This document shows, one piece after another, positions 1-32,000 of a DNA stretch of 32,000 nt. The notes beneath the pieces were generated by a model that was given only the letters and a program-made list of their open reading frames with translations, ran no database searches and was not told the origin of the DNA. This stretch comes from Candidatus Heimdallarchaeota archaeon (GTDB taxonomy: Archaea > Asgardarchaeota > Heimdallarchaeia > Heimdallarchaeales > Kariarchaeaceae). How positions within the stretch are numbered: the first letter of the stretch is position 1; each line of letters opens with the position of its first letter. A program made the position numbers and the translations under genes. The stretch lies in NCBI GenBank assembly GCA_030149205.1, contig JASBSB010000008.1, positions 1 through 32,000 on the forward strand, in the 5' to 3' direction.

Positions 1-2
1 CT

Positions 3-146
3 GAAGCAGCGAGCACCGCTCCTGCGGGATCACAAGCCTCAGAACAAGCGGAAGAGCCTGCTGTGCTCTGTGGTCTGGTACAACCACAGAATCCGAGCTC
101 AGGTGGTGATTCCAATGTAAACGAATTTTGGGACAAGCTTATTTAG
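3..146 (+). CDS. 3' end of a gene entering from the left edge; low-complexity Ala/Ser/Glu/Pro tail (EAASTAPAGSQASEQAEEPA...NEFWDKLI*)
   Basis: Frame 3 is open from the window edge to TAG at 144-146. The first ~120 bp are GC-richer, as expected for Ala/Pro-rich coding sequence. Not in the ORF track because no start is in the window. Confidence 0.55.
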   Translation, partial: EAASTAPAGSQASEQAEEPAVLCGLVQPQNPSSGGDSNVNEFWDKLI

Positions 147-147
147 T

Positions 148-493
148 ATGAAAAATTTATATTCATTCCAAAAAAACTGAGATATAGATATCTCTTCCCA
201 TTATAGAATTTTTTCTTTTTGGTTTAACTGGGAGGTTTGCACTTTGCTTGTTCCCTGTTCTCCCTCCATTCCTAACATATTTGACCGAAGTTAGCACTAA
301 CCCAATAAAAGGATTTCTTACAGCTAAATTAACAATTTTAGGTGTTCTTACTGTTTTCATCAGTTGAAGTCTACTTTGAAATTTTGTTATAAAAGAGTTA
401 AATCCGTTTCTTGCCTCTAATTATTTAAGATTTAGGTTCTACGAAGGGATACTGTTGATCTTATTTAGGATACTCATAACATTTTCAAATAAT
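148..493 (+). pseudogene. Decayed partial copy of the ccdA promoter and 5' coding region (paralog of 1291-1638)
   Basis: Manual alignment to 1291-1638 gives about 43 mismatches plus a 2-nt deletion over 348 nt (~87% identity). The ATG matching 1327 is now ATA, and two Leu TTA codons are now TGA (365-367, 377-379). Confidence 0.9.
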
Positions 494-553
494 TCAATAT
501 TGGGATAAACATTGAATTTATTTCAACAATATGCTTGAATTAATGGTTAATAA

Positions 554-1234
554 TTAACTAACTCTTTTAATTAAAACATATACTACCATTAATGCAATTG
601 CTGCTCCGAATGCAAGAAACAGTGGGTTTGATATTAAATTGTCAAATAATGTATTTGATGGTGAGTTTGGAGCAGGGTTAGTACTTGTCGTTCCCGCACC
701 TGCTGTAGTAGGAAGGGTCACAAGTGCATTTAATGCATCTTCCATCTGAGATTGTGAAACAATGGTGTAGTTAAAAGTTTTAACAACATTCAAACTACTA
801 TCTAATACCCACACATACCCATTTGTTGTCTTATAGGTGTTGGATAACTTGTTAATATCGAGTCCAAAGTCCCATTGAAAACCACCCTTTTGTTTCATGT
901 TGCTTACAGCTGCCAAATCATCCCCTGAATTTCCATAACTGATGGATAAGAAATTGACATAATCAGAATATTTAGGGTACAATGCTTTCATATTTTTCTG
1001 ATTTGCCTCACAAATTGTACACCAAGAAGCTGCCCAATCTAAAATTATAGGTTTTCCTGAATATGCATCAAGTTTAAGTTTGGTTGAATTGATCAGCTGA
1101 AACTGAAAATCAGCTTTCAAGGCATCTGATCCAATTGTTGTATTCCTTGGTTCATTAGTTTTTGCAATACCAGGGACAACAAGAAGGAATACTAAAATTA
1201 CAAATAAGTATGATGTCTTTTGTATAAGTTTCAT
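554..1234 (-). CDS. Membrane-anchored extracytoplasmic thioredoxin-like protein (TlpA/ResA family)
   Basis: WAASWCTIC CxxC motif in a thioredoxin fold, N-terminal signal-like helix, Thr/Pro/Ser/Asn-rich linker and C-terminal TM helix followed by KR. Likely start is ATG 1234 (ORF track extends to 1285). Divergent from ccdA. Confidence 0.8.
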   Translation of the reverse strand: MKLIQKTSYLFVILVFLLVVPGIAKTNEPRNTTIGSDALKADFQFQLINSTKLKLDAYSGKPIILDWAASWCTICEANQKNMKALYPKYSDYVNFLSISYGNSGDDLAAVSNMKQKGGFQWDFGLDINKLSNTYKTTNGYVWVLDSSLNVVKTFNYTIVSQSQMEDALNALVTLPTTAGAGTTSTNPAPNSPSNTLFDNLISNPLFLAFGAAIALMVVYVLIKRVS

Positions 1235-1290
1235 CTTTTTCAAATCGTAATTTACTTTAACACTTAAGAACTTTGTTTCTCTCATTTATT

Positions 1291-1306
1291 AAGAAATATT
1301 TATATT
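1291..1306 (+). promoter_or_regulatory. Putative BRE + TATA box (AAGAAA-TA-TTTATATT) for ccdA
   Basis: TTTATATT at 1299-1306, preceded by purines, about 25 nt upstream of ATG 1327. Retained in the decayed copy (aatttatattc near 155-165). Confidence 0.45.
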
Positions 1307-1326
1307 CATTCCAAGATAATTGGGAT

Positions 1327-2028
1327 ATGGTTAGTTCTCTTCCCCTTATAGAATTTTTTCTTTTGGGTCTAACAGGGAGTTTTGCACCTTGCTTATTTCC
1401 TGTTCTCCCTGCATTTCTAGCATATTTGACTGAATCTAGCACTAACCCAATGAAAGGATTTCTTTCAGCTATATTAACAATTTTAGGTGTATTTACTGTT
1501 TTTATCAGTTTAAGTCTACTTTTAAATTTTTTTACAAAAGATTTAAATCCCTTTCTTGCCTCTAATTATTTAAGATTTAGGTTCTACGAGGGGGTACTGC
1601 TGATTCTATTCGGAATACTCATAGCATTTTCAAATAATTTGAAGATTGGATTTTTTGATACCCTGGCTAGTAAATCAAATAACTTCCTACAAAAAATAGA
1701 GAATCCATGGTTACTCTCATTTTTGATTGGATTCTTCTTTGCCTTTTTAGCTGCACCCTGTGCTTTTATTGTATTTGGTACGTTTTTTGTTCAGGTAACT
1801 TTTTTAGGATCATTTAGTGACGTTATTTTTGCAAATATATTGTTTGCTCTAGGAGTTGGTGTACCCTTTCTACTACTTGGATTTATTGCACCACTCTTTA
1901 AAGAGTCCATTAAAGTTGATTCAAAGAAACTTTCAATCTATGTTCCAATCGTCACTGGGTTAATAATTCTTGGAACCGGTGTGTTTTTGATTTACGATGC
2001 ACTACAATATGGTTATTCGGTCTTTTGA
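1327..2028 (+). CDS. ccdA: Cytochrome c biogenesis / thiol-disulfide transporter CcdA (DsbD TM domain)
   Basis: Multi-TM hydrophobic protein with GSFAPCLFPVLP and AAPCA, the two conserved Cys motifs. Start placed at ATG 1327 (ORF track 1273). Confidence 0.85.
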   Translation: MVSSLPLIEFFLLGLTGSFAPCLFPVLPAFLAYLTESSTNPMKGFLSAILTILGVFTVFISLSLLLNFFTKDLNPFLASNYLRFRFYEGVLLILFGILIAFSNNLKIGFFDTLASKSNNFLQKIENPWLLSFLIGFFFAFLAAPCAFIVFGTFFVQVTFLGSFSDVIFANILFALGVGVPFLLLGFIAPLFKESIKVDSKKLSIYVPIVTGLIILGTGVFLIYDALQYGYSVF

Positions 2029-2120
2029 TAGTTCAAGAATTCTAGAAGGCTTTACTTCTTAAATGAAATTAAAATTATCTGTTATTCAACTAGTAAACAC
2101 TTTTAATTCTTGGCCACTCC

Positions 2121-2924
2121 ATGAAGATTGTGGAAATTTCTGAAAATCTTGAAAAAATTTTATTTTACGCAAAACAGGTCATGATAGTTTCAGGGGCGGG
2201 TTTAAGTGTTGCTTCAGGTATTCCCACTTTCAGGGGAAAAGGAGGCATCTGGGAAGAAGACTCAGAGAATTATGTAAATACAAAATTTGCAACATTTCAA
2301 TTCTTTAGAAACCATCCTGAAGCGGTAATAAATTGGTATCGAAATAGATTAGAGAAAATGTATGACACTATACCGAGTGAAGGTCATAATTCTTGTGCTG
2401 ATCTAGAAAAAACACTTATTTCTTATTCCAAAAAGACTTTACACGTTACTCAAAACATCGATGGGTTGTTATCCAAAGCAGGGGTTAAGCAACTTGCAGA
2501 AATACATGGCAACATTAACTTTGTAAGATGTGCAAATTTATTGGGAAAACATCGAGGTAAAATAGTACCATTCAAGATGAATTATGTTAATATATCCAAT
2601 GAAGATATGTTTTGTGAGGAATGTTCGAGTCCATTGAGACCTAACGTGTTATGGTTTGATGAATATTATGACATTGAATATTACAATATTGATCTTGTAG
2701 ATAATTTCACAAGGGGGCTCGATCTTATAATTTTTGTGGGGACATCAATTAGCACGAGTTATCCTTACCAACTTCTTGAATATTCTCTTATACATAATAT
2801 CTCGATATTAGAATTTAACGATGTTGGAATGATTGAGGCTCCTCAATTATTTGCATTTAAGGGTGATGTAAATAAAACATTACCAGATTTTGTTAATGTT
2901 TGGTCTCGAATCCTGAAGAAATAG
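2121..2924 (+). CDS. cobB: NAD-dependent protein deacylase, Sir2/CobB family
   Basis: GAGLSVASGIPTFRG, TQNIDGL, EIHGN, LRPNVLWFDE and VGTS motifs. Confidence 0.92.
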   Translation: MKIVEISENLEKILFYAKQVMIVSGAGLSVASGIPTFRGKGGIWEEDSENYVNTKFATFQFFRNHPEAVINWYRNRLEKMYDTIPSEGHNSCADLEKTLISYSKKTLHVTQNIDGLLSKAGVKQLAEIHGNINFVRCANLLGKHRGKIVPFKMNYVNISNEDMFCEECSSPLRPNVLWFDEYYDIEYYNIDLVDNFTRGLDLIIFVGTSISTSYPYQLLEYSLIHNISILEFNDVGMIEAPQLFAFKGDVNKTLPDFVNVWSRILKK

Positions 2925-2998
2925 GTAAATTCTTAATAATTGTTCCCTACGGTCTTGTTCTTTCTTAATGACTCTTGTTTGAGATTTTTATGGCTTAT

Positions 2999-3724
2999 TT
3001 AACTCCATTGCTCCCTCTTAATATGATCTCTTGGAATCCCAAGATTTGTAAGATCATCAATCATTGATGATATAAATCCCGGAGCACCACATAGATAGAA
3101 ATATCCATCTTCAAACCCCTTTATTTCTTCAGCTAAATATTCTTGATTGATTCTCCCAATTCTTGCATAGTCCAACCCATGTGTATCTCTGGTTATTGAT
3201 AACTCATATTTTCCACCAGGTATCTGCTTTATTAATTCTCTAAGCTCCTGTTCATAAATAACATCATCTCCATATCTGGAGGAATACAATACCTCAAACT
3301 TTACATTTAATTTTTTGTCTATGACATACTGCATAAATGCCCTAAATGGGGTTATACCACTTCCTGCTGCAATTCCAAAAAACTTATCTGAAACTGTCTC
3401 ATCCCAGATAAAATTACCATGTGGTCCCTTGATCTGAAGTGTAGAACCAACAGGTATTTCATTCAGATACTTGCTCATTGTTGGAGTCTCAGTCTGCTTA
3501 ATTGTGATCTCAAGATAATCTTTTTTTGTTGGTGATGAGGCGATAGAATAGGCTCGACTGACCACAGTTCCTTCAATTTCTGCTGATACCATAATGAATT
3601 GAACTGTTTTCCAGTCGAAGGGTTCAGAGGGAACCAATCTCAAGGTTCGTGTATCTCTGGTTTCTCGCTTATCTGACACAATGGTGGCAGTTTGGTATCC
3701 TGGTTTTCTTCTAGGAGTTGACAT
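2999..3724 (-). CDS. Ferredoxin-NADP reductase-like FAD/NAD(P)-binding oxidoreductase
   Basis: RAYSIASSP (RxYS FAD motif), GPHGNF, AAGSGITPF, YLCGAP and terminal E-x-W. The ATG overlaps the upstream stop (TGATG). Confidence 0.9.
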   Translation of the reverse strand: MSTPRRKPGYQTATIVSDKRETRDTRTLRLVPSEPFDWKTVQFIMVSAEIEGTVVSRAYSIASSPTKKDYLEITIKQTETPTMSKYLNEIPVGSTLQIKGPHGNFIWDETVSDKFFGIAAGSGITPFRAFMQYVIDKKLNVKFEVLYSSRYGDDVIYEQELRELIKQIPGGKYELSITRDTHGLDYARIGRINQEYLAEEIKGFEDGYFYLCGAPGFISSMIDDLTNLGIPRDHIKREQWS

Positions 3725-4056
3725 CAGAATATTTCCCCCTTTTCAATGAAGCTTTCCAATTTATTTAAAAGTTTTTCCTCATCTGGGGTAACAACACCAT
3801 CTTCCTTAGCTTTGTTCATAGCATTATACAACAGGTCTCTTAAAAAGTCTAATACAATCTCTTTGTACTCTTCATCATCTAGATCCGTTTGTAGAATCTC
3901 CAAATGTTGGCTTTCAAGAGTCGTAATACCTCTTAAAACAAGATCAAGAATCGCCTGCTCATCCTCTGTAATCTGGTTATCCTCTAATGCAATAGACTCT
4001 AAACTTTCGCTAAGCTGGTTTAGCTCCTTTTTGATATCTTCAATAGACTTATGCAT
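3724..4056 (-). CDS. Small acidic helical protein with TerB-like (E)D[GN]xITxxE repeats (paralog 1)
   Basis: ALEDNQITEDE and AKEDGVVTPDE, 60 residues apart. Clear similarity to 6055..6390 and 21754..22110. Confidence 0.75.
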   Translation of the reverse strand: MHKSIEDIKKELNQLSESLESIALEDNQITEDEQAILDLVLRGITTLESQHLEILQTDLDDEEYKEIVLDFLRDLLYNAMNKAKEDGVVTPDEEKLLNKLESFIEKGEIF

Positions 4057-4175
4057 GAGGAACAGATTCCTCCATAGTTTATATTAATTTTTACATCAGT
4101 AATTTGATTCAAAATTAAATAGAAAAAATATTTGGCAATCTGAGATTTAATAACCTCGAGGCACTAACTAAATCT

Positions 4176-4898
4176 GTGAAACCTTACCTTGCACATGCCC
4201 TAAAAGTATGTGAAAATTCAGGATTCTCAATACCAAGTCGTGTGATTCAAATTATGGAAGAGATTGACCGAGATAATTTCGTCCCAGAATCTGAAAAAAC
4301 TAGTGCTCAGAAGGATATTCCTCTTCAGATTCCAGAGGGACAAACTATATCCGCACCTCATATGGTAATGATGATGCTTGCAAAGGAAGCTGGTGATATT
4401 CAGCCTTCCGATACAGTATTAGAAATAGGAACTGGATCAGGCTACAATGCGGTTATCATTAGTGGTCTTTTGGAATCTGGAAAGATTGTGACAATTGAAA
4501 GACATCAGCAGTTAGTTGATTTTGCAAAAATGAACATTCAGAAAATAAGCCTAAAACATCCCTATGTTAATAAAATTCAAATCTTAAGGGGCGATGGAAC
4601 CAATGATATTCCAAATTTAAAATTCAACAAAATTCTTGTAACTGCGTGTGGTCCAAGGATACCAAAAGTATTTATTGATAGACTTTCTATTAATGGAAAG
4701 CTAATAATTCCGGTGGGTTCAAAATATGGAAATCAACAACTACTACGAGTAATCAAACTCCCAGAGGATGAAAGAGATCATAGTTCTCATTCAATGAAAG
4801 AAACCTACCTGGATAAATCATTAAATTTTGAAACTTTGAAGATAGATGTATTAACTCATGTTAGATTTGTACCATTAGTTGGAAAAGAGGGGTTCTAG
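4176..4898 (+). CDS. pcm: Protein-L-isoaspartate O-methyltransferase
   Basis: QTISAPHMV, VLEIGTGSGYNA, IVTIERH, GDGT, ILVTACG and VRFVPLVG motifs. GTG start. Confidence 0.93.
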   Translation: MKPYLAHALKVCENSGFSIPSRVIQIMEEIDRDNFVPESEKTSAQKDIPLQIPEGQTISAPHMVMMMLAKEAGDIQPSDTVLEIGTGSGYNAVIISGLLESGKIVTIERHQQLVDFAKMNIQKISLKHPYVNKIQILRGDGTNDIPNLKFNKILVTACGPRIPKVFIDRLSINGKLIIPVGSKYGNQQLLRVIKLPEDERDHSSHSMKETYLDKSLNFETLKIDVLTHVRFVPLVGKEGF

Positions 4899-4913
4899 AA
4901 CTGATTTAAGAGA

Positions 4914-6002
4914 TTAAGATACAAAATTACTCATAAATTCGTAATACTCTGGGTTCTTTAATTCTGGTTTAAATGAAGAAGGGAGCAATAAAGACCTAAC
5001 AAACCATAATTTCTTGAAAATTCGATATTTCGAAGTTTCATCTAGATAATCAACTCCCGTTGAACCTCCAGTTCCTGTTCTTCTTCCTAAAATCCTTTCT
5101 ACCATCCTTGCATGTCTTGTCCTCCAGAGGACAAAGTGTTGCTCCAGTTCTACGAGCTTGTCAATTAGTGTTCGAGGCCAAGTTAAGAGAGGGAGTTCTC
5201 TGTAGGTTTCAATGAAGAGGATTGCAGTCTTAATTCTCTTCTGATTTGGGTTAGAGTCCATCAAAAAAGATTTGATAGCATCAAATTCTTTTTGATTTTG
5301 GGTGAGTACTCTGTTATCCACATCTGAGTTTTTTTGGTATAAATTACTCCTGCTCTGTTTCTGATACTCATCATAATTCTTAAGATAATCATTTATGAAC
5401 TCGTCAACAACTTTTCCATCGGAGCTTTGATCTGGAGTTGAGGTTTGAATAGGTGTTCTGAATAACCATTGCTCTAACCCATCTAATATTGAAGGCTCAG
5501 TAAAACTCTCAGAGATTGTTCCCCAAATATTTGGTGCTGTTTCACTTGTTGACACTTCAAAAAAATCGATCGGTGTCATATTTCCAATCTTAAGGTACTC
5601 TTCCTTTTTAATTCCCATAATCCCCTCCATAATTCTCATTTGGTAGGATTGAAAGCCACTTGCTGTTCCAAGCTTGGATCTAAATTCCATGAAATCTCGA
5701 GGTGTCATAGTTTCCATAAGTTCAAATTGTTGCTCTGCTAATCTTAAAATCACAATAATTCTATTGAGAGAGTGAACAATAAGAGGCATAGACTCTTCAT
5801 GGATTTTATCTTGGGAAAGTTTCACACGAACAAACTTTAGTTCTCGAATTGCAAGCTTAAACCAAAGTTCATAGACCTGATGAATTATAATGAAATTTAA
5901 TTCATCTCTTGAGACGGAGTCTTCGTTCAATTCATTTCCGTTTTGTAATCTTAACAATTCCTCTAATCTGAGATAAGACCAATATGTTGGAGGATGAGTC
6001 AC
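4914..6002 (-). CDS. kynA: Tryptophan 2,3-dioxygenase (long form)
   Basis: YWSYLRLEELLRLQ, FIIIHQVYELWFK, ASGFQSYQMR, WRTRHARMVERILG and GTGGSTGVDYL are diagnostic TDO motifs. GTG start. Confidence 0.95.
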   Translation of the reverse strand: MTHPPTYWSYLRLEELLRLQNGNELNEDSVSRDELNFIIIHQVYELWFKLAIRELKFVRVKLSQDKIHEESMPLIVHSLNRIIVILRLAEQQFELMETMTPRDFMEFRSKLGTASGFQSYQMRIMEGIMGIKKEEYLKIGNMTPIDFFEVSTSETAPNIWGTISESFTEPSILDGLEQWLFRTPIQTSTPDQSSDGKVVDEFINDYLKNYDEYQKQSRSNLYQKNSDVDNRVLTQNQKEFDAIKSFLMDSNPNQKRIKTAILFIETYRELPLLTWPRTLIDKLVELEQHFVLWRTRHARMVERILGRRTGTGGSTGVDYLDETSKYRIFKKLWFVRSLLLPSSFKPELKNPEYYEFMSNFVS

Positions 6003-6054
6003 AGCTACTCAATATGTACTTATTACTTATATTTTGTTAGAACACAAGAGAAAA

Positions 6055-6390
6055 TTATAAAATTCTAGATAATCCATTTTCTCTCAGAAACGATTCTATT
6101 TGTTTGAGTAGTCTGTTCTCATCCTTTGAAATTACTCCATCCTGTCGAGCCTTTTGAATTATGTTTCTAAAACTTGTTTCAAATAGTTCTTGAATTTTCT
6201 CCTTAAATTCATTAGACTGTAAGTCTAACAAAGTTTTTATTGTAGATTCTAACTCCCAGAGTGTCATCCTGACCTGTTCAATGATTACTGCTTCCTCATC
6301 AGTCACAAGGTTATCCTCCATTGCTAAAGATACCATTGTATCCAACAATCTCGAAGTTTTCAAATTAATTTCTTCAGGAGTCCAGTTCAT
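6055..6390 (-). CDS. Small acidic helical protein with TerB-like repeats (paralog 2)
   Basis: AMEDNLVTDEE and ARQDGVISKDE. Aligns end to end with 3724..4056 (LES, DL..E[YF]KE, LL..[LI]ESF). Confidence 0.75.
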   Translation of the reverse strand: MNWTPEEINLKTSRLLDTMVSLAMEDNLVTDEEAVIIEQVRMTLWELESTIKTLLDLQSNEFKEKIQELFETSFRNIIQKARQDGVISKDENRLLKQIESFLRENGLSRIL

Positions 6391-6678
6391 ACATAGACCT
6401 ATTACTCTGGGCTTTCAAAAAGTTTTTTTGAGACAATGTAATTTTTGCGATATTATATTTAATTTTCTGTTTAATAGATATATTAACAAGGTTTTTGATT
6501 TTGTGTGTCAAATTGATTACCTATAGATTAATTATATTTACCTGCTCCATTTTGAGCCAAGAATGATGGTTTATCTACTAAAAAGATCAAACATCCTCTT
6601 TCTATTTTGATCTGAAAAGGTCACGGAATCTTTATTTTTAGTAAGTAAATTCATAAAGAGTCAAAAGTAAACTGAACT

Positions 6679-7809
6679 ATGCCTAAGAAAAATTTTAAGA
6701 TTACAGTACTACCTGGTGATGGTATCGGAAAAGAGGTGATGAGAGAGGGAATAAAGGTTCTTCAAAAAGTTGAAGGTTTAACCAATTATAACTTTGAATT
6801 AACAGAGTATGATTGTGGAGGTGAGTACTTTCTTAAGACTGGGAAGGAATGGGAAGAAGATGCATATACCAATTGTCAATCTGCAGATTCTATATTACTG
6901 GGGGCAGTTGGATGGCCAGGAGCAATTCTACCAAATAGAAATATTGCCGGAGCTGGGGTGATTTTTGGATTACGGTTTGGTTTAGATCTATATGCTAATG
7001 TAAGACCAACAAAATTGTTTGAAGGTATTCACCATAAGGTTCACAACAAATCTAAACAAGTATGGGAACCTGGATTAGTCGATTTAATCACTGTGAGAGA
7101 GAACACTGAGGGACTTTACACTCCCACAAGAGGAAAACTTTCAAGAGGAGGTGTAGATGAAGTTGCAATTGATACAAGAGTTATCACCAATAAAGGAGCG
7201 CGAAGGGTGATAAAATATGCGTTCGAACTGTCTAAAAGAAGGCAAAAAGGGTCTCCGGGAGATGGAAAGAAGAGAGTTACCTGTGTAGATAAGAGTAATG
7301 TTTTGGACGGTTGTAGATTATTTAGGTCAATATACGATGAAGTAGCGGTTGAATTTCCAGAAATAGAAAAGGACTATGCTTATATCGATGCCTATACTCA
7401 GTGGTTAGTCAGAAATCCAGAGTGGTTTGATGTTGTTGTTACAACTAATATGTTAGGAGACATTGCTTCAGACCTTAGTTCGGTACTCGCTGGATCATTA
7501 GGCATGGCTCCTTCAGGAAATATTGGGGACAGGCATGCTTTTTTTGAGCCTGTACATGGATCAGCACCCAAGCACGCAGGAAAAAACAAAGTTAATCCAA
7601 TGGCCATGATATTTTCAGTTAGTATGATGCTGGATCACCTCAGTAATAAATTTGATGAACCAGATTTACTGGTCGCAAGTAAAAAAGTCGATAAAGCCAT
7701 TGAAACTGTGATCAAAGATCATAAAATTTTGACCTATGATTTGGGAGGAACATCCTCAACTGAACAAGTAGGTACTGAAATTTCGAGCATTCTAGGAAAG
7801 ATATTTTAA
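6679..7809 (+). CDS. Isocitrate/isopropylmalate dehydrogenase family enzyme (LeuB/tartrate-type)
   Basis: LPGDGIGKEV, LYANVRP, RENTEGLY, VDKSNVL, NMLGDIASD and FEPVHGSAPK. Substrate cannot be assigned from motifs, and no other leu genes are in the window. Confidence 0.9.
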   Translation: MPKKNFKITVLPGDGIGKEVMREGIKVLQKVEGLTNYNFELTEYDCGGEYFLKTGKEWEEDAYTNCQSADSILLGAVGWPGAILPNRNIAGAGVIFGLRFGLDLYANVRPTKLFEGIHHKVHNKSKQVWEPGLVDLITVRENTEGLYTPTRGKLSRGGVDEVAIDTRVITNKGARRVIKYAFELSKRRQKGSPGDGKKRVTCVDKSNVLDGCRLFRSIYDEVAVEFPEIEKDYAYIDAYTQWLVRNPEWFDVVVTTNMLGDIASDLSSVLAGSLGMAPSGNIGDRHAFFEPVHGSAPKHAGKNKVNPMAMIFSVSMMLDHLSNKFDEPDLLVASKKVDKAIETVIKDHKILTYDLGGTSSTEQVGTEISSILGKIF

Positions 7810-7844
7810 ACATCTACTCTGATGGGATTTCGTTGTAGGTATGG

Positions 7845-9152
7845 TTAATTACGCTTCATTACAACAATAAATTCGTTTAACATTGTAGGATTTGTTTTAC
7901 CTTTTACATTTGTTGGACTATTTCGTGAAGGCATAGTTTTATTTGGTATATCTCGTACATAGATTCCTTCGAGATCATATCCAAAATTTGAGAGCATCTC
8001 AACAGTTATTTTATCAGTTTCGATCCAAATTCCTTTCACAGTTCTATTACCCACAACGTAACAAATAGTTGAATTTTCATTTAATATTTTTTCTAAGCTT
8101 AAAAACACCTCATAATACCCCTGAAAAAACCTATTTACTTCAAGTGCTCTTTTTTCATCCTTTTGGGATATACTTTCCAAAGTTGAATCTAATGTATCAG
8201 ACAAATATTTTAAATTTATTTTTTTATGATTTGTTCTTGATCCACCCAACAACCTCGAATCCAATTGATTTGCAGGTTTTGTCCCCAACTCTAAAAGTTC
8301 GTTAGCAAACTGTGAAAATTGTCCATATGCAACTGTGGTTTTTGAATCTCCATAAGGTGGAGAGGTTAGAACTCCATCAACCTCTTTATTTTCAAGAAAA
8401 TCTAAGCTTCGAGCATCAGCATGATAAACTTCTGAATGTTTTGTGTTACTAGGTATTTCATCCACGAAATTCTTTAACCCAGAAATATTTCTCCTTATCT
8501 TACTATTAAATAGTCCTAAAACATCAGGATTCCAATCCTCGATTTTTTGCTTTTCCATTCTATATCTTTTAAATTCAGAATTTCTGGTAAAGGAGACTTC
8601 TCTAATTGTTTCGGATAAACAAACTAAAAAAAACTCTTTATGGGATTCTTCACTGATGTCTTTGTAAATCAATTTTTTTAGTAGGATTAATTTTTTTAAT
8701 ACATCACTTGAGAACCAAACATTAGGATTTGTTAAATTTAATTCATCTATAGAATTTATCGTATAAGATTGTAACTTTTTTTTGAAATTAATAATCAATT
8801 TGTTATGTAAAACGGTTAAGTCCTTAATTTTAATGGGAGTAGTTTTCACTCTGCTGATTAGTACGGCCAGGGGATTCAAGTCAACTCCAATACTGTTTTT
8901 ACCCATAAGCATAGATTCTACTAAAACAGAGCCACTTCCTACAAACGGGTCTAAGACCATTTTTTTGTCAACTAGCCAATTTGAAAGACAATATTTAGCA
9001 ACAGGTCCAATCATCATTGCTGGGTACCTATGAAATTCATGTGTGGCATATTTAGTTTCTGTCTTTCTAAAATCTAATTCATAAATTCTTTTACGAATTA
9101 AATTTGGAAATCTGGATATTGTTGATTCTGGATCAGATATTACTTTACCCAA
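7845..9152 (-). CDS. Type II DNA methyltransferase, N4-cytosine type (M.MvaI-like)
   Basis: HRYPAMM, DPFVGSGS (motif I), GVDLNPLA and TSPPYGDSKTTVAYGQFS (motif IV, SPPY). Order is motif I, TRD, motif IV. Directly downstream of the endonuclease. TTG start. Confidence 0.88.
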   Translation of the reverse strand: MGKVISDPESTISRFPNLIRKRIYELDFRKTETKYATHEFHRYPAMMIGPVAKYCLSNWLVDKKMVLDPFVGSGSVLVESMLMGKNSIGVDLNPLAVLISRVKTTPIKIKDLTVLHNKLIINFKKKLQSYTINSIDELNLTNPNVWFSSDVLKKLILLKKLIYKDISEESHKEFFLVCLSETIREVSFTRNSEFKRYRMEKQKIEDWNPDVLGLFNSKIRRNISGLKNFVDEIPSNTKHSEVYHADARSLDFLENKEVDGVLTSPPYGDSKTTVAYGQFSQFANELLELGTKPANQLDSRLLGGSRTNHKKINLKYLSDTLDSTLESISQKDEKRALEVNRFFQGYYEVFLSLEKILNENSTICYVVGNRTVKGIWIETDKITVEMLSNFGYDLEGIYVRDIPNKTMPSRNSPTNVKGKTNPTMLNEFIVVMKRN

Positions 9153-9189
9153 TTATGACCAATCCTTATAGAAATTATTTTGTTAAGTA

Positions 9190-10020
9190 TTAAAAGTAAT
9201 CATCAAGAGTCTTGTTTGAAATTGAATCATTTTGACTGTTTTGATTGAAACTCTCATCCTCAGTAAATCCAAGCTTATTAGGTTCAAAATTTGTGTATAA
9301 TTCAGTGAGTTTTGTAGGCGGGATTCTAAACCCTGAACCATGATCATGCGGTTTCCCTCTTTTTGACCCTGATTTATATGTTCCAATCCTAATATCATAC
9401 ATAATTATTCCCTGTTCAATTAAATTTAAGAATTTTTCCCACTTTACATCACTAAAGAGAGAGTAATCGTAAAATTTGAAATACTCAACTCCATCTATTT
9501 TTTTCGATTTTACATTAACAAAGACTAAATATTGTAATTTACTGAAAAGCTTAGATTTTAGGTCAGAAAAGGTATAAAATATATCTGTCTCTTCAATTTG
9601 ATCATTTTCCAAATTCTTAACCACAAGCTTAATTTGATTTTTTTTGTTGTCAATTTTGATTTTCATCCCCCAAAGTCCATAACAATTAGTAAATCTATTT
9701 GCAAATATACTGACATGTAATTTTTTTATTTCTGGGTTGCTCTCAGTAGAGATTCCAAATTTATCTCTTAATAACCGATTTGCTCCAGATGGTTCTGACG
9801 GAGATTTAGTAAACAAAGTTAATAAAGATTGGGCAGAGTCACGTTGACTCTTAATTTCAATGTTTTTAAAATCTGGTTGACTAAGATTATTCTCTTGGAT
9901 TTCCATCAAATCTTCAAGAGTCTTCCCTACTCCAGTATTATGCCTTCTATTTGATTTGACCCAACCTAAATTCACAATTTTTCTAAATAACAGATCAAAT
10001 TCCTCGATTTCATTCCCCAT
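9190..10020 (-). CDS. MvaI/BcnI-family restriction endonuclease with C-terminal PIP-box-like extension
   Basis: GVGKTLEDLMEIQENN..PD...IEIKSQR (PD-(D/E)xK), LTLFTKSP and HDHGSGFRI are typical of the MvaI/BcnI family. Start likely ATG 10020 (ORF track TTG 10044). Confidence 0.85.
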   Translation of the reverse strand: MGNEIEEFDLLFRKIVNLGWVKSNRRHNTGVGKTLEDLMEIQENNLSQPDFKNIEIKSQRDSAQSLLTLFTKSPSEPSGANRLLRDKFGISTESNPEIKKLHVSIFANRFTNCYGLWGMKIKIDNKKNQIKLVVKNLENDQIEETDIFYTFSDLKSKLFSKLQYLVFVNVKSKKIDGVEYFKFYDYSLFSDVKWEKFLNLIEQGIIMYDIRIGTYKSGSKRGKPHDHGSGFRIPPTKLTELYTNFEPNKLGFTEDESFNQNSQNDSISNKTLDDYF

Positions 10021-10132
10021 AAATTTGCAAATACTTTTTATCAAAACAGGTTATTAAGTTTTTCCGGTTAGAATTGTGCTAAAAATCATATTCTGATAAG
10101 AAAAGATAAGACATATTTGAAAATATTTCAAT

Positions 10133-11257
10133 GTGGTTTTTTCAACCCCTACAGAGGAAGAAACTGGACAACAGAAGGAACTCCACTACATCCTTCATGT
10201 TGATTTAGACATGTTCTTTGCTGCTGTAGAAATAAAGTTTAACCCTTCGCTTGTTGGAAAACCACTCATTGTCGGAAACCCTCGAGCCAGGGAAAGTGGT
10301 AAGGGTGTCGTTCTAACCTGCTCCTATGAAGCCAGAAAATTTGGGGTTAGGTCTGGAATGTCCATGTTTGAAGCCCTCAAAAGATGTCCGGAAGCAGAGA
10401 TTTCAAACTCAGCTCGTAACGAATACAGGCCAACCTCAAAAAGAATAATGAGTTTATTGAAATCTTATGGAGTCCGAATCAGAATTTCAAGTGTAGATGA
10501 AGCTTACATGGATTTAACCCCACGAGTCAATTCATTTGAGGATGCCAGAAAATTTGCTAAAGAACTGCAATCCATGGTTTTTGAAAGAGAGGGACTAACC
10601 TGTTCAGTTGGGGTAGGTCCAACCTTAAAAATTGCAAAGATAGCATCTGATTACAACAAACCAAACGGAATTACAATTGTAACGCTTGATGACCTCCCCA
10701 GTTTTTTTGCAGGATTAGAACTACGAAAAATACCAGGAATAGGAAAAGCGACTGCAGAAAGACTTGAACTAAAAGGGCTAAAATATTGTGATGATTTAAT
10801 AAATCTATCAGAATCTGAACTTATCGGGTTAGTTGGAAAGTTTGGGAGGCATCTTTTTAGGTTGTTTAGAGGCGAGACACTGAACTACATCCCAGATCGA
10901 CAACCAAGAAAATCTGTGAGTCACGAAAGTACATTCTACGCTTCACCGGGTGATCATGAACGTTTTTTTCAAATTTTTAATAAGCTGTTTGATCAGACTT
11001 GGGAGATCTTAGAAAGAGAAAATTGGAAGACAAAAACTGTAAATGTTAAAATTAGATTCAGAGGCTTTAAAACATTAACGCGCTCAGAATCTTTGGAATA
11101 TTTCACAAACAACAAACAGCTCCTCTACAAGTTAGCTCTAGGTCTAGTGTTACCCTTTTTTAATGATGAAAGGGGTTTGAGACTAATTGGTGTTGGTTTT
11201 TCAAATCTAAGACAAAGAGAGAGACAACAACATTCACTGTTAGAGTTTATCTCATAA
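10133..11257 (+). CDS. dinB: Y-family DNA polymerase IV (DinB/Dbh)
   Basis: LHVDLDMFFAAVE, CSYEARKFGVRSGM, SVDEAYMD, AKIASDYNKPNG, IPGIGK and RKSVSHESTF. Ends in QHSLLEFI. Confidence 0.96.
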   Translation: MVFSTPTEEETGQQKELHYILHVDLDMFFAAVEIKFNPSLVGKPLIVGNPRARESGKGVVLTCSYEARKFGVRSGMSMFEALKRCPEAEISNSARNEYRPTSKRIMSLLKSYGVRIRISSVDEAYMDLTPRVNSFEDARKFAKELQSMVFEREGLTCSVGVGPTLKIAKIASDYNKPNGITIVTLDDLPSFFAGLELRKIPGIGKATAERLELKGLKYCDDLINLSESELIGLVGKFGRHLFRLFRGETLNYIPDRQPRKSVSHESTFYASPGDHERFFQIFNKLFDQTWEILERENWKTKTVNVKIRFRGFKTLTRSESLEYFTNNKQLLYKLALGLVLPFFNDERGLRLIGVGFSNLRQRERQQHSLLEFIS

Positions 11258-12127
11258 ATGTTGAGAAAACTCAACCAAACCTAACAATTCTTCACTTGAA
11301 AGTGGATTTAGGGCATTCTTATTAATTAGAAAGATTCGATCCATGAGATTTGCAATGAGATTCTTTGTTTCTTCTTTGGTTGAGATAAGCCATCGTAAAT
11401 CTTCAGGGTTCTCAAATAATATTTTATTTACTGCAGTCAAAAAATTATCATAAGTTTGAAGCTCTCCTTCAGATAGTTTTTCTTCTGTTATACGATCTAA
11501 TGTTGTCTCTTCCAATAATTTGTTATTTCTATCAATTTCATCAATTCCAGTATTTATTGAACCAACAAATTTTGAATTTTGGTAAATCTTGGTTTTGAAA
11601 TATCCAGGTTCGATTAAATAAACTTTTGCAATATTTGTTATTTCATCACTTAACCCTTCTGCTAATGCCTCCATTGCAAATTTTGTCATACTGTATGAAA
11701 CAGTGCCAGCACTCGATACCAAACCATCATCAGAACTCACAAAGATTATATTTCCATTATTTTTTGCTAAATTTGGAAATATATTAATTAAAATTTCCAG
11801 ATGCCCAAATAAGTTTATTTGAAAGATCTCTCTAAATCTTTCAATTGGAGTATTTAGTATATTTCCAAAATGTATGACACCCGCATTATGTATAACACCT
11901 TTAATTTGATAATTTTCATTTTTTAAATCATTTAGAAAATTTGTAATAGATTTTTTATTAAAAAGATCTACATTTTTATAAATCAATTGTTTAGAGGCTT
12001 TAAAGGGGACTGTAGTTAAGTCTCTAACAGTCGCAATGACTTGTTCTCCCTTAGAAATTAAAAATTCTGTTAATACTCTTCCAAATCCAGAGCTGGATCC
12101 AATGATAAGATAGTACTTATTCAACAT
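11252..12127 (-). CDS. Classical short-chain dehydrogenase/reductase
   Basis: GSSSGFG (TGxxxGxG-like), HNAG, VSS, YSMTK (YxxxK) and IEPG. Confidence 0.9.
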   Translation of the reverse strand: MLNKYYLIIGSSSGFGRVLTEFLISKGEQVIATVRDLTTVPFKASKQLIYKNVDLFNKKSITNFLNDLKNENYQIKGVIHNAGVIHFGNILNTPIERFREIFQINLFGHLEILINIFPNLAKNNGNIIFVSSDDGLVSSAGTVSYSMTKFAMEALAEGLSDEITNIAKVYLIEPGYFKTKIYQNSKFVGSINTGIDEIDRNNKLLEETTLDRITEEKLSEGELQTYDNFLTAVNKILFENPEDLRWLISTKEETKNLIANLMDRIFLINKNALNPLSSEELLGLVEFSQHL

Positions 12128-12189
12128 GATAATAAAGGGATAAATAATTTAACTCTACAGCTTTTGACAGAGACAATTTGTTCATATCA

Positions 12190-13140
12190 TTATTTTTTAT
12201 GTTGAGACTCCTCAACCCAAGCAGTAACAAGTAATGGTAAAACTATTGTCACATCAGAATAAACTGTGACCTTAGGTGACTCCCACGTAAGTTTTCCCCA
12301 GCTAACTGCTTCCGTTAAGGTGGCTCCCGAAAGCCCCCCTGTTTCAACTCTGTCCATAGTTATGGCAATCCCGTACTGGTAATCTTTGTCACTCATTAAA
12401 CTAGATTGTAACATGTAATTTTTGGGAACACCACCCCCTGCGATTAAAGCCAAGGTTTTTTCAGAATCATGAAAATAGTTCTGTATCACCTCTAAATCTC
12501 TCATTTCATCGACAATTATTGTTTTAAATTGTGATCTCAACCAAATCTGTAATCCTAAAACTGAATCCGCGATGACAGGCACAAAAATTGGTACAGAGTA
12601 CTGAGAGGCAACTTTAACGATACTTTCATCATCTTTTAATTTTGGACCCAACCATGAAAGAAATTCATGAGATGAAGTAATTAATTGCCCCTCTTTGTTT
12701 TTAGTCTCATAAAACTCATCAATTAATATCTTAATATTGTCCTCAAAATTAGGGAACCCTGTTTCGGGAACAAAGGCGTTGTAAACTCTATCAATACCTC
12801 TTTCCCGAAGTTCCTGATCTGATTCAGCGTCCACTCTTTGAAGATGTTTAACTCCAAAAGCTTCGATTAGATCATGTGTAATATTTGCACCTGTTGTAAC
12901 AATTAGATCAATCATTCCACTTTTAATTGCTGTGGTAATAACTTTCCTCATCCCTCCAGGAACCATTGCACCTGCAAGAGAGAGAAATACTTTAGCTCCA
13001 TCAGCCTTTGCTTTAAACAAGATATCCTTAGCTTTGCCTAGATTGCCACCTCCAAACACTCCTGTTTTTGCAAATTCATCCAACAAATCATTGATAGATG
13101 AGACATTTTCAGGGTTGAAATGATGAACAGATTTCTTCAT
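12190..13140 (-). CDS. dys: Deoxyhypusine synthase
   Basis: GAMVPGGMR, TTGANITHD, GGGVPKN, GGLSGATLTEAVSWGK (catalytic Lys) and SDVTIVLP. Confidence 0.95.
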   Translation of the reverse strand: MKKSVHHFNPENVSSINDLLDEFAKTGVFGGGNLGKAKDILFKAKADGAKVFLSLAGAMVPGGMRKVITTAIKSGMIDLIVTTGANITHDLIEAFGVKHLQRVDAESDQELRERGIDRVYNAFVPETGFPNFEDNIKILIDEFYETKNKEGQLITSSHEFLSWLGPKLKDDESIVKVASQYSVPIFVPVIADSVLGLQIWLRSQFKTIIVDEMRDLEVIQNYFHDSEKTLALIAGGGVPKNYMLQSSLMSDKDYQYGIAITMDRVETGGLSGATLTEAVSWGKLTWESPKVTVYSDVTIVLPLLVTAWVEESQHKK

Positions 13141-13193
13141 ACATCGTCCTAATCATTATCTGTAAAAGTTTATAGATTATTTTCTCGATTAGT

Positions 13194-13454
13194 TCATAAT
13201 TTTATGGCACAACTCGGACAGTAGGTCCAATCAGATTCGACAGGTCTTCCACAATTCCAACAATACTTTGACTTTTCGAAAGAATTAAGATTTTCTTGAA
13301 AATATTTCGCTGAGGGTTTATCAGTTGATTTTTTGAAAATAAACGGAGGAATAAAAAAGAAGAAAAATAGAAATGGAAATTTAAAGAATATAAAAGCTAT
13401 CAAATTGAGAATTGAAAGCACAAATAGGATATTCATAACGATCCTCCAATTCAC
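13194..13454 (-). CDS. Small membrane protein with C-terminal double-CxxC zinc ribbon
   Basis: Hydrophobic N-terminal ~40 aa, then CWNCG...YCPSC. Confidence 0.75.
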   Translation of the reverse strand: MNWRIVMNILFVLSILNLIAFIFFKFPFLFFFFFIPPFIFKKSTDKPSAKYFQENLNSFEKSKYCWNCGRPVESDWTYCPSCAIKL

Positions 13455-13581
13455 AATTGTACTGAAACAACCCTATTAAAAATGACTTAGAAATGTTCAT
13501 TATCTATTCATTTCAGAAAATTATGATGTGATTAATTATTTAGGGTGAGAATTTATTCTCATTCACTTAAAAACAAATCTT

Positions 13582-14403
13582 TTAATTGTTAGGGACTTCA
13601 ACTCCTTTTGTTCCTGTTCCTCGATGAGCAATTATTGGAGCTTCTCCTTCTGATGCATATCGTGGATAAATTGAGAGTTTATCACTTATTCTAAGTAATT
13701 CAGGGTACTGTTTCTCAAGTTCAACCTGACCAAGATTTGTCCCAAGTTCAAGATTATATTCATTTGCAAGTTTCAAAATTGAATCATATTTTCCTTGAAC
13801 CAAATGGAGAGGGCCAAGAATGAACTGTCTTGCAAACAAAACACCAGCATATCCCATCTTATGAGCATGCAAAATTGCTGGTTTAATTCTCTTTGAAATA
13901 AAGGTCCAAAGGAGTTTGAGATACATTGGTTTAGATATAGTTACAGTTTGACACTCGTTAAGTGCAGGAATTATTGGATATGATGGAAAACTTTGTCTAA
14001 ATGGAAATAACAATGTTTCTGAAAAAGATATAAAGCGTATAGATTTAGTTGGAAAATTTAATTCGTTAACAAGACTAGTAAATTTTTGGTAAAAGGTTTT
14101 TGCCAATGGTTTTTCAACTAGCATCTTACCATTGCAGTTTGGTTTTAGCTCGATTAGGAAAACCTTCCCCTGCGCGGCAAAAGACCGAGTATCTTGGTGA
14201 TCTAAAAATTCTCTTAAAGTGGGGATACCCCTCGCTTCAAGCTCTTTTAGTGATAATGTAGCAATGTATTCGCCACTGGTTAGGAATGGATCATGATGAA
14301 TTACCAAACCATTGTCCTTTGTAAGCCGAATATCAAATTCAACACCGTCAAAATTTTTTAAACCCCAATGTAACCCATCGATAGTGTTTGGTTCAAATCT
14401 CAC
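13582..14403 (-). CDS. Glycerophosphodiester phosphodiesterase family protein, apparently circularly permuted
   Basis: N-terminus has EPNT...DGVEFDIRLTKD..LVIHHD and LIELKP. The IIAHRG motif is at the C-terminus (about 13618-13635). Confidence 0.8.
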   Translation of the reverse strand: MRFEPNTIDGLHWGLKNFDGVEFDIRLTKDNGLVIHHDPFLTSGEYIATLSLKELEARGIPTLREFLDHQDTRSFAAQGKVFLIELKPNCNGKMLVEKPLAKTFYQKFTSLVNELNFPTKSIRFISFSETLLFPFRQSFPSYPIIPALNECQTVTISKPMYLKLLWTFISKRIKPAILHAHKMGYAGVLFARQFILGPLHLVQGKYDSILKLANEYNLELGTNLGQVELEKQYPELLRISDKLSIYPRYASEGEAPIIAHRGTGTKGVEVPNN

Positions 14404-14495
14404 AATTTATGACTCAAAGTTATAATTATTAAAGCTTAACACGTAAGATGGATTTATAACTAAATCTACTTAAACAAACTTCTAAGGATTGATTA

Positions 14496-15653
14496 TTGAC
14501 TTCACAAGAAGAAGTTCCATTAAGTAGTTCAGCTTATGATATGATTTGGACCCAATTACAAGAGCTTCAGAATAAGTTCTCTTCAACGTGGTGGTTTTTC
14601 CTCCTATTTCCCGAACAAGAACTTGGTTATGGCCCAAAACAAATGATGTTTACTTTTGCTTCGAAAACTGGTGAACTTATAAGAGTAAGCACTTCTGAGG
14701 AAAAAGCAAATAACAATTGGCAATCCGGTATGGGATATAAGAGAGATATAAAAGAAGGGGTCGATGAATTCTGGACAACTGTAGTTGGTTGGATCTACGA
14801 TGGTGAGAAAATGCATCATGAAATTGTCCATCAACCAAGTCTAGCCTCTTTGAACATTAAGGGCAATCTAACAGCAGTAGATCCAAAAACTGGATACGGA
14901 GGGAAGCTCAGAAAGGATCTATCGCGTCCTAATGGCATTCAGGTAGAATTTGTTGGACAAGATGGATCTGCAAAATTTATGGTATATTCAGTAAGCGATA
15001 ATTATGTGGATCACCCAGAGGTATCTGATATACGGACAAAATTTGGAGGAACTCACCTAGTTGCTTGGAGAAGGTTCAGATTTGAGGGGGACTTTGAATA
15101 TAACAATGAAATTCACTCCCATCATGGTCTTGGGTATTTTCAGAGGGTATGTATGAATATTCCTATGTTCCCCTGGAAATGGGTGTTTATTTATTTTAAG
15201 GATAAATCAATATTGTCATTTTTTGGCGGGTACATTGCGCCACATATATTTAGAAGAAAATCTCGGTTTGCCAGGGATCGTTTGGAAAATTTCTATCACC
15301 CTATGCAACTCTCTGGATATTTGCACTTAGAGAATGAAAAGAAATTGATAAAATTTGACAAAGTCAAAATAACAGATAAAATCTCAAAAAAAAGAGAGCT
15401 CACACACCTTATCATTAAAGCAGAAAATTTGAATGGTGATGTTATTAAAGTCAAGTGTAAGATTCACTCACATGCACAATTTCTTTTAGACAAGAAATTT
15501 TTCAGTGAAAAATTATACTCTCGTCATAACTATAACGAGTTTATATTAGAGGTTATCAATCTTACAGGAACCGTTGGGGATAAAGAATTATCAATCGAAA
15601 AACTAGGTGAGGGTTGGGGAAATCACGAATACACTTGGGGATTTAGTGTGTGA
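14496..15653 (+). CDS. Hypothetical beta-rich, aromatic-rich protein (possible AttH/tocopherol-cyclase-like double barrel)
   Basis: 385 aa ORF with normal coding bias. STWWFF, GLGYFQRV, FPWKWVF and WGNHEYTWG patterns loosely suggest a lipocalin-like/AttH fold (weak). Confidence 0.6.
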   Translation: MTSQEEVPLSSSAYDMIWTQLQELQNKFSSTWWFFLLFPEQELGYGPKQMMFTFASKTGELIRVSTSEEKANNNWQSGMGYKRDIKEGVDEFWTTVVGWIYDGEKMHHEIVHQPSLASLNIKGNLTAVDPKTGYGGKLRKDLSRPNGIQVEFVGQDGSAKFMVYSVSDNYVDHPEVSDIRTKFGGTHLVAWRRFRFEGDFEYNNEIHSHHGLGYFQRVCMNIPMFPWKWVFIYFKDKSILSFFGGYIAPHIFRRKSRFARDRLENFYHPMQLSGYLHLENEKKLIKFDKVKITDKISKKRELTHLIIKAENLNGDVIKVKCKIHSHAQFLLDKKFFSEKLYSRHNYNEFILEVINLTGTVGDKELSIEKLGEGWGNHEYTWGFSV

Positions 15654-15672
15654 AATGTTAAAGAAATATATC

Positions 15673-16095
15673 TCAGGCACTCTTAACCTGCTGTGCTTTC
15701 ATCGTCCGAAATGATTTATCCTTTTGTTTTTTCGGACTAGATTTTTTTTTCTTAGATAATGGAACAGTGAGAGCGAGGTCTACTATCGTTTTGTATAATG
15801 GTTCAAGTGACCTTCCAACAGGTGTTAAAAAGTATTTTACTTTTTTAGGGGTTCTTGGGTCACTGATTATAATCTGAATCACATTTAGTGAAATTAATTC
15901 TTGAAGTCTTTTAGACAAAATCCCAGGAGATATGCCCATTATTGTTTTTTCAAATTCTGAGAACGAGATGGCTTGCTCAGGTTTCTGATAAAACTCACCT
16001 AAAATTTTTAGATTCCATTTTTTACAAATTGCATCAGTAAAAAATGAGACAATTTTTCTATCCTTTTCATTTAGTTTTGAAACCATCATTAACAT
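15673..16095 (-). CDS. HxlR-family winged-helix transcriptional regulator
   Basis: KWNLKIL...SFSEFEKTIMGISPGILSKRLQEL...P.KVKYFLTPVGRSLEP. Confidence 0.88.
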   Translation of the reverse strand: MLMMVSKLNEKDRKIVSFFTDAICKKWNLKILGEFYQKPEQAISFSEFEKTIMGISPGILSKRLQELISLNVIQIIISDPRTPKKVKYFLTPVGRSLEPLYKTIVDLALTVPLSKKKKSSPKKQKDKSFRTMKAQQVKSA

Positions 16096-16224
16096 TTATA
16101 CTCACAACTATATTAAATATATCATTTATGATTATTAAAAAATTTAAAGTTATTTTGCATTTTTTCAACATTTGTTCACAATAATTGATTTTAAATAGAA
16201 TGTTGATAGATTAATCAAGCATTT

Positions 16225-17562
16225 CTATGAATTTATCAATAATTTGATTACTTCTTTTCCGTTAGTAAGATTCTTAATTCTAATTCTCTCATTTTGGGAA
16301 TGAGCACTGTCAGATGCCTGCCCAACGGGTAACATAATAGCCTGAGCTTGAAACAGATTTTCCATAAAAGGAATTATTGGAATTGAACCACCTTCTCTAG
16401 TGTATACTGGAGAAATCCCCCACACTTGTTTTATTGCAGCTTCAGCGTTTTTATACAATGGGGTTTGAATATCTCCCAGCCACCAATCACCTGTACTGAG
16501 CACTGTAAACTTTAGTCTATTTGTTGAATTCAGGTCTTTAAATTTTTGTTCAATAAATTGTTTAAATTGAGAAGCAAGTACCTCAGGTTTTTGATCTGGA
16601 ACTGTTCGCACACTACACTTAGCTTCAACCCTTCTCGGAATCACTGTCTTCCCACCCTCACCAGAAAAGGCGTAACGAAACCCATGGATAGAGAAGTTAG
16701 GTTCTCTCCACCTCTTAATGAGGTGTTGTTTTACATCCTCAGTAGGAAGCTTAGAGACTCCTAACATTTTTTTGTATGTAGTTATATCAAACTCCACATT
16801 TTCATACAATTTGAGTTCTGCCTCTGATAATTCTCTAACCTCATCATAAATTCCAGGAACTATACTTTCACCTTTCGTGTTGATTAGTTGACTAAGTATA
16901 TTGATCAAGTCTGTCATCGGTTCTCTAACAGCCCCACCATGAATTCCAGAATGGAGATCTTGAATAAAACCATCAATTTCAATTAATATATATACTAACC
17001 CCCTAACACCATATGTTAGACAGGGTCTAGTGTCTGATAACCAATAATTATCTATCACAATTATGTTATCGATCCTTTGAAAGAAATCTTGAGAACTTTT
17101 TAACGCTTTTTCAAATCCTCCACTCCCACTCTCTTCTTCTCCTTCATAAATTAGATAAATATTGTTCTTCAACCCTTCAGATTGTATTAATTCTTTCAAT
17201 CCAAACAAAGTAGATACAATTGGTCCTTTATCATCTGTGGCTCCTCTTCCGTAGACAAATTCATCTCTAAATTCTGCTTTAAATGGTTCTGTAGACCAGC
17301 CATCCTCTTTATTTGCTGGTTGAACATCATAATGTCCATATATTGCATAGCTTGACCTTTGATGACCTACAATATATTTTGCAAGGATGATAGGATTGGT
17401 GTCACTTCCTGTTGGGACTACTTTAACTTCAAAACCGAGATCAAGGAGAAAAGATTTTATTATTTCATTAACTTTTAATGAATCTGACTTTCTGCTTTTA
17501 TCAGAACTTATAGAAGGGATATTAATAAGTTTAATCAGAAATTCAACAAGTTCATCTGACAT
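16225..17562 (-). CDS. M20 family metallo-dipeptidase (CNDP2/Dug1-like)
   Basis: YGHYDVQP, GRGATDDKGP, EGEEESGS, DNYW, DLHSG, REGGSIP and AHSQNE. Confidence 0.92.
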   Translation of the reverse strand: MSDELVEFLIKLINIPSISSDKSRKSDSLKVNEIIKSFLLDLGFEVKVVPTGSDTNPIILAKYIVGHQRSSYAIYGHYDVQPANKEDGWSTEPFKAEFRDEFVYGRGATDDKGPIVSTLFGLKELIQSEGLKNNIYLIYEGEEESGSGGFEKALKSSQDFFQRIDNIIVIDNYWLSDTRPCLTYGVRGLVYILIEIDGFIQDLHSGIHGGAVREPMTDLINILSQLINTKGESIVPGIYDEVRELSEAELKLYENVEFDITTYKKMLGVSKLPTEDVKQHLIKRWREPNFSIHGFRYAFSGEGGKTVIPRRVEAKCSVRTVPDQKPEVLASQFKQFIEQKFKDLNSTNRLKFTVLSTGDWWLGDIQTPLYKNAEAAIKQVWGISPVYTREGGSIPIIPFMENLFQAQAIMLPVGQASDSAHSQNERIRIKNLTNGKEVIKLLINS

Positions 17563-17680
17563 GATAAGTCAACGATTTCTAAGTTATTTAATAAATTAGT
17601 TTTTTTTTAGTAAAATTGTTCTGTTTTATTGTATGAGATTGATTTATTTTGATTGAGATCAGGTGAATAATTCTCCAATT

Positions 17681-18418
17681 TTAAATTCCACTTACGTGAA
17701 CTAAACTTCCGAGACCATAACTGAAACCTGCACCTACTAAAGCAATTAGAAGATTTTCAGCTCCCGCTACCCAGAGGTTTGTCTTAGTCATTAATGTTTT
17801 AGCTGCTCCCACGGAGAATGCAAATATCATCGCAATAATTGAGGCAATTAGAAACCCAGTCAAAGGATCGTTAGGGAAAAAGAAAAATGGAATAATTGAA
17901 GGTACAGCTCCTAGTACAAACAGCCATGCAACAGTTAACATAGCTTTCATTGGACTTCTTCTTTCATCCTCTTTTATGCCAAATTCAAAAGCCATCATTA
18001 CCTTCATGATAGAATCATCATCCTGACTGACTTGATCTACTACATCATGAAGGGTCTGTCCCTTTACACCAATATCGGAGAACATTTCAAATAATTCTTC
18101 AATTTCATGGTCACGATAGTATTTTAGATGTTCCCTTTCCATCTTTAAATCTGCATCATAAACCTCTTCTTGACTTTTAGTACTGATAAATTCCCCAGCC
18201 ATCATTGAAATAGCTCCTGCAATTGTTGCAATACTGGCTGTAAGAATAATAACAGAAGAGCTTGTGTTTGCTCCAACAATTCCTGCCACAAGAAGATAAA
18301 CTGAGACAAGTCCATCATTGACACCTAGAATGATATCTCGCATGTAATTTCTGAAGGAATTGTTATGTTCTTTAAATTCAGGTTTCACGATATCCTCTGA
18401 AACATTAACTTCTTTCAT
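17681..18418 (-). CDS. VIT1/CCC1 family Fe/Mn transporter
   Basis: RDIILGVNDGLVS, AGAISMMAGEFIS, Glu/His-rich cytosolic insert (EREHLKYYRDHEIEEL), and 5 TM segments. Confidence 0.9.
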   Translation of the reverse strand: MKEVNVSEDIVKPEFKEHNNSFRNYMRDIILGVNDGLVSVYLLVAGIVGANTSSSVIILTASIATIAGAISMMAGEFISTKSQEEVYDADLKMEREHLKYYRDHEIEELFEMFSDIGVKGQTLHDVVDQVSQDDDSIMKVMMAFEFGIKEDERRSPMKAMLTVAWLFVLGAVPSIIPFFFFPNDPLTGFLIASIIAMIFAFSVGAAKTLMTKTNLWVAGAENLLIALVGAGFSYGLGSLVHVSGI

Positions 18419-18477
18419 AAAATTTCAAACTAAACTTTTTAATTAAACCCTCACATTGTGTTAATCTAACAAATCTA

Positions 18478-20244
18478 CTAATTATTTGGAATTAAATAAT
18501 CTGAGGCAAGATTTAGGTGGAAAAAGGGTACTGACTCACCGTTTACTAACACCATAAAGTTAAGTAGTGAATTAAGATCAACCCTCTTGACTGAGTTTCG
18601 TTCATTAAATGAGTACCAACTAACTGGGTTTTTCTTCAGTATTTTTATTAGATTATCTTTATAGAGAGAAAACAGAGTTCGACGATGGTTCAAATTAAAT
18701 TCAGTTAATATTTCAAATATCTTTACAAACGATTCATCTATTTGATTAATTTTGGTTTCGAATGTAGCACCGTCCGAAACTAAAATTGAAAATAACCTCA
18801 GAAAATATACAGTGATTAACTCATTAGGTTTTGTTCTAAATTTTGAGAGTAGCTCTTCGTTCTGAAATTGCTCAAATGATACGTTTTCCTCAAGGTTACA
18901 AGATATAGCCAGAGTATAATAAGGCAGAAAAAAAAGTTTCATATCAGGTAACTCAGATATAAACTTAAGTACAACATTGGTTCTAAGCGGACTAAGAAAT
19001 AAATTGGGAGAGCCCTCGTATATAGCTTTTATAGCTAAGAGTTTAACCAAATAGCTGTATATAGAAAAGATCTCAGACATCCTAATTGATTCGGAGAGAT
19101 TATGAATACTATTATGGAAATAATTATAATATTGAGAAATAGCTTTTAATCCTATATCCAAAAGGGTCTCGATTTCAAGGATGAATGTTATTGGAACACT
19201 AAATACATCATTAATATCTTCATTTGAATCAATCAAGGCTGAAATTAATGTGTAGTATTGATCAAAGAAATGGGAATACAAAGTGATCGGTTTAAAATAT
19301 TTCAAATTTTCTTGGAGATATTTGTTAACAGATGTAAGACCAGGATTTTTCTTTAATTGTCCTTGAATTGCATTGTTAAACTTGTCAATAACAGATTCAG
19401 CTTCTAACCTAATTTTATGGTAGGAATTTGCATTATATCTCGTTATTTTTAGGATCCGGTAGTATTCACTCCCAAGATCCCCTTCGTTTATCTGTATAAG
19501 GTCAAGCAGAAAAGCCATTATCGTAGGGATAAAGAAAAACTGTTCAAATAGAATTTTAATAAGTTCGTCATGTGCGTATATTGATTGATTTGTAAGGATT
19601 TCTTTTATATCAACCATTCGTAACAATTCGAAAAGTGTATTTGTGGTTTTGAGGATCTTATTACTCCAGTCAATTAGATCATCATTTGTTATCAATCCTA
19701 TATTGTTAATAAGACTTGTATAAACCTCAATTGACCCATTATACGCTTGAGACAAAGTGATAAAAAGTTGGAGGTATGCATTTGTGTTTGATTTATCAAA
19801 GTAACGGAATTCTTCAAGGGAAACATCCGGAATATCTCCCAGAAAAATTAAACTAAGAAGTTCTGCGGTGAGATAATTTCTTATTAAATCCCACCCATAT
19901 GCCAGTTTGATTATTGTTATTCTTAACTTGTTTGCGAGGACAGTCATTTTAATTTTCGACTGATTTAATTCTAGTGTTGTTGAAACCAAATTTTGCATCA
20001 TAGAGAATTTTTCAAGAGACTCAGAGTAAGCTTCAATTTTTTTGACTTTATCAATCATGGTATCAGACTGTATCTCAAGAATTAACTGACTTATACCTTC
20101 TAATTTCCCATTTAAAACAAGCTTGATTCTCCTTGTCCCAGAATTTACATTTCTCAACTCAGACTGTATAAATGAATTTGTTTCGTTTAATAGGTCTTGT
20201 AACTCAGTGATTGTCCCCACTAACTTACTATGTTTTGATGACAT
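18478..20244 (-). CDS. Large all-alpha hypothetical protein (588 aa)
   Basis: Long uninterrupted ORF with Leu/Ile-rich amphipathic helical pattern and no recognisable catalytic motif. Confidence 0.75.
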   Translation of the reverse strand: MSSKHSKLVGTITELQDLLNETNSFIQSELRNVNSGTRRIKLVLNGKLEGISQLILEIQSDTMIDKVKKIEAYSESLEKFSMMQNLVSTTLELNQSKIKMTVLANKLRITIIKLAYGWDLIRNYLTAELLSLIFLGDIPDVSLEEFRYFDKSNTNAYLQLFITLSQAYNGSIEVYTSLINNIGLITNDDLIDWSNKILKTTNTLFELLRMVDIKEILTNQSIYAHDELIKILFEQFFFIPTIMAFLLDLIQINEGDLGSEYYRILKITRYNANSYHKIRLEAESVIDKFNNAIQGQLKKNPGLTSVNKYLQENLKYFKPITLYSHFFDQYYTLISALIDSNEDINDVFSVPITFILEIETLLDIGLKAISQYYNYFHNSIHNLSESIRMSEIFSIYSYLVKLLAIKAIYEGSPNLFLSPLRTNVVLKFISELPDMKLFFLPYYTLAISCNLEENVSFEQFQNEELLSKFRTKPNELITVYFLRLFSILVSDGATFETKINQIDESFVKIFEILTEFNLNHRRTLFSLYKDNLIKILKKNPVSWYSFNERNSVKRVDLNSLLNFMVLVNGESVPFFHLNLASDYLIPNN

Positions 20245-20603
20245 TTAATTTTTTGCCATAACATACAGTGAATTGTAAGAAATATAATAATTTATACGTT
20301 ATATTTTTGAATGATATAAAATTAATTTCATGTATTTTAAATACTAACCTGATAATTTGTTCTTGCTTATATAGAATTCCTCTAAAATTAATTTGCAAAC
20401 TAACTACTTCAAAATTAAATTATGAAAATTCCAATCCATAACTCTGAAATAATTAAATCAATGGTTATACACATAACATTACTTAGAAGACCTGCATTAC
20501 ATTTAGTCAATTTATAAATTTTAAAAAATTTCGATTAAAAATCAATCAGCAAAAGAAGCGAAATAAGGATAATTATTAAAGCCATAGGATTAATTAAATT
20601 AAA

Positions 20604-21686
20604 ATGGAACACTCCGAAGATACTATAATTTCAAGTCGAAAGGAAGATCATGTAAATCTGGCATTAACAGCTGATGTTACTGTCAAATCAAAATCAAATG
20701 GATTTGAGGAGTTTGATATAGTTCCAACCGCTATTCCAGATATAAATTTTGATGAGATTCAATTGGATGTTGAATTTTTAGGACAAAAATTTTCTGCTCC
20801 CGTGCTCATTGCTGGGATGACTGGAGGTTACGACAACGCAGAAAAAATAAATAACTCCCTTGCAAAAGTTGCAGAGGACCTAAATATTCCATTTGGAGTT
20901 GGTAGTCAACGTGCAATGATAAAAAACCCTTCTATGACCAAAACCTACTCTGTTAAAGATAGTAATCCGAATGTTTATCTAATCGGCAACTTAGGTCTGG
21001 TTCAATTTTCATATGATTTTACAATCGAGGATTATTTCACTGCACAGGATAAAATTAAAGCAGATGCCATGGCTATTCATGTCAACCCCTTTCAAGAACT
21101 CTGTCAACCTGAAGGTGACTTAAATTGGGAAGGAGCATGGACGAATTTGAAGAAAATTTGCAATGAATCTAAAGTTCCAGTGATAGTTAAAGAGGTGGGA
21201 ACTGGGATTTCTGGAATAGAAATTTCAAGGCTTGAAAAAATTGGGTGTTCTGCCATTGATGTGGGTGGTGCTGGAGGAACCAGTTGGCCAAAATTAGAGC
21301 TATATAGGAATAATCTTCCAAATTCTCTTCCAATGGATGATCCAACATTAAACTGGGGTATCCCTACAGCTTATGCAACTTGGGAGGCAACAGCTGAGAC
21401 TTCAGTTCCGATCATCTCCACAGGTGGAATGTATCATGGGTTGATGGCAGCAAAAGCTATAACGATGGGTTCCCACATGGTAGGAATTGCAAGACCAGTC
21501 CTCCAAGCATTAACTACTGATGGCATTGATGGAGCGAAAAAGTGGCTTGAACGCTATATCCTTGATATCAAAAGAGTCATGTTCTTAATGGGTATTGACA
21601 ATATTGAAAAGTTAAGACAGCAAAAACATCGTGTGATACCACATGGTAAGGCGAGAGAGTGGTTATTGCGTAGAAATTATTTGTAA
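20604..21686 (+). CDS. fni: Type 2 isopentenyl-diphosphate delta-isomerase (FMN-dependent)
   Basis: RKEDHV, GMTGG, GVGSQR, IHVNPFQELCQPEGD, PVIVKEVGTG, DVGGAGGTSW and WGIPT. Confidence 0.96.
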   Translation: MEHSEDTIISSRKEDHVNLALTADVTVKSKSNGFEEFDIVPTAIPDINFDEIQLDVEFLGQKFSAPVLIAGMTGGYDNAEKINNSLAKVAEDLNIPFGVGSQRAMIKNPSMTKTYSVKDSNPNVYLIGNLGLVQFSYDFTIEDYFTAQDKIKADAMAIHVNPFQELCQPEGDLNWEGAWTNLKKICNESKVPVIVKEVGTGISGIEISRLEKIGCSAIDVGGAGGTSWPKLELYRNNLPNSLPMDDPTLNWGIPTAYATWEATAETSVPIISTGGMYHGLMAAKAITMGSHMVGIARPVLQALTTDGIDGAKKWLERYILDIKRVMFLMGIDNIEKLRQQKHRVIPHGKAREWLLRRNYL

Positions 21687-21753
21687 TTGTATCTCAAGAT
21701 ATACTAATTTCAAATTTCTATAAGTTGAGGCTGATTTAGTGTTATGAATGCAA

Positions 21754-22110
21754 TCAGGCCAAAGTATCCAAATTTGTCATTTTTGAAACTAATTCAAAAA
21801 GTTGGACAATTAATTTCTTCTCATCAGAACTGACTACACCATCATTAAAAACCTCAGAAGAGGCATCTTGGACAATTCTTTTTTCTATCATATGGAGTAT
21901 TTCAAGGTTCTCTCCAGTAATTTCATTATGCTGTAGAATCTGCATTATTTCTGCTTGTAACAAAGAAACATTTTTTTCGATCGTACTTAACAACGATAGC
22001 TCTTCCTCTGTGATTTTCCCATCTTCATTTGCTACCTCACTCAGAGTTTGCAGAAGCTCTTTAGATATATCTAGTTTTGTATTGAGAAATATTTTTAAAT
22101 CTTCATCCAT
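21754..22110 (-). CDS. Small acidic helical protein with TerB-like repeats (paralog 3)
   Basis: ANEDGKITEEE, HNEITGEN and FNDGVVSSDE at ~30-residue spacing. Confidence 0.75.
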   Translation of the reverse strand: MDEDLKIFLNTKLDISKELLQTLSEVANEDGKITEEELSLLSTIEKNVSLLQAEIMQILQHNEITGENLEILHMIEKRIVQDASSEVFNDGVVSSDEKKLIVQLFELVSKMTNLDTLA

Positions 22111-22147
22111 AATACACCTTGAAATTCCTAATTAATAGTTTTATTCG

Positions 22148-22954
22148 TTATCTTATGATTAAATTCACACTTTTAAGCATGGTTTTTTCGAGCTCTAACA
22201 AATGTCTCCATTTCCCAGTTTGTGTCCAAACGGTATCTGCAAAAAGCTGAGTGGCAAAACTATCTGACACATCCTTCAGTGGTAAGAAATTTGGAAGCAT
22301 GTCAACCGACTGATTCAGCAATTTTGAAATTTTATTAACTATGTTCTCTTTGAATTGGGAATATTCAAAATTTTTCAAATTCTTGGTTTGTGAGTAACGG
22401 CTTAATCTTCGATTATTTCGATTTGAAGTTTTTACTAATAATGATTGTTCCAGTTGCGTAAGATTTGTATCGAGAAGTAAAGTCAAATGAAAAAGGTAAA
22501 AGTTTTGAAATTTATATGAGGCACCACCAGATATTTTTTTTCCATCCACAAATATATTTGTATTATCTCTAATCTCAATCTCACTTGATCCAGTTGGTAG
22601 AAATTCAAGTACCAAATTTATAAAAAATCGGTTTAAGTTTGAAATTGTAGGTTTGAGTGGAAGTGCCTTGATATTAAATAAGAACGAGAGATTCATTGTA
22701 CCCTTATCTTCAAAGACTGCACCTCCCCCAGAAAATCTCCTTAAAACCTTGATTTGATTTTGATTGCAATAATCCAGATTAACTTCCTTTAAAAGATCCT
22801 GACCTCGACCGATAATTACACAGGGATTGTTCACCCAAAACCTGAGAAGACCAGGTGAATTATATCTTTCTAATAACCTTGATTTAACAAGGAGATATTC
22901 CAAAGTCATATTTTTATATGGATCTGTTTCTTTTGACTCAAGAAGGAATATCAT
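22148..22954 (-). CDS. lplA: Lipoate-protein ligase A catalytic domain (no C-terminal LplB-like domain)
   Basis: VIIGRGQ, RRFSGGGAVFED, DGKKISG and FHLTLL. Confidence 0.88.
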   Translation of the reverse strand: MIFLLESKETDPYKNMTLEYLLVKSRLLERYNSPGLLRFWVNNPCVIIGRGQDLLKEVNLDYCNQNQIKVLRRFSGGGAVFEDKGTMNLSFLFNIKALPLKPTISNLNRFFINLVLEFLPTGSSEIEIRDNTNIFVDGKKISGGASYKFQNFYLFHLTLLLDTNLTQLEQSLLVKTSNRNNRRLSRYSQTKNLKNFEYSQFKENIVNKISKLLNQSVDMLPNFLPLKDVSDSFATQLFADTVWTQTGKWRHLLELEKTMLKSVNLIIR

Positions 22955-23147
22955 TAAATTTTGAACTATCCCCTAAATATATCTATTAAGATAAATTTCT
23001 GAAATCATTTTCTTAAATTGGATTAAATTTTCTCTCGTTTTCACAACTATTTTGGAAGCAATTTAATTGACCATTTTTATAAATATGCAGACCTCTAGAG
23101 TTATCCTTTTTCTTAATTTATTTAAAAGAGGAAAATTCTCTTTAGAA

Positions 23148-24011
23148 GTGGATCCTTTAGTACTCATATTTATTTTCGTCGCTGGACTTATATTTGGCAC
23201 AATCGCACCAATGGTTGGTATTGGTGGCGGATTGCTTAATGTCCCCTTCTTAATCTTTCTAATTGGGATATCACCCAGTTCAGATGCTACATTAATTTCC
23301 AGTATTGCTGTTCTTTTTACATCATTAAGCGCATCTATAACATATATACGTCAAAAACGGGTTGATATTAGAACAGGGTTAATTTTTGCAGCTTTTGCTG
23401 TTCCAGGGGGTGTCTTAGGGGGATTTTTAGCTCAGAGAGTAGTAACTGATAGTGATGTTATCAAACTCCTCTTTGCAGTTTTAATTGGACTCTCAGCGAT
23501 ATATAATATTGCAAAAGCCTATAGAAGGTCAAAAAAACCTGTCGAAGAAATTGTTCATCATAAAAAAGGAAGGTTTGTTGTCAAGCGAAAGGTAGTAGAT
23601 AGTGATGGTGACACAATTGAATACGAGGCGAACTTAGGGATTGGTGTCCTGTTCAGTTTTGTTGGTGGAATTCTAGCAGGAATGCTGGGTGTAGGGGGAG
23701 GTATTATCTATGTTCCAACTCTTTACAATTTTGTGGGTGTGCCTTTTCATTTTGCTGCTTCCACTTCATCCTTCATAATAGTGTTTGCAGTAGCTTTTGT
23801 ATTAATTACCAGACTCTCTCTTTATTCAGGTAACTACCTGACTCTATTTACGTACGCTTTACCTTTGGCAGTAGGCGCTGTTATCGGAGCCAGATTTGGT
23901 GCATCAAAGGCTAAAAAAATTAGTTCTACAAAATTAATTATTGCATTTTGGTCACTTGCCCTTTTTGCAGCGATTAGAATGGGTTACACACCTTTCTTAC
24001 ACCTGTTCTAA
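23148..24011 (+). CDS. Sulfite exporter TauE/SafE family membrane protein
   Basis: GIGGGLLNVP and GMLGVGGGIIYVP repeated halves with many TM helices. Start probably GTG 23148 (ORF track 23067). Confidence 0.88.
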   Translation: MDPLVLIFIFVAGLIFGTIAPMVGIGGGLLNVPFLIFLIGISPSSDATLISSIAVLFTSLSASITYIRQKRVDIRTGLIFAAFAVPGGVLGGFLAQRVVTDSDVIKLLFAVLIGLSAIYNIAKAYRRSKKPVEEIVHHKKGRFVVKRKVVDSDGDTIEYEANLGIGVLFSFVGGILAGMLGVGGGIIYVPTLYNFVGVPFHFAASTSSFIIVFAVAFVLITRLSLYSGNYLTLFTYALPLAVGAVIGARFGASKAKKISSTKLIIAFWSLALFAAIRMGYTPFLHLF

Positions 24012-24093
24012 TGTTTTGATCTCAAAATTGTTGTCTAAATTTAACTCAAAGATTCAGTCTCATGCTATTATATTCCAAAGATTGAATCTGTGA

Positions 24094-24786
24094 TTAAAAT
24101 ATTGTTTTTTTAGGTTTCGTGTAATCGAATCTTACGTTAAATTTCTCAGCATACTTACAGTTTGATTCCAGACCATGGTTTCGTCTTCTGATAGTCAACC
24201 AATCTTTAAATTCTTTCCAATCATAAATTTCAGCATAAAACTGATAGGCTTCCATAACCTTGCTGAAATTATCGGTAATGTCTATGTATTTAGTTTTACT
24301 CAGATTTTCAGGTTCATAATAACTTAAGAATTGTACATTTTTTCGATGTGGCTCCATTTCAATAATTTTTGTGATTCTGGCAAATTTGATCGCTTCAAGG
24401 GCCATAATACCTGTATTCTTGTGATCACTGTCAGAATTATTAAATCCCCAAGTTAGTATAGCGTCTGGTTTTTCTTTTGCATAGAATTTTGCCAAACTGA
24501 GACGCTGTTCTCTGCTGTTTTCAATATGACCATCTTTCATTCCTAGGATTACAGATTCATTGGCTCCAACAATCTTAGAAATTTCTTGTGTATGTCGCTC
24601 TCTCTCCCTTTTGATTTCTGTCGATGATAACTCAGGAAGGAGAGTTGTGAGCTCACCATAAGTTGTCCAAGCCATTAAGACATTATCACCTGCATCTACA
24701 TGATTTGCAAGAGTTCCAATGACACCTAACTCATCATCAGGATGAGCAAACACTGAAATTATAGTTTTCTTTTCTGAATCTGCCAT
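24094..24786 (-). CDS. PIG-L/LmbE family N-acetyl-sugar deacetylase
   Basis: FAHPDDE, TTYGE, R..H...I..IVGA, LGMKDG and AEKF. Confidence 0.88.
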   Translation of the reverse strand: MADSEKKTIISVFAHPDDELGVIGTLANHVDAGDNVLMAWTTYGELTTLLPELSSTEIKRERERHTQEISKIVGANESVILGMKDGHIENSREQRLSLAKFYAKEKPDAILTWGFNNSDSDHKNTGIMALEAIKFARITKIIEMEPHRKNVQFLSYYEPENLSKTKYIDITDNFSKVMEAYQFYAEIYDWKEFKDWLTIRRRNHGLESNCKYAEKFNVRFDYTKPKKTIF

Positions 24787-24883
24787 AGCTTACAATTAAT
24801 TTAATCTTAAAAAGAAAAATTATTGGGGCAATCCATTCCAATAGATTATTTCATAATATAGGTTAATAGCCGATTGAAGGTTC

Positions 24884-25372
24884 TTAATCATCCTCAATTG
24901 GTTCAAGCTCAATTAATTGATCACCAACATTTACCTGTTCATTAAGAACACACCGAATTTTGATAATTTTAGACTTTACCTTTGATTTTATTTCATTCTC
25001 CATTTTCATCGCCGATAACATCAATATTGTTTGTCCTTTTTCTACCAGATTTCCTTCTTCTACATTTATCTCCGTGACAACTCCTGAAATCGGGGCAGCC
25101 ACAAATTTTTCAGAATCTGTCTTTTCAAAGTTTAACAAAGTTTGAGGTTTTACATTGACATCTACTGTATAGAGGCCTAGATGGACTCGATATAAATTGT
25201 TCCCTAAATCAATTACTCGATTGATTTGATGCTCTCCCTTGGGAGAAATAACAACTAAACTCTTCTTCAGTTGTTTTAGTACATAAGGAACATCAGAAAT
25301 TTTAACCTCTCCGTTCAATTTTGAGACCTGATATTCTAGTTCACTTAATTCATTTTTGACAGTAAACTTCAA
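24884..25372 (-). CDS. accB: Biotin carboxyl carrier protein
   Basis: APISGVV...GQTILMLSAMKMENEI (AMKM biotinylation site). TTG start overlaps the accC stop (TTGA), 8 nt after GGAGGT. ORF track start 25408 is probably too long. Confidence 0.88.
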   Translation of the reverse strand: MKFTVKNELSELEYQVSKLNGEVKISDVPYVLKQLKKSLVVISPKGEHQINRVIDLGNNLYRVHLGLYTVDVNVKPQTLLNFEKTDSEKFVAAPISGVVTEINVEEGNLVEKGQTILMLSAMKMENEIKSKVKSKIIKIRCVLNEQVNVGDQLIELEPIEDD

Positions 25373-26853
25373 AATATCTGACCTCCCATAATGTAAGACC
25401 AACGCCAATTGTCTTCTTCACAGTCTTCATTTTTCGATTCTCTGTCTGGAATTTTGTCTGCCATTGACACAGCAGCTACATCGGCAATTGATAATAGCTC
25501 CTTTGGAATTTGAAACCTATTGGGATTCGAATCCAGAAATTTTATGTCATACTTCTGTGTTTTGAATTCTTCAGAGTTTATTATTTGATAAATGATTGGG
25601 ATAGTCGTGTGAACTCCATAGATTTTATAACGACTTAGAGCTAAACTTAACTTATTTATAGCAGACATTCTGGAATCACTGTAGGATATTACCTTAGAAA
25701 TCATTGAATCATAAAATGAAGGAATAGTTGAACCATTCTCCATATGCGTATCAACCCTGATTCCATTTCCATTTGGATGCTCTATCTCACTAATTTCTCC
25801 TGGACTTGGTTTAAACTTTAAGTAGGGGTTCTCCGCATAAACCCTCGCTTCAATTGCGTGACCCTTGAATTTTATGTCCTTTTGGTTAATATCAGGATCT
25901 TCACCAGAAGCTATGAGGAGTTGCTGTTTAATTAAGTCAGAATTGGTCACAAATTCACTAACTGGATGCTCTACTTGAATTCGAGTGTTTACCTCCATGA
26001 AGTAGAAATTTCGATCAGAGTCAGATAAAAATTCTGCTGTCCCTGCATTTATGTATCCGACTTCTTCTGCCAAATTTGTTGCTATCTCATGAATTTCTTT
26101 TGCCTTTTTCTTTGTTAAATAAGGAGATGGAGATTCCTCGATTATCTTTTGATTTTTTCGTTGAATTGAACAGTCCCTTTCTCCATAATGAAGTGCTGAT
26201 CCAGAATTAAGTCCTAACAATTGAACTTCGATGTGTCTGGCTTGAGTTAGGAACTTTTCCAAATAAACTCTCCTGTCTCCAAATGCCATTTCTGCCTCAT
26301 TTTGAGCCTGAGTACATACAGAAATAAAATTGGATTCATTTTCAACTACCCTTATTCCTCTACCTCCTCCACCAGCAGCTGCCTTAATCATCACAGGGAA
26401 TCCAATGTTTTTTGCAACTTCCTTTAATTCTTCGGCCTCTAATATTTCGTTGACCCCTGGAAGCAATGGAGTTCCGCTTCTTATAGCTGCCTCTCTAGCT
26501 TTAACCTTATCTCCAAGAATTTCCATATTTAATTTGGTTGGTCCTACAAAACTCATCTTTGATTTACCAACTGCATCTCTAAAATGAGAATTCTCTGATA
26601 AAAATCCATATCCCGGATGAACTGCATCAACTCCTAACTCTCTTGCAAGTGGAAGAAAATATTTATAATTAAGATAAGATTCAGAGGGAAGGTTTCCAGG
26701 GAGGACAAGAACTTTATCTGCAAGCTTCACAGGTAAGGTTTCTTGGTCAATTGGACTTGAGAGAATAACCGACTCGATGTTTAACTCTTTAAGAGTGGTT
26801 AGGATACGGAGAGCTATTTCACCTCTATTTGCAATAAGTACAGAGTTGAACAC
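25369..26853 (-). CDS. accC: Biotin carboxylase subunit of an acyl-CoA carboxylase
   Basis: VLIANRGEIA, HPGYGFLSEN, KAAAGGGGRG, RDCSIQRKNQK, EVNTRIQVEHPV and GIRVD. GTG start. Confidence 0.95.
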   Translation of the reverse strand: MFNSVLIANRGEIALRILTTLKELNIESVILSSPIDQETLPVKLADKVLVLPGNLPSESYLNYKYFLPLARELGVDAVHPGYGFLSENSHFRDAVGKSKMSFVGPTKLNMEILGDKVKAREAAIRSGTPLLPGVNEILEAEELKEVAKNIGFPVMIKAAAGGGGRGIRVVENESNFISVCTQAQNEAEMAFGDRRVYLEKFLTQARHIEVQLLGLNSGSALHYGERDCSIQRKNQKIIEESPSPYLTKKKAKEIHEIATNLAEEVGYINAGTAEFLSDSDRNFYFMEVNTRIQVEHPVSEFVTNSDLIKQQLLIASGEDPDINQKDIKFKGHAIEARVYAENPYLKFKPSPGEISEIEHPNGNGIRVDTHMENGSTIPSFYDSMISKVISYSDSRMSAINKLSLALSRYKIYGVHTTIPIIYQIINSEEFKTQKYDIKFLDSNPNRFQIPKELLSIADVAAVSMADKIPDRESKNEDCEEDNWRWSYIMGGQIF

Positions 26854-26947
26854 AAATGATATCTAAAGTTGAGTTTCAAAAAGATTAGTGTGAGGAATAA
26901 AATTGCTGAGAATTCTTAAATTAATTGAGGCTTCATCTCATAATGGT

Positions 26948-27937
26948 TTATTGATCATACCTTGGTAACTCTAAATCTTTTGCATCACGTTCAAGCTCAA
27001 CTATCTTGTTGATAGATTCATTCGCTCTATGCAACAATCTTTCAGTTTTACCAAACTCTGTTTCAACTGAGCTTAAAATTTTTGCTATTTCATCAACACT
27101 ACTAATTATTCTTTCAATTTCTGTAGTTGCATCCACAGATATTTGATTCCCGAGATCGGAGATTCTTTTTCCGTATGAATCTAACTGATCAGAAAGTGAC
27201 TTTAATGTATGAGCAATAACTTCGAAGCCCAATCCATATTCTCCTGCTTTGGTTGCCTCGATCTCTGAATTTAAAGAGAGTAACGCTGCATGCTTTGAGA
27301 GTGTGATCAAGCTTTTACCAAGTTCTGCTAATGACGAGGTATTTCTGTCCAGTGTAGAGGTCATATTGGATATTCCATCTGCTGCTTTCGCTAAATTAAC
27401 ATCCAGATGTTCAGTTGATTCAGAAATCAAGTCATTTATTGATGAAAGATTCACCGCATAGTCAACCAATTTTCCTGCCTGAGCTTTGATCTCTATCCCA
27501 ATTTCATTCCGTCCAGATTGAAACTCTGTTAACTTAGAATTAAATTTCAATAATCTGTTACTAACAGATTTTAACTCAAGGTAAAGGGAATTAAATTCAT
27601 CAATAAGTAAAGCTTTGGGGGTATAATGGGTTGATAAACTGTTCAAAGATTTGACAGTTTCTTCTAATTCAACCAAATTTTCTTTCTGTACAATGTTGAT
27701 AAATAAGAAAATCCAAAAGGTTGACATAAATGTGGCTATAAGGAATACCCAGATGAGTATAGTGATCCCGCTAAGAACTGAGACCATAAGGAAAATTGTA
27801 GATAACAGAGCGATAATGCTAATGAACGCTAATCTCGACCTGAATAAGTTGGAAAAAACTTCACCTGGATTAGACCTTAGCCCACTTAGTGAATAACCAA
27901 AGGTCATTCGTGATCTTTCAGCCTTTTCATTCGCCAT
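26948..27937 (-). CDS. Methyl-accepting chemotaxis-like membrane protein
   Basis: Two adjacent TM helices, a coiled coil, and degenerate hairpin tip LLSLNSEIEATKAGEYGLGFEVIA (consensus [24 protein letters not shown]). ATG 27937. Confidence 0.8.
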   Translation of the reverse strand: MANEKAERSRMTFGYSLSGLRSNPGEVFSNLFRSRLAFISIIALLSTIFLMVSVLSGITILIWVFLIATFMSTFWIFLFINIVQKENLVELEETVKSLNSLSTHYTPKALLIDEFNSLYLELKSVSNRLLKFNSKLTEFQSGRNEIGIEIKAQAGKLVDYAVNLSSINDLISESTEHLDVNLAKAADGISNMTSTLDRNTSSLAELGKSLITLSKHAALLSLNSEIEATKAGEYGLGFEVIAHTLKSLSDQLDSYGKRISDLGNQISVDATTEIERIISSVDEIAKILSSVETEFGKTERLLHRANESINKIVELERDAKDLELPRYDQ

Positions 27938-28099
27938 ATACAATTTCAATGAGAATATTAAATTGATAAACCCTCGCAGTGAATTCTAAAATTTTCCCAT
28001 TTTTGTTGAATTTTATGATTGAACTTTTATGAAGATACCATTGATTAAATAGAACATGTTACAAAAATTAAAGAAGTCTAATTTTATAAACTGATATAG

Positions 28100-28693
28100 A
28101 TGATCATTTTAAGTGGAGATCTATCGATTGAAATTCCAATCACTCAGTTCTTAATTCTGAGAAAAAATGGAACTCCACTGTTTGCAAGACTTTACCAAAA
28201 AGGCAAAAAATCCATGAATGATGCAACAGCAGTGTTGCTAGCTGGATTTTTTTCTGCTATACACACCTTTTCTGCGACTAACCTTAAAACTGAATTAAAA
28301 GAGATTGGATTGGAAGATCAAAGGTTTCTCTTCTTAAATACGAAAACAGATTTAATTTTAACGGTTGCAATTTCCGAGAAAAATTCTGATCTCTTGGAGT
28401 CGTTGGACAATTATAAACACAGTAAATCTATTTTAGAACAAGCATCTATGGCCATCAGTTTAATCGAAGATATATCCCGAATTCAAGACCTTGACATAGG
28501 AGACCTTTTAGAGGGGTTTGGCGTCACTCTAGATACAATAATTCTGGAATCTAGTATTGAAATTGAAGATCTTGAAGAAAGTGACAAAGATTTTTATTTT
28601 GAAACTAGTAAATCACTAAATTCGAGAACAGAAGACATCGATAAAGAAGAAATTGAAAATCGAATAAAAGAGTTATCAAGATTTGATGATTAA
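28100..28693 (+). CDS. Longin-like domain protein with acidic C-terminus
   Basis: FLILRKNGTPLFARLY...LLAGFFSAIHTFS...LKEIGLEDQRFLF....LILTVAI matches the beta-beta-alpha-beta-beta-beta longin pattern. Confidence 0.65.
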   Translation: MIILSGDLSIEIPITQFLILRKNGTPLFARLYQKGKKSMNDATAVLLAGFFSAIHTFSATNLKTELKEIGLEDQRFLFLNTKTDLILTVAISEKNSDLLESLDNYKHSKSILEQASMAISLIEDISRIQDLDIGDLLEGFGVTLDTIILESSIEIEDLEESDKDFYFETSKSLNSRTEDIDKEEIENRIKELSRFDD

Positions 28694-28713
28694 TCTATTT
28701 CAGTAGGGCATAC

Positions 28714-28986
28714 TTACTCTATTAATGCCAATATATCATCATTTGTAATGAAATTATGTCTATGTAAATGTTTGAAAATATTATTTTCAATATCAAACCT
28801 TTGAGATGGTTTAATTGATTTATCATTTTCTACTTCATCAAGTAACCTTCTTACTGATGATCTCAGATCTTCTATCAAATTTTGAGATGACTTAGAATAT
28901 TCCTCAGTGTACGTTACCTTATTATATTCAACTTCTATAATAACACGCTCTCCTTTTTCATATACCTGAATCTCAAAATTTTCCAT
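28714..28986 (-). CDS. Small hypothetical protein (~90 aa)
   Basis: ORF with plausible beta-beta-beta-alpha-alpha composition. Start probably ATG 28986 (ORF track 29025). Confidence 0.55.
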   Translation of the reverse strand: MENFEIQVYEKGERVIIEVEYNKVTYTEEYSKSSQNLIEDLRSSVRRLLDEVENDKSIKPSQRFDIENNIFKHLHRHNFITNDDILALIE

Positions 28987-29155
28987 TACCAATAGTAAAA
29001 ATAGATTACTATTAATTTTTCTCATATAAAATGAAAAAAAGGTAAATTTGAGATCCTAAAAAAGAATAAAATTGATTACTCTTTCAACCATAGTAACCAA
29101 CAATTATTCGTTAAGAATTGTGATAATTTAAAAATAAGCTAAAAATTAGATGTAG

Positions 29156-30046
29156 ATGAGTTTTTATCCATCCAACTTGATAAACTACAATCCAGAATTG
29201 TCTCTACAATTAGCCAAACTGGTAGATATATTATACGACCCAAATCCCAACAAGATTACCCCTAGAATCATAGAAATGATGGGTAGCATCTTTGAATTTG
29301 GAACTCTTGGAGACCCGTCTGATCTAGACGGAGTTTATTTTAATACAAACGATGCATCTTATATTTTATTGAAGGGGTCGGTATCTATAGAAGATGTATT
29401 TACCAATATAAATGCCGTACTTGTTCCATTTAGCTCAAGTAAATTGGGTGAGGATATTAAGGTTCATTCTGGATTTAAAGAATTAAGTGATGATCTCTTA
29501 AAACAATTCAACCCTTTCATTGGCAAAATGAAAGAAACTGTATATCTTTCTGGACATTCATTGGGTGGAGCCACCTCTGTGATTCTTGCTGCATCATTAC
29601 ACCTCGATCACAATGTAAAAATCAGTGATATCTATACATTTGCATCTCCAAGGTCAGGTAACTCTGAATTTAAAGAATATGTGAGGTCAATACTTACGAA
29701 TCTCTTTGCACTTATTAACACTGAAGATTACGTCCCTTGTCTTCCCCCACGTTATTCAGGCTATTCTCATCCTTTAGCAAAATATCTATTAAGTGAGAAG
29801 GGAGAATTAATCCAGTATGAAGGAACCTGTAGAGATGAGGAAAACATTGACCTGCTGGTTCAAATTGTAACTGGACCATTTCGAAAGCAACACCAACTTA
29901 CTGAATACATCACAAGATTATCTCACAAAGTCAAACCACAAATATATGATCCCAATAACAAAATGCATAAAGATATTTTAAAAAAGGTTTGTCCAAACAT
30001 TTCAATTTGGAAGAGATGTCCACTTACCCGCTGGCTATTTACTTGA
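29156..30046 (+). CDS. Lipase class 3 family alpha/beta hydrolase
   Basis: VHSGF, GHSLGG nucleophile elbow, YTFASPRSGN, DYVPCLPP and late His (QHQLTEY). Confidence 0.9.
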   Translation: MSFYPSNLINYNPELSLQLAKLVDILYDPNPNKITPRIIEMMGSIFEFGTLGDPSDLDGVYFNTNDASYILLKGSVSIEDVFTNINAVLVPFSSSKLGEDIKVHSGFKELSDDLLKQFNPFIGKMKETVYLSGHSLGGATSVILAASLHLDHNVKISDIYTFASPRSGNSEFKEYVRSILTNLFALINTEDYVPCLPPRYSGYSHPLAKYLLSEKGELIQYEGTCRDEENIDLLVQIVTGPFRKQHQLTEYITRLSHKVKPQIYDPNNKMHKDILKKVCPNISIWKRCPLTRWLFT

Positions 30047-30073
30047 AAAATCTGTTAAATCTTAAATTTCAGA

Positions 30074-31045
30074 TTAATTTTTGCTCTCTTGTAAGCTTAA
30101 ATTCAATTTCACAAACAAGAGAGGTAACAAGTAACCCACAGTTAATGCAAAAATGAGATATCTCAAATATCTTAATAAAAATCCTAAAATTGATAGATCT
30201 GGGGCAATTAGAAGAAAAATTGGTTTTAGCCCCTCTAATATTATATAAGCTACAGGAATACCAATTAAGACTTTTATAACTTGATTTCTTATTCCTGTTT
30301 TTGGAATAAAATTAATTGAAGACCTTTCTAGCATCAAAGCTGGAATTAGTCCTGAGATCAAACCCATATAAGTTGCAATATCTTCATACTTGAGTTTTGG
30401 ACCAAGAATAACCGCTACTCCCGCTACCACTAGAAGTGGAACTAATACCGAACCATACAGTATTAATCTTCTATCAATTGAGATTTTGATGTTATTCAAT
30501 TTGTTTTCATATTTTAAGAACACAACAGCGGTTAATATTCCAATAATCCAACCTAAAATAACATCCTCGAGGTAATGTACACCTAAATAAGGTCTTGAAA
30601 TGCCTATGAGCAACACCATTAGAACACTGAACACCTTAACCCACCTATTTTGAAATTTAGCGAAAATGTAAGTATAGAATGTTCCTGAAAGCTGGGCATG
30701 ACCTGATGGTGTACTATACTGAGTTGCGAGTTTAGCCTTGGCTGCTGTACCAGGGACACCCCATTTCTCTTGGTAGGTATTGTTTGATACATAGGGTCTG
30801 GGATTTGCAATGAGGTCCTTCAATACTATGTTTAGAACTGCACCAATGAAAAGTAAGAGAATAGTTTTGTAAGCCAGTTTCTTATCAATACACCAATAGA
30901 TAATCAAAACCAATGCAAAATATCCTACGATTGATCCTATTGTTGTCATTGAAATAAAAAAATTTGTTATGGGTTGGGTTCCAGAGGAGTGTCTGAAGTT
31001 ATAGAAGAATTGTAATATTTCTGTTGAAAAGGGTAAGACGACCAT
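30074..31045 (-). CDS. PAP2 family membrane phosphatase
   Basis: K..IANPRP, STPSGHAQ and SRPYLGVHYLEDV, the three PAP2 motifs, with multiple TMs. Confidence 0.92.
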   Translation of the reverse strand: MVVLPFSTEILQFFYNFRHSSGTQPITNFFISMTTIGSIVGYFALVLIIYWCIDKKLAYKTILLLFIGAVLNIVLKDLIANPRPYVSNNTYQEKWGVPGTAAKAKLATQYSTPSGHAQLSGTFYTYIFAKFQNRWVKVFSVLMVLLIGISRPYLGVHYLEDVILGWIIGILTAVVFLKYENKLNNIKISIDRRLILYGSVLVPLLVVAGVAVILGPKLKYEDIATYMGLISGLIPALMLERSSINFIPKTGIRNQVIKVLIGIPVAYIILEGLKPIFLLIAPDLSILGFLLRYLRYLIFALTVGYLLPLLFVKLNLSLQESKN

Positions 31046-31285
31046 AAATTCTCTAATGAATTTTAATAAAATAAAGGTTTTGTAGCAAATTCTCCAGAAG
31101 TATCAGTTAAATGGGAATATTACTTAAAATAATTTATCCAAGTATGACGGTGAAAATAACAAAAACTTGAAAAGAATAAAATTAATATTTTCTGAATTAA
31201 TTAAAAATAAAATTATAAATTAGTTACTTCCTTGATCAATTATTGATTATTGTTGATTTTCGATAATGCATGGAATTTCGTTATT

Positions 31286-31966
31286 TCAATTTAAGGAGAT
31301 ATCAGTACAGATAACTGATTCTGGTACAATTGAGACATCCTTAAAAGATGAGATCGATTTGTCAAACCCTTTTTCTAAAAACAATTCAATTGTTGTTTTT
31401 CCAGTTAGTACAGGAATGAACCTGATATCAGCGCTGGTGCAAGAATATGCATCAAAGATGCTATCACCAAAACCCACAACATGATCTCTGTCTGTTTCAC
31501 TCTTTTCTAATCCTTTCAAGAAGGGTTCTGGATCTGGCTTTCCTCGTGAAATCTCATCCCCGCTCACAATTTCATCGATGTACTGAAGCAATCCAGCTTT
31601 TCTTAACAGTGTGAAAACAAGATCTTTGTAGGTGGAACTAATTACCACAGTTTTTACATTGTTATTTTTACAATCCATAAGGAATTTGGTTACACCTTGG
31701 TAAGGTTTAACATGTAGAAGCAACCCCTCAAGATACTCTTCTTTCTCATTTGCAGCTTTATAAACCTCCTCAGGTGTAAGATTTTGAAGAAAAGATTGAA
31801 TGATATCATTAGGTGTCCTACCCATTAAATGTTCCAAATCTGATGATTTCACATCTTTCCCTAGTCTCTTTAATATCCACTGAAACGATTCAATATGTAA
31901 ATCTAATGTGTCAATTAAGGTTCCATCTAAATCCATTAGCACAGCTTGAACATCAGAAAAACACAA
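31286..31966 (-). CDS. HAD-superfamily phosphatase (beta-PGM/Gph-like)
   Basis: DLDGTLID, VISS, GKPDPEPF and FGDSIFD. The frame stays open to the window edge, so the true start may lie beyond 32000. Confidence 0.9.
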   Translation of the reverse strand: MCFSDVQAVLMDLDGTLIDTLDLHIESFQWILKRLGKDVKSSDLEHLMGRTPNDIIQSFLQNLTPEEVYKAANEKEEYLEGLLLHVKPYQGVTKFLMDCKNNNVKTVVISSTYKDLVFTLLRKAGLLQYIDEIVSGDEISRGKPDPEPFLKGLEKSETDRDHVVGFGDSIFDAYSCTSADIRFIPVLTGKTTIELFLEKGFDKSISSFKDVSIVPESVICTDISLN

Positions 31967-32000
31967 ATTGTGTTTAGTAAGTAGTATATTTGGAATACTA

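What the first reader, a model, noticed from the sequence alone, without database searches (positions are those of the whole stretch)
9190..9290. Restriction-type nuclease with a C-terminal PCNA-clamp (PIP-box-like) tail
Seen: after the family-typical end (HDHGSGFRI...LY), the MvaI/BcnI-family nuclease continues for ~30 polar, low-complexity residues (EDESFNQNSQNDSIS) and ends in NKTLDDYF* (9193-9216). This fits the archaeal PIP consensus Q-x-x-L-x-x-[FY]-F with N for Q. Established: terminal (Q)xTLxxFF-type motifs on flexible tails tether archaeal Fen1, RFC-L and ligase to PCNA, and MvaI/BcnI are monomeric enzymes structurally related to the mismatch-repair nickase MutH. Inference: this may be a clamp-tethered, replication-coupled nuclease, e.g. 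MutH-like methylation-directed strand nicking with its cognate N4C methyltransferase, or fork-coupled defence, rather than an ordinary free REase.
Basis: partly seen in the sequence, partly recalled or inferred. Interest (0 to 1): 0.78.

Follow-up and report, generated by a model that had tools for sequence, protein, structure and literature searches.

The report
Restriction enzyme with PCNA-docking tail
An archaeal copy of the well-known restriction enzyme MvaI has gained a floppy tail whose last eight residues closely match the peptide this organism's replication proteins use to dock on the sliding clamp PCNA, so DNA restriction here is probably clamp-coupled; binding itself is untested.

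Summary
Window 9190-10020 (minus strand) encodes a 276-aa MvaI/BcnI-family nuclease with an intact D50/E55/K57 active site. A DNA methyltransferase gene follows it.

Its last 27 residues (9193-9273) have no counterpart in about 480 homologues, which end 23-25 residues after the HDHG motif. AlphaFold2 predicts this tail as disordered.

The terminal NKTLDDYF is not a loose match. A weight matrix built from 14 C-terminal PIP boxes of this genome (FEN1, PolB, PolD, RFC-L, NreA, DinB and others) scores it 13.9 bits, next after those 14. About 0.02 chance hits are expected per proteome.

Replacing Q at position 1 has precedent. This genome's RNase HII ends STSLDNFF, and another Asgard genome's ends NKKINDFF.

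A separate clade of five MvaI homologues, one from a 5.2-Mb genome of the same phylum, also carries 33-39-residue tails. Their linkers diverge (18% identity), but the terminal QKKITDF-type motif is kept (61%).

A MutH-like mismatch-repair role is unlikely:
- MutL here carries endonuclease motifs.
- The cassette is a low-GC insertion absent from congeners.
- CCWGG is strongly avoided genome-wide.

PCNA binding is not shown. I found no paper on a Type II restriction enzyme with a PIP tail. This scan earlier noted a similar tail on a restriction methylase in another Asgard genome.

The parts
9190..10020 (-). Gene for a 276-aa MvaI/BcnI-family Type II restriction endonuclease (ATG at 10020; an alternative TTG lies at 10044; stop at 9190-9192)
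   Evidence: Pfam PF15515 E 1.2e-58. PDB R.MvaI E 7e-51. AF2 model mean pLDDT 89; Foldseek top hit is the MvaI-DNA complex 2oaa, TM 0.90, rmsd 2.2.
9850..9873 (-). Catalytic PD...(D/E)XK motif: D50 (9871-9873), E55 (9856-9858), K57 (9850-9852)
   Evidence: These columns are invariant in the 27-sequence family alignment A1 (D48/E53/K55 in the 274-aa numbering used there). The sequence was read.
9217..9273 (-). Polar, acidic, low-complexity linker (residues 250-268) with no counterpart in any homologue
   Evidence: Homologues end about here. AF2 pLDDT is below 50 for residues 251-265 of the 274-aa query.
9193..9216 (-). Terminal PIP-box-like octapeptide NKTLDDYF (residues 269-276), the proposed PCNA-docking motif
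   Evidence: It scores 13.9 bits on the PWM built from this genome's 14 Q-type C-terminal PIPs, rank 15 of 2,786 C-termini, with about 0.024 chance hits expected. AF2 places a short helix at residues 270-273 (274-aa numbering), which is L-D-D-Y.
7845..9152 (-). Cognate DNA methyltransferase (435 aa, TTG start), 37 bp downstream on the same strand. It has an SPPY motif IV and no PIP-like end.
   Evidence: Pfam N6_N4_Mtase E 4.5e-14. A homologous methyltransferase follows the tailed nuclease in L123. The N4-cytosine assignment is inferred from SPPY and from M.MvaI (PMC3001055).
11228..11254 (+). Context only: canonical C-terminal PIP box QHSLLEFIS of the divergently transcribed DinB/Dpo4 polymerase (gene 10133-11257)
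   Evidence: Pfam IMS/IMS_C. The same-genus orthologue ends QLSLTDFLEPLM. It is one of the 14 sequences used to train the PWM.

Best explanation
This is a catalytically intact, MvaI-type monomeric Type IIP restriction endonuclease, probably cutting CC/WGG. It sits in a horizontally acquired R-then-M cassette in an Asgard archaeon.

The enzyme has gained a 27-residue disordered C-terminal tail. Its last eight residues, NKTLDDYF, act as a PIP box: L, Y and F insert into the hydrophobic pocket of PCNA beneath the interdomain connector loop, as in FEN1, RFC-L or NucS. The nuclease would therefore ride on the sliding clamp.

Inferred consequence: restriction is coupled to clamp-loaded DNA. The clamp would deliver the enzyme to, and hold it on, replicating or primer-template-bearing DNA, including incoming viral or plasmid DNA that uses host PCNA. 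It could also help a single-active-site monomer stay on the DNA between its two sequential strand cuts.

Shown here:
- family membership, active site and fold;
- uniqueness and predicted disorder of the tail;
- a statistical match to this genome's own PIP set;
- conservation of a like motif in a second clade.

Inferred: binding to PCNA and what the coupling achieves.
For: 1. Family, fold and catalytic residues are established.
2. The tail is absent from about 480 homologues.
3. This genome has one PCNA and at least 14 proteins ending in Qxx[LI]xx[FYW][FLI]. They include FEN1, PolB, PolD-DP2, RFC-L, NreA, a Hel308-like helicase and DinB.
4. A PWM built from those 14 ranks the nuclease's end next after them at 13.9 bits. 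Positions 2-8 alone score 15.9 bits, which none of 914,783 internal windows reaches.
5. Q at position 1 is dispensable in true clients. This genome's RNase HII ends STSLDNFF and G083's ends NKKINDFF. In 77 experimentally confirmed PCNA motifs, 34% lack Q (PMC6881253).
6. L123 and P0272-P0275 are MvaI homologues 55-67% identical to each other. L123 comes from a genome of the same phylum. All have 33-39-residue tails with linker identity of 18% and terminal-motif identity of 61%: QKKITGF, QKKITDF (twice), QKKLKDF and QIEITKY. The L123 genome's own clients end QVSLDDFL and QKTLDNFL.
7. AF2 gives the tail pLDDT below 50, with a helical turn over LDDY.
8. CCWGG is the second most avoided pentamer pair in the genome (O/E 0.73) while CCSGG is not (0.94). 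This fits a long-active CCWGG restriction pressure.
Against: - Position 1 is N, whereas all 14 top-scoring PIPs of this genome have Q.
- The flank is strongly acidic (net about -5). For human PCNA this is said to disfavour binding (PMC6881253), although PolD, the Hel308-like helicase and RFC-L of this genome also have acidic flanks.
- No homologue closer than 52% identity exists, so conservation of this particular tail cannot be tested.
- Most archaeal and Asgard family members lack any tail.
- The tree places the window protein apart from the tailed clade, but an AU test does not reject joining them (p 0.31). Independent origin is therefore not shown.
- Loosely PIP-like ends also occur in two long-branch members that group with bacteria, P0258 and P0260.
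- The PWM training set was chosen by a Q-anchored pattern, so it is not fully independent of the hypothesis.
Confidence: 0.65

Rival explanations
1. The tail is a neutral accident. An example would be a lost stop codon after horizontal transfer, with the resemblance of its end to a PIP box coincidental. The enzyme would then work as an ordinary free Type II restriction endonuclease.
For: - The tail is a singleton with no close homologue to show selection.
- N replaces the otherwise invariant Q of this genome's best PIPs.
- Most archaeal relatives do without a tail.
- PIP-like ends occur in probable bacterial members P0258 and P0260.
Against: - About 0.024 chance hits are expected per proteome at this score at the exact C-terminus.
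- None of 51,516 out-of-frame C-termini reaches the score, so read-through into non-coding frames rarely gives such a motif.
- Only 28 of 200,000 shuffles of the tail reach it.
- The architecture (DNA enzyme, disordered linker, motif at the very end) is that of true clients.
- A second clade conserves such a motif over a diverged linker.
Confidence: 0.17
2. It is a MutH-like, PCNA-positioned nickase. Behind the fork it would nick the unmethylated nascent strand at hemimethylated CCWGG sites, giving mismatch repair or another repair pathway its strand signal.
For: - MvaI, BcnI and MutH share a fold, and MvaI cuts by sequential nicking (PMC3001055).
- Foldseek finds MutH, though weakly (2aor, E 1e-2).
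- The genome has MutS with an internal QGSLVDFF, plus MutL.
Against: - MutL here has the endonuclease motifs DVHASDERVKFE and CAHGRP, so it is the MutH-independent type (the motif definitions are from my own knowledge).
- The R-M cassette lies on another contig from mutSL.
- The cassette has 30-31% GC against 38% in its flanks.
- It is absent from the same site in a congener and from 2 of 3 congeners altogether.
- Its nearest tail-less relative sits in a bacterial mobile element.
- CCWGG avoidance points to double-strand restriction pressure.
Confidence: 0.08
3. The terminal motif is functional but serves something other than PCNA tethering. It might be a docking site for another partner, such as the cognate methyltransferase or a 9-1-1-like clamp. 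It might instead be a PIP-degron-like or auto-inhibitory element that limits the enzyme's activity after transfer into a new host.
For: - The motif is clearly non-random.
- PCNA-type motifs can overlap other short linear motifs (PMC6881253).
- The acidic flank is atypical for strong PCNA binders in eukaryotes.
Against: - Every annotated protein of this genome with a comparable C-terminal motif is a DNA replication or repair factor of the kind known to bind PCNA.
- No second clamp-like gene was found with PCNA_N.
- Nothing in the data points to a specific alternative partner.
Confidence: 0.08

Closest known systems
R.MvaI (PDB 2oa9/2oaa) and R.BcnI: monomeric Type IIP restriction endonucleases, Pfam PF15515
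   Same: - The sequence is about 38% identical to MvaI over 245 aligned positions.
- The fold matches (TM 0.90).
- The D50/E55/K57 active site and the HDHGxxFR recognition element are present.
- A methyltransferase gene is adjacent.
   Different: MvaI ends 8 residues after the aligned core. This protein continues for 27 further disordered residues ending in a PIP-like motif. No clamp interaction has been reported for MvaI or BcnI; I found none in the searched literature.
EndoMS/NucS: archaeal and actinobacterial mismatch endonuclease with a restriction-enzyme-like PD-(D/E)XK domain and a C-terminal PIP or clamp-binding motif (PMC4929162, PMC8228993)
   Same: It has the same design principle. 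A restriction-type nuclease domain is tethered to the sliding clamp by a short motif at the extreme C-terminus on a segment not seen in crystal structures.
   Different: - The family is unrelated; there is no NucS Pfam hit.
- NucS is a dimer that recognises mismatches rather than a sequence.
- NucS has no partner methyltransferase and is not part of a mobile R-M cassette.
Canonical archaeal PIP-box clients (FEN1, RFC-L, PolB, PolD DP2, RNase HII, NreA, DinB)
   Same: The motif sits at the extreme C-terminus after a flexible linker. Residues 2-8 (KTLDDYF) match this genome's own consensus as well as FEN1's or RFC-L's do.
   Different: Position 1 is N instead of Q. The carrier is a defence enzyme of bacterial origin rather than a core replication or repair factor.
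MutH (E. coli methyl-directed mismatch-repair nickase)
   Same: It is a distant structural relative of MvaI/BcnI, and it is also a monomeric, methylation-sensitive nuclease.
   Different: - There is no sequence-family match.
- The structural match is only marginal (Foldseek E 1e-2, TM 0.34-0.41).
- MutH is recruited by MutL, not by a clamp motif.
- This genome's MutL is of the endonuclease type.
Eukaryotic DNMT1 (PIP-box-bearing maintenance methyltransferase), and the earlier scan note on a Prometheoarchaeum R-M methylase with a PIP-like tail (e1-2536540)
   Same: In both, a DNA-modification or restriction component is coupled to PCNA by a PIP motif.
   Different: There the methyltransferase carries the motif. 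Here the nuclease does, and its cognate methyltransferase has none.

Membership tests
MvaI/BcnI restriction endonuclease family (PF15515) | Match to the family profile above the curated threshold | tested here: met
   199.3 bits against a cut-off of 25, covering profile positions 4-227 of 227.
MvaI/BcnI restriction endonuclease family (PF15515) | PD-(D/E)XK catalytic residues (MvaI D50, E55, K57) | tested here: met
   D50/E55/K57 are present and lie in invariant columns of A1.
MvaI/BcnI restriction endonuclease family (PF15515) | MvaI-like three-dimensional fold | tested here: met
   AF2 mean pLDDT 89. Foldseek 2oaa_A E 4.7e-28, TM 0.82/0.90, rmsd 2.2 A.
MvaI/BcnI restriction endonuclease family (PF15515) | Cognate DNA methyltransferase adjacent (a Type II R-M pair) | tested here: met
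   An N6_N4_Mtase gene lies 37 bp downstream on the same strand.
MvaI/BcnI restriction endonuclease family (PF15515) | CC/WGG (MvaI) rather than CC/SGG (BcnI) specificity, acting as a monomer | tested here: inconclusive
   The protein is much closer to MvaI (E 7e-51) than to BcnI (E 2e-12). Genome CCWGG O/E is 0.73 against 0.94 for CCSGG. Specificity and oligomeric state need biochemistry.
PIP-box clients of archaeal PCNA | Hydrophobic residue at position 4 and aromatic residues at positions 7 and 8 (xxx[LIM]xx[FY][FY]) | tested here: met
   L272, Y275 and F276. Positions 2-8 score 15.9 bits on this genome's PIP matrix, equal to RFC-L.
PIP-box clients of archaeal PCNA | Glutamine at position 1 | tested here: not met
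   Position 1 is N269. This feature is not strictly defining, because RNase HII of this genome has S and that of G083 has N. In addition, 34% of confirmed motifs lack Q (PMC6881253).
PIP-box clients of archaeal PCNA | Motif lies on a disordered segment at a protein terminus | tested here: met
   It is at the exact C-terminus. AF2 pLDDT is 44-49 over the last three 10-residue blocks.
PIP-box clients of archaeal PCNA | Motif conserved among orthologues while the linker diverges | tested here: inconclusive
   There is no orthologue above 52% identity for the window protein. The criterion is met in the separate L123/P0272-P0275 clade, where linker identity is 18% and motif identity 61%.
PIP-box clients of archaeal PCNA | Physical, motif-dependent binding to PCNA | not testable with these tools
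   This needs pull-down, ITC or a co-structure with the PCNA encoded at L001:1486-2265.
MutH mismatch-repair nickase | Membership of the MutH sequence family and a close structural match | tested here: not met
   Pfam returns only MvaI_BcnI. Foldseek gives MutH 2aor at E 1.3e-2, TM 0.34/0.41.
MutH mismatch-repair nickase | Works with a MutL that lacks its own endonuclease site | tested here: not met
   The genome's MutL carries DVHASDERVKFE and CAHGRP. mutSL lies on another contig.
EndoMS/NucS | NucS N-terminal and RecB-like C-terminal domains | tested here: not met
   There is no NucS family hit in Pfam or NCBIfam. The resemblance is in design only.

The most novel reading that the evidence does not exclude
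Clamp-coupled restriction may be a recurrent archaeal adaptation of bacterial-type R-M systems. After transfer into Asgard archaea, restriction nucleases (here and in the QKKITDF clade) and some methyltransferases would acquire PIP tails. Examples of the latter are this genome's Dam-family enzyme ending QTSLDGIF and the Prometheoarchaeum case noted earlier. Self/non-self discrimination would then be carried out on PCNA at or behind replication forks. That would be a prokaryotic parallel to PCNA-coupled maintenance methylation in eukaryotes. It could also be a way for a single-site monomeric nuclease to complete double-strand cleavage without leaving the DNA.
Probability: 0.3. Interest if true: 0.85.

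Novelty: new variant of a known kind. Interest (0 to 1): 0.7.

Why it matters
Type II restriction enzymes are textbook free-diffusing enzymes. A clamp-tethered one would change how target search, timing relative to replication and protection of hemimethylated host DNA are thought to work in archaea.

It would add a defence enzyme to the PCNA interactome.

It also shows how a bacterial gene is fitted to an archaeal, eukaryote-like replication hub by adding one short linear motif.

The enzyme and PCNA are small, soluble-looking proteins, so the claim can be tested directly. MvaI's monomeric sequential-nicking mechanism gives a concrete kinetic prediction: faster second-strand cutting on clamp-loaded DNA.

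Tried and rejected
- **Complex prediction.** PCNA (alignment A2) with the last 40 residues gave 'no answer': score 0.29 and 0.20 against a mark of 0.32, and the controls were not run. This is no evidence either way.
- **AU test.** I asked whether the window protein and the tailed L123 clade can form one clade. This was not rejected (p 0.31), so independent gain of the tails cannot be claimed.
- **Donor for the tail.** I searched this genome with blastn-short and blastp-short and found nothing beyond chance.
- **Close homologues that would show tail conservation.** None exists above 52% identity among 5.8 billion proteins.
- **Same-class archaeal homologues.** Five were found at 29-36% identity, all without a tail.
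- **Phylum survey.** Of 24 genomes with a family member, only this one and G228 (which is G083, the L123 genome) have long PIP-like tails. G353 and G363 have short extensions that are not PIP-like.
- **P0258 and P0260.** They end RKITDYFSVLLF and DDNIDVYFEPFFI and looked like further cases. They are long branches grouping with bacterial sequences, so I treat them as possible chance matches.
- **P0157 and P0209.** P0157 ends NSNLLDFF and sits inside an archaeal clade. P0209 ends QESLDKWY and is of unknown origin. Both are suggestive but unverified.
- **Literature.** Searches for a restriction enzyme with a PIP or clamp-binding motif found only NucS/EndoMS and unrelated papers.
- **Promoter and terminator scan.** The bacterial-type scan was uninformative for an archaeon.
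- **Organism name.** It could not be obtained; records of the window's own genome are withheld. The 'Heimdall-group Asgard' label comes from earlier scan notes. My only own support is the shared phylum with L123's genome, whose relatives are labelled Lokiarchaeia.

Full report
**What is there.**
On the minus strand, window 9190-10020 encodes a 276-residue protein (ATG at 10020; an in-frame TTG at 10044 would add 8 residues) that ends ...NKTLDDYF-stop.
- It matches Pfam MvaI_BcnI over the whole profile (E 1.2e-58).
- It matches R.MvaI in the PDB at E 7e-51, far better than R.BcnI at 2e-12.
- The catalytic D50, E55 and K57 (9850-9873) lie in invariant columns of a 27-sequence family alignment.
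- An AlphaFold2 model (mean pLDDT 89) superposes on the MvaI-DNA complex 2oaa with TM 0.90 and rmsd 2.2 A. BcnI follows, and MutH appears only marginally.
- A 435-residue N6_N4-family methyltransferase starts 37 bp downstream on the same strand (7845-9152). It has an SPPY motif and no PIP-like end.

So this is an R-then-M Type II cassette.

**The tail is an add-on.**
In MvaI the alignment stops 8 residues before the C-terminus. Here 36 residues follow. I measured the distance from the conserved HDHG motif to the stop codon:

| Set | Residues after HDHG |
|---|---|
| This protein | 52 |
| 119 nearest database relatives | 23-30 |
| 75 complete relatives from GTDB species genomes | median 25 |
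| 148 cluster representatives | median 25 |

About 27 residues (9193-9273) are therefore extra. They are polar and acidic, and AlphaFold2 gives them pLDDT 44-49 with a single helical turn over L-D-D-Y. No other place in the genome resembles the tail at DNA or protein level.

**Is the ending more than chance?**
I tested it against the organism itself. The genome (3.3 Mb, 12 contigs, 35% GC) has one PCNA gene. Among 2,786 ORFs of at least 100 residues, 14 end in Qxx[LI]xx[FYW][FLI] within five residues of the C-terminus. Those with annotation are exactly the expected clamp clients:
- FEN1, PolB, PolD DP2, RFC large subunit, NreA, a Hel308-like helicase and the neighbouring DinB;
- a RadB-like protein and a zf-PARP protein.

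A weight matrix from these 14 scores NKTLDDYF at 13.9 bits. That is rank 15 of all C-termini, directly after the 14 training sequences and within their leave-one-out range of 8.7-21.6.
- Only 8 of 914,783 internal windows reach this score, so about 0.024 chance hits are expected at exact C-termini per proteome.
- Positions 2-8 alone score 15.9 bits, equal to RFC-L, and no internal window reaches that.

Other null tests agree:

| Null | Windows or shuffles reaching the score |
|---|---|
| Windows near C-termini | 1 of 91,938 |
| C-termini of spurious reading frames | 0 of 51,516 |
| Shuffles of the tail's own residues | 28 of 200,000 |

**The asparagine at position 1.**
The one deviation is N for Q. 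The next-ranked C-termini show that this organism tolerates other residues there:
- RNase HII, a core PCNA client, ends STSLDNFF.
- A DUF72 protein ends EKTLEDFF.
- A Dam-family methyltransferase ends QTSLDGIF.

In a second genome of the phylum (G083), RNase HII ends NKKINDFF. [quoted passage not shown] The same paper argues that acidic flanks weaken binding to human PCNA. The flank here is acidic, but so are those of PolD, the Hel308-like helicase and RFC-L in this genome.

**Related sequences.**
No relative closer than 52% identity exists, so conservation of this tail cannot be tested directly.
- Five family members in the same taxonomic class (29-36% identity) have no tail.
- In 400 genomes of the phylum, 24 carry the family. 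Only this genome and G228 have long tails.

G228 is the same genome as G083. It is a 5.2-Mb 'uncultured archaeon', and its locus is L123. Its enzyme has 63 residues after HDHG, ends ...SSQKKITGFKNF, and is followed by a homologue of the window's methyltransferase.

Searching with it revealed four more proteins, 55-67% identical, one from the Loki's Castle sediment metagenome. All have 33-39-residue tails. When aligned, the tails have unrelated linkers but keep the terminal motif: QKKITGF, QKKITDF (twice), QKKLKDF and QIEITKY.

| Region | Pairwise identity |
|---|---|
| Adjacent core | 66% |
| Linker | 18% |
| Terminal motif | 61% |

This is the signature of a short linear motif under selection. 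G083's own FEN1 and NreA end QVSLDDFL(KNS) and QKTLDNFL.

In a family tree the tailed clade lies inside a well-supported group (99) whose other members lack tails and include a Lokiarchaeia-labelled protein. The window protein sits elsewhere, with tail-less P0002-P0008. However, an AU test does not reject uniting the tailed proteins (p 0.31). Convergent gain is therefore likely but not shown.

Two further representatives, P0157 (NSNLLDFF, inside an archaeal clade) and P0209 (QESLDKWY), may be additional cases. Two others, P0258 and P0260, group with bacteria and warn that loose look-alikes do occur.

**Origin.**
- The cassette has 30-31% GC against 38% for the flanking leuB and dinB.
- In a same-genus genome, the interval between dinB and leuB holds a dihydrolipoamide dehydrogenase and a small ORF instead. 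Two other congeners are rearranged there.
- The nearest tail-less relative, P0003, lies in a contig with LexA, a UmuC-like polymerase and a resolvase, which is a bacterial mobile element.

The simplest history is transfer of a bacterial-type R-M cassette into this archaeal lineage, with the PIP tail gained in an archaeal host. This is an inference.

**Mechanism and rivals.**
Best reading, about 0.65: an active CC/WGG restriction enzyme docked on PCNA through its tail.

CCWGG is the second most under-represented pentamer pair in the genome (O/E 0.73, after GGWCC at 0.57), while CCSGG is not under-represented (0.94). This fits long-term restriction at CCWGG.

What tethering achieves is inferred. 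It could be delivery to clamp-loaded, replicating foreign DNA. It could also be retention of a single-active-site monomer between its two sequential nicks, since MvaI and BcnI cut this way (PMC3001055, PMC3203586).

The MutH-like repair reading (about 0.08) is weakened on three counts:
- This genome's MutL carries the endonuclease motifs.
- mutSL is on another contig.
- The cassette is a recent, patchy insertion.

A neutral accidental tail (about 0.17) is hard to square with the statistics and the second clade. It cannot be excluded for a singleton picked out of a very large scan. A different partner or a regulatory role for the motif (about 0.08) has no specific support.

**Known or new.**
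The closest known design is NucS/EndoMS, a restriction-fold nuclease with a C-terminal PIP (PMC4929162, PMC8228993). It is an unrelated, mismatch-specific repair enzyme.

Full-text searches found no report of a Type II restriction enzyme with a PIP or clamp-binding motif.

Earlier notes of this scan describe the following:
- a PIP-like tail on an R-M methyltransferase in Prometheoarchaeum (e1-2536540);
- in this same genome, a PIP-tailed DUF2797 protein beside mutSL (e1-5423322, e1-5423323) and a PIP in MutS (e1-5423324). I re-observed the mutS and mutL genes and the DUF2797 and MutS motifs.

I rate this as a new variant of a known kind. It is well supported as an observation, plausible as a mechanism, and unproven for binding.

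Noticed in passing
L018:1-951 (G000 contig C4:459449-460399, minus strand): A Dam-family N6-adenine DNA methyltransferase (TIGR00571, E 4e-37) ends KQTSLDGIF. This is a Q-type PIP-like C-terminus scoring 13.2 bits on the genome's PIP matrix. One of nine class relatives (L199) ends RKLTDFI; the rest have no such end.
   Followed up: partly
L020:1-729 (G000 C2:132537-133265, minus strand): RNase HII of this genome ends STSLDNFF, a PIP box with S in place of Q. The RNase HII of G083 (L145) ends NKKINDFF.
   Followed up: partly
L019:1-798 (G000 C4:405835-406632): A DUF72 (YecE-like) protein ends EKTLEDFF at its exact C-terminus. It is a PIP-like tail on a family of unknown function.
   Followed up: no
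L009, L010, L013 (G000 C4:35703-36236, C4:146020-146376, C8:323003-323992): Three proteins without any Pfam family (177, 118 and 329 aa) carry high-scoring canonical C-terminal PIP boxes: QDSLDEYF, QKSITDFF and QQALDEFF. They are candidate unknown PCNA clients.
   Followed up: no
L002, L004, L008 (G000 C1:14136-15065, C2:159520-160590, C4:506423-507232): A zf-PARP protein, a metallo-beta-lactamase-fold protein and a RadB/Rad51-like protein also end in PIP boxes: QTFISDYF, QKSILDYL and QLTLIDFFD.
   Followed up: no
L152:4828-7966: A metagenomic contig carries two MvaI_BcnI genes flanking one N6_N4 methyltransferase. One of them (P0157, 252 aa) ends NSNLLDFF; the other (248 aa) has no extension.
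   Followed up: partly
whole genome G000: GGWCC is the most under-represented pentamer pair in the genome (O/E 0.57), more so than CCWGG (0.73). This suggests a second, AvaII/SinI-type restriction pressure.
   Followed up: no
L003 and L011 (G000 C2:211973-215215; C8:177952-181980): The Hel308-like helicase and the PolD DP2 subunit both contain intein-splicing domains (Pfam PF14890).
   Followed up: no
L207:1187-7898: The nearest tail-less relative of the window's nuclease (P0003, 52% identity) lies in a bacterial-looking mobile element. A divergent methyltransferase, a resolvase, and a LexA plus UmuC-like pair accompany it.
   Followed up: partly
L154/L155 (G000 C4:287540-292070): A bacterial-type MutS has an internal QGSLVDFF at residue 844. 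MutL carries DVHASDERVKFE and CAHGRP motifs. Both lie next to the PIP-tailed DUF2797 gene, as earlier scan notes also report.
   Followed up: partly
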